A stretch of 64,000 bases of DNA from Clostridia bacterium. Lineage in GTDB: Bacteria > Bacillota > Peptococcia > Peptococcales > BICA1-8. The number at the start of each line of letters is the position of its first letter. Positions within the stretch are counted from its first letter, which is position 1. The stretch is from positions 2,710 through 66,709 of the forward strand of contig JASKKI010000004.1 in assembly GCA_030154225.1 (NCBI GenBank). The letters are read 5' to 3'. The notes beneath the pieces were generated by a model, which searched no databases, was not told where the DNA came from, and saw only the letters and a program-made list of their open reading frames with translations. Of the stretch, positions 1-64,000 are shown piece after piece. The position numbers and the translations under genes were made by a program.

Positions 1-117
1 ACCATTGAATTAGCAAAAAAAGAAAAATTAAAAGATGATATTAAAATAAAACAACTCAATAAGCTTTTAGGATCAGAAAATACAAGAAAATATAATCCTT
101 ATATTATAGGGAGGTAA
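1..117 (+). CDS. 3' end of an upstream gene (partial, product unknown)
   Basis: Frame 1 is open from the window edge to TAA at 115-117 (...NPYIIGR*), ending 3 nt before the panC start. No recognisable motif. Confidence 0.3.
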   Translation, partial: TIELAKKEKLKDDIKIKQLNKLLGSENTRKYNPYIIGR

Positions 118-120
118 AAA

Positions 121-966
121 ATGTTAGTCAAGACAATAAAAGAAGTTAGAAATATTATAAAACAAAATAAATTAAGGGAAAAAACTGTAGGACTTGTCCC
201 TACTATGGGATATTTACATGAAGGACACCTATCATTAATTAGAAAAGCTAAACAAGACAATGATTTTGTTATCGTAAGTATTTTTGTCAATCCAATACAA
301 TTCGGACCCAATGAGGATTTTGAAGATTATCCCAGAGATTTAGACCGAGATTACAAACTTGCTATTGAGGCTGGAGCCAATTTGATATTTAATCCTTCCG
401 TTGAGGAAATGTATCCCCAGGAAATAAAAACTTTTGTTGAAGTACGAGATTTAACGGAAAACCTATGTGGTTTGTCAAGGCCAGGTCATTTTCGAGGTGT
501 AACTACAGTTGTTGCAAAATTATTCAATATAGTTCAACCTGACAAAGCATATTTTGGTCAAAAAGATGCCCAGCAAGTTTCGGTTATTTCAAAAATGGTA
601 CAAGATTTAAACTTTGATCTAGAGATAGTTCCCTGCCCTATTGTCCGGGAAAATGATGGACTTGCTATGAGTTCAAGAAATGTCTATCTAAAGGCCACGG
701 AAAGAAAATCAGCCCTTTTACTTTCCCAATCTCTTTTTCAAGCCCAGGAATTGATAAATAAAGGTGAAAGAAATGCTGAAAATATAAAAGATTTCATTAC
801 AGCTACCCTTCAAAAAGATGAGAAATGTGATATCGACTATGTCAAAATAGTTGATTTTGATACATTAAAAGATATTGAAATTCTAAAAGGAAATGTTTTG
901 GTAGCTTTAGCAGTTAAAATTGGTAAAACCAGATTAATAGATAACATTATTATGGAGGTGAAATAA
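121..966 (+). CDS. panC: pantoate--beta-alanine ligase
   Basis: 281-aa ORF with SD GGGAGG upstream. The N-terminal PTMGYLHEGHLSLI (HxGH nucleotidyltransferase motif) and GQKDAQQ are typical of PanC. Abuts panD. Confidence 0.95.
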   Translation: MLVKTIKEVRNIIKQNKLREKTVGLVPTMGYLHEGHLSLIRKAKQDNDFVIVSIFVNPIQFGPNEDFEDYPRDLDRDYKLAIEAGANLIFNPSVEEMYPQEIKTFVEVRDLTENLCGLSRPGHFRGVTTVVAKLFNIVQPDKAYFGQKDAQQVSVISKMVQDLNFDLEIVPCPIVRENDGLAMSSRNVYLKATERKSALLLSQSLFQAQELINKGERNAENIKDFITATLQKDEKCDIDYVKIVDFDTLKDIEILKGNVLVALAVKIGKTRLIDNIIMEVK

Positions 967-1350
967 ATGCTGATTAATATGTTTAAAGGTAAAATTCATA
1001 AAGCAAAAGTAACTGAAGCTAATCTTAATTATGTTGGCAGCGTAACAATAGATCAGGATTTAATGGATGCGGCAGGAATCCTGGTTAATGAAAGAGTACA
1101 AATTGTTAACAATAATAATGGGGCTAGGCTAGAAACTTATACTATAGCTGGTGAAAGAGGTAGTGGAATAATTTGTTTAAACGGTGCTGCTGCTAGACTA
1201 GTACAACCAGGAGATACAGTTATTATTATAGCTTACTGCTGGTTAGAAGAAAAAGAAGCCTTAAACCATAAACCAAAGGTAGTTTTCGTTAACGAAGATA
1301 ATAAAATTATAGATTTAACAGATGTAGAAAACCATGGTGAAAGAACATAA
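967..1350 (+). CDS. panD: aspartate 1-decarboxylase
   Basis: 127 aa. [19 protein letters not shown] contains the Gly-Ser self-processing site. [15 protein letters not shown] and [14 protein letters not shown] match the conserved PanD core. Confidence 0.95.
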
Positions 1351-1380
1351 GGGAGCCTCTCCCCTAACAACCGTCTTCGA

Positions 1381-1410
1381 AAGGAATTTTAGTTTATAAA
1401 TTCCTTTTAA
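1381..1410 (+). terminator. stem-loop after panD (weak U tail)
   Basis: AAGGAATTT / AAATTCCTT 9-bp stem with an 8-nt loop, followed by TTAATT. Confidence 0.45.
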
Positions 1411-1463
1411 TTAAAAATGAAAGGTCGAAACCTCAATAACTATTTGCTGTATTTCGACCTTTC
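1411..1463 (-). terminator. stem-loop after the methyltransferase/S-component operon
   Basis: GAAAGGTCGAA / TTCGACCTTTC 11-bp stem with a large loop. On the minus strand it is followed by ATTTTTAA. Confidence 0.45.
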
Positions 1464-1477
1464 TGATCTACAACTAA

Positions 1478-2098
1478 TTATCCTTTGTTTTTAACATCCA
1501 TCCTTTTTTTGCCTATTACATAATAAAGCTCTTCATTATCTACTGAATCTAGAACTTTAAAGCCAGCTTTAACAAAAAGCTTTTCTACCTCTTTGCTTTC
1601 AGGTAAGCCTAAAGAAATTTCCTGAGCACCAACACTTTGGTGCCGGTGATTTATAGTATCCTTGCTTTCCGAATGACATACAATTATTTGACCTTCAGGT
1701 TTTAATAGTTTCCACAAATTTAGTAAAGTTTCTTCAGGGTTTAAAAAATGTGGAAATACAGAATAACAAATGACTGCATCATACCTTATTTCATCTAAGA
1801 TCAAATTATTTACATCCCCTACTACAAAATTAACATTTTGCTTAGGATACTTTTTTTGTGCCAATTCAATCATTTTTTCAGATAAATCAACTGCTATTAT
1901 TTGACCTTCATGACCAACCAGCTCTAATAAAAATGGAATTAAAATTCCAGTACCAGTTCCTACGTCCAATACTATATTTCCAGAAGAAATCTTTATTTTT
2001 TCTAACAAAAATTTAATTTTTTGAGGATTATGGTTAGTTATTTGATCCCATCTCTCAGCTTTTTCATTAAAAAAATCTTTAATTGTGTTTTGCTTCAT
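1478..2098 (-). CDS. class I SAM-dependent methyltransferase
   Basis: 206 aa. Contains the VLDVGTGTGIL motif I (GxGxG) and a Methyltransf_11-like layout. Overlaps the upstream gene by 20 nt. Confidence 0.8.
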   Translation of the reverse strand: MKQNTIKDFFNEKAERWDQITNHNPQKIKFLLEKIKISSGNIVLDVGTGTGILIPFLLELVGHEGQIIAVDLSEKMIELAQKKYPKQNVNFVVGDVNNLILDEIRYDAVICYSVFPHFLNPEETLLNLWKLLKPEGQIIVCHSESKDTINHRHQSVGAQEISLGLPESKEVEKLFVKAGFKVLDSVDNEELYYVIGKKRMDVKNKG

Positions 2099-2627
2099 TT
2101 ATATTAACCCCTTTACTTTCCAAAATATTAGCATTTTCTAATAACTTTACCATAATGGGAATAACAACAATTTGAATTAAAATACCTGGTAAAGAAGTTA
2201 TAAAACTTGCAGTTAAAAAGGTCTTTAAACTAAATGCTTTGGCTAAAAATTGAGTTAATAAGATATAGTTAACTATTCCCGCTACCAATCGCCCAGCTAA
2301 CATTCCCATTATTAATGATATAAATAGGTTACTTCTTCTCTTATAAATATATGAAATAATATAACCATAACAAGCAAGCTCAAATACCATTTGAATTCCT
2401 ATGGGAAAAAATGGTGGCATAGAAGTCATAACTGAACTAAGAATTGGTGTCAAAACTCCTACTAGAGCTGCATTAAATGGACTAAGCAAAAAACCTCCTA
2501 AAAGAATAGGAATATGCATAGGTAAAAATACCGCTCCACCCATTTGAAAAGTATGAAAGGTAATAGGTAAGATTATTCCCAAAGCAATTAATACTCCTGC
2601 TGTCACAATTTGCTTATTTTTATTCAT
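2079..2627 (-). CDS. ECF-transporter S (substrate-capture) component-like membrane protein
   Basis: 182 aa, about 6 TM segments, small hydrophobic protein resembling the ECF S-component family. SD AAGGAGG upstream. Substrate unknown. Confidence 0.55.
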   Translation of the reverse strand: MNKNKQIVTAGVLIALGIILPITFHTFQMGGAVFLPMHIPILLGGFLLSPFNAALVGVLTPILSSVMTSMPPFFPIGIQMVFELACYGYIISYIYKRRSNLFISLIMGMLAGRLVAGIVNYILLTQFLAKAFSLKTFLTASFITSLPGILIQIVVIPIMVKLLENANILESKGVNINEAKHN

Positions 2628-2802
2628 TAATAAGACCTCCTTAAAAACAAAAATAGCTATAAAAAATTAGGTTTCATACCTAAAAATTTAATAGCTATTT
2701 TATAATAAAATAATATTTTAAAAACCTTCATGGTTATTTCTTTAAAATATTTTATTCAACAAATTTAAAGTAAATCCTTCTTCTATTCTTGAATAAGAAT
2801 AA

Positions 2803-3018
2803 TTATTTTCCACTAATTTTATAAAAATATTTACGAAATTGCTCCACAGGATTAATTGTTTCCAATAAAGATGGAATAGAAGTTTCCAACTGGGTACTTT
2901 TACATTTAGGACAACAATTAAAATTATTAATAAACATAGACATCATTCCACCATTTCTTCTTAATATAACATACCAACCACAATCCTTACAGGTTAATTT
3001 ATAGGAACGTTCATACAT
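2803..3018 (-). CDS. small zinc-ribbon protein (71 aa from the internal ATG)
   Basis: The ORF-track entry is 99 aa. The ATG at 3018 is preceded by GGAGGT, 8 nt upstream. Cys pattern is CKDC-x21-CCPKC. No family recognised. Confidence 0.45.
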   Translation of the reverse strand: MYERSYKLTCKDCGWYVILRRNGGMMSMFINNFNCCPKCKSTQLETSIPSLLETINPVEQFRKYFYKISGK

Positions 3019-3162
3019 ACTAAAACCTCCATGAACTTTAAACTTTTTTATCATAGATAATAATATCCTGTAATTTATTATATAGCAACTCTTCCTCTTC
3101 AAATTTACTGCACTTGACTTATTAATAAACCCTTTTTAAATTTAAGAAATTTGGATCATAGC

Positions 3163-3191
3163 TTGAATTAAATTAATATTTATGGTATTAT
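3163..3191 (+). promoter_or_regulatory. sigma-A type promoter for the L-box transcript
   Basis: TTGAAT (3163-3168), 17-nt spacer, TATTAT (3186-3191). Confidence 0.5.
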
Positions 3192-3220
3192 TAAGTGAAT
3201 TTAATATAATATTACCTCAT

Positions 3221-3466
3221 CTCTTTCCGAGGTGGGGTAGAGGCGCGGTACCTATTAGTACTATGGGGAGCTAGGGAGCTAGGAACTATAGGAAAGGAGT
3301 TACCGCCGAAGTGCAGTAAAGTCCCAACTTACTGTGCTGGGCCTGCATACGAATAGGTGCAGGACTGTCATCAAGGGAGTATCCGCCCCTTGATGGAGTG
3401 CTATCTCACGGAGGAAAGGGGGAAAGTGGGTTATCTACTAAGCTTCTTTCATCAGAAGCTTTTTAA
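3221..3466 (+). promoter_or_regulatory. lysine riboswitch (L-box) with terminator expression platform
   Basis: L-box signature blocks occur in the correct order: AGAGGCGC (3239-3246), CCGCCGAAG (3303-3311), CTGGGCCTGCA, ACTGTCA (3364-3370), GGAGTGCTATC (3395-3405). These are followed by the AAGCTTCT/AGAAGCTT hairpin plus T-run (3440-3465). Compared from memory with the B. subtilis lysC leader. Confidence 0.85.
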
Positions 3467-3504
3467 TTTGCATCAAACTTAAAACCTACTAAGGAGGTAA
3501 TAAA

Positions 3505-3678
3505 ATGGAGGCATATTGCAGTTATTGTGGAAATCCTCTTGATACTGAAAATAAAGTTACTTTTCATTTAGGTGATGAAGAAATAAATTCTTGTGAAGGA
3601 GAATGTTTAATCTATCTCTATCAAGAGTACCAGCAAAAAAGAAGCTTTTCCACTTGGATAAATATAAATAAAAATTAA
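3505..3678 (+). CDS. 57-aa Cys-rich (CxxC-x21-CxxxC) small protein, function unknown
   Basis: ATG at 3505 sits 7 nt after the strong SD AAGGAGG. Translation is MEAYCSYCGNPLDTENKVTFHLGDEEINSCEGECLIYLYQEYQQKRSFSTWININKN*. Too short for the ORF track. It lies between the L-box terminator and its own terminator. Confidence 0.55.
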   Translation: MEAYCSYCGNPLDTENKVTFHLGDEEINSCEGECLIYLYQEYQQKRSFSTWININKN

Positions 3679-3682
3679 TAAT

Positions 3683-3713
3683 AGTGACCACTATTTCCAG
3701 TGGTCACTTTTTT
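3683..3713 (+). terminator. intrinsic terminator
   Basis: AGTGACCACT / AGTGGTCACT perfect 10-bp stem with a 6-nt loop and a T6 run. Confidence 0.85.
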
Positions 3714-3767
3714 AGTTATCTGATATTATTGTATTAAAAAAACAGCCATAGCTGGGAGGCCTCAATA

Positions 3768-4124
3768 ATGTTTGTAGATAATTTTACAGTATTTATAACA
3801 GGGAAATCCAAATTTAAAAAAGGCACTACAGAAGGTAAAATTTTCCAATACGCAACTTTAGGTGTAGAAATAGACTTAACAACAGAACAAATTTTAGAGG
3901 CTGAATGTACCCTTTGTAATAACCTGGAAATTAAGTATATTTCCCAACTCTTAAAAGGTAAAAAATTAACCGATGAAGGTTTTCTAGAACTATATGATGA
4001 AATAAATAAACGGATGCATGGACTAAACAAGCAGGGTATTCTTGCCGCCTTAAATGATCTAAAATGTAATTGGGATAGATATTACCTGTTAGAACAAACA
4101 CAAACTACACCTATAGATCCTTAA
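3768..4124 (+). CDS. hypothetical protein
   Basis: 118-aa ORF with SD GGGAGG upstream. Preferred over the antisense ORF at 3734-4030, which lacks an SD. Confidence 0.5.
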   Translation: MFVDNFTVFITGKSKFKKGTTEGKIFQYATLGVEIDLTTEQILEAECTLCNNLEIKYISQLLKGKKLTDEGFLELYDEINKRMHGLNKQGILAALNDLKCNWDRYYLLEQTQTTPIDP

Positions 4125-4890
4125 TATTTATAACTTGCCCAACATGGAGTTGTGTACTACCAAAGTATTTATTAAATTCAACTAAAGCCGGAAATTCAGT
4201 ACAATGAGTTGGTAAAACCTTTTTCACATTTATTGATTTTAAATATTCAATTGTTTTTTTAGTTACAAAATCATTATCTTTAAGATGGAATCCTCCTATT
4301 ACTGCTAAAACCTCTTTTATACCGGTAATTTTAATAGCATAATCAACCATATTGCAAATTCCTGCATGTGCACACCCAGAAATTACAATTAATCCTTTTT
4401 CAGTTTTAATAGCCAATCCTGAATCATCATAAACAAAGTCTTTATTCCCATCTTCCTTTTTGAAAATTGTCTCTTTAGCCTCAAAATCATTTAATCTGGG
4501 TATTTCACCAAGAAAAATAGTATTTTCATCAAAACTAAATGGTTTTTTTGTTAGAATAAGATGAAATCTTTTTTCTCCTTCTTTTAAATCAAAAGGTAAT
4601 CCTATATGTTCCCCATCCCTAAATCGTTTAATAAATGCTTCGGGATGGCAAACAAGCTTTTTTTTAGGAAGATATTTCAAGCCATTCCCGTGGTCCCAAT
4701 GCCCATGACTTAAAACTAGATAGTCGGCATTCATAATATTTATATCCATCTTTTCTGCATTTTTTAAAAAAAGATCGGATGCACCAAAATCCAATAAAAT
4801 ATTTGTTCCTGCTTCAATATAAATAGACAATCCCCATTCTGCTGAATATTTTCTACTGGCACAATTATCGGATAAAATAGTTATTTTCAA
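4111..4890 (-). CDS. MBL-fold metallo-hydrolase
   Basis: 259 aa with the HGHWDHGNG metal-binding motif (HxHxDH). Confidence 0.85.
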   Translation of the reverse strand: MKITILSDNCASRKYSAEWGLSIYIEAGTNILLDFGASDLFLKNAEKMDINIMNADYLVLSHGHWDHGNGLKYLPKKKLVCHPEAFIKRFRDGEHIGLPFDLKEGEKRFHLILTKKPFSFDENTIFLGEIPRLNDFEAKETIFKKEDGNKDFVYDDSGLAIKTEKGLIVISGCAHAGICNMVDYAIKITGIKEVLAVIGGFHLKDNDFVTKKTIEYLKSINVKKVLPTHCTEFPALVEFNKYFGSTQLHVGQVINIKDL

Positions 4891-4923
4891 CTTTATCCTC
4901 CTCTCATTATAATTAATAATTAT

Positions 4924-5976
4924 TTACAAGAAAAAACTATAGACAACCGGGATAATTAAAATTGCCGTAATTAAACGTAGTAATTGTAAAGAGCCTACTA
5001 CAACTACGTCAGCTTTAACTTGGTCGGCAATTAACACCATTGGGGCGAGACCACCAGGTATGATGCTCAAAAAACCTGTTATAAAATCCCATTTGAAAAT
5101 CTTACTAAATATCCAGGCCAAAACTAGACTGTTAAATATTATTAAGAAGGTTATCAAAACAATAGAATGGCTTAAAGTAGGGACACTAAAAAAACTTTCC
5201 CGGGTAAAGTTAGTACCAATAATACTTCCCATACCTACTTGAGCAAAATTATAAAAATAAACGGGTGGTTTAGACACTTTTTTAAAAGGGCTGAAATTGT
5301 AAGTTGCAATAAAAAATATAGCACCTATTAACCTGCCAGCCGGAAAATTTAAAATTGTAAAAATTATACTCCCTATACTACCTAAAACAAAAAATACCCA
5401 CCAGTTTTTTTTACTAATTGAGGTATTTGGGTCTGACTTATTTTCCAGATGATCTTCATCACCATAATGTTCCCCATTATCAGGAAAAACCTTTTTGACC
5501 AATATCGGTACTAAAAAGACAATTGTAAGAAGCCTGGCCAATTGAAAAGAAGTAATTTGGGCTAAATCTGCATGATATGATAAAGCAAGAACACTTACCT
5601 CAGCTATACCTCCAGGTACTACAGATAAAAATGCTGTCGATTTCTCTAAAAAGGAGGCTTCTAGAAGCAACCAACCATAAACAAATGTTATAAATAAATA
5701 CCAACTAATAAGTATTATTCCAGGCTTGAAAACAGATTTTAGCTGATTTAGAGTATTTTTATTAAACTTCAAACCGATAAAAACTCCCATAATAATTGAG
5801 CAAATCATTATGAAATAGTTAGGTGCAACTATATCTAACCCTAAAATTTTTAGAAAAGCAATTGCTAAAATTGGTCCGATTAACCTACCAGCAGGAATTT
5901 TTAATTTTAAACTAATTTGAGAACTAACATACCCAACACTTAGCAGAATAGTAACACTAACCAGTTGTTCAACCAC
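4924..5976 (-). CDS. AbrB-duplication family integral membrane protein (putative transporter)
   Basis: 350 aa and highly hydrophobic. Two internally similar halves each carry PAGRLIGP/A...; this resembles the 'AbrB family / putative ammonia monooxygenase' membrane proteins. Confidence 0.55.
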   Translation of the reverse strand: MVEQLVSVTILLSVGYVSSQISLKLKIPAGRLIGPILAIAFLKILGLDIVAPNYFIMICSIIMGVFIGLKFNKNTLNQLKSVFKPGIILISWYLFITFVYGWLLLEASFLEKSTAFLSVVPGGIAEVSVLALSYHADLAQITSFQLARLLTIVFLVPILVKKVFPDNGEHYGDEDHLENKSDPNTSISKKNWWVFFVLGSIGSIIFTILNFPAGRLIGAIFFIATYNFSPFKKVSKPPVYFYNFAQVGMGSIIGTNFTRESFFSVPTLSHSIVLITFLIIFNSLVLAWIFSKIFKWDFITGFLSIIPGGLAPMVLIADQVKADVVVVGSLQLLRLITAILIIPVVYSFFL

Positions 5977-6132
5977 AAATAACCCCTTCTTTCTATACCT
6001 ATTTAAAATCTTATAACTTTTAGTTTAAAATTGAAAGTTTTATTTTATTTTTTTAAATAAAAAATAGACAAAATTAAAGGAATAGTATATAATTTTAGAT
6101 TGTTATTATTAAAATAGAAAGGAGCGGGCACA

Positions 6133-6801
6133 ATGGCAGATTCGGCAAGAGAAGGAATTCTTCAGCGGGATAAAGAAACATATGCAATTGTTCCAAAAAT
6201 TCCCATGGGAATGCTAACTCCCCAAATTCTTGAAAAAATTGCTTCTGTAGCAAAAAAATATAACATTCCTGCTCTCAAAATTACTTCTGCCCAAAGAATT
6301 GCATTAGTAGGTATTAAAAAGGAAGATGTGGAAAATGTTTGGGAAGATCTAGGAATGGAAGTTGGCTATCCTGTAGGAGCTTGTCTTCATTATGTCCAAT
6401 CCTGTCCAGGTACTGAGGTATGTCGTCTTGGACAAAGGGATTCCTTACATATGGCCCAAAAATTAGATGAACTCTTATCCCAGATGAATATTCCGGCTAA
6501 AACAAAGGTAGGAGTATCTGGCTGTCCTCTTAACTGTGGGGAAGGATTTGTACGGGATATTGGCTTGTTTGGTAAAAAAGAAACGGGCTGGACGGTCATA
6601 ATTGGTGGTAACTCCGGTAGAAACACCAGAATAGGTGATGTACTAGCAGAAGACCTTTCCGAAGAAGAAACTATTGATTTAATTAACAGATTTGCCCAAT
6701 TCTATATTGCTAATGCCAAAGGTAGAGAAAGACTTTACCGCTTTGTACCCAGAATAGGTATTGAGGAAATCAAAAAAGAGCTGGGATTAGTTCATAGTTA
6801 A
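6133..6801 (+). CDS. small nitrite/sulfite reductase-like (siroheme/4Fe-4S) protein
   Basis: 222 aa. CPGTEVCRLGQ ... SGCPLNCGE is the Cys cluster of the NIR_SIR ferredoxin-like/hemoprotein domains. Confidence 0.7.
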   Translation: MADSAREGILQRDKETYAIVPKIPMGMLTPQILEKIASVAKKYNIPALKITSAQRIALVGIKKEDVENVWEDLGMEVGYPVGACLHYVQSCPGTEVCRLGQRDSLHMAQKLDELLSQMNIPAKTKVGVSGCPLNCGEGFVRDIGLFGKKETGWTVIIGGNSGRNTRIGDVLAEDLSEEETIDLINRFAQFYIANAKGRERLYRFVPRIGIEEIKKELGLVHS

Positions 6802-6826
6802 TCGACTTTAATTCATAGAAAAAATT

Positions 6827-6868
6827 AAAAAGGGTTATTTAGTAAAATCACTAAATAACCCTTTTTCT
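6827..6868. terminator. bidirectional intrinsic terminator
   Basis: AAAAGGGTTATTTAGT / ACTAAATAACCCTTTT 16-bp stem between convergent genes, with A/T runs on both sides. Confidence 0.8.
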
Positions 6869-6880
6869 TCGGCAAGTTTT

Positions 6881-7756
6881 CTATTGAATGGGGAGTTCTT
6901 GGGCCTTTAATGCTTCCTCAGGGATGGCAAACTCCTGAGCTTTATTTTGATTAACTATTTCATATTCCGTTGACATTTCCATACTGGAAAATACCTCAGC
7001 AGCTTCTTTAGGGAAATTACCATTTTTCACTAAGGCATCTCCTAAATTATGAATGTTTTCAGTCATATCCATAGATGTTTTAACTATATCAAGAGTTAGC
7101 TTATCTATCCAGATAATCCCCTTAATATCTCCAATTTGACTTAAAATACCAGGGGCTAAAGGCAATTGATTGGGCATCATGTTCCCGGAAGGTAAACTTT
7201 TCATAATTTCATCATACATTTTACTGGAAACAACCATTTCAATTTTGACAGTTTCCTTTTCCCCTATTTTCTCCTCATTTAATATTTCTGCCCTTTCCAG
7301 GTTTTCTAAATATACTGCTAAACTTTTGGTCGGGTCCATATTTATCATTTTCGCAAAAGCATCATCTTTAAATACCATTTTAAACCATTGATCATTCATC
7401 TTTTGATAGATATTCATACCCTCTTTTGTTTCTTCCAGGTACTGCTCCACTGTCAACATTTTATCACTTTGAGGGTCATTCATGGACAATACCATTTTCA
7501 AGCGCATCGGTTTTTGAAAAATAGTAGCAGTTCCCTTAATATTTATGTCAACAGGTTCCTGGCCGGGAGGTGTCATTTTCATTTTCATTTGAATATTCAT
7601 ATCAAAATTGTTGATATCAGCCATCTTTTGATATGATGCTTCCAAAATTTCTTTAGCTGTTTTTCCTTTTGTTAAATCTTTAGTACCACAGGCAGTTATA
7701 AATAACCCTATGACCAGGAGTAAAGTTATTAGATATAACCTTTTACCAAGCATCAT
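6881..7756 (-). CDS. lipoprotein (LolA-like/DUF-type), last gene of the ECF-sigma module
   Basis: 291 aa. Signal peptide with lipobox LFITAC. No enzymatic motif. Confidence 0.55.
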   Translation of the reverse strand: MMLGKRLYLITLLLVIGLFITACGTKDLTKGKTAKEILEASYQKMADINNFDMNIQMKMKMTPPGQEPVDINIKGTATIFQKPMRLKMVLSMNDPQSDKMLTVEQYLEETKEGMNIYQKMNDQWFKMVFKDDAFAKMINMDPTKSLAVYLENLERAEILNEEKIGEKETVKIEMVVSSKMYDEIMKSLPSGNMMPNQLPLAPGILSQIGDIKGIIWIDKLTLDIVKTSMDMTENIHNLGDALVKNGNFPKEAAEVFSSMEMSTEYEIVNQNKAQEFAIPEEALKAQELPIQ

Positions 7757-7836
7757 AACACTTCCTTTTTTTAAATTGATATATGATTTAAATTACCTGA
7801 TAATATTAGACGCCTAAGTTAAATAAAAAGTTTCAT

Positions 7837-8709
7837 TTATAAATCCATTCTATTGAACTTTCTTATAGCTAGAGTAACAAAAGCTAAAATAAACACAATT
7901 GTATAGATAACCATCCAACCACTAGGGGGATGAATGCTGCCAAAAGGACCTGTTGAAATTAAAGAAAGGGGAGTATTTTCTACATCATACAAAACACTAA
8001 AAAATTTTCGATACATACTATCCACGGGGCTAATCAGACTGGCTAAAATCCCGATATCAACCAACTCTTGTTTTTGGATCAGTACTCCGATTTGCTCTAA
8101 AAATCCCCCGATGATACCCAGCATGAAAAGCATAATTACCACAATACCTGTAGCCAGTGATTTAAGTCTGGTACTAAAGAAAAAAACAATAGCCAGCAAG
8201 GTTAAGGGTATTAAAAAATAAATATTTACTGCTTTAATTATATTTATTATTTGGAAGTTATAAAAAACTTTTCCCGCCATTATTATATTGAGAATTAAAA
8301 CAGAACTCAACATAAATACACTAAAAATTATTAGCATTAATGCTAAACCGGTAAACTTACCTAGCATGAACTTTGTCCTAGTAATAGGTTTGGTAAGAAC
8401 CGTATACAATAAACCCGACTCCAACTCCAGAGAAATAGTACCAATTCCACCTAATACTGTTAAAAAAGCTATAATAAAAGTTGAAAAATAAAAACCGGCC
8501 CCTAATAGTTGGCTGGAAACAGTAGATCTGATAATTAAATCGGGAAAGTTACCTCCTTTATGATAAACCATATAAAGAGCTCCACCATACAGGCCTAGAA
8601 ATATTAAAGCCAGTACAAGAGTAGCAACAAATATTTTTTTATTTAACATCTCTTTTAGGGAATATTTAATGATAGTTAACATCTTTCTTTTCCTTCCTTT
8701 TTGATCCAA
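7837..8709 (-). CDS. ABC-2 type transporter permease
   Basis: 290 aa, about 6 TM. Overlaps the upstream ATPase gene. Confidence 0.7.
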   Translation of the reverse strand: MDQKGRKRKMLTIIKYSLKEMLNKKIFVATLVLALIFLGLYGGALYMVYHKGGNFPDLIIRSTVSSQLLGAGFYFSTFIIAFLTVLGGIGTISLELESGLLYTVLTKPITRTKFMLGKFTGLALMLIIFSVFMLSSVLILNIIMAGKVFYNFQIINIIKAVNIYFLIPLTLLAIVFFFSTRLKSLATGIVVIMLFMLGIIGGFLEQIGVLIQKQELVDIGILASLISPVDSMYRKFFSVLYDVENTPLSLISTGPFGSIHPPSGWMVIYTIVFILAFVTLAIRKFNRMDL

Positions 8710-9590
8710 AACATAAATAAATCTTCCAGTGATTGACGTTTTGTCTGAACTTTTGTAATTACTCCACTGTTTTCAATTATAATTTTTAATGCATCATTAA
8801 CATCTTGTTCATTTTTAAGAGAAAGAAAAACATTATTATGTTTTTTCTCCAGTTTAATAGCCAGAAGCTTGAGCTTTTCCCCAATTTGCTGTGAATAGTT
8901 GTTAATTGATATTTCCATTTGCAATTCCCCAACCTGCAAATCCTGCCAGGAACCGCTTACTACTAAATTACCGTGATTTATGATAGCTATTTCATCACAT
9001 ACGGATTCTACCTCACTTAAAAGATGGCTATTTAAAAAAACAGTTTTGCCCTGTTTTTTTAGTTCAATAATAATATCCCTTACTTCTTTTCTGCCTATAG
9101 GGTCAAGGGCTGAGGTCGGTTCATCTAAAAATATAAGCAAAGGATCATTAATTAAGGCAACAGCTAAACCTATCCGCTGCTGCATACCTTTACTATAAGT
9201 TCCTACCTTCTGTTTTTCTTTACCCAAAAGTCCAACTATTTCTAAAACATTACTTATTTTTTTTACATATTCACCTTTAGACAAATGAAAAAGCTGAGCA
9301 TGATATTTTAATAACTCTTCACCGGTCAGCCAATCATGGTAGCGAAATAATTCAGGTAAATAACCCACTTTACTTCTAACCTTAATATTTCCTATTGGTT
9401 GCCCCATAATCCGGGCTTGACCGCCCGTTGGTATTAAAAGCCCTAATAAAGTTTTTACAAAAGTACTTTTACCGGCACCATTAGGCCCTAAAAAACCAAA
9501 GATACGCCCCTCGGTCACCGAGAGGCTAATATCTTTACATCCACCAGAGCCATTAAATTGTTTAGTTAATCCATGGGTTTCAATTATCAT
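8676..9590 (-). CDS. ABC transporter ATP-binding protein
   Basis: Walker A GPNGAGKST, signature YSKGMQQR, Walker B LIFLDEP. Confidence 0.9.
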   Translation of the reverse strand: MIIETHGLTKQFNGSGGCKDISLSVTEGRIFGFLGPNGAGKSTFVKTLLGLLIPTGGQARIMGQPIGNIKVRSKVGYLPELFRYHDWLTGEELLKYHAQLFHLSKGEYVKKISNVLEIVGLLGKEKQKVGTYSKGMQQRIGLAVALINDPLLIFLDEPTSALDPIGRKEVRDIIIELKKQGKTVFLNSHLLSEVESVCDEIAIINHGNLVVSGSWQDLQVGELQMEISINNYSQQIGEKLKLLAIKLEKKHNNVFLSLKNEQDVNDALKIIIENSGVITKVQTKRQSLEDLFMFWIKKEGKERC

Positions 9591-10693
9591 TTAACATCCC
9601 TCAGATTATTAGCAATTTCAACTAAATCCATTTGACTTGCTCCAGCCAGATTATAAATAACACCATCTTTTTGCCAGATCAAATGACTGGAATGTTTGTT
9701 TTTCCGCAATATTCCCTGGGCACCATTTACAACAACTACTTCACTGTCCTCGTCAGTGGGAATGGGTAACGTATGCTGCCAATCATTTATAGCTTCTAAC
9801 TTATTCTTTAGATCATAAGGCAAAATAGGTATTTCTAATAGGACCTGGCGTAATTCAAATACATCTACGCCTTCCGGTACAGTAATCTCCGGACTTGCCA
9901 TTTGCAAAAAACTAAGCCAATTATTTTCTCCCAATCTATAGTGGAGATCTACTTGTCCTTGAGAATAAATTGAAAAAGTCTTTCCATTTAATTCAGGAGG
10001 TAATAATTTTTGTGATCCGAGTTGTTTTAAAACCTTATTTACCTGTTCTGTATTTAAAGTAAATTGCACTTCACTACTACCATTAACCTGAACCTCTTGT
10101 TCTAAGCTAAAACCGTTAGGGTATTTCAAAGGAAAAGGGACTTTTTCTTGAGCTTCCGCTAATGTCATTTTTGTAAATTTTGGCCGGCTGACAACATTGG
10201 CTTTACCAAGCTGCTTTAAATTAATTTCTCCAACTTTATTCATAAAATCATCACGCATTTTATTTAAATCTTCAATACTGATCTGGATACTTTCTATTTT
10301 TTGCACTCTAAAAATATGCAAAAAATTAGCAGCAGCCTCTCTAACGGGAGGTACAAAAACAGTAGTTGCAAATATTATGATAGCAGCCAAACCGGCTACA
10401 ATTTTTTTAAAACTAGCCACGCTATTTATCATACCTTTCCATTTATTATTTTTCAATCTGGATTTAAAATTATCATAAGCTTTATTAGTATTTAATGGTA
10501 ACTTTTGCATCTCATCCTCATAGCTTTTGAATGATACATAAAGAAATTCCTCCAATTCTCTAAGTTCCTTTAGCCTATTTTTGCAAATAGTACACTCATT
10601 TAAATGTTTTTCTATAATTTCTTTTTGAACTTTATTAACCTCACTATCCAGGTATGCCTGAAGAAGTCCTTCATTAATATGCATTATTTTCAC
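9587..10693 (-). CDS. anti-sigma factor (zf-HC2 N-terminus, one TM, large extracytoplasmic domain)
   Basis: HLNECTICKNRLKEL motif (H-x3-C-x2-C), a TM segment around IVAGLAAIIIFATTVFV, and ATGA overlap with the ATPase gene. Overlaps the sigma gene by 20 nt. Confidence 0.7.
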   Translation of the reverse strand: MKIMHINEGLLQAYLDSEVNKVQKEIIEKHLNECTICKNRLKELRELEEFLYVSFKSYEDEMQKLPLNTNKAYDNFKSRLKNNKWKGMINSVASFKKIVAGLAAIIIFATTVFVPPVREAAANFLHIFRVQKIESIQISIEDLNKMRDDFMNKVGEINLKQLGKANVVSRPKFTKMTLAEAQEKVPFPLKYPNGFSLEQEVQVNGSSEVQFTLNTEQVNKVLKQLGSQKLLPPELNGKTFSIYSQGQVDLHYRLGENNWLSFLQMASPEITVPEGVDVFELRQVLLEIPILPYDLKNKLEAINDWQHTLPIPTDEDSEVVVVNGAQGILRKNKHSSHLIWQKDGVIYNLAGASQMDLVEIANNLRDVK

Positions 10694-11252
10694 TTCCTTT
10701 CAGACTTAAGAGGGTATCTTTAAATCTCTTTTTTGCCCTTGCTAGTAATGTACCAACAGAATTTCCCTCAATCTCTAATGTTTGGGCAATTTCACTATAA
10801 GTATAGCCAGTATATTTTAAAAGAATTAATAACCTATCCCTTTCAGAAAGCAAACCAATAGCTTCTCTAACCCGTTGTGCTTCTTGCCTTTCTATAACAA
10901 TTTCCTCAACGGTATTATCATTTTCCTGTATAGTTGCTTCTTCTCTTTTCTTCCGACTTCTTTCTGAACGTATATAATTATAGCTGGTATTAATAGCAAC
11001 TTTAGTAAGCCAGGCTCTAGGATTTTTTATATTTTTTTTATCAGAATAATAGTATTTAATAAGAGTTTCCTGAACTATGTCCTCAGCAATATTCCTATCC
11101 CCCATTAGAAATGTTACTTGCTTTATTAAAATGGGGTAATATACCTGAAACTCACCTGTAAAATCCAGTTTTTCCTTTTTAGTATCCATTGCAGTTACCA
11201 CACTTTCTATTTTACCCACCCCCATCACTGGTCGACCAATTTTTGATTTCAA
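10674..11252 (-). CDS. ECF-type RNA polymerase sigma factor (start uncertain)
   Basis: Region 2 (DIVQETLIKYY) and region 4 (YTYSEIAQTLEIEGNSVGTLLARAKKRF) are recognisable. The ORF-track start is TTG immediately after a TATAAT. An internal ATG at 11189 (MDTKKEKLDF) is a plausible true start. Confidence 0.8.
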   Translation of the reverse strand: MKSKIGRPVMGVGKIESVVTAMDTKKEKLDFTGEFQVYYPILIKQVTFLMGDRNIAEDIVQETLIKYYYSDKKNIKNPRAWLTKVAINTSYNYIRSERSRKKREEATIQENDNTVEEIVIERQEAQRVREAIGLLSERDRLLILLKYTGYTYSEIAQTLEIEGNSVGTLLARAKKRFKDTLLSLKGSENNAY

Positions 11253-11357
11253 TTATAAGACACAACAGGTTTTATTTTTGTGACAGGGAAAATGAAAAAA
11301 AAATTAAGTTCATAAGTCATAGTAATTATATAATAAATTAAAAAAGGGTTCTTTATC

Positions 11358-11381
11358 AAAAAAAAACCGGCCTTAGGCCGG
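11358..11381 (-). terminator. intrinsic terminator
   Basis: CCGGCC-TTA-GGCCGG hairpin followed on the minus strand by a T9 run. Confidence 0.8.
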
Positions 11382-11383
11382 AT

Positions 11384-11953
11384 TTAATATATTTTTTTAA
11401 TCAGTCGGGCAACATTGCTTGCAAAACGTGTTACAGTAGCTATACCTTCTTCATCTTTTAAAGCTTCCCCTTTAGTTTTACCACCAAAAACAATATTCCA
11501 ATAGGTTGAACCAGGAACTATCATTTCATTTATAAAGAACATCATTAACATTTCTTGATAAGAATTAGTAACTCCACCTCTCCTAGCAATAGCTACAGGT
11601 CCACCAACTTTCCAGGATAAAAATTTATCCGAGCTTCTCGAGACCATACCTATTCTCTGAAGTGCATTCATAGCATCCCCTCTAGGTGTTCCAAAGTAAA
11701 CGGGAGCCCCTATGATAAATCCCTGAGCATTTCTAATTTTATCAATAATTTCGTTCAAACCATCATTTAGGGAGCATTTACCTAATTCACCACATTTATA
11801 GCAGGCAATACATCCCTTTATCTCCTTTCCCACTAAAGATATTAATTCCGCTTCTAAACCCTCTTTTTCAATTTCCTTTTTACATACTTCCAGTACTTGA
11901 TAAGTATTACCTTTTGCTCTGGGACTTCCAGATAATAAAATTACTTTACTCAT
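11384..11953 (-). CDS. iron-sulfur flavoprotein / NADPH-dependent FMN reductase family
   Basis: 189 aa. Flavodoxin-like N-terminus ILLSGSPRAKGNT plus the Cys cluster CIACYKCGELGKC. Confidence 0.7.
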   Translation of the reverse strand: MSKVILLSGSPRAKGNTYQVLEVCKKEIEKEGLEAELISLVGKEIKGCIACYKCGELGKCSLNDGLNEIIDKIRNAQGFIIGAPVYFGTPRGDAMNALQRIGMVSRSSDKFLSWKVGGPVAIARRGGVTNSYQEMLMMFFINEMIVPGSTYWNIVFGGKTKGEALKDEEGIATVTRFASNVARLIKKIY

Positions 11954-11965
11954 TTCATCACTCTC

Positions 11966-12196
11966 CTATCCTCCAATTAATGCAGGCAATATTGATATAG
12001 TATCATCATCCTGTAGCACGTAGTCTTTGTACTCGATTTTGCCATTGACCGCCACCAAAAAGTTACTTTCATCTTCCATTTCTATACCGATATCGGATAG
12101 TATTTTTTCTATTGTACTACCCTCTTCATAAATTCTAGTTTCATTAATTTCAATATTTTTCCAGGGGATTTTTGCCTTTAATAATACTTTGATCAT
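11966..12196 (-). CDS. MoaD/ThiS-family beta-grasp sulfur-carrier-like protein
   Basis: 76 aa ending ...DDDTISILPALIGG (C-terminal Gly-Gly). SD AAGGAG upstream. Confidence 0.7.
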   Translation of the reverse strand: MIKVLLKAKIPWKNIEINETRIYEEGSTIEKILSDIGIEMEDESNFLVAVNGKIEYKDYVLQDDDTISILPALIGG

Positions 12197-12410
12197 TTAA
12201 ACCTATCTCCTTATAATTTATTTCATATCATCTTCATATATGTCAAAACTTTCCCTCCGCCGGAACACCACAACTACTTTCCTTATTTCCAAAGTTAAAG
12301 GACTGGGAATTTTTCAAGGATGTCTTCAACCTTTCTGGCATCACTCCCAAAATTTTTTTATATAAAAATTTCTACATAAATTATAATTACCCTTTAATTG
12401 CTTTGTAAAA

Positions 12411-12444
12411 CAAAAAAAACTTGCTAGCTGGTGACACTAGCAAG
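12411..12444 (-). terminator. intrinsic terminator after the GntR gene
   Basis: CTTGCTAG / CTAGCAAG stem followed on the minus strand by a T8 run. Confidence 0.75.
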
Positions 12445-12490
12445 TGAGTGAGGAGGTAGATTATCTATAATAAATAACCTACCTGGATAA

Positions 12491-13174
12491 CTAAGTAAGT
12501 TTGTGAGTGAAAATCTCTCCTAATCCTTCAATATGCATTTGTACAGCTTTACAAGCAGCCTCTGGGTCTTTTTTAACAAAAGCATCCAAAATTCGCTCAT
12601 GCTGAAGTACCAATTCACCAAGACTCATTGTTGATTTTGCAAAGGTCAAGAAGGGTAAATAAATCATATTTACTAAAGACCATACCCTAAAAAATAAATC
12701 ACTCTCTGTTGATTTTATAATAAGCTCATGAAAAGCTACATCACTTTCTATAAATTCAAATCTTTCTTCCTCTTCTGCACATCTGTACATTTCTTCAACT
12801 AGTTTTTTAAACTTTTTTAACAAATCTTCATTAATATTCTCTGCAGTAATTCGTGCAGCATAACCTTCCAGTAAGCTTCGTAATTTATACGCTTCAGAAA
12901 ATTCTTGTCCGCGAATTAATCTTACAAAAGAACCTTTATATGGTTGAGTTTCTACAAGCCCCATTTGTTCTAACTCTCTGATAGCCTCCCTTACTGGAGC
13001 CTGACTAACTTCTAATTCTCGGGCTATTTTGGTTTCAATTATCCTATCACCTGGCGCTAAATCCCCATTTACAATGGCATCAGCAATAATTTTTTTTATT
13101 TCATGCCTTAGAACTTTTCGTTCTAATGGTTTTTTTTTACTAGTTTTCAAAAAAGGCACCTCACAGTTTATCAT
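12491..13174 (-). CDS. GntR-family (FadR/FCD subfamily) transcriptional regulator
   Basis: wHTH segment ETKIARELEVSQAPVREAIRELEQMGLV with a helical C-terminal FCD-like domain. Confidence 0.85.
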   Translation of the reverse strand: MINCEVPFLKTSKKKPLERKVLRHEIKKIIADAIVNGDLAPGDRIIETKIARELEVSQAPVREAIRELEQMGLVETQPYKGSFVRLIRGQEFSEAYKLRSLLEGYAARITAENINEDLLKKFKKLVEEMYRCAEEEERFEFIESDVAFHELIIKSTESDLFFRVWSLVNMIYLPFLTFAKSTMSLGELVLQHERILDAFVKKDPEAACKAVQMHIEGLGEIFTHKLT

Positions 13175-13291
13175 TGTGAAAAATGTAATAATCGATTATA
13201 TATTATTTATAATCAATATATAAATTTTCAAGGAATTTGTCAAGATAAAAAAATTTTTTGCATAAAAAAGAACCGGCTTTTGCCGGTGTAT

Positions 13292-14242
13292 TTATACCAT
13301 CCTGATAGCAAATTCAGGACAAACGGGATAACAATAACCACATAATAAGCAGATATCATGATTTACTTTTACTGATATTTCTCCTAATTCCATGGCCCCA
13401 TTTGGACAGGCTTTAATACATTTGCCACATTTTTTGCAAAATCTCTCCAGAATAAAAAGTTTCTTAGTACTAATAACTTTAGGTAGCATATCCTCGGTAA
13501 TAGACTCATTATTGAATATTTTTAAATTGAGCTCTAATTCCTCTTTTCTAATCATACCAATAGATATAGAATCCATACCTTTAATATTACGTCCAAACTT
13601 TATTGCCTCAAGTAATTCTCCAATCAGGTTTCCTCCTGCTAAAACCTTCATAGCATACAGACCTTTACCTGCTATATCACATTTTTCGATAGCAGCCAAC
13701 ATATCTTCTACTGTACCTTCTAAAATACCCCTACCTGTTTTATTAATAATGGGATAAACAATATCTATTTCCTGTATTTCTGCTGCCTTTTCAACAACTT
13801 TTATATTGTGGGTAGAGATTCCTATAGCTCTTATATATCCCTTGTCTTTATAATCCAAAAGACATTTTAAAGCACCTTCCCTTTCTTTAAAAACATTAGG
13901 AGTTACCCGTGCAGCATGTAAATGAAAAATATCAATAACGTCCCTATTTAAAACCTTTAGTGCTTCTTGAACAGCATTTTCCATTCCTTGATAATCGTGA
14001 GCAGCAGACTTGGTAGCCACAACTACATCTCCACTAAATCCCTTTAAACCATGGGCAATATGATTATAAGTCTGGTACATTTGAGCAGTATCAATAAAAT
14101 TTATCCCTGATTCTAATGCTTCCCGAATTAATTTTCCACCTTCTTCCACCGTTAAGTTAGCCTGAAGGGGACCCATAGGTAATGCACCAAAACAGAGTTC
14201 AGAAACAGTAATTTCCGTACAACCTAAGTTTCTTAATTCCAT
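13292..14242 (-). CDS. aldo/keto reductase with C-terminal 2x[4Fe-4S] ferredoxin domain
   Basis: AKR N-terminus (LGCTEITVSELCFG, INFIDTAQMY). C-terminus carries CKKCGKCIKACP and CLLCGYCYPVCP. Confidence 0.85.
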   Translation of the reverse strand: MELRNLGCTEITVSELCFGALPMGPLQANLTVEEGGKLIREALESGINFIDTAQMYQTYNHIAHGLKGFSGDVVVATKSAAHDYQGMENAVQEALKVLNRDVIDIFHLHAARVTPNVFKEREGALKCLLDYKDKGYIRAIGISTHNIKVVEKAAEIQEIDIVYPIINKTGRGILEGTVEDMLAAIEKCDIAGKGLYAMKVLAGGNLIGELLEAIKFGRNIKGMDSISIGMIRKEELELNLKIFNNESITEDMLPKVISTKKLFILERFCKKCGKCIKACPNGAMELGEISVKVNHDICLLCGYCYPVCPEFAIRMV

Positions 14243-14431
14243 TTTTTACCTCCTAATTAAAATATTTGTTAATATCATTCTAACATTTTTATAAATTATA
14301 GTAATTATATATTTTATTAACTAAATAATCATCATTTTTTATGAATAATTACTTACAAAAGGTAAATTATGTTAAAATATTAATAAATAAACCTTTTAAA
14401 AACTAAGAGGTACTTATACGGAGGGATTGTT

Positions 14432-14953
14432 ATGATTAACCTAACAATACCTACCAGAATTAAAAATCTTTATTTTAATATTTTCAGACCTATATTACCT
14501 CGGGAAACAGTAAATGAAAAAGTTGCAAAGCTAAAAGTTAACCTAGAAAATATATTATTTTTATCATTAGAAAGTAATATTTCATTTAATAATGGTATTT
14601 ACCTTGTAGATATCAGCCAAATTACACTCCAAGGGGCTGAACCTCGTTATGGAGAAATTTTTAATCTGCGCTTTTATATTTATAGAGACTACTTAAGAAT
14701 TCACCTTTTAATTATACCCTATTACCTACGGCATAAAGGTTTTGGTCGATATGTTTGGCAAATCTTCATTAATAATTGGAAAGAACAATACAAATATTAT
14801 GAAGCAGAATATAAAACAAAAGAAGCATACTTATTTTGGAAAAAAATGGGGTTTGCTGTGGATTATAGCTTAAATATTAATCTAGACCCTTCAGGAAAGT
14901 ATTCAGGTAGAAAAATGTATTATCAAATAAGCAACAAAAATATCCTCCATTAA
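14432..14953 (+). CDS. hypothetical protein, possibly a degenerate GNAT-like acetyltransferase
   Basis: 173 aa. RHKGFGRYV and FWKKMGF resemble GNAT motif A and the GNAT C-terminal motif. Weak call. Confidence 0.35.
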   Translation: MINLTIPTRIKNLYFNIFRPILPRETVNEKVAKLKVNLENILFLSLESNISFNNGIYLVDISQITLQGAEPRYGEIFNLRFYIYRDYLRIHLLIIPYYLRHKGFGRYVWQIFINNWKEQYKYYEAEYKTKEAYLFWKKMGFAVDYSLNINLDPSGKYSGRKMYYQISNKNILH

Positions 14954-15191
14954 TTTTTTATTCGTCTCGAAAGTAAATAAACCATATTTAGCAGGTATAG
15001 TCTAAAAATAAAAAACCTGAGACCTCCGCGTATATGTTAATACGTTATGGGTCTCAGGCTTAATGGGAAAGATACTTTATTTAATTGTAAAGCTTTTCGG
15101 TCCTATAACTTTTGCTGCATAACCTTTAAAGAAACCATAAACCTGAAATTCACCTTTGATAGATGTATTTTACTAACAAGGGGTTAATTAC

Positions 15192-16013
15192 TCACTTTTT
15201 ATATGGAAAACCTAGTAGTTTATCAATAGTTACAAATTGGTAGCCGTCTTTTTTCAAAACACGTATTATGTCATCCAGAGCCTTTACAGTTCCTGATAAA
15301 TCTTCACCAATACCACCTGCAGAATGTTGTAGAATAATGGAACCTTCTCGGACATTTTCCAGTATGTTTGCTTTAACTTCTGCTGGCGATAACCCCTTCC
15401 AATCTAAGGAATCCACATTCCAGGCAATAATTTTATAACCTCTATTACTTATTAATTCGACTTTCTTCCTATCCAATGAACCATAGGGTGATCTGAATAG
15501 TACTGGAACGTAACCTGCCTGCCTTTTAATAATCCTTTCCGCTGCATTTAGCTCTTCAATTACCTTTCTGTCAGACAATTTAATTATATTAGGATGACTC
15601 CAAGTATGGCTACCTAAAATATGTCCTTCTTTAACCATTCGCTGGACAACACTTGGATAAAGCTCACATCTTTTACCGATGACAAAAAAAGTTGCTGGAA
15701 CCTTATGCTTTTTTAACACATCTAAAATTTTAACTGTGTAATTATTATCCGGCCCATCATCAAATGTTAACGCTACTTTTTTTACCTTGGGAGGTCCTTG
15801 TCTAAAAAACACTTTGGGGTATTCCGAAGCTAGGTCAATTATTTCCCTTTGAGGAAATCCCCTTTCTTTTTTTTCTGGTCCTCCTGCTAAGTCAAACCTG
15901 TCCGGAGCAAGGGGTTTCTTAGCAATATCACTGGATGGAAAAAGATAGCTCCAGGCAAAAAAAACTCCGACTAAAAATAAAGCTATTAGCCCTAGTAAAT
16001 AACTTCTTCTCAT
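15192..16013 (-). CDS. polysaccharide deacetylase (NodB homology domain)
   Basis: N-terminal TM, LTFDDGP motif, and HTWSHP His motif. Confidence 0.85.
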   Translation of the reverse strand: MRRSYLLGLIALFLVGVFFAWSYLFPSSDIAKKPLAPDRFDLAGGPEKKERGFPQREIIDLASEYPKVFFRQGPPKVKKVALTFDDGPDNNYTVKILDVLKKHKVPATFFVIGKRCELYPSVVQRMVKEGHILGSHTWSHPNIIKLSDRKVIEELNAAERIIKRQAGYVPVLFRSPYGSLDRKKVELISNRGYKIIAWNVDSLDWKGLSPAEVKANILENVREGSIILQHSAGGIGEDLSGTVKALDDIIRVLKKDGYQFVTIDKLLGFPYKK

Positions 16014-16119
16014 TCATCTCACCTCATGAATATTTTGTCCAAATTATAATAATTCATGTAAAGGAATAAGGTGAAATAATTTGTAAAATCTAAAAATATC
16101 ATTAATGAAATTGAGAATA

Positions 16120-16150
16120 AAATCGCCTAAGGGCGATTTATTTATTTTCT
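16120..16150 (+). terminator. orphan terminator-like hairpin upstream of the YibE/F gene
   Basis: AAATCGCC / GGCGATTT stem with a 4-nt loop, followed by ATTTATTTT. No upstream plus-strand gene. Confidence 0.4.
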
Positions 16151-16206
16151 CTTGCTTAATTAAATGATTATTGTTATTTTATACAATATAAAGGAGGGGT
16201 TAGCTT

Positions 16207-17325
16207 TTGAAAAAGATTATCCTCATTACAATAATATTTCTATTTGTTTTAATAAATACAACAGTCTGGGCTGATGATACTGAATTATCGGTAGATGACC
16301 CAATACCTACCGAATATGCTAAAGGTGAAGTAATTGAAATAATAGAAAAGGAATTAGGCAAGGATTATGGCGCGGGAATGGAGGTAGATTACCAAAAGGT
16401 CAAGGTAAAAATACTTTCAGGACGCTTTAAGGATAAAATTATTACAATTGAAAATTCTACTACCGGAAATCCGGCCTATGATATCTGGGTCTCCCAAGGA
16501 GACAGGGTACTATTAGTCCTGGAAATCTTAGCTGATGATATTTTTAATGGTTATATTGTAGACTTTCAAAGGGATACCTATCTTTTTCTCCTTATTGCTA
16601 TTTTCTTTTTGTTATTAATTATTATTGGTCAAAAACAAGGACTTAAAGCTGTGATTACGCTAGGGCTTACCATTCTTATTATCGGTAAGTTTATGCTTCC
16701 ACTACTTTTCAAAGGTCATAACCCCGTTTGGCTGGCTTTGATTACGGCTATAATTGTTACCACCATTACTCTATTAATTATCGGAGGTTTAACTAAAAAA
16801 ACCGTTTCAGCTATCCTGGGTACATCTGGTGGGTTAATCACAGCAGCACTTGTTGCAATTATTGTCGGTAAACTCACCAATTTACGAGGATTAAGTGGTG
16901 AAGAAGCTCAAATGCTTTTATATATTCCCCAGGGTATTCAATTTGATTTTCGTGGTTTATTATTTGCAGGAATTATTATTGGAGCCCTGGGAGCTGTTAT
17001 GGATGTAAGTATGTCTATTGCTTCATCTATGGAGGAAATTCATAGGGTAGGAACGAACTTAGAATTAAAAAGTTTGATTAAATCAGGTATGAATGTTGGT
17101 AAAGATATTATGGGTACTATGTCCAATACTCTAATTTTAGCTTATACAGGAACTTCTATACCTTTACTTTTACTTTTTATGGCTTATGACCAACCTTTTA
17201 TAAAATTGATTAACATGGATTTTTTGGCAACTGAGTTCGTTAGGGCCTTATCTGGAAGTATAGGCCTCATTCTGGCTATACCCATTACAGCAGTAATATC
17301 AGGTTTGTTATTTGCTAAAAAGTAA
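16207..17325 (+). CDS. YibE/F-family membrane protein
   Basis: 372 aa, TTG start 8 nt after AAAGGAGGGG. N-terminal extracytoplasmic domain followed by multiple TM segments typical of YibE/F. Confidence 0.7.
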   Translation: MKKIILITIIFLFVLINTTVWADDTELSVDDPIPTEYAKGEVIEIIEKELGKDYGAGMEVDYQKVKVKILSGRFKDKIITIENSTTGNPAYDIWVSQGDRVLLVLEILADDIFNGYIVDFQRDTYLFLLIAIFFLLLIIIGQKQGLKAVITLGLTILIIGKFMLPLLFKGHNPVWLALITAIIVTTITLLIIGGLTKKTVSAILGTSGGLITAALVAIIVGKLTNLRGLSGEEAQMLLYIPQGIQFDFRGLLFAGIIIGALGAVMDVSMSIASSMEEIHRVGTNLELKSLIKSGMNVGKDIMGTMSNTLILAYTGTSIPLLLLFMAYDQPFIKLINMDFLATEFVRALSGSIGLILAIPITAVISGLLFAKK

Positions 17326-17395
17326 CACATTTTTCTATAATGCTATATAATAGAACAAAATCATCTTTGATGCACTTAATGATTCGGAGGATATT

Positions 17396-17683
17396 ATGAA
17401 ATTTTTAGTAATTTTTATTTTACTTTTAATTGTCGGTTATTATTTTTGGTCCTTTTCCAAAAATAGGTGGGAAGAAGTATTAACTACCCAGGATGTTGAA
17501 AAATATATGGCCATTGTCGGTAAATTACAAGCAGCAAGAATTAAATATAAAACTACTACAGGTGGTGAAGAATTTAATTTCCGTAATAGTACTCTCCTTT
17601 CTAGGACTCCACCTATTTCCTATACCATCTGGATTCCTAAAGATCAGATTTATAAAGCATATAAGATAATAAATAATAACTAG
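17396..17683 (+). CDS. hypothetical small membrane-anchored protein
   Basis: 95 aa with an N-terminal TM. SD GGAGGA upstream. Confidence 0.4.
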   Translation: MKFLVIFILLLIVGYYFWSFSKNRWEEVLTTQDVEKYMAIVGKLQAARIKYKTTTGGEEFNFRNSTLLSRTPPISYTIWIPKDQIYKAYKIINNN

Positions 17684-17710
17684 ATTAGTCTAGTTAATTG
17701 ACGAGTATAA

Positions 17711-17788
17711 TAAAAAGAAACAAGGTGGCTACAGATAAGAATTTTCAACTTTGAGCTAGAGATGAGTTTGAAAATTCCTCACGCCACC
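17711..17788 (-). terminator. long composite hairpin terminator after the CoADR gene
   Basis: Outer GGTGGC/GCCACC and inner GAATTTTCAA/TTGAAAATTC stems. On the minus strand it is followed by TTTCTTTTTA. Confidence 0.55.
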
Positions 17789-17806
17789 TACATTTATTTC
17801 CATTGG

Positions 17807-19510
17807 TTAATTTGCACTGGATGTTTGACCTTTCTTAGGCCTAATTTCAAGGTCTGATTTATAACCCATGTAACCACCACTAATATTATAAACTTCCTTG
17901 AAGCCTAATTCTTTTAAGATTTTTGTACCTAAATATGAGCGATAACCTACTTTACAATAAAGTGCAGTCTTTTTATTCGGATCTAATTCTTTATACCGCA
18001 TCCTCAATTCATCAATGGGAATCAGAATAGCTCCGGGAATAAAACCCTCTTCATTGTATTCTTTTGGTGTTCTAACATCTACAACCTGCCAGTCATCCTC
18101 AATCACCTTATTTATAGCCTTCTTAATAGTTTCCGGTGTAACTAGGTTAATTTCACCCCGTAAAATATTGGCCGCAACAAACCCAGCAATAATAACGGGA
18201 TCTTTGGCCGAAGAATATGGTGGAGCATAGGCCAGATCAAGATTTTCTAAATCCTCCACTGTCATTTTAGCATAAATAGCTGTAGCTAAAACATCTATTC
18301 TTTTATCTACACCCTGCCAGCCGACAATTTGTGCTCCTAAAATACGTCCCGAATGTTCTTCCACAACCAGTTTTGTTAATAAATGTCTGGCTCCGGGGTA
18401 ATAACCGGCATGGTCTAAAGATGGTGTATATGAAACAAAATAGGCAAACCCTTGTTCTTTTGCTTCCCTTTCACCAATTCCTGTTTTAGCTGCTGTCAGT
18501 TCACCTACTTTAACTATCGATGTCCCTAAAACACCTTTAAAATATTTATGCCCCCCCACTACATTGGCACCAATTATTCTACCTTGTTTATTAGCAGGAC
18601 CTGCCAGGGGAATTCTAACCTTTTTCCCCGTTACCAGATGAACGGTTTCGATAATATCTCCACCTACATAAATATCAGGGTCGCTACTCTTAAGAGTTGC
18701 ATCAACTACTACTCCTCCTGCCTGTCCAACTTTTAATCCTGCATTTTTGACTAATTCCAATTGCGGTCTTGCTCCTATGGCCATAATTACTAAATCTGTA
18801 TTTACTATTTCTCCACTTTCTAAAACAACTCCAATTACCTTTGTGTTTCCGCTAAATTCTTTTACTCCATTACCTAAAATTACCGTCGCTCCTAAATTTT
18901 CTAAATGCAGTGCCAACGGAATAGCCATCTCTTCATCCAAATAGGGTAATAACTGGTTAGTTTTTTCTATTATTGTTACCTGCTTACCCCGTTTTAAAAA
19001 TGCCTCAGCAGCCTCCAAACCTATATATCCCCCACCAACTATTACAACTTTTTCAACATCATTTTGAGTCAGTGCTTTTTCAATTGCATCAACATCAGAA
19101 ACTGTAAATAAAGTGAATATGTTCTCCAGGGTTATGCCGGGAATTGCGGGTTTTATAGGGGTACCTCCTGTAGCTACCACCAATTTGTCATAACTATCTT
19201 GAAAAGTATCACCGGTAGCTAGATTTTTTATTTCCACAGTTTTTTCTTTTCTATTTATTTTTATTACTTCATGTTTTACTTTAACTAAAACTTTATATCT
19301 TTCATAAAAGAATTCCGGTGTCATTAAAAATAATTGGTCTCTTTCTTTAATATCCCGGCCTATGTAGTATGGAAGTCCACAATTAGCAAAAGAAACATAG
19401 GGCCCCTTCTCATAAATTACAATCTCAGCCTGCTCATCGTCCCGTCGGGCTTTAGCCGCTGCCGAGGCACCAGCAGCAACCCCACCAATAATTATTATTT
19501 TTTTACCCAT
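17807..19510 (-). CDS. CoA-disulfide reductase / NADH oxidase family flavoprotein fused to a C-terminal rhodanese domain
   Basis: GGVAAGASAA FAD motif, redox Cys in SFANCGLPYYIG, second Rossmann VVIVGGGYIGLE, and a C-terminal rhodanese domain with LYCKVGYRS. Confidence 0.85.
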   Translation of the reverse strand: MGKKIIIIGGVAAGASAAAKARRDDEQAEIVIYEKGPYVSFANCGLPYYIGRDIKERDQLFLMTPEFFYERYKVLVKVKHEVIKINRKEKTVEIKNLATGDTFQDSYDKLVVATGGTPIKPAIPGITLENIFTLFTVSDVDAIEKALTQNDVEKVVIVGGGYIGLEAAEAFLKRGKQVTIIEKTNQLLPYLDEEMAIPLALHLENLGATVILGNGVKEFSGNTKVIGVVLESGEIVNTDLVIMAIGARPQLELVKNAGLKVGQAGGVVVDATLKSSDPDIYVGGDIIETVHLVTGKKVRIPLAGPANKQGRIIGANVVGGHKYFKGVLGTSIVKVGELTAAKTGIGEREAKEQGFAYFVSYTPSLDHAGYYPGARHLLTKLVVEEHSGRILGAQIVGWQGVDKRIDVLATAIYAKMTVEDLENLDLAYAPPYSSAKDPVIIAGFVAANILRGEINLVTPETIKKAINKVIEDDWQVVDVRTPKEYNEEGFIPGAILIPIDELRMRYKELDPNKKTALYCKVGYRSYLGTKILKELGFKEVYNISGGYMGYKSDLEIRPKKGQTSSAN

Positions 19511-19627
19511 GTTTTTAACCTCCTTTGATCTAATTATAGTATTTCTTAAATATTAAATTTTTTTCCTCCCTAAAACATAATAAATATGGTCTGTGAATAT
19601 ATTAAACTCTAAAAGGGGGTAAATAAA

Positions 19628-19825
19628 ATGGAAAAAAAATTAGAAAATATTTATAAAGAGGAGTATGTAAGAACCAAAGCTAGGTATGACTTCGAAAAAA
19701 ATCTCGCTATCCAACAAAATTCAAAGAAAAATTCTCGAAAACAATATTATCAAGCCCTATTTTATATTCTCCTTGGTAGTGCGGGTATTTATATCCTTTA
19801 TGCAATTTATCAAGACTTTGTTTAA
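19628..19825 (+). CDS. hypothetical small membrane protein
   Basis: 65 aa, SD AAGGGGG upstream, C-terminal TM. An overlapping 113-aa ORF in another frame is less convincing. Confidence 0.35.
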   Translation: MEKKLENIYKEEYVRTKARYDFEKNLAIQQNSKKNSRKQYYQALFYILLGSAGIYILYAIYQDFV

Positions 19826-19896
19826 TCAGGGATTAAATCCAAAATTCGTCATAATATGCTATAATTTACTTAACATTAACATTATGGAGGTAAATT

Positions 19897-22497
19897 ATGA
19901 CTTTTCGGGGGAATATTTTTATTTTGCTATTTTTAATTTCTTATTTGACTTTATTTGCCAATATTGGACAAGCCGAACCTCATTTGGTAAATGTTTACAT
20001 AAACCAAACCTTAGAATACAGCCCTAACCCGGTCTATTTAACAGCAACAGCACTTTACAGTGATGGTTCTGTTAAAGATGTTACCAACTCCGGAACCTGG
20101 AAAACTTCAAACCCTTCCATAGCTTCTGTTTATAGAGGTAAAATAGAATTTGGCAGTAATACAGGAAATGTTACCATAACTTTTACATATGGTGGTTATG
20201 AAGCTTCCATAGGAACTGAAGTTGTGGACATCACTGATCTTGAGATTACTACCAAAAACATTAAATACAGTACCCAGCCAGTACAACTAAAGGCTCAAGG
20301 CAGGTATAACAATGGAGAACTAGAGGAAATAAAGGACCATATTACCTGGTATTCAACCAATACAGATGTGGCAACAGTTGATAACAATGGCCTGGTAACT
20401 TTTAGAGGAAATAGTGGTGTGGTAAGAATCGGGGTTATCTTTACCAGTCCTCTTACCCAGCAGACTATTAATGATGAAATTACCGTTACAGTTACTGAAG
20501 AAGATGTAAAGAAAGATGAGGAACCAGAGGAAACCAAAGCCTTTACTGTTAAAATCGAAGGTGAACTTGACCCTACCAAAAATACCAATTCCTTAAAAGC
20601 TTATAAATTATACATTGATGACACTAAAAAAACGTTAAGTAACAATCTTGTTGAATGGTCCAGCTCTAATCCCGGGGTAGCCGAGGTAGATGCTCAAGGT
20701 AAGGTTACGTTTACCGGTAAACCGGGTAATGTAACCATAACTGTAAAATATGGAAGCTACACTGATTCTAAATCTGCATTTGTACCTTATAAAACAGAAG
20801 AATTAATAATAAATGAAAGCTTGAATTTTACACCTTATTTTTTAAATAATCCACCTAGACTTACAGTTACCGGTAAAGATAACAGCGGTCAAAGTCAATT
20901 GGTTTATGGTGTAGCATGGTCATCTAGTAATGAAGATATCGCAACTATAGATAATAGGGGTCAAATCACCTTTACAGGTAAACCAGGTTCCGTTACCTTT
21001 ACAGCCACTAAAGATGGTAAAAATGCCAGCATTACAACTACTGTGCCCAAAACAGATGCCAAAACTTTAAAAAATGTCTATCTGGCTAAAAGCCTTTTTT
21101 ACAGTACCCAACCCTGGGAATTAAAAGCTTTTGCCCTTTATAGTGATGGTTCTCTCCAAGAAGTAACTAAGGATTGCCAGTGGACTTCAAGTAATGAAAA
21201 AGCTGCAACTGTACATAATGGTATAGTATATTTTTCCGGTTTCCCCGGAACTGTGGAAATAGTTACTAGTTATCAGGGTTTTTCCGATAGGGATAAAATT
21301 TTAATAAATGTCCCGGGAAAACAAAAAAAATTAGCAGCTATAAAATTTGCAGATCATCATCTTACCTATCTGGATAACGGCAAAGTTTTAAAAGTCTATG
21401 GTATATATTCAGATAACTCTCTTAAAGAGCTAAAAAATGTGAAATTCTATAGTTTTCATCCTAATATAGTCAAAGTAAAGGGTAATAAGCTACAATTTTC
21501 AGGTCTTCCGGGAAAAGCAACCATTGAAGCTGTAGCAGGAAATTTTCGGGATACTCTGGAGGTCGAAGTAATTAAACCCGCCGGTGAAAATTTACCATTA
21601 TACCTTAGGTTAATTGGTAATTTGGACAGTTTCCAAAAAACCAAAGAAATAAAAGCAATGGCTGTCTATCCTGACGGTAAGCAGGTGGATGTTACACAAG
21701 AAGCGGTATGGAATACAACAAACACTACTATTGCTAAAATCCTGGAAAAAGGTAAGATTGAGTTAGTGGGAAATGGACCGGTTCGGATTAGTGCCTCATT
21801 TCAAAATTTAAATACCTTTTTATCAAACAAAGCTTACTATCAATTTGGTAAAATTAATCCAATAAAATCTGATATTATTCCCTTAACGGAAATAAAGAAC
21901 AAAATCCAAGAAAAATTAGCCCGCAATATAAACTTACCTTTACCACAAGATATTTACGGACATTGGGCCCAAAAGGACCTGGAAATGGCCCGCAAGCTAG
22001 GCTGGTTAGGTGGATATCCCGATGGGACTATGCGGCCGGATAATCCTATAGGCAGGGGAGAATTTGCTTCACTTCTGGAAAGGGCACTATATTTAAAAAC
22101 ATCTAGTCGTTATGTAAAATACACCGATACCGAAAACCATTGGGCCCGTGAAAGTATTGAAATAATAGCTAATTTGGGGATAGTTCCCATTGACCCCAAT
22201 AGAAAATTCAGACCAAATGACCCTATAACAAGAGAAGAAATCGCTCAAATAATAGCTAATCTGATCCAAGTTAGAGCAGATACCTATTATACATTTATTG
22301 ATGTACCACCTCAATATAATGTAGCTACTGCTATTGCTAATGTTACTCAGGCCGGTTTAATCTCAGGTATGGATAGTTTACATTTTAATCCTAAGGACAG
22401 GGCAACTCGGGCCCAGGCACTGGCAATTTTACTTCGCTTATTAAAAACCGATCCAGAGTTGGAAGGAATATTAAATAGAGCAAGTAGTACTTATTAG
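19897..22497 (+). CDS. cell-envelope protein with about 7 bacterial Ig-like (Big_2-like) repeats and C-terminal SLH domains
   Basis: Signal peptide. Recurrent W-x-[ST]-[ST]-N-x-x-[IV]A-x-[VI] motif seen 7 times (WKTSNPSIASV, WYSTNTDVATV, WSSSNPGVAEV, WSSSNEDIATI, WTSSNEKAATV, FYSFHPNIVKV, WNTTNTTIAKI). The C-terminus has SLH-like segments (HWAQKDLEMARKLGWLGGYPDGTMRPDNPIGRGEFA, HWARESIEIIANLGI...FRPNDPITREEIA). Confidence 0.8.
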   Translation: MTFRGNIFILLFLISYLTLFANIGQAEPHLVNVYINQTLEYSPNPVYLTATALYSDGSVKDVTNSGTWKTSNPSIASVYRGKIEFGSNTGNVTITFTYGGYEASIGTEVVDITDLEITTKNIKYSTQPVQLKAQGRYNNGELEEIKDHITWYSTNTDVATVDNNGLVTFRGNSGVVRIGVIFTSPLTQQTINDEITVTVTEEDVKKDEEPEETKAFTVKIEGELDPTKNTNSLKAYKLYIDDTKKTLSNNLVEWSSSNPGVAEVDAQGKVTFTGKPGNVTITVKYGSYTDSKSAFVPYKTEELIINESLNFTPYFLNNPPRLTVTGKDNSGQSQLVYGVAWSSSNEDIATIDNRGQITFTGKPGSVTFTATKDGKNASITTTVPKTDAKTLKNVYLAKSLFYSTQPWELKAFALYSDGSLQEVTKDCQWTSSNEKAATVHNGIVYFSGFPGTVEIVTSYQGFSDRDKILINVPGKQKKLAAIKFADHHLTYLDNGKVLKVYGIYSDNSLKELKNVKFYSFHPNIVKVKGNKLQFSGLPGKATIEAVAGNFRDTLEVEVIKPAGENLPLYLRLIGNLDSFQKTKEIKAMAVYPDGKQVDVTQEAVWNTTNTTIAKILEKGKIELVGNGPVRISASFQNLNTFLSNKAYYQFGKINPIKSDIIPLTEIKNKIQEKLARNINLPLPQDIYGHWAQKDLEMARKLGWLGGYPDGTMRPDNPIGRGEFASLLERALYLKTSSRYVKYTDTENHWARESIEIIANLGIVPIDPNRKFRPNDPITREEIAQIIANLIQVRADTYYTFIDVPPQYNVATAIANVTQAGLISGMDSLHFNPKDRATRAQALAILLRLLKTDPELEGILNRASSTY

Positions 22498-22516
22498 TAC
22501 TACTTGCTCTATTTGT
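22478..22516 (+). terminator. terminator hairpin overlapping the stop codon
   Basis: GAGCAAGTAGTACT / AGTACTACTTGCTC 14-bp stem with a TATT loop, followed by TATTTGTG. Confidence 0.6.
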
Positions 22517-22555
22517 GAGAAAACTTATCCATAATTCTATTCCGTCCGTTAAACA

Positions 22556-24292
22556 CTAAACACTGGATTCGTATCCTTTCTTTCTCTTATTAAAGTAATC
22601 CCTAACTTCCTGAACCGTCATTGTATTGAATACATCATCTTTTGCCAGCCAACCCTTCCGGGCCATTTTGATTCCAAATATAGTATCATAAAGCTCTTCT
22701 TTACGATGGGCATCTGGATTTATACTGATCTTTACCCCCATCTCCTTGGCATATTTTAAGTAGCGCCAATCTATATCTAATCGGTAAGGACTGGCATTTA
22801 ATTCAATGATAATATTATTTTCTTTAGCAGCCTTGATCACCTTTTCCATATCTGGCTCATAACCCTTACGCCCTAAAAGAATACGGCCGGTAGGGTGACC
22901 TAACATTGTAACATACGGGTTTTCCATAGCCGTTATCAACCTCTGGGTCGCTCGTTCTCCACTTATATTAAATCCGGAATGAACTGATGCTATCACAAAG
23001 TCAAACAGAGCCAATATTTCATCACGATAATCTAAACTGCCATCAGCATGAATATCAGCTTCAATACCATGAAAAACATAGAAATCCTGATGCTGTGAAT
23101 TAATATTTTGTATTTCTTCCCTCTGCCTTTTTATAGCCTCAATCTTCAAACCACCAGCATAAACAGCCGTCTGGCTGTGGTCGGAAATGCCCAGGTATTT
23201 AAATCCCGCTTGTTTAGCTTCCAGCACTAATTCTTCTAAATTATTAATGCCGTCACTGAAATTGGTATGAATATGAAAAATACCCTGGATGTCTTCGAGA
23301 TTGACAAGATTAGGAAGCTGACCTTTTTCAGCAATCTCTATCTCCCCCATATTTTCTCGTAGTTCAGGAGGAATATATTGCAATCCTAAAACCTGAAAAA
23401 ATTCTTCTTCACTATTCACAATGATTCTTTTCTCACCTTTAAATAAACCGTACTCATTTATTTTTATGCCTAGATTTTTAGCCTGGTATCGCATGGTAGT
23501 ATTATGTTCTTTACTACCTGTAAAGTGATGGAGAGCAGAATAAAACTCATCAGGTGCCACTACCCGTAAATCTACATTTATCCCAGTATCTAAAATCACC
23601 GAAGTTTTTGTTTCCCCTTTAGAAATAACTTCAGCTACTTGAGGTAGGTGAATAAAATATTCCATTACCTGACCTGGTTTTTCTGAAGAAGCGAGTAAAT
23701 CTATATCTTTAATAACCTCTTTAAAACGTCTTAAGCTTCCAGCTATACTGGCCTCATTTATTTCCTGACATTCCTTAAGCTTTGCCAATATTTTTTCTGC
23801 CTGGGAATATACATCCCGGTAAATAAACTGACCTTGAAATTTCTTAATATGCTCAATACCTTTTAAGATGTTTTCCTGGGATTTAGGACCAAAACCCTTT
23901 AAATCTAATAATCTATTTTCATGACATGCATATTCAAGTTCAGCTATAGTGGAAATACTTAGTGTTTCATACAGTTTAAACACTTTTTTTGGACCTAGTC
24001 CCGGGATTTTAAGCATTTCCAATAATCCTTCAGGTACACTACTTTTTAATTCATGATAATATTTTAAATCTCCGGTAGTAACCAATTCAGTAATGTTTTC
24101 GACCAGGGTTTTGCCAATACCCTTTACTTCTTCAATTTTACCTGTCTTAACCAATTGCTTAATATCTTCATTCAACATTTCAATAGCACGGGCTCCATTC
24201 TGGTAAGCCCTAACCTTAAATTGATTTTCCCCTTTTAATTCTAATAGAACTCCTATTTCATGTAAAATCTGGGCGATTATTTTTTTATCCAC
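22556..24292 (-). CDS. polX: DNA polymerase/3'-5' exonuclease PolX (Pol X core + PHP domain)
   Basis: 578 aa. HhH motifs (GIGKTL, GLGPKK), a Pol-beta-like core, and a C-terminal PHP domain beginning FHIHTNFSDG. Confidence 0.9.
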   Translation of the reverse strand: MDKKIIAQILHEIGVLLELKGENQFKVRAYQNGARAIEMLNEDIKQLVKTGKIEEVKGIGKTLVENITELVTTGDLKYYHELKSSVPEGLLEMLKIPGLGPKKVFKLYETLSISTIAELEYACHENRLLDLKGFGPKSQENILKGIEHIKKFQGQFIYRDVYSQAEKILAKLKECQEINEASIAGSLRRFKEVIKDIDLLASSEKPGQVMEYFIHLPQVAEVISKGETKTSVILDTGINVDLRVVAPDEFYSALHHFTGSKEHNTTMRYQAKNLGIKINEYGLFKGEKRIIVNSEEEFFQVLGLQYIPPELRENMGEIEIAEKGQLPNLVNLEDIQGIFHIHTNFSDGINNLEELVLEAKQAGFKYLGISDHSQTAVYAGGLKIEAIKRQREEIQNINSQHQDFYVFHGIEADIHADGSLDYRDEILALFDFVIASVHSGFNISGERATQRLITAMENPYVTMLGHPTGRILLGRKGYEPDMEKVIKAAKENNIIIELNASPYRLDIDWRYLKYAKEMGVKISINPDAHRKEELYDTIFGIKMARKGWLAKDDVFNTMTVQEVRDYFNKRKKGYESSV

Positions 24293-24480
24293 TCTTACAC
24301 TCCCTCAAAAAAACATTTTATAATTAGAATTTATATAACCGAATATAAAGTATATTAAACATAATCGACAATTAACATTTTTTTATCTAATCATTATTAA
24401 TATCTTTTCGTCAAAGTTAACAGGAATAAAATTAAAAATAGCGAAATATCTAATTAAATCGGATAAAGAGGAGTGGTTAA

Positions 24481-24921
24481 GTGTTTAGAAAAATTCTTTT
24501 CCCTACCAGTGGTTCTCCCATTTCAGAAAAAATAGCTAAAACCATTGTTAATCTGTTAAGTGATACCAATGGTGCTGAAATTACAATTTTATATGTTTTG
24601 GAAGTTACACCTTTTCATAGGAGTGTTTCTTATCAATTAGAAGATAAAGGTATTGACCCTTCCAAAATAGCTTTAGAGGATGTAAAAGAAATTTTAGAAA
24701 AAGCTACTAAAGTATTTAATGAGTATAATATACCATACAACATCAGGGTTGAATTTGGTGAGCCCGTAGAAATGATTTTAAAAATTGCCAAGGAGACTAA
24801 TAGTGATTTAATGGTTGTCGGTTTCCATGGGCAAAGCTCATTAAGTGACTATTTATTTAAAGGTAATATAACTACTGAATTAATAAATAAGACCACCTGT
24901 CCCATAATGGTCGTGAAATAA
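24481..24921 (+). CDS. universal stress protein (UspA family)
   Basis: 146 aa, GTG start after GAGGAG. C-terminal VVGFHGQSSL...PIMVV motif. Confidence 0.85.
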   Translation: MFRKILFPTSGSPISEKIAKTIVNLLSDTNGAEITILYVLEVTPFHRSVSYQLEDKGIDPSKIALEDVKEILEKATKVFNEYNIPYNIRVEFGEPVEMILKIAKETNSDLMVVGFHGQSSLSDYLFKGNITTELINKTTCPIMVVK

Positions 24922-25123
24922 GAAAAACCGAGCACAAGCTCGGTAAGACTATTAACAAAATATTAATACAAAAACAAAACATTGGCGAGTTAAAATAAAA
25001 AGAACGCAAGAGGCTCTAAGACTAGAATTTGGGGAGTTTTGATAATTCCTTAGAGCCTTGAGTTCATTCTAAATTTGTTTGAGTCTGTGTAGTTTTGATA
25101 AAGATATGGGATTTTTCTAATCT

Positions 25124-25975
25124 TTAATCTTTTCGAGGATGATTTTGTTCTTTTGTAATAAATCCATATAATTCAGGTCGCCTATATTCTAAATAAAAAC
25201 TACTACGCATTGATTTTCTTTTTTCATAACGAATTTTATTAATTTGGTCTTTTGGTAAATCCACTACAAGTAAACTTTCTTTATTTGAAAAATCTTCACC
25301 AATTACCTGCCCCTTGGGGTCAATGACCAAACATCCTCCACAAAAATTTGAACCTATTCCATTCTCCCCAATTAAATTACAACTGGCAATAAAGATAGAG
25401 TTATCATAGGCCCGTGCCGTCAAGTACCTTAACCATATTTCTTTACGGTCACCTACTATAGTTGGTGAAGCATGGGGAGCAAAAATTACCTCGGCACCTT
25501 TTAAGGAATAAATTGTAGATACTTCAGGAAAATGCAAATCCCAGCAAATTTGGATGGCAAAATTTGCTTTGGGTGATTTAAAGACAGGTAAATCATTACC
25601 TGCTGAAAAATACGGTGCTTCACTTTCCCCTAAATGACTTTTTCTATATTTATAGAAACTGCCGTCTGGTAAACATATTAATTGGGATATATAAGGTTTA
25701 TTAGATAGTGATTTTTCTATTATCCCGGCAAGTATAGTTATTCTTTTTTCTCTGGCCAGGTTAACTAAATAATTAGAACTTGGTCCCGGGATATCTTCCG
25801 CAAGCTCATTGGCCCGTTCCCTAGTATACCCTTGAACAGCCAGTTCAGGAAAACAGATTATATCCACATTCTTCCCATTAGCATCCATCACCAGCTCTTT
25901 AATTTTAGTAATGTTTTTTTCAGTTTCACCCACAACAGATTGCATTTGTACCAAAGCAACCCGAAGATTTTCCAT
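25124..25975 (-). CDS. carbon-nitrogen hydrolase (nitrilase superfamily)
   Basis: 283 aa. Has the FPE catalytic Glu region (ICFPELAV), a K in YRKSHL, and CWD (ICWDLHFPE) carrying the catalytic Cys. Confidence 0.85.
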   Translation of the reverse strand: MENLRVALVQMQSVVGETEKNITKIKELVMDANGKNVDIICFPELAVQGYTRERANELAEDIPGPSSNYLVNLAREKRITILAGIIEKSLSNKPYISQLICLPDGSFYKYRKSHLGESEAPYFSAGNDLPVFKSPKANFAIQICWDLHFPEVSTIYSLKGAEVIFAPHASPTIVGDRKEIWLRYLTARAYDNSIFIASCNLIGENGIGSNFCGGCLVIDPKGQVIGEDFSNKESLLVVDLPKDQINKIRYEKRKSMRSSFYLEYRRPELYGFITKEQNHPRKD

Positions 25976-25999
25976 TTAGTCTCACCTCAATAAACTTGA

Positions 26000-26024
26000 G
26001 AAGAAAAACCTGCATCGCAGGTTT
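26000..26024 (-). terminator. intrinsic terminator after the nitroreductase gene
   Basis: AAACCTGC-ATC-GCAGGTTT hairpin with a T-rich tail on the minus strand. Confidence 0.7.
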
Positions 26025-26080
26025 TGTTAGTACGATTCTTTAAAATTAACATTCTTTCACTCTTTCACTTACCCACTATG

Positions 26081-26656
26081 TTATCCAATTATTAAATCTT
26101 TAAGTGCTCTTTTAGGTACATGATGTACCTGATTTTCGTCTCTCCAGTATTTTATGTCACCATCTGGACCAACTTCATCTATAACTACCTCTTCTTTTGG
26201 TTTACCAATGGCCACAATTAAAAGAATATCATATTTCTCTTCTGATATATTTAGTAATTCCATTAATTCTTTTTTCTTAAAAATACCAATCATACAGCCA
26301 CCTAACCCCTGTTCAGTGGCTCCCAACAAAATTGTTTGGGCAGCAATACCGAAATCAACCCTAGGATTCATCATTCCTATTTCTTTATCTTCCAGGATAA
26401 TAATATATCCAGAAGGTCGTTCTCCTTCCTCAGGCCCTGGCCAATCTTTTAAATAACCTGCCCAAAAAGTATTGGGAAAAATTTTTGCATTCATTTCCGG
26501 TTCACAGGATATAAAAAATTTTAAAGCTTGCTTGTTTCCGCCACTGGGAGAAAGCCTGGCCAGATCAACTAGTTCTTCTAATGTCTCCCTTTCAATTACT
26601 ACATTCTCATAAAACCTGCGGTAACTTCTATTCTTCTTAACAATTTCTTTTAACAA
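26081..26656 (-). CDS. nitroreductase-family protein
   Basis: 191 aa with N-terminal RRSYRRF and SPSGGNKQ motifs. Confidence 0.85.
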   Translation of the reverse strand: MLKEIVKKNRSYRRFYENVVIERETLEELVDLARLSPSGGNKQALKFFISCEPEMNAKIFPNTFWAGYLKDWPGPEEGERPSGYIIILEDKEIGMMNPRVDFGIAAQTILLGATEQGLGGCMIGIFKKKELMELLNISEEKYDILLIVAIGKPKEEVVIDEVGPDGDIKYWRDENQVHHVPKRALKDLIIG

Positions 26657-26871
26657 GTAGATAACCTCCTTAAAATATATGAATACTTAGATTTTCTTCA
26701 TCTTACAAATAATTTCCTTCTTTATTATTACCAAATTATATTTCAAAAAAATGCCTATGCCGACCTTTCATCAATTATTGGCCAGTGGCTAGTTGTTAAC
26801 AAGTATCTTATATTTTGCTTTTAAATAGGATAACTAGTATTATATAATTAAACAGTTTATGGAGGTGTATT

Positions 26872-28659
26872 ATGGAAGGTCAAAAAAAGAAATACACTTG
26901 GGATCTCTCCCATATGTATAAAGATATTAAGGACTGGTACATGGATGTAGAAGAAGCTAAAAAACTCTCACAAAAAATCATTTCGCAAAAAGGTATTGTA
27001 ACTAATTCTGCTAAAAATTTATTAACCACGTTAACCCTTAATGATGAGTTATCCATTAAACTAACAAGCCTTTATGTTTATGCTAAAATGTATTTTGATC
27101 AGGATATGAGTAATGCCCAAGCCAAAGAACTATTTGAAATTATCGATGCCTTACACACAAAAATTCAGGACCAACTTGCTTTTTTAGAACCTGAACTTTT
27201 GCAAATAGATGTTAAAACATTGGAAAAATATGTGAAAATACAACCTGAATTATCTACATATAATCATATGTTTGAAAAGTTATTTCAAAGGAAAGAACAT
27301 ATTTTTACAGCAGAAATAGAAGAAATCCTTACTAAAATGAATTCTTTAGGGGGTTCATTTGAAAAAGTTTATGATGATATGACTGTTAATGATATAGAAT
27401 ATCCTGAAGTTATAGGTTCCAATGAAAATGATATCATCATTGCCAATAATTCTAACTACTACAAGGCTCTCAACAACCAGGATAGAACCTTGCGAAAAAA
27501 CTATTTCCAAGGTTTACTTGGTACATATGGAAAATATATTAATACTATTACCTCATCTTATTACGGTTCGGTAAAACATGACGTTTTCTTAGCAAAAACC
27601 CGTAAATATAAATCATCCCGCCAGATGGCTTTACAGGAAAACTTTATTCCGGAAGAAGTATATGATAACCTAATAACTACTGTTAGGGAGAACGTTAAAA
27701 CTTTACACGAATATCTAGACTTTAGGAAAAAGGTATTAAACTTAGACGAAATACATTTTTATGATTTGTTTGTACCTATTGTTAAAGATATCGATAAAAC
27801 ATATACCTATGAAGAAGCACAACAATTGGTTTTAGAAGCTACCTCTGTTTTAGGAAGTGATTATACAGATATCTTAAAGGAAGCTTTTAACCATAACTGG
27901 ATAGATGTTTATCCAGCTAAAAACAAAGTTTCCGGAGCTTATGCTATCCAGGCTTATGGTTATCATCCCTACTCTCTTTTAAACTTTACGGGAACATTGG
28001 GAGATGTATTTACCATTGCCCATGAATTAGGTCATGTCATGCATAGTTATTATAGTTCCAAAACCCAACCTTACATCAACTCTGATTACACAATATTTAC
28101 TGCTGAAGTAGCTTCGACAGTTAATGAACAGCTACTATATAACTATTTATTAAACAAGTCGTCTTCCCCAGAACAAAAAGCACTATTACTTAGCAATCAT
28201 TTGGACAATATTCGTTCAACTCTTTACAGACAAACTTTGTTTGCCGATTTTGAAAGTCAAGCTCACCAGATGGTTGAAGAGGAAAAACCTTTATTACCGG
28301 AAGTTTTATGTAATCTTCATCAAGAATTATATGAAATATATCATGGCCCAGAATTTGTAATTGATCCTGAATTAAAATATGAGTGGGCACGTATCCCCCA
28401 TTTTTATAGATCATTTTATGTTTACCAGTATGCTACAGGAGTTTCGGCAGCCATTAGTATTACCTCTAAGATTTTCAATGAAGGTAATGCTGCTGTTAAA
28501 AAATACCGTGAGTTTTTAACTAAAGGTGGTTCGGATTATTCAATAAACCTGTTAAAAATTGCCGGTGTAGATATGAGGTCCCCTGCTCCTATCCTGGATG
28601 CCATCAATAATTTCAAAATTACTCTGGAAGAGTTAAAAAATATTATAAGACCGGCTTAA
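26872..28659 (+). CDS. pepF: oligoendopeptidase F (M3B)
   Basis: 595 aa. HELGH zinc motif with a downstream E, and a typical PepF N-terminus (WDLSHMY). Confidence 0.9.
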   Translation: MEGQKKKYTWDLSHMYKDIKDWYMDVEEAKKLSQKIISQKGIVTNSAKNLLTTLTLNDELSIKLTSLYVYAKMYFDQDMSNAQAKELFEIIDALHTKIQDQLAFLEPELLQIDVKTLEKYVKIQPELSTYNHMFEKLFQRKEHIFTAEIEEILTKMNSLGGSFEKVYDDMTVNDIEYPEVIGSNENDIIIANNSNYYKALNNQDRTLRKNYFQGLLGTYGKYINTITSSYYGSVKHDVFLAKTRKYKSSRQMALQENFIPEEVYDNLITTVRENVKTLHEYLDFRKKVLNLDEIHFYDLFVPIVKDIDKTYTYEEAQQLVLEATSVLGSDYTDILKEAFNHNWIDVYPAKNKVSGAYAIQAYGYHPYSLLNFTGTLGDVFTIAHELGHVMHSYYSSKTQPYINSDYTIFTAEVASTVNEQLLYNYLLNKSSSPEQKALLLSNHLDNIRSTLYRQTLFADFESQAHQMVEEEKPLLPEVLCNLHQELYEIYHGPEFVIDPELKYEWARIPHFYRSFYVYQYATGVSAAISITSKIFNEGNAAVKKYREFLTKGGSDYSINLLKIAGVDMRSPAPILDAINNFKITLEELKNIIRPA

Positions 28660-28673
28660 TAAGCCGGTCTTTT
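28647..28673. terminator. bidirectional terminator between convergent genes
   Basis: AAGACCGGCTT-AAT-AAGCCGGTCTT perfect 11-bp stem overlapping the pepF stop. Confidence 0.8.
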
Positions 28674-28944
28674 ACTGTTCTGGGGAATGATGATAAGTAG
28701 AGTGTTGTGAATTGTATTGATTAACCTGCTCATACTTATTTAACAACTCCATCTCGCCCAAATTTTTAGCAACCTGATCTCTAATCACTGCAATGTGTTT
28801 TTCCTCCGCTTTGGCCAGATCAGCAAAAAGAGCCGCCATCTCCTGGTTACCACTATCCTGAGCCTCTCGCATGTATCTTATATATTGAATTAAGGCCTGC
28901 TCCTTTTGATGTAGTGCTTCTTGTAAATGACTAACAGTATGCAT
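28672..28944 (-). CDS. hypothetical helical protein
   Basis: 90-aa ORF with SD upstream. No family recognised. Confidence 0.4.
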   Translation of the reverse strand: MHTVSHLQEALHQKEQALIQYIRYMREAQDSGNQEMAALFADLAKAEEKHIAVIRDQVAKNLGEMELLNKYEQVNQYNSQHSTYHHSPEQ

Positions 28945-29003
28945 AAAAACCCCCTTTTTTTAATTTTAGTATTCCATTTTGCCGAAAAAATATGAGAAAA
29001 TAA

Positions 29004-29782
29004 TTATTTAGCAGTATTGAAAGCCCAGGTTGCCAGCAGGATAAAGATAAAACCCATTATACCAATTACTGTAATATCATGGATAAAGGAAAATTGAATC
29101 ATAAAATCCCTGGCCGGAGAACCAGCAAAAAATATGTTACGTATAGCATCTACACCATAGGTCAGAGGATCCATCCTCATTAACGCTTCCATCCAGGCAG
29201 GTACTCCTTTTAAAGGAAACAGAGCACCACTTAAAAAAAACATTGGCATTATTAAAAAATTCATTATCATCTGGAACCCCTGCATTGTTTCCATTCGTGA
29301 AGCGATTATAATACCAAAAGATGTTAAGGCAAAGGAAATAAAAATAAAACAAACCAGAGCTTTATTAATGTTAGAATAGACAATCTTAAACCTATAAAAG
29401 GTGCAATAAATAATAAAATGCTGGCCTGGATCATAGAAATAGTACTACCTCCTAAAGCCTTACCCAAGGCAACAGCCCATCTGGGTACAGGAGCCACCAG
29501 GACTTCTTTTAAAAAACCAAATTCCCGGTCCCAAACAATAGAAATAGCTGAAAAAACAGAAGTAAATAATACTGACATACAAATAATACCAGGATACATA
29601 AAGTCTATATAATCAAAACCCTCTGGTAGTTGAACAGGTCTTATAGTAGATGCTAAACCCGTACCCATTATTAGCAGATATAATAAGGGCTGACCGATCA
29701 TACCAATAATTCTTGGTTTTTCTCTAAAAAACCTAATAATATCTCTGAACCAAATAACATAAATTCCTTTAATGGCTTTCAT
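29004..29782 (-). pseudogene. ABC-2 type transporter permease interrupted by a -1 frameshift
   Basis: The N-terminal 152 aa (29324-29782) and C-terminal 96 aa (29004-29294) are in different frames. Adding one base to the A5 run at 29340-29344 restores ...LIKLWFVLFFISFALTSFGIIIASRMETMQGF..., giving about 250 aa, normal for the family. ATGA overlap with the ATPase gene. Confidence 0.7.
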
Positions 29783-30756
29783 CTAAACCTACTCCTTCTA
29801 CTCATCCGGGATTTCATTATCTCTTTATTATCTAAAACTTCTTCTCTAATCTCCCTGCCCGTTAATTTCAGGAAAACATCGTTTAAGGTAGGCTTCCTAA
29901 GACTTATTGAGGTAATTTCATTAGGTAGTCTAGCAATTAGCCCGGGAATAAAGGTTTCACCTTTAGGAATTCTTAAACATATTCCATTTTCATTTATTTC
30001 AGCTTCTAAGTTTAACTGTTGGGTAATTTTCTGGAAAAGCTTTTCATTATCTAATGAAGTAAGGGTAATAATGTCACTAGAAACCAGTTCTTTCAGTTTT
30101 TCCGGTGTATCAAGAACAACAATCTGTCCATAATCAATAATTGCAATCCGGTCACAGTTTTCGGCCTCATCCATATAATGTGTGGTTAAAAAAATGGTCA
30201 CCCCCTCACTTTTTCTTAGCTGATGAATATACTCCCAGATACGGTTACGGGTTTGCGGATCAAGACCGACGGTAGGCTCATCTAAAAATAAAACCTTGGG
30301 ATAATGTAATAAACCTCTGGCTATTTCTAAACGCCGCTTCATCCCTCCAGAAAAAGTTTTAACTAACGAATTCATTCTTCCTGTCATTTCCACCATTTCC
30401 AAGACCTGCTTCATTCGTTTTTTATATACAACTTTGGGAATACCGTATAACATGGCATGAAACAAAAGGTTTTCCTTGGCTGTTAAGCGCTCATCCAATG
30501 TCGTTTCTTGAAAAACCAAACCTATAGAACTTCTGACCTTGTTAGGTTCACGTTTAACATCATATCCATTTAGAAAAGCTTGTCCTGAAGTCAAATCCAA
30601 TAAAGTAGCTAAAATTTTTATTGTAGTTGATTTACCTGCACCATTAGGTCCTAAAAAACCAAAAACCTCCCCTTCATTTACTGTAAAAGTGATATTATTA
30701 ACCGCTGTAAAGTCATTATACTTTTTTACCAAATTGTTAACTTCAATAACTTTCAA
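29779..30756 (-). CDS. ABC transporter ATP-binding protein (DrrA/ABC-2 type)
   Basis: Walker A GPNGAGKST, signature FSGGMKRR, Walker B VLFLDEP. Confidence 0.9.
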   Translation of the reverse strand: MKVIEVNNLVKKYNDFTAVNNITFTVNEGEVFGFLGPNGAGKSTTIKILATLLDLTSGQAFLNGYDVKREPNKVRSSIGLVFQETTLDERLTAKENLLFHAMLYGIPKVVYKKRMKQVLEMVEMTGRMNSLVKTFSGGMKRRLEIARGLLHYPKVLFLDEPTVGLDPQTRNRIWEYIHQLRKSEGVTIFLTTHYMDEAENCDRIAIIDYGQIVVLDTPEKLKELVSSDIITLTSLDNEKLFQKITQQLNLEAEINENGICLRIPKGETFIPGLIARLPNEITSISLRKPTLNDVFLKLTGREIREEVLDNKEIMKSRMSRRSRFR

Positions 30757-30844
30757 GTTTGTCCCACCTTATTTAATAAAAATATATTTAATTAAAATAA
30801 TTATATATTAACATTTACTAAAATTACCAGTTACGTTCAGAAAA

Positions 30845-30886
30845 TAAAAATAATAAGTAAGACCTTAAGGTTATACCCTAAGGTCT
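30845..30886 (-). terminator. intrinsic terminator after opuA operon 1
   Basis: AGACCTTAAGG / CCCTAAGGTCT stem (one mismatch) with a T-rich tail on the minus strand. Confidence 0.7.
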
Positions 30887-30892
30887 ATAATC

Positions 30893-32071
30893 TTAAACTA
30901 AATTAGAAAGAACAGTAACCCTTAAGATAATTCCTAAGAGCTTATTTTTATCATCCACAACGGCTATAGGATACTTGCTTTCAGTAGCATAAGGAATTAA
31001 TTCCTGTAAATAGGTTTCCGGTCCGGTGGTATAATAATCATGTTTTATAATATTCACTAATTTTTTGTTTTCTTTTACTGCCTTAATAGCATCATCTATA
31101 GTAACAAGTCCTTGCAACTTCCGCTCAGTATCAATAACAAAAATACTAGAAATACCGCTGTGCTCCATTTCCCTTATTGCTACTTTCAACCCATCTTTTA
31201 AAGAAACCAGGGCCGACGGCATAAACATAACATTTTTAGCTTGTAGTACTTTGGTGCGATCTATATCACGGACAAAATTCTTAATATATTCATTTTTAGG
31301 AGTAGCCAATATTTCTTCAGGTGTTCCGATTTGCTCAATAATCCCATCTTTCATAATGGCTACCCTTTCTCCTAATTTAAAAGCCTCATTTATATCATGG
31401 GTAATAAAGATAATAGTCTTCTTTAGTCTTGATTGGATTTCTAACAGTTCCTGCTGCATTTCCCTTTTAATTAAAGGGTCTAAAGCGCTAAAAGGTTCAT
31501 CCATTAATAATATATCCGGGTCATTGGCCAGGGCCCTAGCTAACCCAACCCTTTGCTGCATTCCTCCACTAAGTTCATTAGGATATTTATCTTCCCATCC
31601 ACATAATCCAACACTTTCCAGTGTTTTCTTAGCAATTTCATACCTTTCTTTTGTGTCAATTCCTTTTATTTCCAGACCGTATACTACATTATCTATCACC
31701 GTTCTATGGGTAAATAACCCAAAATGTTGGAAAACCATGGCTACTTTATCTTGTCGAAAAATTCTAAGCTTATCCTTATCATAATCTACAATATTTTCAC
31801 CATCAACAAATATTTTGCCTTCTGTGGGTTTATTTAATAGATTTAAACAACGAATCAAGGTAGATTTTCCACTACCAGACAAACCCATGATAACAAAAAT
31901 TTCACCTTCATTTACTTCAAAGGAAACATTGTATACTCCTACTGTATGACCCGTTTCGGCTAAAATTTCATCTTTAGAAAAACCCTGTTTCACTTTTGGT
32001 AAAACTCCCTTAGGATTTTTACCAAAAATCTTTGATAAATTTTCTACTTTTACTTTAATGGTCATCATCAT
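30893..32071 (-). CDS. opuAA: glycine betaine/proline betaine ABC transporter ATPase with tandem CBS domains
   Basis: Walker A GLSGSGKST, LSGGMQQRVGLARAL, ILLMDEPFSALD, and a C-terminal CBS pair. Confidence 0.9.
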   Translation of the reverse strand: MMMTIKVKVENLSKIFGKNPKGVLPKVKQGFSKDEILAETGHTVGVYNVSFEVNEGEIFVIMGLSGSGKSTLIRCLNLLNKPTEGKIFVDGENIVDYDKDKLRIFRQDKVAMVFQHFGLFTHRTVIDNVVYGLEIKGIDTKERYEIAKKTLESVGLCGWEDKYPNELSGGMQQRVGLARALANDPDILLMDEPFSALDPLIKREMQQELLEIQSRLKKTIIFITHDINEAFKLGERVAIMKDGIIEQIGTPEEILATPKNEYIKNFVRDIDRTKVLQAKNVMFMPSALVSLKDGLKVAIREMEHSGISSIFVIDTERKLQGLVTIDDAIKAVKENKKLVNIIKHDYYTTGPETYLQELIPYATESKYPIAVVDDKNKLLGIILRVTVLSNLV

Positions 32072-32079
32072 CCACTTCC

Positions 32080-32958
32080 CTATTCTGGATACTTAAAGCG
32101 ATTAGCAATTCCCTGGGTCAATCTGTCAATAATAATTGCTAAAAAAACAATACTAACTCCTGCTTCAAATCCTTTGGCTATATCTATTCTATTAATAGCA
32201 ATCAGTACTTCCATTCCCAGACCTTTGGCTCCTATCATGGAGGCGATAACAACCATAGCTAAGGCCATCATGGTTGTTTGATTAATTCCTGCCATTATTG
32301 TTGGTAAGGCTTGAGGTAACTGAACCTTTATCAGGGTTTGCCAAGAAGAAGAACCAAAAGCATGGGCAGCTTCTACCATTTCCTTAGGAACCCTTCTGAT
32401 GCCCAGATCAGTCAATCTAATAACCGGTGGTATAGCATAAATAATGGTAGCAAAAACCGCTGGAACTTTTCCTAAACCAAAAAGCATCAATACAGGAATT
32501 AAATAAACAAAGCTGGGCATGGTTTGCATAGCATCTAAAATAGGTCTCATAATAGTATTAAACTTGTCGAAATATGCCGTTAAAATTCCTAAAGGAACAC
32601 CTAGAAGTAATGAAATTACAACAGAAGATAAAACTATGGCCAAGGTCATCATCATGTGGTCCCATAGCCCAAATGTACCTATTATAAAAATTAATAAAGA
32701 AAAAACTAATCCTACTTTAATGTTTTTTAGTTTCCAACCAACTACGAAAACAAATAGTAGAACAAGCCACCAAGGTAACCAGAGTAAAAACTTTTCTATT
32801 CGTATTAAAAACCACAATATGGAGTGAGTAATAGCATCGAAAACACTCTGATAATCTGTGTATAACCATTTTACAAATTTAGCTACATATATTCCTACTT
32901 GAAATCTTAATGTCTCGGGAAATCCACCCATTTTTATCACCCATTTCTTTTTACACAA
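32080..32958 (-). CDS. opuAB: glycine betaine ABC transporter permease
   Basis: BPD_transp_1-type permease with strong similarity to the second copy at 56626-57465 (MQTMPSFVYLIP, PPVIRLT, EAAHAFGSS). True start may be the internal MGGFPE. Confidence 0.9.
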   Translation of the reverse strand: MCKKKWVIKMGGFPETLRFQVGIYVAKFVKWLYTDYQSVFDAITHSILWFLIRIEKFLLWLPWWLVLLFVFVVGWKLKNIKVGLVFSLLIFIIGTFGLWDHMMMTLAIVLSSVVISLLLGVPLGILTAYFDKFNTIMRPILDAMQTMPSFVYLIPVLMLFGLGKVPAVFATIIYAIPPVIRLTDLGIRRVPKEMVEAAHAFGSSSWQTLIKVQLPQALPTIMAGINQTTMMALAMVVIASMIGAKGLGMEVLIAINRIDIAKGFEAGVSIVFLAIIIDRLTQGIANRFKYPE

Positions 32959-33027
32959 TTATGAACAAGAGTAGTTGGTATTTTTACCAACTACTCTATT
33001 AAGTACCAACTTCTACTTTTTTTACAA

Positions 33028-34095
33028 TTATTGGATAGCTGTTTTTACTTTTTCTGCTACATCTGCTGGTACCCATTTGGTCCAAATATCTTCTTTATTT
33101 TGTAAAAACCATTTCGCAGCAGCATCGGTATCAACATTATTATCTTGCATGTAAGCTAATGCTTCACTGGTCAAAGAACTGCTGGTTTTATATTTTTTCA
33201 GGAATTCAACGACATCGGGAGCCGTTTCCGGCATTTTATTATTTACAGCTATAGTTACTTTTACTGCTGGAAATGCACAGCCAAAATTTTCATCCCATTT
33301 TTCATCACTATATTCCGGAGCTTCTAATAAGGTCATATCATATTTACCCATTATCCAGGTGGGCTCCCAGTAATAACCTACCCAGGGTTCACCCTTTTCC
33401 ACGGCTTTGGTAATGGAAGCAGCAAGGGCGGAATCAGATCCGGGTCTAAAGTAATTAAATTTTTCAGAAAGCTTAAATGTCTCCATTTGCTTACTTAAGA
33501 TTTCATCGACCTTCCAACCGGCCGGGGAACCAACAATACGTCCTTTACTAGGATCTTCAGGATCTTTAAATAATTCCCAGTATTAAGGTAAATCGAAAAC
33601 TGATTTTAAATCAGGTGCTAGTGGTTTTATTCCTTTATCAGTATCACCTTTAATAACATAGGTAGGAACATATAAACCTTGTGCATTATCATCAAAGTTG
33701 GTAGAAACCTCTATTATATCCCCCGAATTAATTGCTTCGGTATATATCTCAAGAATATTCTGAGTCCAGACTTCCATGTAAATATTAATATCGCCCCTTC
33801 TTAATCCCGTAAAAGTAGCCGGAGTAGAACCGGGAATTACATCAGTTTTATACCCGTATCCATTTTCTATAATCGTTTTAGCCACACTATTATGGAATCT
33901 AATACTATCCCATCCTGCATCAGCAAAAACTAAAGTAGGTTTCTCTTTTTGAACAGGTTGCTGCTTTTCTGCTTTTTTTCCATCAGGGTTGCCTTCCTCT
34001 TTTTCATTGGAACATCCTACTGATAATAATAACGCACCAATTAATAAAATTATTAATAACAATTTAGAAAAGTTCTTTATTTCTAAAGAAGTCAC
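33028..34095 (-). pseudogene. opuAC: glycine betaine-binding lipoprotein (OpuAC-like) with an in-frame TAA
   Basis: The 170-aa and 152-aa ORFs are in the same frame, separated by one TAA (complement of 33583-33585). Read-through text is ...KSVFDLP*YWELFKDPEDPSKGRIVGSPAGWKVDEILSKQMETFKL.... Lipobox LLLSVGC at the N-terminus. Confidence 0.8.
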
Positions 34096-34277
34096 TATAA
34101 CACTCTCCCCTTTTTTATATTATTGTTTAATTTTATTACACAATCTCCTGTTAATCAAAATCCAAAAAATACAATTATCTTACTTTATAGGGTACAAGCT
34201 CTCAATAATTAATATATTCCCATTTTTTCGCAACAACTCATTAAATTAAAACGAATTGCCTGTAGGCACCTATAAAA

Positions 34278-34297
34278 GAGCATCATAACTGATGCTC
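34278..34297 (-). terminator. terminator hairpin overlapping the UbiD stop codon
   Basis: GAGCATCA-nnnn-TGATGCTC stem followed by TTTTAT on the minus strand. Confidence 0.6.
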
Positions 34298-36050
34298 AAA
34301 AATAACTTTTCCATTTTTTATTTACAAGCTTTACTATATCTTCTTTAGGCTCCAGTTCTTTGGGATAATGAGGCTTCATCCGAGCATCAATAATAATCGG
34401 TCCTTCATATAGTACTTTATTATGCTTTATCCTACTTTTAGCATAAATATCTAAGGCAGGGTCAAATCTGGTAAACACAGTCCAGAGAAAATCTGTTTGA
34501 TTGTTAATTTTTTTTATGTCATCTACAATTATAACTAAAGGCCACTTATTAAAATTTTCCTGCCCTAATTCAACTAATTTTAGAGGTAAGTCAGGATCAG
34601 CTTCAAAAGTTTTACCACATACCATTAAACAACCACCACAATAGACCTTTATACCAGTCACACCTGGAATTTCTTTTCCTGTATATATTCTGGGTAATTC
34701 TCGTATTTCTTGACCTACCCCAGTAATAATAGCCTTACTACCCATGTTAAACTTACGACCAGTATAATCTAAGGTATCCATAGAAGTATCATTAATGATT
34801 AATAAATCACGGGCTGGATTAAACCTTTTTAAAATTTCCTCCAATGTCTCTGCAAAATCAGGTAAGTTTGCATTAACATCTGTCAATAATAAGACTTTAG
34901 TTAAAGTTAATTGTCCTTCTCCCAATATTCTAAATCCATGGGCTAAAGCTTCTCGATAATAGCTTTCCCTAACAATTGCTGCAGCCAGCGAATGGAAACC
35001 CGTTTCGGCATAGGTCCATAAAGCTTTGACACCGGGCATAACCACAGGAAAGATAGGTGATAAAAGGCTTTGTAGATATTCACCAATGTAATAATCCTCC
35101 TGGCGAGGTTTACCTACAATGGTAGCAGGGTATATTGCATCTCTTCGGTGATAGACCCTTTTAATATTAAATACTGGAAAATTATGTGCTAAAGAATAAT
35201 AACCATAATGATCCCCAAATGGACCTTCTAGTTTTCTTACCTTGGGAGGTACTTCTCCACAAAAAGCAAACTCTGCCCGAGCAATTAATGAATGTGCATA
35301 TTTTTTTATTTTTACCATTTCTAATTTTTCCCCCATTAAAAAGGAAGTAAAAATAAGTTCAGGCAATACTTCTGGTAAAGGAGCAATAGCAGCGAGAATT
35401 AAGGCTGGAGGCCCACCTAAAAAAACCGTAACCGGTAAAGACTGGTTTAACATTTCCGCTTCATAATAATGAAAGCCCCCACCTTTATGGATTTGCCAGT
35501 GCATACCTGTCTGGTCTTTACCTTGGACTTGCATCCTGTACATGCCCAGGTTATGTTCGGTTCTCCGGGGGTGCTCGGTATATACTAAAGGTAAAGTAAA
35601 AAAAGGTCCACCGTCTTCGTGCCAAGTGGTTAAAATAGGAAGCCTTTTTAAATTAACATTTTGTTCTTCTACCTCCAATAAAGGTGCAACATTTCTACTA
35701 ATAGTTTTTGTTCCTACTTTTGTTAATTTTAAGAGCCAATTGCGTTCTTGCCATAATGTAGGTATTTTGGGAGGGAGTAGCTTGTCCATGGCTTTAACCA
35801 TTTTTCGAACGATCTCTTCCGGTTGCGAGCCAATCGCCAATTCTACCCTTTTTCTTGTACCAAAAAGATTTGTTACAACCGGAAATTTACTATCCTTCAC
35901 TTTAGTAAAAAGTAACGCCGGTCCCTCCTCGGCAATTACCCTTCTATGTATCTCCGCCAATTCCAAATAAGGGTCAACTTCTAACTTTACCTCAATTATT
36001 TCTCTTTCTCTTTTTAAAGTGGTAATAAACTCCCTTAAATCTTTATGCAC
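34296..36050 (-). CDS. UbiD-family (prenyl-FMN dependent) decarboxylase
   Basis: 584 aa. UbiD-type N-terminus (DLREFITTLKREREIIEV...DPYLELAEI...GPALLF) and central GMYRMQV motif. Confidence 0.85.
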   Translation of the reverse strand: MHKDLREFITTLKREREIIEVKLEVDPYLELAEIHRRVIAEEGPALLFTKVKDSKFPVVTNLFGTRKRVELAIGSQPEEIVRKMVKAMDKLLPPKIPTLWQERNWLLKLTKVGTKTISRNVAPLLEVEEQNVNLKRLPILTTWHEDGGPFFTLPLVYTEHPRRTEHNLGMYRMQVQGKDQTGMHWQIHKGGGFHYYEAEMLNQSLPVTVFLGGPPALILAAIAPLPEVLPELIFTSFLMGEKLEMVKIKKYAHSLIARAEFAFCGEVPPKVRKLEGPFGDHYGYYSLAHNFPVFNIKRVYHRRDAIYPATIVGKPRQEDYYIGEYLQSLLSPIFPVVMPGVKALWTYAETGFHSLAAAIVRESYYREALAHGFRILGEGQLTLTKVLLLTDVNANLPDFAETLEEILKRFNPARDLLIINDTSMDTLDYTGRKFNMGSKAIITGVGQEIRELPRIYTGKEIPGVTGIKVYCGGCLMVCGKTFEADPDLPLKLVELGQENFNKWPLVIIVDDIKKINNQTDFLWTVFTRFDPALDIYAKSRIKHNKVLYEGPIIIDARMKPHYPKELEPKEDIVKLVNKKWKSYF

Positions 36051-36135
36051 AATGTTTCACCCCAATCTACTCGTTGATACATCTAGAATTACACCTACCC
36101 CAGGTTATAACTAATTTTTCTAAACTAAGCAGTAG

Positions 36136-36504
36136 TCATAAGGTGCCAGGCACTAGCTTTTCTATCAAAATTTGGGCAGCCTTTAGAGAATAATTTAATA
36201 GAATATCTATCTCTTCCTTTGTTGCATTATCAATGTGAATCCCACCTACTATAACCACTTTTTCACCAGCAGCTTGGCATATTAATTGGGCCATAGGCTT
36301 AAAAGCAACCGCATCTTTATGTTGGGGAGCAGAAACTTCTTTAATTTCATATCCACTAGGAGTAGGCAAAGCCATTACCGCCGCACCCACATGGGGCTTC
36401 TCCCCTCCCCCAACAATAATTATTATACCATCACTGGTAATGGTGGCTTTTAATTTAATTAAATAACGATTTTCACCAAAAGTAATCATTAGCTCTTTCA
36501 TCAT
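36136..36504 (-). CDS. small protein, possibly LpdD-like partner of UbiD decarboxylases
   Basis: 122 aa immediately downstream of the UbiD gene. GGGEKPHVGAAV segment. Assignment is from memory of the LpdD family and is uncertain. Confidence 0.35.
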   Translation of the reverse strand: MMKELMITFGENRYLIKLKATITSDGIIIIVGGGEKPHVGAAVMALPTPSGYEIKEVSAPQHKDAVAFKPMAQLICQAAGEKVVIVGGIHIDNATKEEIDILLNYSLKAAQILIEKLVPGTL

Positions 36505-36574
36505 ACTATCTCCATAAGTTTATCCTTTAAATAATATCATATCCAAATAAGGAGTACACCCCTTAACAATTAAC

Positions 36575-36606
36575 ACAAAAAAGATACCCTAAATAAGTAT
36601 CTTTTT
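36575..36606 (-). terminator. intrinsic terminator after lplA
   Basis: GATAC/GTATC core extended by A/T pairs, with a T-run on the minus strand. Confidence 0.6.
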
Positions 36607-36651
36607 AAATTATAATATAATAACTTAACAAACTCTCATTTTCTCTTTTAA

Positions 36652-37632
36652 TCAAAAAATACAGGATAAAAATTCTTCTAACGTTACCTGTCCAAAATAT
36701 TTTTCCAACTTAACTTTTTCTAATTTTTCTTTAATTTCTTCTTGATCATATTTATTACCGATAAGTAGTTGTTCCAAATCCCCTATATCTTCATTACTAA
36801 AGAAATCACCAAATATTTTGGCATCTTTAATTAATCCTTTATCAACTTCCAGTCTAATATCGATTTTACCACAGGCAAAACGATGAGCCTTATTAAAGTT
36901 AAAGGTCGGTGAAGAACCATAATTCCATTCCCAAGTACTATATTTTTCCCGCATCAACTTTTTGATGTTTTCTAAATCGGCTTCACTTAGTTTATACTCT
37001 ATAATGGGTTTATCATCAAAAAGGGTCTTTAATAGTATTTGTTTAAATTCCTGTATAGAGACGGGATTTACCAGATAATCAACAACATTAGTAACTCTAC
37101 TTCGTACAGATTTTACAGCTTTAGAAGTGAATTTTTCGTGATTTACATTAAGAGCAGCTTGTACATCTTCCAGATTTGAGTTAAATAATATAGTACCATG
37201 GTGAAGTACCTTTCCTTTATAAATATACTGGGCATTTCCAGAAAACTTTTTACCATCTATTGCTATATCATTTCTGCTATTATGTTCAGCTTTAACCCCT
37301 ATCTTTGCCAGTGCTTTAACTATCCGCTCATTATATTTTCTAAAATCAATATTTTCACTTTCAGTCTTTTCAATGAAAGAAAAATTCAAATTTCCCAGGT
37401 CGTGATAAACTGCCCCTCCTCCTGTGATCCTGCGAACAACATTAATATTCCTGTTCTTAATAAATTCTACATTTATTTCTTCAAGAGTATTCTGAAACCT
37501 TCCTATAATCACTGATGGCGCATTTTGCCATAATAAAATAAAAGGATTATCAGGTTCTAAATACTTAATAACATATTCTTCCAGAGCAAGATTAAATCTC
37601 GGATCTAAAGATTCATTTCTAATATATTGCAC
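36652..37632 (-). CDS. lplA: lipoate--protein ligase
   Basis: 326 aa. RRITGGGAVYHDLGN and GKKFSGNAQ (lipoyl-AMP-binding Lys) motifs. Confidence 0.9.
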   Translation of the reverse strand: MQYIRNESLDPRFNLALEEYVIKYLEPDNPFILLWQNAPSVIIGRFQNTLEEINVEFIKNRNINVVRRITGGGAVYHDLGNLNFSFIEKTESENIDFRKYNERIVKALAKIGVKAEHNSRNDIAIDGKKFSGNAQYIYKGKVLHHGTILFNSNLEDVQAALNVNHEKFTSKAVKSVRSRVTNVVDYLVNPVSIQEFKQILLKTLFDDKPIIEYKLSEADLENIKKLMREKYSTWEWNYGSSPTFNFNKAHRFACGKIDIRLEVDKGLIKDAKIFGDFFSNEDIGDLEQLLIGNKYDQEEIKEKLEKVKLEKYFGQVTLEEFLSCIF

Positions 37633-37686
37633 AATCCATACCTCCTACATATCAGTTTATTGCCAAAATTATAACATAAAAGATAC

Positions 37687-37712
37687 TAAAAAAAGGACCC
37701 TATCTAGGGTCA
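37687..37712 (-). terminator. intrinsic terminator after cbiO
   Basis: GACCC-TATCTA-GGGTC hairpin flanked by A7/T7 runs. Confidence 0.65.
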
Positions 37713-37750
37713 TAAAAAAAGAAAGTAGAGTAGAATTGTATGACAAAACA

Positions 37751-38608
37751 TTAATTACAAGTACTATGCAAATTTCTAATTATATTGATAATTTCTTCCC
37801 TTGTCCTGGGAATTTTAGTGTATTCAGCTATTTCGGTGTTTCCCATTAATTCATCAAAGATTTCGAGGACCCAGGGCTTTATAAGATTTGCTTTCTTAAG
37901 AATATTCTCATTTCTAAAAACTTCTTCCGGTAACCCTTGAGCAATAATTTCACCAGCATTAATAACAAAAACATAATCTGCCCAAGCATATATTTCATCT
38001 ATATTATGGCTGGAAAGAACTATAGTAGTTCCATTTTTATTAAAATCATCCAATAACTTCATGATCTGACCGGTATAAATGGGATCCAAACCAGCTGTAG
38101 GCTCATCCAGGATAATGATTTCTGGCTCCATTACTAAAATCCCGGCAATGGCAACCCGTTTTTTTTGCCCATGACTTAAAGAATGGGTAGGTTTATCCCT
38201 TAAATCCCATGTTCCAGTTTGCTTCATTACCTTTTCAATCTTTGCTCTTATTTTGTTTTCTGGCCAACCTAAATTTACAGGACCAAAGGATATATCTTGA
38301 TAGACACTGGCAGAGAAAAGCTGGTTATCAGGATCCTGGAAAACTATCCCAATATTTTTTCGTAAAGTTTTTAATTGGGTCTTATTATAACTTAGCTTTT
38401 CACCTTTAAATAGGATTTCACCTTTTTGGGGCCGATGAACACCATTAAAATGCAAAAATAAAGTAGTTTTACCTGCTCCATTATTTCCCACTACGGCAAT
38501 TTTCTTGCCTTGGGGGATTTTTAATGAAAGGTCTTTAATGGCTTTAGTACCGTCTAGATACGAAAATTCAATTTTTTTTGCTTCTAATATGTATTGAAAC
38601 ATTTGCAA
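37751..38608 (-). CDS. cbiO: cobalt ECF transporter ATPase
   Basis: Walker A GNNGAGKTT, LSHGQKKRVAIAG, IIILDEPTAGLD. Last gene of the cbiMNQO cluster. Confidence 0.85.
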   Translation of the reverse strand: MQMFQYILEAKKIEFSYLDGTKAIKDLSLKIPQGKKIAVVGNNGAGKTTLFLHFNGVHRPQKGEILFKGEKLSYNKTQLKTLRKNIGIVFQDPDNQLFSASVYQDISFGPVNLGWPENKIRAKIEKVMKQTGTWDLRDKPTHSLSHGQKKRVAIAGILVMEPEIIILDEPTAGLDPIYTGQIMKLLDDFNKNGTTIVLSSHNIDEIYAWADYVFVINAGEIIAQGLPEEVFRNENILKKANLIKPWVLEIFDELMGNTEIAEYTKIPRTREEIINIIRNLHSTCN

Positions 38609-38613
38609 ACCTC

Positions 38614-39378
38614 CTAAATAAAGGCCATTATAATCAATAATAAATCTATTATGCCAAATGTAATTATATAAACTTTGGAAAAACGATATTTGGGATTCAG
38701 TACCTGAAGCTTATTTTCATAACCCCTAGATAATAAGCTGATAAATAAGGCCTTTGATTTTAAGAAGGCTTTGCCCCATAAATTAGCAAAAAGAATCCCC
38801 AAGGAATAGATTGATCTTTTAAAATTACAATAACCCCAGCGAGATGACTGAGCAGTATAGATATTAAAGGCTGTTTCTATAAAAATAAAAATAAACCTAT
38901 AAACCAAAATCATTAGCTCAGTCACAATATTAGGCATTTTTAAAATTTCTAAAACATAAATTAATTCTATCATGGGTGTCGTTAATGCCAAAAAATACAG
39001 ACAAGAAATAGAACTTAAAGCTCTTAGCATAGTACTAATAGCAAGATTTAAGCTTTTAAAGGTAATCCCTAGATAATAAGTCCCCACCGGTATATATGCT
39101 AGCATATCATTTGGACTGAAACTAATTGAAATTGCAATAGTAACCACACCCAAGACTAAAAAACCCATTGGAATAAGCATTAGCCTAACTACCACAAAAC
39201 TAGGAATTTTAGCCCAATAAATCAAGAAACTTAACATAATAGTTACAATAATAAGGTTTATTAAAGGATTATTTGTTAATATACCGATTATCAATGTAAC
39301 AAAAGCAAAGATAAATCTCTCTAAAGGGTGTGAATTCCGTAATTTGTTGGTATAGACAAATTCATCAACATAGAGCAT
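38614..39378 (-). CDS. cbiQ: cobalt ECF transporter T component
   Basis: 254-aa polytopic membrane protein. Call rests on its position in the operon and its CbiQ-like size. Confidence 0.8.
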   Translation of the reverse strand: MLYVDEFVYTNKLRNSHPLERFIFAFVTLIIGILTNNPLINLIIVTIMLSFLIYWAKIPSFVVVRLMLIPMGFLVLGVVTIAISISFSPNDMLAYIPVGTYYLGITFKSLNLAISTMLRALSSISCLYFLALTTPMIELIYVLEILKMPNIVTELMILVYRFIFIFIETAFNIYTAQSSRWGYCNFKRSIYSLGILFANLWGKAFLKSKALFISLLSRGYENKLQVLNPKYRFSKVYIITFGIIDLLLIIMAFI

Positions 39379-39689
39379 TATTTATCACTAACCTTTTTTT
39401 GACCTCTTTTCAAACCAATGTAATAACCTAAAAATCCTGCACCTAAAGCTGCTTGTAGGGCAAACAGCAAACTTTCTGTTTCTCCTCCAGGGGGTTCCCA
39501 AAAGGAATTAAACCACGGTTTGTAGCTAGGATTAATTTCCTTTATCATTTCCTCTGCCGCTCCATCAGCACCACCAAACTCTGAGTTATTAATAACCAGT
39601 AAAGGAAGTAAAATTAAGAACACAACTAAAGAAAGTAAAACCAAGTTTTTACGTATTAAGGTCATTACTAAGACCTCCTTTGGTTTCAT
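39378..39689 (-). CDS. cbiN: cobalt transport protein CbiN
   Basis: About 95-103 aa with two TM segments and the [23 protein letters not shown] motif. The true start may be the internal ATG at 39665. Confidence 0.85.
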
Positions 39690-40419
39690 TAAATATGTTT
39701 AATAGAGATAATTCACTTTTACTATAAGTAGCTAGGAAATTATATACAACCACTGTTAATAGTCCTTCACTTATAGCCAGTGGTATTTGAGTAAAAGCAA
39801 AGATACCGAGAAATTTACCAGCCGAGGCGACAACTCCTCCCACTTCTGCGGGAAAAGCAAGTGCCAACTGTAAAGAAGTAGTAAGATAAGTCATTAAATC
39901 TCCTAAAAAGGCCGCACAAAATATAGAAACACCATTGGAAAAACCCATTTTTTTAATAAACTTATATGTATAATAGGCAACAAAGGGCCCCACTATGGCC
40001 ATGGAAAAAGTATTGGCACCTAAAGTGGTAATTCCACCATGGGCTAATAATAATGCTTGAAATAGTAAAATAATACAACCTAATACACTCATTACATATG
40101 GCCCAAACAATACTGCACCTAACCCTACACCTGTAGGATGGGAGCTGCTTCCTGTTACCGAGGGTATTTTTAAAGCTGATAAAACAAAAGCAAATGCCCC
40201 CGAGACCCCTAATAACAATTTCAATTGGGGATTTTGGGATAACTTCCGGGAAATTGAAACAATTCCGAAAATAAGAAAGGGTAAACTAATAATTGTCCAA
40301 ATTAGGGCCCACTTTAACGGTAAAAACCCTTCCATTATGTGCATAGCAAATGCCGGCTTTGGTATTAAAATAAATAATCCTAAAATAAAAAAAGTCGTAA
40401 TGCACTTTTTAAGAATCAT
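39649..40419 (-). CDS. cbiM: cobalt ECF transporter substrate component CbiM
   Basis: Signal-like N-terminus followed by MHIMEGFLP (the conserved CbiM mature N-terminus). 7-TM profile. Confidence 0.9.
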
Positions 40420-40512
40420 TTATATCCCTCCAATTTTATTTTGGTATATAATACAAGCTTAATTTAATAATCAACCAGGTACCAATATAAACAACTCCTT
40501 TCCGGGAATGGA

Positions 40513-40785
40513 ATAAAAAATCCCTCAGCCTATTGCTGAGGGACGGTACCCGCATACCTTCTCTCAAGCAGCCTACCCTTCCCTAGATGGCAGCTTCCTT
40601 TTAGGCAGGTCTTCTGGCTCACGGGTCATTCTCCTCCCACGCCTTCCCATCCGGCACTCAATAATCATTTACCTTCCATTGAGTTCCGGACAGTGACATA
40701 ATGGGGATTTGTATCCGTTTACAGCGGCGGGTCCGCACCGGATTCTAACCGGTTTCCCTATTCTCCCATACAGGGCACCTAAAAG
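40513..40785 (-). promoter_or_regulatory. cobalamin (AdoCbl) riboswitch with terminator
   Basis: The minus strand reads GGTGCC...AATAGGGAAACCGGTTAGAATCCGGTGCGGACCCGCCGCTGTAAACGG...GTCACTG...GAGCCAGAAGACCTGCC (B12 box). It ends in the CCCTCAGC/GCTGAGGG hairpin plus T7 (40513-40543). Confidence 0.9.
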
Positions 40786-40857
40786 ATTTATTTATAATTA
40801 TTATTCACCTTTGGACAAATTATAACATAAATTCAGCATTTGCTCCAGAGATTATGT

Positions 40858-41820
40858 TTATTTTAGTGCTTCTTTTAGAACCATTAAATTTTCATACATA
40901 ATAGTAAAATAGTCTTTACCGGCCTCAATGTCTTCTTTTGTTAGATTTCCCAAAGGATTTAAAACCTTTGTATTTATACCTGCTTCCCTAGCTAATACGT
41001 CTGCCACTTTTGAGCTGATCAATGATTCAGTAAAAATATATTTTAGCTTATGTTCTTTTGTAACATTAATTAATTCTACCATTCTTTTTGGCGTAGGTTC
41101 AGTATGGGGATTTATTCCCATAATAGGGATTTGAATTAAACCATATCGCTTAGCCAGGTATCCAAAAGCAGCATGATTAACAATAAATTCTTTCCTAGTA
41201 ATATCCTGTAATCCCTCTTTAAAAGCTTTGTCTAACTGGTCCAATTCCTTTATTAATTTATAATAATTCTCCTCATAATAATCCTCATTAGCCGGGTCCT
41301 CTTTAATTATCGCATTTTTTATATTGTGAGCTATTACTTTACTATTAATAGGGTCTAACCATACATGGGGGTCAAATTCTTCCTCAAATTTCTCTTGTTC
41401 CTGTCCCTTTTCTTTTTCATCTTCGCCATGACCATGGTTATCTCCTTGCCCTTTTAATAATTGTATTCCTTCAGTGGCATTGACAACTTGCAAATTTTCG
41501 TTTTTTAAAACATCCGCTATCTTAACAATCCAATCCTCCATTCCAGCTCCATTAAATAATAATATACTAGTTTTTTCCAGACCAACTAAATCACTAGGTG
41601 TTGGTTCCCAGCTATGAGGGTCAACTCCTAAAGGAACTAAACTTTCCACTTTCATTTTCTCCCCGACAATCCTATGGGCAAAATAATACAAAGAATAATT
41701 GGCAGCTTTAATTGATGGCTTTATAACTTCATTACTTATGTTTTTACCAGTACTTAATGTACAACCAGAAATAATATTTAATATAAAGCTTAATAAAACA
41801 CCTAAAATTATTTTTTTCAT
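40858..41820 (-). CDS. metal (probably zinc) ABC transporter substrate-binding lipoprotein, ZnuA/TroA family
   Basis: Lipobox NIISGC. Conserved HSWEP and DPHVW metal-ligand regions. Acidic/His-rich loop GDNHGHGEDEKEKGQEQEKFEEEFDPHVW. Confidence 0.8.
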   Translation of the reverse strand: MKKIILGVLLSFILNIISGCTLSTGKNISNEVIKPSIKAANYSLYYFAHRIVGEKMKVESLVPLGVDPHSWEPTPSDLVGLEKTSILLFNGAGMEDWIVKIADVLKNENLQVVNATEGIQLLKGQGDNHGHGEDEKEKGQEQEKFEEEFDPHVWLDPINSKVIAHNIKNAIIKEDPANEDYYEENYYKLIKELDQLDKAFKEGLQDITRKEFIVNHAAFGYLAKRYGLIQIPIMGINPHTEPTPKRMVELINVTKEHKLKYIFTESLISSKVADVLAREAGINTKVLNPLGNLTKEDIEAGKDYFTIMYENLMVLKEALK

Positions 41821-41867
41821 TTACTGCCCTCCCTATAAAGAACTTTATACATACTATCTCAACCTTA

Positions 41868-41886
41868 TTGATAATAATTATTACAT
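41868..41886. promoter_or_regulatory. candidate Fur/Zur-family operator
   Basis: TTGATAATAATTATTACAT contains the perfect palindrome TAATAATTATTA, about 50 bp upstream of the znuA-like start. Resembles TGATAATnATTATCA-type boxes. Confidence 0.35.
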
Positions 41887-41959
41887 AGTATTTAATATTA
41901 TTTAATGTTTTCTATTATAAAATACTCTTTATTTTTAAGTCAATTATTTCCAAAATAAT

Positions 41960-41987
41960 AAAAACCCGGCTGCTGCCGGTTTTTTTA
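41960..41987. terminator. bidirectional intrinsic terminator
   Basis: CCGGC-TGCT-GCCGG hairpin flanked by A5 and T7 runs. Confidence 0.75.
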
Positions 41988-42000
41988 GTCATAACTATTT

Positions 42001-42657
42001 TTAGTGGCCAGACCTTTTTCTTTTAGCAAAAGCCAGGATAGCACCTAAAGCAATTGATAAAAAAGCTGCTAGTAACACCCTATATTCTCCAGGTAGCAAA
42101 AAGGTAATTGTATGAGCCGGTATCCAGAAAAATGGAATAGTTTTTAATACTACAAAAGAAATAAATCCGTTCCAATCAATATGTTCTACTACTTTAGCTA
42201 ACTGGATTCTAGGAACATTTCTAATCTCTCCATCTGCTAAGTCCAAATAAGTATCAGTAATTCTATGAAAGGCCATCATTACCGGTGCAAAAGCTAAATT
42301 CATGATAGTACTAGTAAAAAATGCAAAAGCCAATTTACCTTGACCAGGTAATAGTCCCTTTGTTAATGCAGCCGATACTCCACTGGCAAAAATATCAAAT
42401 ATTAAAACAAAGCTCATTCCCAAAAAACCCCAAATAATAGCTCTATAAAGGAGTCCAATAGGTCTTTTCCAAAAATTTGTTGCAATTCGTAAAGCCAGCA
42501 GTTCACCCATGGTAGCTAAAATAAATACTTTAATAAAGCCCATAAAGTAGGGGTGATTTTGAGTCATAGCCACAAATACCTGATGTGTCCAGGGAATAAT
42601 TAAAAATAAAATTACTAAACCCAGTACCCCCAACCAAATTAAATCACCTTTTTTCAA
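42001..42657 (-). CDS. hypothetical polytopic membrane protein
   Basis: A TTG at 42657 lies 9 nt after GAGGAG and gives MKKGDLIWLG.... The longer 241-aa form in the ORF track has no SD. Confidence 0.5.
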   Translation of the reverse strand: MKKGDLIWLGVLGLVILFLIIPWTHQVFVAMTQNHPYFMGFIKVFILATMGELLALRIATNFWKRPIGLLYRAIIWGFLGMSFVLIFDIFASGVSAALTKGLLPGQGKLAFAFFTSTIMNLAFAPVMMAFHRITDTYLDLADGEIRNVPRIQLAKVVEHIDWNGFISFVVLKTIPFFWIPAHTITFLLPGEYRVLLAAFLSIALGAILAFAKRKRSGH

Positions 42658-42791
42658 ATAATAACACTCCTCGATGCCTATTGTATACTTTACAAAAAAA
42701 TTGCATAAACAGTGTGAAATACACAAGCTTTCACACTGTCATGCACATAACACTTAAGCCATTACACGGGCGTACAGATTAACCCTAAACT

Positions 42792-43322
42792 TTAATGTTC
42801 CATTCCCTTTTTAATGGCATTTAAGTTTAGTTCTAATAGTTCCGGTTTTTTCTCACCAACAACTTCATATATAGCTTTCTTCACTTTCTCATAGTCAGTT
42901 AGGTTAAGATGAGGTAAAAGAGCACCTAAGCAAACCATATTGGCTATGCTGGAATTTCCCAACTCATTAGCAATTTCAGTAGCCGGAACTTTAATTATTT
43001 TTATATCATCTCGAATTTTGTTTAAATTAACAATGGAACTATTAATCACTAATACACCACCGGGCTTTATACGTCCAAGAAACTTTTCATAAGATGGCTG
43101 GTTTAATACTATTCCTCCATCAGCTTGGTCAATAACCGGAGAATGGATTTCTTCATCGGATAATATTACGGAACAATTGGCGGTACCACCACGCATTTCG
43201 GGACCATAAGATGGAATCCAGCATACATTGAGATCTGCTATCATCCCAGAAACGGCAAAAATCTTACCAATAAACATTACACCCTGTCCGCCAAAACCGG
43301 CTAACAACACTTTATCCATCAT
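42792..43322 (-). CDS. 2-oxoacid:ferredoxin oxidoreductase gamma subunit
   Basis: 176 aa. LLAGFGGQGVMFIGK N-terminus typical of POR/VOR/KOR gamma. Confidence 0.85.
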   Translation of the reverse strand: MMDKVLLAGFGGQGVMFIGKIFAVSGMIADLNVCWIPSYGPEMRGGTANCSVILSDEEIHSPVIDQADGGIVLNQPSYEKFLGRIKPGGVLVINSSIVNLNKIRDDIKIIKVPATEIANELGNSSIANMVCLGALLPHLNLTDYEKVKKAIYEVVGEKKPELLELNLNAIKKGMEH

Positions 43323-44071
43323 AGGTTTTTGACCTCCTCTGCTACTTTAAGTTCACCCATTTCATAGACTGGCATCATATTTTCTCTTAACCATTTCAAA
43401 CTATCTACAGGAGATAAACCCCAGTTAGTTGGACAGGTTGATAACACACTGACTAAAGCAAAACCTAAACCTGCTTGTTGTACTTGAAAGGCTTTTTTAA
43501 TGGCTTTTTTCGCCTGTAAAATGTTTTTCGGTGAATCTACGGAAACAGAAGCAACATACTTGACACCGTCTAAGGTGGCAATAGTTTTAGGTAGATCAAG
43601 GGGGTAACCATTAATGACTAAGTCTCTGCCATATGGACTGGTGGATGTTTTCATCCCTTCTAAGGTTGTTGGTGCCATTTGACCACCAGTCATACCATAA
43701 ATTGCATTATTAACCATGATGGAAGTAATTTTTTCTCCTCTAGCTGCCGTATGAATGGCATGCTGGGTACCAATAGCTGCTATATCTCCATCACCCTGGT
43801 AGGTAAATACAATTCTATCAGGTAAAGCCCTTTTTATACCTGTACCTACAGCTTGAGCTCTACCATGGGCAGCACCTACAAAATCACAACTGAAAAAGTC
43901 CTGACAAAAACCTGCACAACCCACAGGTGAAACACCTATGGTATCTTCAATTATTTCTAATTCCTCCAAGACTTCACCCACTAAACGCATAATAATACCA
44001 TGGGTACATCCAGGACAAAAGGAAAAAGCAACCTCTGTTAACCCTTTAGGTCTACCAAATACTTTTTGCAT
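43319..44071 (-). CDS. 2-oxoacid:ferredoxin oxidoreductase beta (TPP-binding) subunit
   Basis: CPGCTHG N-terminal Cys motif and GDGD TPP motif (YQGDGDIAAIG). Confidence 0.9.
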   Translation of the reverse strand: MQKVFGRPKGLTEVAFSFCPGCTHGIIMRLVGEVLEELEIIEDTIGVSPVGCAGFCQDFFSCDFVGAAHGRAQAVGTGIKRALPDRIVFTYQGDGDIAAIGTQHAIHTAARGEKITSIMVNNAIYGMTGGQMAPTTLEGMKTSTSPYGRDLVINGYPLDLPKTIATLDGVKYVASVSVDSPKNILQAKKAIKKAFQVQQAGLGFALVSVLSTCPTNWGLSPVDSLKWLRENMMPVYEMGELKVAEEVKNL

Positions 44072-44074
44072 AAC

Positions 44075-45145
44075 CTACACCTCCTCTGTTGACAACTTGA
44101 ATTGTTTTTCCAAAAATTCCAGAATTTCAGTTTCAGTAGGAAGCATACCACCTTGCCTCCGATACAGATATATCGGTACACAACAATCCATGGCAAGTTT
44201 TACATCTTCTATCATTTGACCAGTATTAAGTTCAACTGTTACTATTCCTTTGATTTTATTTTTATAAGGAATAAATGCTTTTTCAGGGAATGGCCATAAA
44301 GTGATGGGACGAATTAGTCCTAATTTTATTCCTTTTTTACGGGCATTTAAGACTACACTTTTAGAAATTCTACCGGTAGTACCATAACTAACAAGTAAAT
44401 ATTCAGCATCATCGGCATAAAACTCTTCCCAACGCTGTTCTTTTTCTTTGATACCATTAAATTTAGCTTCCCATCTTAGATTGTTGGCCTCACCAATTTC
44501 ATTGGTTAAAGAATAACTGGCAATTATTCTTTTTTCTCTACCTCTAGCCCCATCAACAACCCAACTTTTATCTACTTCCGGAGAAGTAGGCTTTTCTTTT
44601 AGCTCCACAGGTTCCATCATTTGCCCTAAGAAGCCATCAGTTAAAATTAAAACAGGATTTCTATACTTTTCAGCAAGATCAAAAGCTTCCAAAGTAAAAT
44701 CGTACAACTCCTGAGCTTTTGAAGGTGCTAAAACGATAAGCCGGTAGTCACCATGACCGCCACCTTTAGTAGATTGGAAATAATCTGATTGAGTTGGCCC
44801 TAGCCCCCCCAGACCAGGTCCTGTTCTATTTACATTTACTAATACCACAGGTAATTCTGCGGCTGCACAATAAGAGATTCCCTCTTGTTTCAAGCTTATA
44901 CCGGGACTGGATGAAGCAGTCATAACTCTAGTACCTGTACAAGCAGCACCATAACACATGTTAATTGCCCCTATTTCATCCTCAGCCTGTAAGACAGTCC
45001 CTCCTGCTTTAGGAAGGTTTTTTGCTAAATATTCAATGATTTCAGTTGAAGGTGTTATTGGATACCCAAAAAATAATTTACACCCGGCACGGATAGCTGC
45101 TTCTCCAATAATTTCATTACCTTTCATTAATACTCTATTACTCAT
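44075..45145 (-). CDS. 2-oxoacid:ferredoxin oxidoreductase alpha subunit
   Basis: Start chosen at MSNRVLMKGNE, with the ATG 8 nt after GAAAGGAG. GYPITPSTEI motif. Confidence 0.9.
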   Translation of the reverse strand: MSNRVLMKGNEIIGEAAIRAGCKLFFGYPITPSTEIIEYLAKNLPKAGGTVLQAEDEIGAINMCYGAACTGTRVMTASSSPGISLKQEGISYCAAAELPVVLVNVNRTGPGLGGLGPTQSDYFQSTKGGGHGDYRLIVLAPSKAQELYDFTLEAFDLAEKYRNPVLILTDGFLGQMMEPVELKEKPTSPEVDKSWVVDGARGREKRIIASYSLTNEIGEANNLRWEAKFNGIKEKEQRWEEFYADDAEYLLVSYGTTGRISKSVVLNARKKGIKLGLIRPITLWPFPEKAFIPYKNKIKGIVTVELNTGQMIEDVKLAMDCCVPIYLYRRQGGMLPTETEILEFLEKQFKLSTEEV

Positions 45146-45171
45146 GAAGTCAACTCCTTTCTCCAAGTCTT

Positions 45172-45378
45172 TTATTTATAAACTTCTATCGCTACATCTG
45201 GACAGACAATTCCACACAAGGTACAACCATTACATTTTTCTTCATCGACAACAATAGCTGTATAGTAGCCTTTTGCATTAGTTTTGTCACCAATTTGTAA
45301 AACTCCTTTAGGACAAATCTCCACACATAAACGACAGCTTTTACAATACTCACTTAAGACTTTTACCCTTGCCATCAT
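45172..45378 (-). CDS. 2-oxoacid:ferredoxin oxidoreductase delta subunit (2x[4Fe-4S] ferredoxin)
   Basis: CKSCRLCVEICP and CNGCTLCGIVCP. Start set at MMARVKV after AAGGGGGA. Confidence 0.8.
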   Translation of the reverse strand: MMARVKVLSEYCKSCRLCVEICPKGVLQIGDKTNAKGYYTAIVVDEEKCNGCTLCGIVCPDVAIEVYK

Positions 45379-45389
45379 AAATCCCCCTT

Positions 45390-46301
45390 TCATTCCTTTC
45401 CATAAGCTAAACAAGCTAAAGCAATGGAATTAAGTTTACCTATAGCGGTCTCGGCCCTTGAAGTCATAACAATGGGATTAGCAGCACCCAGAACCAACCC
45501 TGCCATCTTGGCTCCTGCATAATATATTAAGGTCTTACCACAGGCATTACCCGTTTCGATATTGGGCATCAAAAATAAGTCAACTTGGCCTGTTATTTTA
45601 CTTATAATCCCTTTATGCTTGGCAGCTTCCGAACTAACAGCTACATCCAGAGCAATAGGCCCTTCAACAACACTTGGAGGAAACTCACCGGCTTCCCACA
45701 TTTCTACCAAAGCTTGAGCATCTACAGTAGCAGGCATTTTGGGATTAACCTTTTCATTGGCTGTAAGTACAGCCACATTGGGTTTTTCTATACCCATTGC
45801 ATTAAGAGCAAGAATAGCATTAGTAAGAATATCTTTCTTTTGTTGTAAGTCAGGAGCAATGTTCATACCACCATCGGTATGGAAAATTAATCTATCCTGT
45901 CCCGGAACCTCAAAAGCAGCTAAATGACTGATTAACCTGCCTGTTCTCAAACCATCTCCTGGGTCTAAAACAGCCTTTAGAAAATCACTACTGTTAATAA
46001 GACCTTTCATCAATATTTGGGCCTCTCCCCTTTTGACCAGAGAAACCGCCTTTAAAGCTGCTTTGTTAATATCAGGTTCATCTATTACTGGAATATCCGA
46101 AGAGAAACCTATTTCTTCAAGCATCTCCGTTATTTCCCTCTTATCACCAACAAGAATAGCATTGGCTAAACCGGCATCCATAGCCAACTTAATTGCTTCT
46201 AAAACATCTTTATCCTGAGCAACTGCAACACTAATAGTTAAAGATTTCCGCCCTTTAACTTTTTCTAATATTTCATCAAAGCTATGATACAAGACCAACA
46301 C
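45390..46301 (-). CDS. ptb: phosphate butyryltransferase
   Basis: 303 aa, phosphate acyltransferase family. Adjacent to buk. Confidence 0.85.
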   Translation of the reverse strand: MLVLYHSFDEILEKVKGRKSLTISVAVAQDKDVLEAIKLAMDAGLANAILVGDKREITEMLEEIGFSSDIPVIDEPDINKAALKAVSLVKRGEAQILMKGLINSSDFLKAVLDPGDGLRTGRLISHLAAFEVPGQDRLIFHTDGGMNIAPDLQQKKDILTNAILALNAMGIEKPNVAVLTANEKVNPKMPATVDAQALVEMWEAGEFPPSVVEGPIALDVAVSSEAAKHKGIISKITGQVDLFLMPNIETGNACGKTLIYYAGAKMAGLVLGAANPIVMTSRAETAIGKLNSIALACLAYGKE

Positions 46302-46359
46302 CTCCTATATTCAGCAGAAGCTTAAAGTGAAAAAGATCTTACCACTGTTCCACTTTTAC

Positions 46360-47430
46360 TTATACATATTCCTTTGCTTGTTCTTCACCACGTAAAACCC
46401 GTAAAGCTCCTAAAGCTAAAGCTTCTAATTCTTCTTCACCAGGTAAAACAACTATTGGTGCAATAAACTTCACTTTTCTGGTAATGGCTTTTACAATTCT
46501 CTCTGAATTTGCCATTCCACCAGTTAAGATAATTCGGTCTACCTGTCCCTCTAAAACTGCAGACATAGCACCAATTTCTTTAGCAACCTGATAGGCCAGA
46601 GCATCTAAAATTAAATCCGCTTCTTTATTTCCCTGGGCGGCCATTGCTTCAGCTTCCCGTAAATCTGTAGTACCGAGGTAAGCATACATTCCACCTTTAC
46701 TTGATAGCTTTTCTTTCATTTCTTGGTATGTGTATTTGCCAGAATAACATAATTTAGTTAAAAGGCCAGCGGGTAAACCTCCACAACGATCAGCAGAAAA
46801 AGGCCCTTCTTCTTTGGCATTATTAACATCTATCATCTTTCCTTTTCTATGGGGTGTTACCGAAACTCCTGTACCCAAATGGGCCACTATCAAGTTTACC
46901 TCCTCATATTTTCTACCCATTTCCTTAGCCACTTTACGGGCTACTGCTTTCATATTTAAAGCATGGGATAAACTGACCCTTTCTAAATCAGGTAGCCCTG
47001 AAATTCTAGCCACTGGCTCCATTTCATCGACTGAAACGGGGTCAACAATAAAGGCTGGAATTCCTAATTGGTCCGCTAGATTTTTAGCCATAACTGCTCC
47101 CAGGTTGGAAGCATGTTCTCCCCGCTCGGCTTTTTCTAAATCCTCTATCATTTTGGTATTAACCCTGTATGTTCCACCCGCTAGAGGTTTTAGTAACCCT
47201 CCTCTTCCTACTACTGCTGCCAAGGTTTTAAGTTCAATATTTTCCTCATTTAATGCCTGCAAAATAAGTTCCAGGCGGTACTGATACTGGTCAACTACCC
47301 TGATAAAATTTTTTAAATCTTGAGTTGAGTGCTCTACAGTTTTCTTAAATATTTGTTGTTCATCTTCAAAAACGGCAAATTTTGTTGATGTAGCACCTGG
47401 ATTAATTACCAAAATTCTTTTCTTTGGCAT
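46360..47430 (-). CDS. buk: butyrate (branched-chain fatty acid) kinase
   Basis: ILVINPGATSTKFAVFE N-terminus and ASKHA-fold motifs (VAHLGTGVSV, ILTGGMA). Confidence 0.9.
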   Translation of the reverse strand: MPKKRILVINPGATSTKFAVFEDEQQIFKKTVEHSTQDLKNFIRVVDQYQYRLELILQALNEENIELKTLAAVVGRGGLLKPLAGGTYRVNTKMIEDLEKAERGEHASNLGAVMAKNLADQLGIPAFIVDPVSVDEMEPVARISGLPDLERVSLSHALNMKAVARKVAKEMGRKYEEVNLIVAHLGTGVSVTPHRKGKMIDVNNAKEEGPFSADRCGGLPAGLLTKLCYSGKYTYQEMKEKLSSKGGMYAYLGTTDLREAEAMAAQGNKEADLILDALAYQVAKEIGAMSAVLEGQVDRIILTGGMANSERIVKAITRKVKFIAPIVVLPGEEELEALALGALRVLRGEEQAKEYV

Positions 47431-47458
47431 TAAAACTTTACCCCCTTATTAATTAATT

Positions 47459-47527
47459 TGTTCTAATCAGCGGAACAGTGTTCCCGTTATTGAACATTTA
47501 ATTTAGGAACAATCTTAATTATGTTCC
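47459..47527. promoter_or_regulatory. array of GGAACA/TGTTCC half-sites in the buk leader
   Basis: TGTTC 47459-63; GGAACAGTGTTCC palindrome 47472-84; TGAACA 47491-96; GGAACA-n10-TGTTCC 47506-27. Confidence 0.4.
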
Positions 47528-47581
47528 AATTAGTATATATTTTAGATATAGTCATTTTTAAAAAACATCATACCAGTACTA

Positions 47582-47609
47582 ATTATATCACAACAGAAAA
47601 CAATTGTAA
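47582..47609 (-). promoter_or_regulatory. candidate promoter of the buk operon
   Basis: The minus strand reads TTACAA, a 16-nt spacer, then (TGa)TATAAT. Confidence 0.4.
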
Positions 47610-47632
47610 CAACTTTAAAAAACTTTCAATTA

Positions 47633-48403
47633 TTAAATCAATGAGGAAATCTGCCTGGTAACATCTTTAATTTCCTTTACAATTTCTTTAAATTTTTCTG
47701 ATTTAACCCTGGCTGTAGGCCCGGAAATACTTAAAGCAGCAATAGCTTCACCATCTCTTCCTATTATTGGAGCAGCAACACATGTTAATCCTAATTCTAA
47801 TTCTTCATCATCAATGGCATATCCATCTTTTTTAATTTTCTCCAGTTCTTTAAGTAGATCATCCCATTTTGTAATTGTTTTTTTTGTAAAACTTGGTAAT
47901 TCATTACCTATAAATTTTTCCAAATATTTGCCAGGAGTAAAAGCTAAAAGACATTTGCCGACAGCTGAAGAATGACAGCATGCACTTGAACCAATAGGTG
48001 GAGTTAAACTTAATACCTGTTGGCTCTCGATTTTTTCAATTATAATATGTTTAGGATAAACTTCAGCATTTTTATCGAGAATTGAAATATGAACAACTTC
48101 TTTGAATTTATCAGATAATGCTTTGGCATAAGGATAGGTCAATTTTTTTATGGTTAATTTATCTTTTATCAACATTCCTAAAGAGTATAATCTAAGTCCT
48201 AACCAGTACTTTCCATTATCAGGATTTTGTTGAACAAACCCTTTATTTTCAAGGGTAACCAATGTTCTATAAACTGTACTCTTATATACACCTAAGGCAC
48301 TACTGATCTGGGTTATTCCCATTTCCCGGCCCTCTTGTTGTAGTAAAAGAAGAATATCAAGGGCCCGGTCAACAGAATTTATTAATTCTTTAGCATTTGC
48401 CAT
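47633..48403 (-). CDS. IclR-family transcriptional regulator
   Basis: N-terminal wHTH (ALDILLLLQQEGREMGITQISSALGVYKSTVYRTLVTLE) with a C-terminal IclR effector domain. Confidence 0.85.
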   Translation of the reverse strand: MANAKELINSVDRALDILLLLQQEGREMGITQISSALGVYKSTVYRTLVTLENKGFVQQNPDNGKYWLGLRLYSLGMLIKDKLTIKKLTYPYAKALSDKFKEVVHISILDKNAEVYPKHIIIEKIESQQVLSLTPPIGSSACCHSSAVGKCLLAFTPGKYLEKFIGNELPSFTKKTITKWDDLLKELEKIKKDGYAIDDEELELGLTCVAAPIIGRDGEAIAALSISGPTARVKSEKFKEIVKEIKDVTRQISSLI

Positions 48404-48606
48404 AAACCCACCCCCTTACTTTTTAAAAATATTATAGATAATATTATATCAAAATCTTTGATTTTTTTCTTCGAGGCAAGCTCGAAGTAATTTAATAGAT
48501 TAAAGGCTGATTATATTGAAATATATAAGAGAATTTATTATTATACTTTTATAAAATATAATAAAAAAAACTTATTGCATTTTGCTGCGGCATTGGAGGA
48601 ATTACT

Positions 48607-49638
48607 TTGAGCATAAGAAGCCTTTTTTTTATGGCATTTGGCCTTTTTTTACTTTATGGATTATTTACCATAGGTTTTCCGTTTCTCCTCGCTTTATTGA
48701 TTGTTATTTTATTAGAGCCATTAGTCCAGTTAATAGTGAAAAAACTAAAAGTTAAACGGTTTGTTTCTTCATTAATTGTTTCCTTATTGTTTTCTTTTAT
48801 TTTTCTTTTATCTTTTGTTTTAATAATTTTAAAAGCATCCAAAGAAGCGGTCGGCCTAGCCAGTTTTTTATTAAAAATAATAAAACAAATGGCTGCCAAT
48901 GCTGAAGTATATAGTAATAAAACGGAAATTCTTTTTAAATCCATCCCTCCGGAATTTCAAGCAGGTTTTACCCAGTTACTGAAAGCTTTATTAGAATCAT
49001 TACAAGGACTATTAAGTAATTTAGCTGGATATTCAATTGATATCGCTACCACTATTCCTAATTTCTTAATCGAAACAATTATTTTCTTTATCGCCTTTTA
49101 TATTATTAGTTTCACACTACCTGATATTAAAAAAAGTTTTTTAGGTTTCTTTGACCAAAGCACCCACCATAGGGTAGAAATTTTAATGAATAACCTCTAT
49201 AAAGCAGTAATAGGTTTTATCCGGGCTCAAGTTATTATTAGTGTACTCATTTTCCTTTTTACAGCCCTTGGTTTTTATATTTTAAAAGTAAAATATGTAC
49301 TTGCTACCGCTCTAGTAGTGACTGTAGTTGATTTTCTCCCGATATTAGGCGCAGGTTCAGTAATTGTACCTATGTCTATTTATAACTTTTCAAAAGGTAA
49401 TTCTTTATTAGCATTAGGTTTGTTAATTCATTACAGTTTTCTTATTATCTTCCGAAGGGTTGCTGAACCCAAAATTTTAGGTGATGCCGTTGGTATAAGT
49501 GCCCTGAGTGCTTTAATAAGTATGTATATTGGTTATAAATTGGTAGGATTTATCGGATTGATTATGGGCCCAACGGTAGTAATTATCTATCAAGCATTGG
49601 TTAAAGAGGGCATTATTCGGATTAAAATCAAATTCTAA
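48607..49638 (+). CDS. AI-2E family transporter (YtvI/PerM-like)
   Basis: 343 aa, TTG start after GGAGGA, 8-TM profile. DFLPILGAG and RRVAEPKILGDAVGIS motifs. Confidence 0.75.
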   Translation: MSIRSLFFMAFGLFLLYGLFTIGFPFLLALLIVILLEPLVQLIVKKLKVKRFVSSLIVSLLFSFIFLLSFVLIILKASKEAVGLASFLLKIIKQMAANAEVYSNKTEILFKSIPPEFQAGFTQLLKALLESLQGLLSNLAGYSIDIATTIPNFLIETIIFFIAFYIISFTLPDIKKSFLGFFDQSTHHRVEILMNNLYKAVIGFIRAQVIISVLIFLFTALGFYILKVKYVLATALVVTVVDFLPILGAGSVIVPMSIYNFSKGNSLLALGLLIHYSFLIIFRRVAEPKILGDAVGISALSALISMYIGYKLVGFIGLIMGPTVVIIYQALVKEGIIRIKIKF

Positions 49639-49796
49639 CCTTAATATAAAAGGTCATTGAAAAATAGCACATTCCCCTCTAAGAAAAACCGACTTCGTCG
49701 GTCATTCAGAACCTACAGTTGCTACAGTGCTACCGTGCTACAGGAAATAAAAGATTAAGACTGAAGCTTGCCCAAAAGTTATACTCTCTTTAACGT

Positions 49797-49821
49797 CCAA
49801 AAAGACCCGGTCCCCGGGTCT
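49797..49821 (-). terminator. intrinsic terminator after thrC
   Basis: AGACCCGG-nnn-CCGGGTCT hairpin with a T5 run on the minus strand. Confidence 0.8.
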
Positions 49822-49827
49822 TATAAT

Positions 49828-51324
49828 TTATATACCTAATATCTTCATAATCTCTTTTTTAATCCCCTCTTTAGTACAAAAAATTTTATGAATAACAGGT
49901 TTTTTATCCAGGTCTTTCAGTCCATGATGAATAGGAAGTCCACTTACTTCACTTAATTCCTCTAAAATAGCAAACTCATCTTTATTATCTACTGCTTCAG
50001 CCCCTTTAATAGCTTCTAAAACACTGCTATTAAACTTAAATGGACTAGCAGTTGCATCAATAACAGTTTTGGTTTTATCTTTTGTTTCTCGCAGATACTC
50101 ATAATAAACTTTAACAGCAACGGCTGTATGGGTATCCAAAGTGTAGTTTTTACTTTGATAGACTTTTTTAATTGTTTCTAAAGTTTCTTCTTGTGTGGCA
50201 AAACCACTAACCAGTATTTGGTCAATAGAACTCTTTGTTTCTTTATCTATAATAAATTTACCTTTTGTGTTTAAATCATTCATCCACTGTTTAATTTTAT
50301 CAGCATTATGATTAGTTTGTTCAAATAAAAATCTTTCTAAATTGCTAGAAACTAAAATATCCATAGAAGGACTATTAGTTTGTTTAAATTCTCTATTCCG
50401 GTCATAAATACCTGTCTGGAAGAAATCAGTAAGAACCTTATTTTCATTAGATGCACAAATCAATTTATTAACAGGTAAACCCATTTTATAAGCATACCAG
50501 CCAGCCAAGATATTACCAAAGTTACCGGTAGGAACAACAAAATTTACTTTTTCCCCGGGTTGTATTTCCCGCTCCTTTAAAAGGTTTAAATATGCAGAGA
50601 AATAGTATATTACCTGAGGTAACAATCTACCCCAGTTTATTGAATTAGCTGAAGAAAGTTCATAACCTTTATCATTAAGAATATCATTAAATTCTTCATT
50701 AGCAAAAATTTCTTTAACTGCACTCTGGCAATCATCAAAATTACCTTTAACTGCTACTACATAAGTATTCTTACCATCAGTAGTAGTCATCTGTAACTCC
50801 TGAACCTTACTTACTCCTTGATACGGAAAAAAAACTATAATTTGAATACCAGGTATATTTTTAAAACCTTCTAAAGCGGCCTTACCTGTATCGCCAGAAG
50901 TTGCCACCAGGATTACTATTTCTTTATCAGCACCTACTTTTTTAATAGCAAGGGACAAGAAATAAGGCATAATTTGCAAGGCCATATCCTTAAAAGCAGC
51001 AGTAGGACCGTGCCAAAGTTCCAAAACATAAGTATGCTCATTTAATTTGTAAATTGGTGCCATAAAGGGATGATCAAAATTTTTTTCATTATAAGCACTG
51101 TTTACACAATCTTTAATTTCGTCAATTGAATAATCATCCAAGTAGAGGCTTAGAATCTTTTCGGCAATCTCTTGGTAACTGGAATTTTGCAAGTTTATTA
51201 ACTCCTCTAGAGTAATAGTTGGAATACTTTCTGGAACAAAAAGTCCTCCACTGGGTACCATTCCCATTTTTATAGCCCTAGATGCTGTAACTCTTTCATG
51301 ATTTCCTCTAGTACTAATATACAT
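49828..51324 (-). CDS. thrC: threonine synthase
   Basis: 498 aa with the PLP-lysine motif GPTAAFKDMALQ and a long-form ThrC layout. Confidence 0.9.
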   Translation of the reverse strand: MYISTRGNHERVTASRAIKMGMVPSGGLFVPESIPTITLEELINLQNSSYQEIAEKILSLYLDDYSIDEIKDCVNSAYNEKNFDHPFMAPIYKLNEHTYVLELWHGPTAAFKDMALQIMPYFLSLAIKKVGADKEIVILVATSGDTGKAALEGFKNIPGIQIIVFFPYQGVSKVQELQMTTTDGKNTYVVAVKGNFDDCQSAVKEIFANEEFNDILNDKGYELSSANSINWGRLLPQVIYYFSAYLNLLKEREIQPGEKVNFVVPTGNFGNILAGWYAYKMGLPVNKLICASNENKVLTDFFQTGIYDRNREFKQTNSPSMDILVSSNLERFLFEQTNHNADKIKQWMNDLNTKGKFIIDKETKSSIDQILVSGFATQEETLETIKKVYQSKNYTLDTHTAVAVKVYYEYLRETKDKTKTVIDATASPFKFNSSVLEAIKGAEAVDNKDEFAILEELSEVSGLPIHHGLKDLDKKPVIHKIFCTKEGIKKEIMKILGI

Positions 51325-51486
51325 ACCAAAATCTCCTTTATTTTGATGATAGTTTGAACAAATCGTCCTTCGGACGACTTGTAGTGACTAGTGAAATATA
51401 TAATTTGTTTTATATTCTTTTTTTATCGTTAAGTTCCTGCTTATTTATTATAATTTTTTATTTTTATTTTAGGAATTTTTATATGT

Positions 51487-51511
51487 TATAATAAATGTAA
51501 ATATTTACATT
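51487..51511 (+). promoter_or_regulatory. -10 box plus perfect 18-bp palindrome upstream of transketolase
   Basis: TATAAT at 51487-51492 (preceded by TGt). AATGTAAATATTTACATT at 51494-51511 is a perfect 9+9 inverted repeat. Confidence 0.4.
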
Positions 51512-51539
51512 CTTTAATATTTCCAAAGGGGCTGATAAT

Positions 51540-52361
51540 TTGGTTGTTCTTAATGAAAAACAATTACAAGAAATATGCAAGGATATGCGTGCTGACATTT
51601 TACGAATGACGGAGAGGGCAGGTTCCGGTCATCCGGGAGGTAGCCTTTCTGCAGTAGAATTAATGGCTGTTCTGTATTTCAATGTACTTAATCATAAACC
51701 GCAAGAGCCTGGTTGGTCAGAAAGAGATCGGTTTATTCTTTCCAAAGGTCATGCCTGCCCAGTTCTATATTCTGCTATGTCCCGTAGCGGTTATTTTCCC
51801 GTTGAAGAGCTACTTACACTTCGTCAACTTGATAGTAGATTACAGGGACATCCTAATATGAAAGCCTTACCGGGACTAGAATGTTCTAGTGGTTCTTTAG
51901 GTCAAGGACTTTCCATAAGTAATGGTTTAGCAATAGCTGCAAAAATTGATAAAAAAAATTATCGTGTTTATTGTTTAATGGGTGATGGTGAGTTACAGGA
52001 AGGTCAGGTTTGGGAAGCTGCCATGACTGCTGCCCATTATAAGCTGGATAATGTTTGTGCTATAGTTGATTATAACAACCTGCAAATAGATGGCAAGGTT
52101 GAAGATGTAAAAAATATTGCTCCTTTAAAAGAAAAGTGGCAGTCCTTTAACTGGCATGTTATTGAAATCGATGGTCACGACTTAATTCAAATTTTCCAAG
52201 CTTATGAAGAAGCCAAAGGAGTAAAAAAGAAACCTACAGTCATTATTGCAAGGACCATTAAAGGTAAGGGGGTTTCCTTCATGGAAAATGTAGCAGGCTG
52301 GCATGGTAAAGCACCTAACAAAAAAGAACTGGAAGCAGCATTAAAGGAAATATACGGATAG
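51540..52361 (+). CDS. transketolase, N-terminal (TPP-binding) subunit
   Basis: 273 aa, TTG start. GSGHPGGSLS and GDGELQEG motifs. Confidence 0.9.
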   Translation: MVVLNEKQLQEICKDMRADILRMTERAGSGHPGGSLSAVELMAVLYFNVLNHKPQEPGWSERDRFILSKGHACPVLYSAMSRSGYFPVEELLTLRQLDSRLQGHPNMKALPGLECSSGSLGQGLSISNGLAIAAKIDKKNYRVYCLMGDGELQEGQVWEAAMTAAHYKLDNVCAIVDYNNLQIDGKVEDVKNIAPLKEKWQSFNWHVIEIDGHDLIQIFQAYEEAKGVKKKPTVIIARTIKGKGVSFMENVAGWHGKAPNKKELEAALKEIYG

Positions 52362-52372
52362 GAGGAATAAGA

Positions 52373-53320
52373 ATGGAAATGAAACCAACCCGTGACGGAT
52401 ATGGCGAAGGGTTATTAGAATTAGGTAAAACCAACCCTCAAGTAATTGTACTTGATGCGGACCTAGCAAAATCCACGCGTACAGACTGGTTTATGAAGGA
52501 ATATCCTCACCGTTTCTTTGATATAGGTATTGCTGAGCAAGATATGCTGGGTACTGCCGCCGGGTTAGCTTTAGCAGGAAAAATTCCTTTCGTTACAACC
52601 TATGGGGTTTTCGTAGCCGGCAGAGCATGGGATCAGATACGAACAACCATTTCCTATGCCGGGTTAAATGTCAAGATTGCTGGAGCCCATGGAGGTATTT
52701 CTGTGGGAGCCGATGGTGCTACTCACCAGGCATTAGAAGAAATTACCCTGATGAGAGTTTTACCCAATATGACTTTAGTAGTACCATGTGATGCTATTGA
52801 AACTAAAAAAGCAACCATTGCCCTGGCAAATTTTAAAGGTCCAGCTTACCTACGCTTTGCCCGGGAAGCTACACCTGTTTTCACTAGTGAATCTGATCCT
52901 TTTCAAATTGGAGAATCTATTACCTTAAAAGATGGAAAGGATCTAACAATAATTGCTTGTGGACCTATCGTCTTTGAAGCTTTAACAGCTGCCAAAATAC
53001 TAAACCAATCAGGTATTTCAGCAAGGGTAATTAATATGCATACAATTAAACCTATTGATAAAGAAGCCATCTTAAAAGCCGCTAAAGAAACCGGCGCCAT
53101 TGTAACTGCCGAAGAACATCAAATTTTAGGTGGATTAGGTGGTGCCGTCGCCGAAATTTTAGTACAAAATCATCCCGTACCTGTGGAAATGATAGGTATA
53201 AAAGATACTTTTGGAGAATCAGGTACACCTGAGGAATTAGCTGAAAGATATGGTCTTACAGCCAATCATATCAATATAGCTGCCCAAAAAGTACTTAAAA
53301 GAAAAGCTAGTCCCCAGTAG
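52373..53320 (+). CDS. transketolase, C-terminal (pyrimidine-binding) subunit
   Basis: 315 aa with the FDIGIAEQDM motif. Confidence 0.9.
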   Translation: MEMKPTRDGYGEGLLELGKTNPQVIVLDADLAKSTRTDWFMKEYPHRFFDIGIAEQDMLGTAAGLALAGKIPFVTTYGVFVAGRAWDQIRTTISYAGLNVKIAGAHGGISVGADGATHQALEEITLMRVLPNMTLVVPCDAIETKKATIALANFKGPAYLRFAREATPVFTSESDPFQIGESITLKDGKDLTIIACGPIVFEALTAAKILNQSGISARVINMHTIKPIDKEAILKAAKETGAIVTAEEHQILGGLGGAVAEILVQNHPVPVEMIGIKDTFGESGTPEELAERYGLTANHINIAAQKVLKRKASPQ

Positions 53321-53336
53321 GACTAGCTTTTCTTTT
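53303..53336 (+). terminator. intrinsic terminator overlapping the stop codon
   Basis: AAAGCTAGTCC / GGACTAGCTTT 11-bp stem followed by TCTTTT. Confidence 0.75.
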
Positions 53337-53378
53337 ACCCATAGAAACAAACTGTTACTTATGAAATATGAACTTTCT

Positions 53379-53786
53379 TTAGATGTAACAACTTAAAAAA
53401 TACTCAATAATTTCTCTTCTTCTAACAATTCCGATGAATACATTATTATCATCAATCACAGGAACAAAGTTTTGAGTTATGGCTAATTCAATAAGATCTT
53501 CCATTTTAGCACTGATTCTCACCGGTAAATTTTGTACCCTTTGGGGAACATCACAAATACAAATTTTGTGAATGTTTTCAAAACTTAAGCAAGGGGTGTT
53601 TTTCATTTTCCAAAGTAAATCACCTTCTGTTAAGGTTCCAACATATTTACCTTCACTATCAATGATTGGCACAGCAGTATACCTGTGATATTCCATTTTT
53701 TCTAAAGCTTGTCGCATGGTTGAATTGATTGTCAGATAAACGACATCCTGTTTAGGTATTAAGAAGAAGGATATATTTTTAGGCAT
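53379..53786 (-). CDS. CBS-domain pair protein
   Basis: 135 aa with two CBS-like repeats (TAVPIIDSEGKYVGTLTEGDLL; FVPVIDDNNVFIGIVRRREI). Confidence 0.8.
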   Translation of the reverse strand: MPKNISFFLIPKQDVVYLTINSTMRQALEKMEYHRYTAVPIIDSEGKYVGTLTEGDLLWKMKNTPCLSFENIHKICICDVPQRVQNLPVRISAKMEDLIELAITQNFVPVIDDNNVFIGIVRRREIIEYFLSCYI

Positions 53787-54065
53787 TTTAAACTCCCCAC
53801 ATAATATTTTCAGTTATAATGATATCATTTTTTATAACTAATGTTAATCTCCTCTTTTTTTCCGGCAATGTAGTTCAAAAAATGTTCCATAGCCGGTGTA
53901 CAATACCCAGTAGGCCAGGATTGGTGTACGAATTAATTTTGTAAAGGATAACAGATTCACTCCTAGTTTAGAAAAGTGTATTACAGTTTATGCTAATACT
54001 ATCCTAACTGTGACTACAAAAAAAGCAAAGCTATGATATAAAGAAGCTTTCCTTTCAATAATTTA

Positions 54066-54794
54066 TTATATTACTGTTAATACTGAATAAAGGGCAGTAA
54101 TTAATACTAATAATGGTACACCTTTTTGAAAATGAGCTTGTGAAACTAGAGGAAAGATATTATTTCCTAAAATTCCTCCTAAAATGGCAAAAGGTACTAA
54201 GGTTAATGCTTTTAAAATTATTATTTTATTTATTGCACCTAAAAAGAATAAAAATAGTATACTAGGAACATAGACTAAAGCATTATAACATGCAAATGTT
54301 GCTCTAAATTTATCTTTAGGTAACTGGCGGTTATTAAGAAAAAGTACTATAGGAGGTCCTGGCATTCCAATACTTGCAGTCATTAATCCTGATATACTTC
54401 CCACAATACGTTCAACCCATGAACTATTTTTAATTTTAAAGCGATAACCTGAAATAAGAAATATACTTAAAATAATAACAATACAACTAATTAAAATTTT
54501 CATAGTTTTAACATTAAAATTAAAAAATATGTAAACACCAAAAGGTATACCAAATAATGCACCTATCAATAAATTAATAACTATGTGGCCAATTATAGAC
54601 TTGTGTACCTTAATAGACAAAGTAGTTACAGAAAAAAAAGAGACAATCATACTTAAACCTACAGCTGTTTTGGCATCAAAAACTAATAACAGCATCGGTA
54701 CAGCTAAAATAGCAAACCCAAAACCTGTCATTGCTTGCAAACTGGAAGCTAAAATGATAACTGCAACAGCTAATATCCAGGATAAATCAAACAT
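54066..54794 (-). CDS. TauE/SafE-family sulfite/anion exporter
   Basis: 242 aa, 7-8 TM. N-terminal ...MTGFGFAILAVP... is typical of the family. Confidence 0.8.
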   Translation of the reverse strand: MFDLSWILAVAVIILASSLQAMTGFGFAILAVPMLLLVFDAKTAVGLSMIVSFFSVTTLSIKVHKSIIGHIVINLLIGALFGIPFGVYIFFNFNVKTMKILISCIVIILSIFLISGYRFKIKNSSWVERIVGSISGLMTASIGMPGPPIVLFLNNRQLPKDKFRATFACYNALVYVPSILFLFFLGAINKIIILKALTLVPFAILGGILGNNIFPLVSQAHFQKGVPLLVLITALYSVLTVI

Positions 54795-55034
54795 GGTGCT
54801 CCATCTCCTTAGATTAAAAAAATTTAAAATATAAACTACTTTTTATTTTATAATATTCAATTAATGAAAACCAATCAAAAAATTTAATGTTTTAGTAAAA
54901 TTGAAATTCTAATTTTCAAAAGGAAAATTCACTTACAAAATTATCGCTTTTGTTGCTGATTATCATATGTTTCTTTAAAATTTAAAGTGACTAAAAATTG
55001 TCATTAAATTTTCTAAAAAAATTATTACATATTA

Positions 55035-55063
55035 TTGACAAGTGGAAAAAACGATTTTATACT
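55035..55063 (+). promoter_or_regulatory. strong sigma-A type promoter of speD
   Basis: TTGACA (55035-40), 17-nt spacer, TATACT (55058-63). Confidence 0.55.
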
Positions 55064-55204
55064 TATATCTATCGTGCAGAAATTGAAATTTATTTATCTA
55101 ATTTTTAAGTCCAATAATACACCTTAAAGGGTTGGGTGAAATGCCCGACTTTAACCCCCGTGGGTGTAAAAGAAAATTAATTTTAATGAAAGGGGGAGGC
55201 CAAT

Positions 55205-55603
55205 ATGAGTTTTTCAACATTTGGTCGACATGTAATTGCTGATTTTCACGGAGTTACTGAGGAGCTTTTGAATGATTATGATTTTTTAAGAAATGCCCTT
55301 TATGAAGCTGCTCATGCTTGTGGAGCTACTGTGGTAGGAGAACAATTCAACAAGTTTGAACCACAGGGAGTAACGGGAGTTTTAGTTTTAGCTGAAAGTC
55401 ACCTATCAATCCACACTTATCCCGAACACGGATTTTGTGCCATAGATTGTTATACCTGTGGTACAGAAGTAGATCCCGAAAAAGCTTACAGGCATTTACT
55501 TGCGGTTCTTAAACCAAAAAAGGCCTTTGAACGAGGTTTGAAACGAGGTACAGGTGAAATTACAAACCTTGCCCGAAATGAACTTAAAGTTGTTAATTCA
55601 TAG
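55205..55603 (+). CDS. speD: S-adenosylmethionine decarboxylase proenzyme (class 1, small form)
   Basis: 132 aa. LAESHLSIHTYPE contains the Glu-Ser self-cleavage site. SD AGGGGGAGG upstream. Confidence 0.9.
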   Translation: MSFSTFGRHVIADFHGVTEELLNDYDFLRNALYEAAHACGATVVGEQFNKFEPQGVTGVLVLAESHLSIHTYPEHGFCAIDCYTCGTEVDPEKAYRHLLAVLKPKKAFERGLKRGTGEITNLARNELKVVNS

Positions 55604-55621
55604 AATTCCAATAATCATATC

Positions 55622-55654
55622 AAAACCGGGGTATTTCCTCGGTTTTGTTTTTTT
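55622..55654 (+). terminator. intrinsic terminator after speD
   Basis: AAAACCG...CGGTTTT stem followed by GTTTTTTT. Confidence 0.8.
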
Positions 55655-55670
55655 AACTTGGTTTATAACG

Positions 55671-55705
55671 AAAAATGAACCGCCCAACGGGGCGGTCATT
55701 TTTAT
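55671..55705. terminator. terminator after opuA operon 2 (usable in both directions)
   Basis: ACCGCCC-AACG-GGGCGGT hairpin flanked by A5 and T5 runs. Confidence 0.75.
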
Positions 55706-56595
55706 TCAAGCCATTTGCTTACTTTATCTTCATTTTCTTTAACCCAGCGTTTTGCTGTTTCATATGGATCTGCTCCTTCTTCCTGATTCCAAACCATAAC
55801 CTGAGCCATATCCTCGGGAGTCCAATTAAATTTATCTAAAAAGTTATAAACCTCTGGCATATCTTCTTTTAACCCTTTTCTAACAATAGTATTTATATTT
55901 TCTTCTCCACCATAAATATTTTTGGGGTCTTTTAGATATTTTAAATCCCACCGGGCAAATTTCCAGTGTGGTGTCCAACCAGTAACTACGACCCACTCTT
56001 TATTTTTTATAGCATCAGCCAACGCAGCAGTCATGGTTGCTCCACTACCTTCTACTAATTCAAAATTAGTTAAACCATATTCCTCTATTACCTTTTCAGT
56101 TGCCGACATTAAACCAGCACCAGGGTCAATTCCTATGATTTTACCGTTGAATTTATCAGCATTGGCATTCAATTCCTCGATTGAATCAATTGTTACATAG
56201 TCAGGTACTACTAAACCTATTTTTGTACCTTTTAAATTTGGTCCTAAATCTACAACTTTATCTTTTACTTCCTCTAAATAATGTCCATGGGTTGTAGGTA
56301 ACCAGGCCGCAACCATACCATCAACATCATTACTTGCTACAGCCTGCCACATTGCTGCCGCACCAACAGGTGTAATCTCAACCTCATACCCCATTTTTTC
56401 CTGGAGAACAGCTTTTACGACATTAGTACTTGCAACTTCGGAATCCCATTCAACATAGCTTAACTCAACAGTTTTCTTAGGTTCGTCTTTAGGTACTTCA
56501 GCTCCTTTAGGCTCCTCTTTTTTTGCACAGCCAATAACTAACAGAGAAAAAGATAAAACAAAAATTAATAAAAATATAAAAATTGACTTTCTCAT
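55702..56595 (-). CDS. opuAC: glycine betaine-binding lipoprotein
   Basis: 297 aa. Lipobox LLVIGC. OpuAC-family motifs (WDSEVAST, GWTPHWKF). Confidence 0.9.
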   Translation of the reverse strand: MRKSIFIFLLIFVLSFSLLVIGCAKKEEPKGAEVPKDEPKKTVELSYVEWDSEVASTNVVKAVLQEKMGYEVEITPVGAAAMWQAVASNDVDGMVAAWLPTTHGHYLEEVKDKVVDLGPNLKGTKIGLVVPDYVTIDSIEELNANADKFNGKIIGIDPGAGLMSATEKVIEEYGLTNFELVEGSGATMTAALADAIKNKEWVVVTGWTPHWKFARWDLKYLKDPKNIYGGEENINTIVRKGLKEDMPEVYNFLDKFNWTPEDMAQVMVWNQEEGADPYETAKRWVKENEDKVSKWLE

Positions 56596-56625
56596 TTTTA
56601 ATCAAACCCTCCTTAATTAATTATA

Positions 56626-57465
56626 TTACTTTTTATTACCGGCAATTTTTTGGGTAATTCGGTCTAGGATAATTGCAACAATTACAACTCCTAAACCTGC
56701 TTCAAAGCCCATACCTATCTTTAACCTTTGAATGGCTTTCCAAACCTCTCCACCAAGCCCTTTGGCCCCTATCATTGCTGCGATAACTACCATTGATAGT
56801 GACAACATAATTGTTTGATTTATACCTGCCATTATTGTTTGGGTGGCTAGGGGCAATTGAAGTTTAAATAGTTTTTGCATTTTTGTTGAACCAAAAGCAT
56901 CTGCAGCTTCAATCAAGTCTTTAGGAACTTGTCTTATACCTAAGGTTGTTAATCTGATTGCCGGTGGCATAGCAAAAACTACAGTAGCAAAAGTGGCTGG
57001 AACTGCACCCAAGCCAAAAAACCATATCGCCGGAATTAAATATACGAAAGCTGGCATAGTCTGCATAAAATCTAAAATAGGCATTATGATTTTATAAAAG
57101 CTTTCATAAAGTGCAGCTACTATACCTAGTGGAATTCCAATTGCTACTGCAATAATAGTAGAAAACAGTACTAAAGAAATGGTAGACATAGTTGCCGCCC
57201 ATAAACCTAGATTCCAAATAAGCAATAGTCCCAGTAAAGTAAACAAAGCAATATTTCTACTTTTACTTAAAAACCAGGCTAATAATGCAAAAGCAATTAT
57301 CAATAGCCATGGTGGAAAGAACATCAATCCAGCAATAAAGGCATCAATTCCAGTTTCTGTTATTCCTGAAATAGTTTTTGTAATAAAAGAAAAATTAGTA
57401 GTTAACCAACTAATTGTGTTTTCTATCCATGTACCTATTGGTATTTTAGGAAGAGGCATATCCAT
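56626..57465 (-). CDS. opuAB: glycine betaine ABC transporter permease
   Basis: MQTMPAFVYLIP, PPAIRLTTLGIRQVP and EAADAFGST motifs. Paralog of 32080-32958. Confidence 0.9.
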   Translation of the reverse strand: MDMPLPKIPIGTWIENTISWLTTNFSFITKTISGITETGIDAFIAGLMFFPPWLLIIAFALLAWFLSKSRNIALFTLLGLLLIWNLGLWAATMSTISLVLFSTIIAVAIGIPLGIVAALYESFYKIIMPILDFMQTMPAFVYLIPAIWFFGLGAVPATFATVVFAMPPAIRLTTLGIRQVPKDLIEAADAFGSTKMQKLFKLQLPLATQTIMAGINQTIMLSLSMVVIAAMIGAKGLGGEVWKAIQRLKIGMGFEAGLGVVIVAIILDRITQKIAGNKK

Positions 57466-58652
57466 TATTCATTCCCCCTTCCCGCTAGACCGGCAAGAAT
57501 TGATCCTCTGACTATTACACCTAATAGCTTCCTATTATCGTCTACAACAGCTAACGGGTATCTAATATCTGTCATCAATGAAAATAAATCATTGATTGGT
57601 GTATCAGGTTTTACCATTCTGATATCCTTTTCTATTATGTTTGTCAAATCCTTTTCTCCCCTTTTACTGGCTTCTACTGCCGCTTCTGCTAATACTACTC
57701 CTTCAACCTGATGTTCTCGATTAACTACAAAAATACTTGATATCCCTGCTTCTTGCATTTTTCTTAATGCAGTCCGGGGCCCGTCTTTAGGGTAAGCCAC
57801 GTTACCAGCTTTTTTCATTACACTTTGAGCAGTAAGTACTTTGGACATATCAACATTTTCTACAAATTTTTCTACATATTCTGTCGCAGGATTTGTAAGT
57901 ATTTCTTCCGGTGTGCCCTGCTGTACCACTTTTCCATCCTTCATTAAAATAATTCTATCTCCCAATTTTATAGCTTCATCTAAATCATGGGTAATAAATA
58001 CTATGGTTTTTTGCACCCTGTTTTGCAGTGCAATAAGCTCATCTTGCATTTCTCTTTTAATTAAAGGGTCCAATGCACTAAAGGCTTCATCCATCAATAA
58101 TATATCGGGATCCACGGCCAGAGCCCTGGCCAAACCTACTCTTTGCTGCATTCCGCCACTAAGTTGATCCGGATAACTATCCTCCCAACCTTTTAAACCA
58201 ACCAGTTCAAGGGCTTGTTTAGCCTTTTCTTGCCTGGTCGCAGAATCCACTCCCTGAATTTCTAAACCATATTCCGCATTTTCTAAAACGGTTTTATGGG
58301 GAAATAGGGCAAACCTTTGAAATACCATCGCAAATTTTTTTCTTCTTATTTCACGTAATTCATCCAATGACATTGCTGTTACTTCCTGACCATCAACATA
58401 AATTTTACCAGCTGTCGGCTCAATAAGTCTATTTAAACAACGAATTAATGTAGATTTACCACTACCTGACAAACCCATTATTACTAAAATTTCTCCTTTA
58501 TATACTTCAAAGGAAACTCCACCTACACCAACAGCTTGTCTGGTCTTGTTCATTATTTCGTCCTTAGTTAAACCTTTATTAAGTAATTCGACAGCTTTTT
58601 GAGCATTATTCCCAAAGACTTTAATTAAATTTTCTACCTTTATTTTTGGCAT
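57465..58652 (-). CDS. opuAA: glycine betaine ABC transporter ATPase with CBS pair
   Basis: GLSGSGKST, LSGGMQQRVGLARAL, ILLMDEAFSALD, and C-terminal CBS domains. Paralog of 30893-32071. Confidence 0.9.
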   Translation of the reverse strand: MPKIKVENLIKVFGNNAQKAVELLNKGLTKDEIMNKTRQAVGVGGVSFEVYKGEILVIMGLSGSGKSTLIRCLNRLIEPTAGKIYVDGQEVTAMSLDELREIRRKKFAMVFQRFALFPHKTVLENAEYGLEIQGVDSATRQEKAKQALELVGLKGWEDSYPDQLSGGMQQRVGLARALAVDPDILLMDEAFSALDPLIKREMQDELIALQNRVQKTIVFITHDLDEAIKLGDRIILMKDGKVVQQGTPEEILTNPATEYVEKFVENVDMSKVLTAQSVMKKAGNVAYPKDGPRTALRKMQEAGISSIFVVNREHQVEGVVLAEAAVEASKRGEKDLTNIIEKDIRMVKPDTPINDLFSLMTDIRYPLAVVDDNRKLLGVIVRGSILAGLAGRGNE

Positions 58653-58706
58653 AATCTATTCCTCTTTTCATTTTTTGCATAATACTTCCATAACAACCCA
58701 CAACCT

Positions 58707-58735
58707 ACATTCTATCATGGGAGTTTTTAGTAATC
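58707..58735 (-). promoter_or_regulatory. candidate promoter of opuA operon 2
   Basis: The minus strand reads TTGATT, a 17-nt spacer, then (TGa)TAGAAT. Confidence 0.5.
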
Positions 58736-59073
58736 AAACTTTATAAAATAGGCTGAGTTTTTGTGTATTCCATTTTTCTTACTTATTTTTACCTATTTTT
58801 TAATATGGTAACGATAACTACCTAAAATGGAATAAAGGCAAAAATAAAAGCCATTTACAATTGTATGTTGGAAATTTTTTTATTAGGTGATAAAGATGGA
58901 TTAATACATAGAAAAAATGAGTAAACAGGAGTAAATTACTTGAATAGTATTATAAATCATTTAAATACAAGATACTTTTATTTTTTCTTTGTTTATGATA
59001 AAATATAAGCAAACAACTTTAATTTATATGTCAAGTTGACTATAAATTTAAAATTCTTGAAAGGGGGAATCAT

Positions 59074-59238
59074 ATGGCATACAAGCTTGATTTTGCAATC
59101 AAGAAATTTATTCATGATTTAAACCAAAAAATCCAGGAAGCAAAAGAAACCGGTAAAAGTCAAGATTATTTAGAGGGTTTAAATAATGCACTAAAGATTA
59201 TGTTAGATACTGAAGAATGTATCGGTAAGTTGAATTAG
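59074..59238 (+). CDS. 54-aa hypothetical small protein
   Basis: The ATG follows AAAGGGGGA by 6 nt. Translation is MAYKLDFAIKKFIHDLNQKIQEAKETGKSQDYLEGLNNALKIMLDTEECIGKLN*. Below the ORF-track cut-off. Confidence 0.4.
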   Translation: MAYKLDFAIKKFIHDLNQKIQEAKETGKSQDYLEGLNNALKIMLDTEECIGKLN

Positions 59239-59297
59239 ATTAAATATACTTTCTGCTAAAATCGTGTTCTTTTGCATTTGAATTATACATTTCATAT

Positions 59298-59334
59298 AAA
59301 AAAGGTGTAAGAATAATGGCTTACACCTTTTTTC
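59298..59334. terminator. intrinsic terminator
   Basis: AAAGGTGTAAG / CTTACACCTTT 11-bp stem with an 8-nt loop and a T-run. An A-run upstream makes it usable in both directions. Confidence 0.8.
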
Positions 59335-59452
59335 ATTTCTTATCCTTTCATATGCATTAATTCCCTGTAAATTTATTAATCATTTCTGAACTTACCAGGA
59401 TAAAGATTCATATTATATAGTAGAAAATGTACCGGAAGGAGAGTTCATAAAT

Positions 59453-59596
59453 ATGAATACTATCCCTTGGCCATGGTATAATACCCATGTTCACTTTTAT
59501 TCCAATCGAACTACTGTTAATGATAATCATAGCCATTCCATGCGGGGTGTAACTTTTCCCGCAGTAGGAGGATTTGATAATCATGTTCATCTCTAA
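59453..59596 (+). CDS. 47-aa HxH-repeat mini-protein (YmaF-like)
   Basis: The ATG follows GGAAGGAGAG. Translation is MNTIPWPWYNTHVHFYSNRTTVNDNHSHSMRGVTFPAVGGFDNHVHL*, with three HxH motifs (HVH, HSH, HVH) as I recall for the YmaF family. Antisense to track ORF 59408-59602. Confidence 0.45.
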   Translation: MNTIPWPWYNTHVHFYSNRTTVNDNHSHSMRGVTFPAVGGFDNHVHL

Positions 59597-59636
59597 CTCC
59601 AAAATTATTTTTCTCCTTCTCTACTTCATTAATTAT

Positions 59637-59933
59637 TTAATTACTAGGTAACTTAACCATTCCCAATAAAGCCCTATAAGGACCCGGTGTACCAGGAGGA
59701 ATAAAGGCTACTCTATCTCCAGGTTTGACCCAACCATCTTCTAAAGATGATGCTAGACCATTTACAAATACCGCTTCAATCATATTTAATGGAAGTCCCA
59801 GCGTTTTGGCAAGATCAGAGGCTGAACACTCTTTTTCTAAACTATGATAAAAGGGAAAGGATAATCCTCTTTCATCACATACCTTTTTAAGAAAAGAAAA
59901 ACACCTTATCTCAACATCTTTTTGGTTTGTCAT
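59637..59933 (-). CDS. beta-grasp (MoaD/ThiS-like, ubiquitin-like) protein without a terminal Gly-Gly
   Basis: 98 aa. The VNGLASSLEDGWVKPGDRVAFIPPGTPGP pattern is typical of ThiS/MoaD-like folds. Ends ...VKLPSN. Confidence 0.55.
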   Translation of the reverse strand: MTNQKDVEIRCFSFLKKVCDERGLSFPFYHSLEKECSASDLAKTLGLPLNMIEAVFVNGLASSLEDGWVKPGDRVAFIPPGTPGPYRALLGMVKLPSN

Positions 59934-59986
59934 TTTTCTCCCTCCATACTTTTTCCTTGAGGTTAGGTTTTCACTAAAGAGAATTA

Positions 59987-61831
59987 TTATATTATTTCAT
60001 ATTTTTTTAAAGTTTCTTCACGGGGTATACCAAATTCATCCCAACCACGATATTCATAATATTGACCCAACATTTCTCCCAAATGGGGCAAGTTATCACC
60101 AGCTCCTCCTGTTCCCCTCTTATGACTTAATATTCTATAAGGTAAAACATCATCCTTTCTAGTTAGACCACACTTAACATTATATACTTTTTTTAAATTC
60201 ACAATTCTTGCACCTATTTCTAAAAATTCTTCCCTAGTTATATGCCAACCGGTTACTAAATTTAACCATTCAACTATGGTTTTAATTGTCTCATCACCTA
60301 AACCAAAAATAATAAATTTACAGCCTGTAAGGGAATCAAAAAGAGCCATTAAATCTTGAAGTTTAGCAACCAATTGGGCCTTACCCCGAATTGTAAAACG
60401 ATCAAGGGTTTCAGGATAACCTAATTCAGCCATAGATATACCATCTTCAAATTCATAAGAGAAAGCATTTAAGTGACAAGCACCCCGGGCACTTGTTGCA
60501 TAAGCCAGTGCATTACTATATTTAGCCCTAGGATCATGAGCAGGAAGGTCCAAACCTTTAACATGAACAACCAATTCCTGAGCTAGACCTCCTATCTTTT
60601 CAGCGGCTCTTCTAGTTCCTTCTCCTAATAGATAACCTAAATCTTCTCTAACCGCTATTTTATGAATCATTTTAATCATGGCCTCGGCATTACCCCAATC
60701 CAGTTGAATGCCACCCAGCTGTCTTTCCGTTATGATTCCTCTTTCATAGGCTTCCATAGCAAAAGAAATAGCCGCACCGGTACTAATGGTATCAAGTCCG
60801 TACCGGTTACATAACTCGTTGGCTTTGGCTATAGCTTCTAGGTCATCTATTAAACAGTTAGAACCTAACATCCCTATGGTTTCGTATTCTGGAGCAGCCC
60901 CTTCTACTCCTCTATATGGTCCTGATTCTACTTTTACTTCTCGACCACAACCAATTACACATTGAGCACAATGGTATTTTTTAACAAATAAGGTTTTTTT
61001 AAGCATTTCCCCCGATACTTTTTCCACCGAAGGAAAGGACCCTTCAGTCCAATTTTTTACCGGCAAATCTCCAATAGCTTCTACTGTTTCCAAACCTACT
61101 GCAGTACCGTAATCACTAAGAAGTTCAGTGTTTTTTCTTATTTTTCCAGCCCAATTGCGGATAGACTCTTTTAATTTTTCCGGCTCTACAATAGGGGGGC
61201 GTAAATTACCTTTTTTTACAACTATAGCCTTTAAATTTTTAGAACCCATCACAGCTCCAACCCCACAACGGCCGGCAGCCCTACCATCCTTCCCATCATT
61301 CATAATAGCGGCTATACGAACAAGGTTTTCTCCCGCAGGACCTATACAACAGGTAACTATATCATTACCCAATTCTTCTTTTAATTTAAGGTCGAGGTCA
61401 TAAGTATCTTCTCCCCAATAATTACTTGCATCTCTAATTTCTGCTTTCTTATTTTCTATATAAAGATAAACAGGTGAGGATGATTTACCAGTAATTATGA
61501 TTCCATCAATACCTGCCCGTTTAAGCATTGTACCCCAGGTTCCACCGGAATTTGCCTCACCGTAGGCACCGGTTAAAGGAGATTTGGTTACCACCTGGTA
61601 TCGTCCAAAGTTAGGTACATTAGTTCCTACCAACGGACCGGTCATAAATATTAAAACATTTTCGGGTCCAAGAGGATTAGTTGTCTCATTGGTTTCCTCA
61701 AAAAGAATTTTTGCTCCCAACCCACTCCCACCGATAAATTTCTTTAAAACTTCTTCACTAAAAGCCTGGTTACTTATTTGCTGTGTAGTTAAATCTACCC
61801 TTAAAAATCGACCCATATATCCACCGATCAT
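59987..61831 (-). CDS. aldehyde:ferredoxin oxidoreductase (tungstopterin AOR family)
   Basis: 614 aa. N-terminus GRFLRVDLTT...GGSGLGAKIL, with AOR_N plus AOR-domain layout throughout. Confidence 0.9.
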   Translation of the reverse strand: MIGGYMGRFLRVDLTTQQISNQAFSEEVLKKFIGGSGLGAKILFEETNETTNPLGPENVLIFMTGPLVGTNVPNFGRYQVVTKSPLTGAYGEANSGGTWGTMLKRAGIDGIIITGKSSSPVYLYIENKKAEIRDASNYWGEDTYDLDLKLKEELGNDIVTCCIGPAGENLVRIAAIMNDGKDGRAAGRCGVGAVMGSKNLKAIVVKKGNLRPPIVEPEKLKESIRNWAGKIRKNTELLSDYGTAVGLETVEAIGDLPVKNWTEGSFPSVEKVSGEMLKKTLFVKKYHCAQCVIGCGREVKVESGPYRGVEGAAPEYETIGMLGSNCLIDDLEAIAKANELCNRYGLDTISTGAAISFAMEAYERGIITERQLGGIQLDWGNAEAMIKMIHKIAVREDLGYLLGEGTRRAAEKIGGLAQELVVHVKGLDLPAHDPRAKYSNALAYATSARGACHLNAFSYEFEDGISMAELGYPETLDRFTIRGKAQLVAKLQDLMALFDSLTGCKFIIFGLGDETIKTIVEWLNLVTGWHITREEFLEIGARIVNLKKVYNVKCGLTRKDDVLPYRILSHKRGTGGAGDNLPHLGEMLGQYYEYRGWDEFGIPREETLKKYEII

Positions 61832-61852
61832 TTGCGTCCCCCTCTCTAAAAC

Positions 61853-62131
61853 TTAACCACCACACAATGGTGTAAGTAATTTTATGTTGGATTGGTCCTC
61901 TATGATATCAGTAAATGAAGCTAACTTACCATTAACTACTAAGATGGCCCTCGGTTTACCTTTTATTAATAAACCTTCTTCCTGCATTTTTTCCAATAAC
62001 CCGGGATAATCTTGATAAAGTTTATGGAGTACTTCCTCAAAAGTTGCCTGGTTTTGAGATAAGTTTACCCTTACCCTTTCTTGGTTCAATAATTTATTAA
62101 ATGGCGGTCCTAGTTTTAAATAGACTTCCAT
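61853..62131 (-). CDS. MoaD-family beta-grasp protein with C-terminal Gly-Gly
   Basis: 92 aa ending ...IKLLTPLCGG. Lies immediately upstream of the AOR gene. Confidence 0.7.
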   Translation of the reverse strand: MEVYLKLGPPFNKLLNQERVRVNLSQNQATFEEVLHKLYQDYPGLLEKMQEEGLLIKGKPRAILVVNGKLASFTDIIEDQSNIKLLTPLCGG

Positions 62132-62282
62132 AAATCACCACCCCACTAACCGACAACTTTAAATTTATTATATATATGTTTCTCACTCCAGTGTTAATTT
62201 TCCTGCCAAAAATCCACTTATAAGTAAGTAATAGGCACCCTTATCAATATAGAATAGGATAGATTTTGGTTTTCTAATACAT

Positions 62283-62307
62283 TAAAAACCAGGCCTGTTG
62301 GCCTGGT
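62283..62307 (-). terminator. intrinsic terminator after clpB
   Basis: ACCAGGCC-nnnn-GGCCTGGT hairpin with a T5 run on the minus strand. Confidence 0.85.
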
Positions 62308-62325
62308 CTTATTTTTATCTTCTTA

Positions 62326-64000
62326 CTATTCTTTTGGATTTTCCCAATCTAATTTCAATTCACCATTTCGGAAATCAATTGCTAGATGAGCTCCGTCAAA
62401 AATTTCACCACTAATTAATGCTCTGCCAATTAAAGTTTCTACATTTCTTTGCAGGAAACGTTTCAACGGCCTAGCTCCAAAAACCGGATCATAGCCTTCT
62501 TCAGCAATAAATTCTTTCGCTTTATCTGTGAGTTCTACGGTAATATGACGGTCTGCAAGGCGATTCCTTAAGTCATTAATCAAGAGTTCCACAATCTGAC
62601 CAATTTCTTTGGTATTAAGTGGTGTAAATAAAATAATATCATCTATACGGTTTAAAAATTCAGGACGGAAATGTAACCGGAGATCATTCATAACTTGGTC
62701 CCTAACTGTATCCCTTATTTCTCCATTTTCTTTTATTCCTTCTAAAAGATAGGTAGAACCAATGTTAGATGTCATAATAATAATTGTATTTTTAAAGTCA
62801 ACTGTTCTACCGTGGGAATCGGTGATTCTTCCATCATCCAGAACCTGAAGCAGTACGTTAAAGACATCTTGATGGGCCTTTTCAATCTCATCTAAAAGAA
62901 TAACAGAATATGGTTTTCTCCTTACTGCCTCTGTTAACTGGCCCCCTTCTTCATAGCCCACATACCCCGGAGGAGCCCCTATTAGCCTGGATACCGCATG
63001 TCTTTCCATATATTCACTCATATCGATACGAATGATATTTTCTTCTGAATCAAAGAGTGCTTCCGCTAAAGTTTTGGCCAGTTCTGTTTTACCGACACCT
63101 GTTGGACCTAAAAAGATGAAAGAACCTATGGGACGTCTCGGGTCTTTAATGCCTGCCCTGGCCCTGATTATAGCGTCACTCACCCGCTCCACAGCTTCAG
63201 ATTGACCTACAACCCGTCTATGCAATATCTCATCGAGCTTTAATAGTTTTTCCCTTTCCCCTTCAACTAGTTTGGCTAAAGGAATACCAGTCCACCTGGA
63301 AATAATCCGGGCTATTTCTTCTTCAGTAACTTCTTCCCTTAATAGAGAATTGTCCTTTCGATTTTCCGCTAATTTTATTTCTTCTTCCGCCAGTCTTTTT
63401 TCTATCTGGGGAAGTTTACCGTATTTTAGTTCCGCAGCCCTATTAAGATCATAATCCCTTTCAGCCCTTTCTATTTCCTGATGTACCTGTTCCAGTTCTT
63501 CCCTTAACTTTTGTACAGACTGGATAGCATTTTTCTCATTCTCCCATTGAGCCTTCATACTTGCTAATTTTTCCTTCAAATCTGCTAATTCTTTTTGCAG
63601 TTGTTCTAAACGTTCCTGACTAGCTCTGTCTTTTTCCTTTTTAAGGGCCGCTTCTTCAATTTCCAACTGCATAACTCTCCTAGCAACTTCATCTAATTCA
63701 GCGGGCATAGAATCTATCTCTGTTCTGATTAAAGCACAGGCTTCATCTACCAGATCAATGGCTTTATCAGGTAAAAAACGGTCAGTAATATATCTATTAG
63801 ATAGAACTGCCGCTGTTACCAGAGCATTATCATGTATTTTAACACCATGAAATACTTCAAAACGCTCCTTCAAACCTCTTAGGATAGAAATGGTATCTTC
63901 TACACTGGGTTCATCAACCATAACAGGCTGGAATCTTCTTTCCAGAGCAGCATCTTTTTCAATATATTTCCGGTATTCATCTAGGGTAGTGGCTCCTATA
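62326..64000 (-). CDS. clpB: ATP-dependent chaperone ClpB (5'-truncated by the window edge)
   Basis: The frame stays open upstream of the listed Met to the window end ([24 protein letters not shown]). Coiled-coil M-domain, second AAA+ module with GPTGVGKT, and [10 protein letters not shown]. Confidence 0.9.

Follow-up and report, generated by a model that had tools for sequence, protein, structure and literature searches.

Organization of the locus

The window, i.e. the whole stretch of 64,000 nucleotides that was analysed, carries on its forward strand a short transcription unit in which a lysine riboswitch leader is followed by a single very small gene. From 5' to 3' its features are:

3163-3191, + strand: sigma-A type promoter found by consensus scan, with -35 TTGAAT (3163-3168), a 17-nt spacer, -10 TATTAT (3186-3191) and a TG extension
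3214-3238, + strand: conserved 5' hairpin of 10 bp, ACCUCAUCUC / loop / GAGGUGGGGU, from conservation and constrained folds
3220-3228, + strand: pyrimidine tract UCUCUUUCC, 5' strand of a P1 extension termed P0, with its partner at 3413-3421, read from the sequence and from folds
3230-3411, + strand: lysine riboswitch aptamer (L-box, Rfam RF00168), P1 being formed by 3232-3240 and 3401-3409
3410-3426, + strand: purine tract GGAGGAAAGGGGGAAAG, the putative switching strand, which pairs with 3220-3228 or with 3443-3450 in alternative folds
3425-3490, + strand: long-range helix, AGUGGGUU (3425-3432) / AACCUACU (3483-3490), which encloses the riboswitch terminator and ends no more than 2 nt before the Shine-Dalgarno sequence
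3440-3466, + strand: riboswitch terminator (hairpin 3440-3461), 8-bp stem AAGCUUCU/AGAAGCUU, -8.2 kcal/mol, then TTTTT
3491-3498, + strand: Shine-Dalgarno sequence AAGGAGGT, i.e. AAGGAGGU, about 6-7 nt from the ATG at 3505
3505-3678, + strand: mini-gene for a 57-aa acidic protein with four cysteines and a predicted L24e/TRASH-like fold, recognized from the ORF, its homologues, dN/dS, fold and motif
3683-3714, + strand: mini-gene terminator (hairpin 3683-3708), 10-bp stem, -15.2 kcal/mol, then T6

A preliminary description of this DNA had placed a promoter at 3163-3191, a terminator hairpin at 3440-3465, a strong Shine-Dalgarno sequence with a 57-aa ORF at 3505-3678 and a very strong terminator straight after that ORF (3683-3713). 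Every element that it listed was found again, in the same position or a few bases away, and the ORF indeed encodes C5-S-Y-C8, 21 residues and C30-E-G-E-C34. Transcription would start near 3198. These signals recur elsewhere: in each of the 13 aligned loci a TTGAA-type -35 box and a TG-n-TAnnAT -10 box precede the leader by the same distance, and the (A)GGAGG(U) Shine-Dalgarno motif is kept in all homologous loci. The minus strand of the mini-gene terminator also reads as a hairpin.

The same description had recognized the aptamer and suggested scoring it with a covariance model. RF00168 matches 3230-3411 (+) over its whole length (model positions 1-182 of 182) with an E-value of 1.6e-30; the score is 116.8 bits, where the gathering threshold is 30. 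Judged from its sequence, the RNA is a canonical and complete lysine riboswitch aptamer, for which lysine binding is predicted. The covariance-model score and the recurrence in other genomes rule out chance as an explanation for the arrangement as a whole.

Hairpins with T runs, unrelated in sequence, follow the stop codon in all homologous loci except two (L018 and L021). Because terminator-like hairpins of unrelated sequence trail the ORF in all but these two, the unit appears to be monocistronic. In L018 the following gene carries its own T-box leader, and in L001, L004, L012 and L013 the gene after the mini-gene is convergent. Beyond the mini-gene the window continues with a gene for a DUF3870 protein (3768-4124; Pfam E = 4e-16), which is missing from most homologous loci.

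Expression platform and direction of switching

The riboswitch terminator lies 30 nt past P1 and does not overlap it, the arrangement of an OFF switch. An equivalent hairpin and U run was found in every homologous leader, and the purine tract GGA(A)AGGAGG is likewise kept in all loci. Upstream of the aptamer, the 5' hairpin has a stem that hardly changes, if at all, across all loci, and a loop that varies in sequence and length. Since this hairpin overlaps the 5' strand of P1 as well as the pyrimidine tract, and excludes P1/P0 in constrained folds, it is a candidate for an anti-P1 element acting in the absence of lysine.

When P1 was enforced in constrained folding, the P0 extension and the terminator formed in 13 of 13 leaders. 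When the 5' hairpin was enforced, the terminator or some other pairing was obtained in seven leaders, mostly those of the distant clade, instead of the purine-tract antiterminator. In thermodynamic folding the expression platform is coupled to P1, as expected for RF00168, with the antiterminator recovered in 6/13 leaders. The energies involved are close: in the window leader the alternative folds of the purine tract are within 0.4 kcal/mol, and the gap between the P1 and 5'-hairpin states is only 0-5.7 kcal/mol across the 13 leaders. Thermodynamic folding, from which the direction is taken, supports a transcriptional OFF switch.

The helix that encloses the terminator (6-9 bp) is found in the same place in 8 of 8 close-clade loci and in L018. 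Five differing sequence pairs occur across loci at the positions of 3425-3432/3483-3490, an indication of compensatory change. Since per-sequence shuffle tests of this helix gave no significance, it rests on the compensatory variants and was left out of the mechanism proposed below. Two further candidates in the leader were rejected. A leader peptide could begin at the GTG at 3427, behind the Shine-Dalgarno-like purine tract, but other loci keep no start codon there; a pairing of a 5' UUACCUC with GAGGUAA of the Shine-Dalgarno sequence, as a second, translational layer, does not covary in L013 or L017.

A conserved mini-gene family behind lysine riboswitches

The mini-protein has homologues of 51-59 aa, which make up a rare family of about 14-18 clusters out of 5.8 billion. 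They come from Peptococcales-like Bacillota that have not been cultured, every carrier being known through metagenome assemblies; the carrier MAGs include JBMOKT01, JUEF01, LADT01 and JBMNCQ01, and one source environment is the Opalinus Clay, whose borehole samples reportedly yielded BICA1-8 and BRH_c20a. The preliminary description had asked whether relatives of the mini-ORF are preceded by L-boxes and whether their conservation is biased towards synonymous change, and both proved to be the case. An L-box lies directly 5' of the mini-ORF in 15 of the 16 lineages examined; the L-boxes in these 15 lineages are full-length and score 111-125 bits, and on one homologous contig, where the 5' end is cut, the L-box scores 75 bits. 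The locus L022 has a homologue without any riboswitch. The pairing of riboswitch and mini-ORF persists in members that are only 33-47% identical and have unrelated neighbourhoods.

Synonymous bias is strong, with dN/dS ranging from 0.03 to 0.34 and mostly about 0.1, at pS values of 0.5-0.8 where synonymous sites approach saturation. Nine columns, including the four cysteines, are invariant across 18 aligned sequences. By these substitution patterns the mini-ORF is a real and strongly constrained gene. The recurrence of L-box plus mini-gene in 15 of 16 lineages thus points to an undescribed lysine-regulated gene, rather than to a decayed leader. The notion that this riboswitch unit holds nothing but a small Cys-rich ORF, encoding an undescribed lysine-responsive protein, is accordingly borne out by the RF00168 score, by the L-boxes of the other lineages and by the low dN/dS. 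The literature searched contains no mention of the mini-protein or of a lysine riboswitch with a small-protein cargo.

An exhaustive profile search among 1.84 billion representatives yielded no larger protein containing the mini-protein as a domain. The long matches of the profile search (P0006, P0008, P0010 and P0012) share no more than a repeated YCSVCGEEL knuckle with the family and were judged unrelated, and a 456-aa cluster "member" (P0028), considered as a fusion, is a mis-clustered MATE transporter. A scan of metagenome contigs returned only the L015 sequence, found again as L025.

No neighbour is conserved across clades in the homologous loci examined, and no fusions were seen. The neighbours include AEC and AbrB-family membrane proteins, SRAP, an FlK-like thioesterase and a nicotinate phosphoribosyltransferase-like gene. 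Synteny is clade-specific, involving either AbrB-family, NIR_SIR, AEC and DUF6198 genes or the SRAP, FlK-like and nicotinate phosphoribosyltransferase-like genes.

Motif and predicted fold of the mini-protein

The motif C-x2-C-x19-22-C-x3-C is present in 16/16 tabulated members (x21 in the window protein), and all 16 are acidic, with a pI of 4.05-6.0 and a net charge of about -5. The pattern agrees with the cysteine motif by which Ettema et al. reportedly defined TRASH in 2003, and this spacing of the TRASH/L24e-like domain is seen in each of the 16 members. A family profile searched against the PDB has its best match in an archaeal L24e (E = 7.4e-4, 22 bits), with all four cysteines aligned. 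An AlphaFold (AF2) model with a pLDDT of 83.5 has a knuckle, strands at 17-22 and 25-30, and a helix at 33-45, i.e. the zinc knuckle, beta-hairpin and helix supplying the last two ligands that characterize the TRASH/L24e fold. When this model was compared with the PDB by Foldseek, the top matches were nearly all eL24, L24e or Rlp24, with probabilities of up to 0.99 and a best E-value of only 0.04.

The window mini-protein belongs to no Pfam or NCBIfam family, and its zinc-ribbon matches are all sub-threshold. Among 12 members searched against Pfam, Arc_trans_TRASH (E = 4.5e-4), YHS and zf-FCS each matched one and DUF2116, a "probable treble clef", matched three, all below gathering scores; the Ribosomal_L24e model matched none of the 12 at E-values up to 10. 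We predict an L24e/TRASH-like treble clef, with sequence and fold matches that are below conventional significance, and the mini-protein most likely binds zinc. The earlier suggestion of a zinc-binding regulator or chaperone fits a modelled four-Cys fold of this kind.

Comparison with known systems

The window leader resembles the L-box leaders of Firmicutes of the Bacillus subtilis lysC type in its full five-helix aptamer, its sigma-A promoter, its terminator/antiterminator platform and its predicted repression by lysine. It differs in two elements of the leader: an invariant 5' hairpin, which would be a competitor of P1, and a covarying helix around the terminator, close to the Shine-Dalgarno sequence. 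A further difference lies in the cargo, which is a single protein of 51-59 aa rather than a gene of lysine biosynthesis, transport or catabolism. In a 2017 survey of lysine riboswitches the cargo consisted only of biosynthesis, transport and catabolism genes and transporter-like hypotheticals (PMC5584792); the mini-gene falls outside this usual class, which is typical of L-boxes but does not define them.

According to a published account that cites Ettema et al. (2003, 2006), TRASH proteins include the stand-alone archaeal metallochaperone CopM, as well as the TRASH domain of CopR (PMC7830388). The mini-protein is likewise a small stand-alone module with the same type of cysteine spacing and a predicted L24e-type treble clef, but it is bacterial, is predicted to be controlled by lysine rather than by metal, and has a family-specific helix and an F-x-T-W-I tail. 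Its homologous loci contain neither copA/copR or metal-resistance neighbours nor any metal ATPase.

Alternative explanations

Any account of this unit has to be weighed against several others. The preliminary description had itself offered a remnant leader, in which the ORF is decaying after loss of the original lysine gene. That no canonical lysine gene lies behind the window riboswitch agrees with this, but the comparative data reject it, and we give it practically no credence: the same ORF stands behind an L-box in 15 lineages, dN/dS is about 0.1, the Shine-Dalgarno sequence and start codon are intact, the mini-protein also exists without a riboswitch (L022), and there is no larger homologue of which it might be a fragment. 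One may also imagine that the protein is incidental and that the riboswitch-controlled RNA acts by antisense or transcriptional interference on the convergent gene for an AbrB-family (PF05145) membrane protein, which is found directly downstream in L001, L004, L012 and L013; in the window, the terminator doubling as a minus-strand hairpin would suit this too. This is very unlikely given the strong protein-level purifying selection on the mini-ORF, the strong terminators between it and the AbrB-family gene, the two other genes that intervene in the window and in L026, and a distant clade that has no convergent AbrB gene and yet has kept both L-box and mini-ORF. An ON switch is another possibility: high lysine would induce the monocistronic unit, and the mini-protein would handle the excess, by restraining biosynthesis or by activating catabolism or export. 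A published survey reports some catabolic genes with a lysine riboswitch in front of them (PMC5584792), terminator and antiterminator hardly differ in energy, and no purine-tract antiterminator was seen in 7/13 leaders with the 5' hairpin enforced. However, such a design would need a terminator that overlaps P1, and here there is no overlap; the terminator forms in 13/13 leaders once P1 is enforced, and it is only in the bound state that the P1 extension ties up the purine tract that would disrupt this terminator. We consider an ON switch unlikely.

As for the protein, L24e, eL24 and Rlp24 are its best matches in both profile and fold, two members bear the automated names "ribosomal protein L24E" and "ribosome-binding protein aMBF1", and the near-complete conservation of its surface suggests a highly conserved partner. 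On this reading it would be a bacterial factor of the L24e type, which under lysine starvation attaches to ribosomes or to ribosomal proteins rich in lysine. Against this, L24e is a basic, rRNA-binding protein that matches its family model, whereas the mini-protein is acidic and no member matches the Pfam L24e model even at E-values up to 10; moreover, the likeness is limited to a four-Cys treble clef that is common to many TRASH/FCS proteins, and bacterial ribosomes are not known to have an L24e site. A ribosomal role thus seems improbable. A carrier of amino groups for a lysine biosynthetic route, in the style of LysW/ArgW, would account for a small, acidic, lysine-controlled protein resembling a Cys4 zinc ribbon, and the preliminary description had raised it, but the features that would identify such a carrier are absent: the tails (FSTWININKN, TWINVR, TWITK, SWVKIR) lack the acidic EDWGE-type C-terminus that serves LysW as acceptor, LysW models in Pfam and NCBIfam are unmatched, about 20 loci contain no lysX/Z/Y/J/K-like partner genes, and the second ligand pair is spaced C-x3-C rather than as a second CxxC knuckle. 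We regard this proposal as highly improbable.

Proposed mechanism and significance

The explanation that we favour overall, with a probability of roughly 0.6, is a monocistronic, lysine-repressed unit that encodes a probable zinc mini-protein, for which we infer an effector role. The sigma-A promoter would drive a leader whose canonical lysine riboswitch turns transcription off in response to lysine. In the bound state, P1 (3232-3240/3401-3409) would form and be extended by pairing of 3220-3228 with 3413-3421, so that the purine tract is sequestered and the terminator at 3440-3461 is free to fold. When lysine is absent, the 5' hairpin (3214-3238) would capture the 5' strand of P1, the purine tract would pair with the 5' half of the terminator (3443-3450), and RNA polymerase would continue into the sole cargo, a 57-aa gene that is presumably well translated and is closed by a strong terminator of its own. 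The mini-protein would in this way be made under lysine scarcity. Our best guess is a small, soluble zinc-finger effector that works by attaching to another protein, whether an enzyme, a transporter or a regulator involved in supplying or consuming lysine. It may do so through its invariant helix (IYLYQEYQQ) and its tail (F-x-T-W-I), and would thereby extend the reach of the riboswitch to targets without a riboswitch of their own.

A more specific version, which we put forward tentatively and with some doubt, is a two-tier circuit in which the only output of the riboswitch is a trans-acting zinc-finger mini-protein exerting post-translational control over a riboswitch-free enzyme or transporter that consumes or supplies lysine. 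Such a circuit would make the mini-protein a new player in the lysine homeostasis of anaerobic, spore-forming Bacillota. Should the mini-protein turn out to be a post-translational regulator, lysine control would gain a new layer, and riboswitches that work via a small protein a new example.

The logic proposed here has parallels. MntS, made under manganese limitation, and SgrT are starvation-induced small effector proteins that are controlled by protein or sRNA regulators. Like them, the mini-protein would belong to a class of proteins of about 40-60 aa that are made only at a low or high nutrient signal and have a post-translational target such as a transporter or enzyme; its sequence is unrelated to theirs, and its sensor is a riboswitch.

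Genes behind riboswitches have repeatedly been pointers to unknown biology. Here a well-understood sensor, that of lysine, is tied to one tiny family, which has no annotation and no Pfam model, across considerable divergence and in differing genomic settings. The impact is limited by the rarity of the family, known only from uncultured Peptococcales-like bacteria. The riboswitch link opens to clear tests a protein that would otherwise go unnoticed and that should matter when lysine is scarce. The leader itself appears to be a compact natural design, in which a putative 5' anti-P1 hairpin is joined by a purine tract that serves P1 extension and antiterminator alike and by a covarying helix beside the Shine-Dalgarno sequence.

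The lysine riboswitch and its gene

The leader and the gene that follows it comprise these elements of the window:

3163-3168 and 3186-3191: promoter, TTGAAT and TG-extended TATTAT separated by 17 nt (consensus scan)
3230-3411 (+): lysine riboswitch (L-box, RF00168), 116.8 bits against a gathering score of 30, E 1.6e-30, model positions 1-182 of 182
3440-3461 (+): first terminator-like hairpin, stem -8.2 kcal/mol (consensus scan)
3491-3498: Shine-Dalgarno sequence AAGGAGGT, 6 nt ahead of the ATG
3505-3678: mini-gene, product MEAYCSYCGNPLDTENKVTFHLGDEEINSCEGECLIYLYQEYQQKRSFSTWININKN
3683-3708 (+): second terminator-like hairpin, stem -15.2 kcal/mol (consensus scan)
3768-4124 (+): next gene on the strand, for a DUF3870 protein (E 4e-16)

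The L-box claimed in a preliminary description of this DNA is recovered full-length by the covariance model, and the promoter, both terminators, the Shine-Dalgarno sequence, the ORF and the next gene are all present where that description had them. Terminator-like sites number four in the scanned region, against 0.9 expected. The RNA is of a known class and ordinary within it; the protein family that it controls is undescribed. The conserved pairing of an L-box with this single gene is new with respect to the literature searched; in a 2017 survey, the genes listed behind lysine riboswitches are biosynthetic, transport and catabolic ones and transporter-like hypotheticals (PMC5584792).

The preliminary description had named the presence of L-boxes upstream of homologues as a check. 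When DNA was fetched around every locatable family member and scanned with Rfam, a lysine riboswitch was found directly upstream of the mini-gene in 15 lineages. These comprise the window lineage (locus L007), the family members P0002 (L001-L003), P0003 (L004-L006) and P0004 (L011), then L012, L013, L014, L015 and P0005 (L026, L027), and, among distant members, P0009 (L017), P0011 (L018, L019), P0015 (L020), P0016 (L021), P0018 (L023) and P0017 (L024). Complete aptamers score 111-125 bits; that of L011 is cut by the contig end. The one negative is P0007, where no L-box was detected in the 344 nt upstream, even at E up to 1. This lone riboswitch-less member (L022 345-506, 47% identical, JGI name "ribosomal protein L24E") is preceded by an ordinary AT-rich region. 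Identity to the window protein is only 33-47% in distant members, whose surroundings are made up of other genes, among them flagellar genes, SRAP, an FlK-like thioesterase, a nicotinate phosphoribosyltransferase-like gene and a T-box-controlled aminoacyl-tRNA synthetase. Since they have diverged this far and sit among entirely different genes, the pairing is not explained by shared synteny.

Among nine close members, pairwise Nei-Gojobori dN/dS is 0.03-0.34, mostly about 0.1, with synonymous differences of 0.5-0.8 per site, near saturation. This is the synonymous-biased conservation for which the preliminary description had called, and judged by this pattern the mini-ORF is a real gene. Four relatives came from a word-indexed search covering 5.8 billion proteins. 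Exhaustive profile searching with HMMER against 1.84 billion representatives brought in a few further, distant members, 51-56 aa long, and no larger protein containing the domain; long matches in the profile search were rejected as relatives, the similarity being confined to a repeated zinc-knuckle peptide. From a second such search came 14 clusters, with lengths of 51-72 aa; the 72-aa member is an over-long gene call. P0028, a 456-aa MATE efflux protein, sits in the 90% cluster of the 51-aa P0017, a clustering artefact and not a fusion. Carriers among GTDB representatives are all metagenome-assembled Bacillota, namely Peptococcaceae BICA1-8, "Clostridiaceae" BRH_c20a and other Peptococcaceae and Peptococcales genomes, and a neighbouring gene in the distant clade has its nearest named relatives in Peptococcaceae, Peptococcales and Clostridia metagenome-assembled genomes.

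Genes around the mini-gene

A GC-rich hairpin with a T run follows the stop codon by about 5-75 nt in all loci except L018 and L021. These hairpins are unrelated in sequence (GTGACCACT..AGTGGTCAC, CCGGCTAAGCCGG, GTGAGCACT..AGTGCTCAC, CGGGCCTAGCCCG, GGTGACCATTTGGTCACC, CGCCCTCGGGCG, GGTCGTCCTTCCGGGCGACC and others). At L018 a separate promoter and a T-box leader serve the next gene, and at L001, L004, L012 and L013 the next gene, for an AbrB-family (PF05145) membrane protein, is convergent. The DUF3870 and metallo-beta-lactamase-fold genes occur past the mini-gene only in the window and P0005 lineages, beyond the terminator in both. As far as sequence can show, then, the mini-gene is the only cargo of the unit, as the preliminary description had proposed.

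Several features of these neighbourhoods may be added. The window's DUF3870 gene has its own promoter-like site (3701-3729), which overlaps the terminator; together with the convergent metallo-beta-lactamase-fold gene (4111-4890, -) it separates the mini-gene from the AbrB-family gene, and the counterpart of this pair in the P0005 lineage is at L026 1537-2648. The AbrB-family gene (4924-5976, -) and a small NIR_SIR ferredoxin-like gene (6133-6801, +) keep their place beside the mini-gene throughout the close clade (L001, L004, L012, L013); both are absent near distant members. At L018 (3099-3356), a T-box leader (108 bits) and a class Ib aminoacyl-tRNA synthetase gene begin directly past the mini-gene, so that two different amino-acid-sensing RNA leaders are back to back. 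A divergent Cys-rich ORF of 94-99 aa (CKDC...CPKC; window 2803-3102, -), with no family assignment, is kept in the near-identical contigs L007-L009 and not in other lineages.

Leader architecture

Across loci the leader consists of a promoter, TTGAA(A/T) with TG-n-TAnnAT; an invariant 5' hairpin, ACCUCAUCUC / variable pyrimidine-rich loop / GAGGUGAGGU (window 3214-3238, +); the aptamer; a purine tract, GGAGGAAAGGAGG, directly past the basal helix P1 (3410-3426); and a short spacer, the terminator, an A/T-rich spacer and the Shine-Dalgarno sequence. The 3' arm of the 10-bp 5' hairpin is the 5' strand of P1, in the window and at the equivalent place in L001-L027, and across lineages its stem is kept and its loop is variable; the hairpin resembles an anti-P1 element, one outside the Rfam aptamer model.

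In the window, P1 (3232-3240 with 3401-3409) can extend across a 3x3 internal loop by pairing 3220-3228 (UCUCUUUCC) with 3413-3421 (GGAAAGGGG). Alternatively, purines 3414-3421 can take the terminator's 5' half, 3443-3450 (CUUCUUUC), as their partner; when only the 3' part of the leader is folded, these alternatives are 0.4 kcal/mol apart. In constrained folds of full leaders, enforcing P1 gave the P1 extension and the terminator in all 13 loci, and enforcing the 5' hairpin gave a purine-tract antiterminator in six of the 13 (window, L001, L004, L013, L014, L021), the terminator staying intact in most others; the constrained states differ by 0-5.7 kcal/mol. Because P1 and the terminator do not overlap, and P1, once stabilised by lysine, would sequester the only strand able to disrupt the terminator, the folding suggests an OFF switch, with the protein made at low lysine. 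Thermodynamics alone is also compatible with an ON switch, an unlikely alternative. We put the probability that a functional OFF-type L-box, a monocistronic unit and a real four-cysteine protein occur here jointly at about 0.75 or more.

A further helix, 3425-3432 with 3483-3490 (+), joins the spacer past the purine tract to the 6-9 nt immediately ahead of the Shine-Dalgarno sequence and encloses the riboswitch terminator. It has five compensatory variants across loci (AGUGGGUU/AACCUACU, AGUAGG/CCUACU, AGUGGUU/AACCACU, AAGUUGGU/ACCAAUUU, GACAUGUG/UACAUGUU); per-sequence shuffles of this helix were not significant.

The protein and its possible role

All 16 tabulated members are acidic (pI 4.05-6.0; 9 D/E and 4 K/R in the window protein), the aligned family has no conserved lysine, and every tabulated member has C-x2-C-x19-22-C-x3-C, the spacing of the TRASH domain. 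Beyond the cysteines, two invariant elements are peculiar to the family: the helix is I-Y-(L/Y/F)-(Y/F/H)-Q-E-(Y)-Q-Q, the tail F-x-(T/S)-W-(I/V). The best PDB-sequence match of the family profile is archaeal L24e (E 7.4e-4, all four cysteines aligned), and single members match Arc_trans_TRASH (E 4.5e-4), YHS, zf-FCS and DUF2116 ("probable treble clef"), in each case below the gathering score. In an AlphaFold model from 18 sequences (pLDDT 83.5), a knuckle, a beta-hairpin and a helix are seen; the 50 best Foldseek matches of this model in the PDB are almost entirely eL24, L24e and Rlp24 (probability up to 0.99, best E 0.04), the same list as for an earlier model of pLDDT 68.8. The predicted L24e/TRASH-like fold is thus backed by three independent tests, each weakly to moderately. 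TRASH domains are described as binding metal in proteins that sense, transport or traffic it, with CopM as a small stand-alone archaeal example (PMC7830388).

The searched literature has nothing on the mini-protein, and no neighbour conserved across clades and no fusion was found that would name a partner. Tentatively, the product could be a zinc-finger mini-protein, soluble and made in response to lysine limitation, that binds a protein affecting lysine supply or use: it is too small and featureless for an enzyme, its acidity makes nucleic acid binding unlikely, almost its whole surface is conserved and its expression is linked to a single metabolite. The logic would be analogous to that of MntS, a small starvation-induced effector. 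A ribosome-associated L24e-like factor is an interesting alternative, given the fold matches, but clashes with the acidic charge; ribosomal L24e itself was rejected because the protein is acidic and does not match the L24e model. The LysW-style carrier that the preliminary description had offered is contradicted: unlike LysW, the protein lacks an acidic C-terminus and lysXZYJK neighbours, and it gave no match to the LysW model.

That the unit acts as antisense on the convergent AbrB-family gene fails against protein-level selection on the mini-ORF, the terminators that intervene before that gene and the evidence from the distant clade. A remnant leader, left after loss of the original downstream gene, was the preliminary description's other option and is likewise contradicted by the tests run. 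The pairing is a clean, testable lead, within the limits of a rare family, uncultured bacteria and a function that is a candidate only.

Other RNA elements in the region

A cobalamin riboswitch (RF00174, 120 bits; 40587-40797, -) lies upstream of a cbiM / cbiQ / ABC-ATPase cobalt ECF transporter operon (39649-40419, 38614-39378 and 37751-38608, -), and a gene for a ZnuA-like binding protein (40858-41820, -) is just upstream. A "pan" motif (RF01749, 62.6 bits; L007 1438-1529), about 1 kb ahead of where the window starts, precedes the pantothenate genes, of which panC (121-966) and panD (967-1350) open the window.
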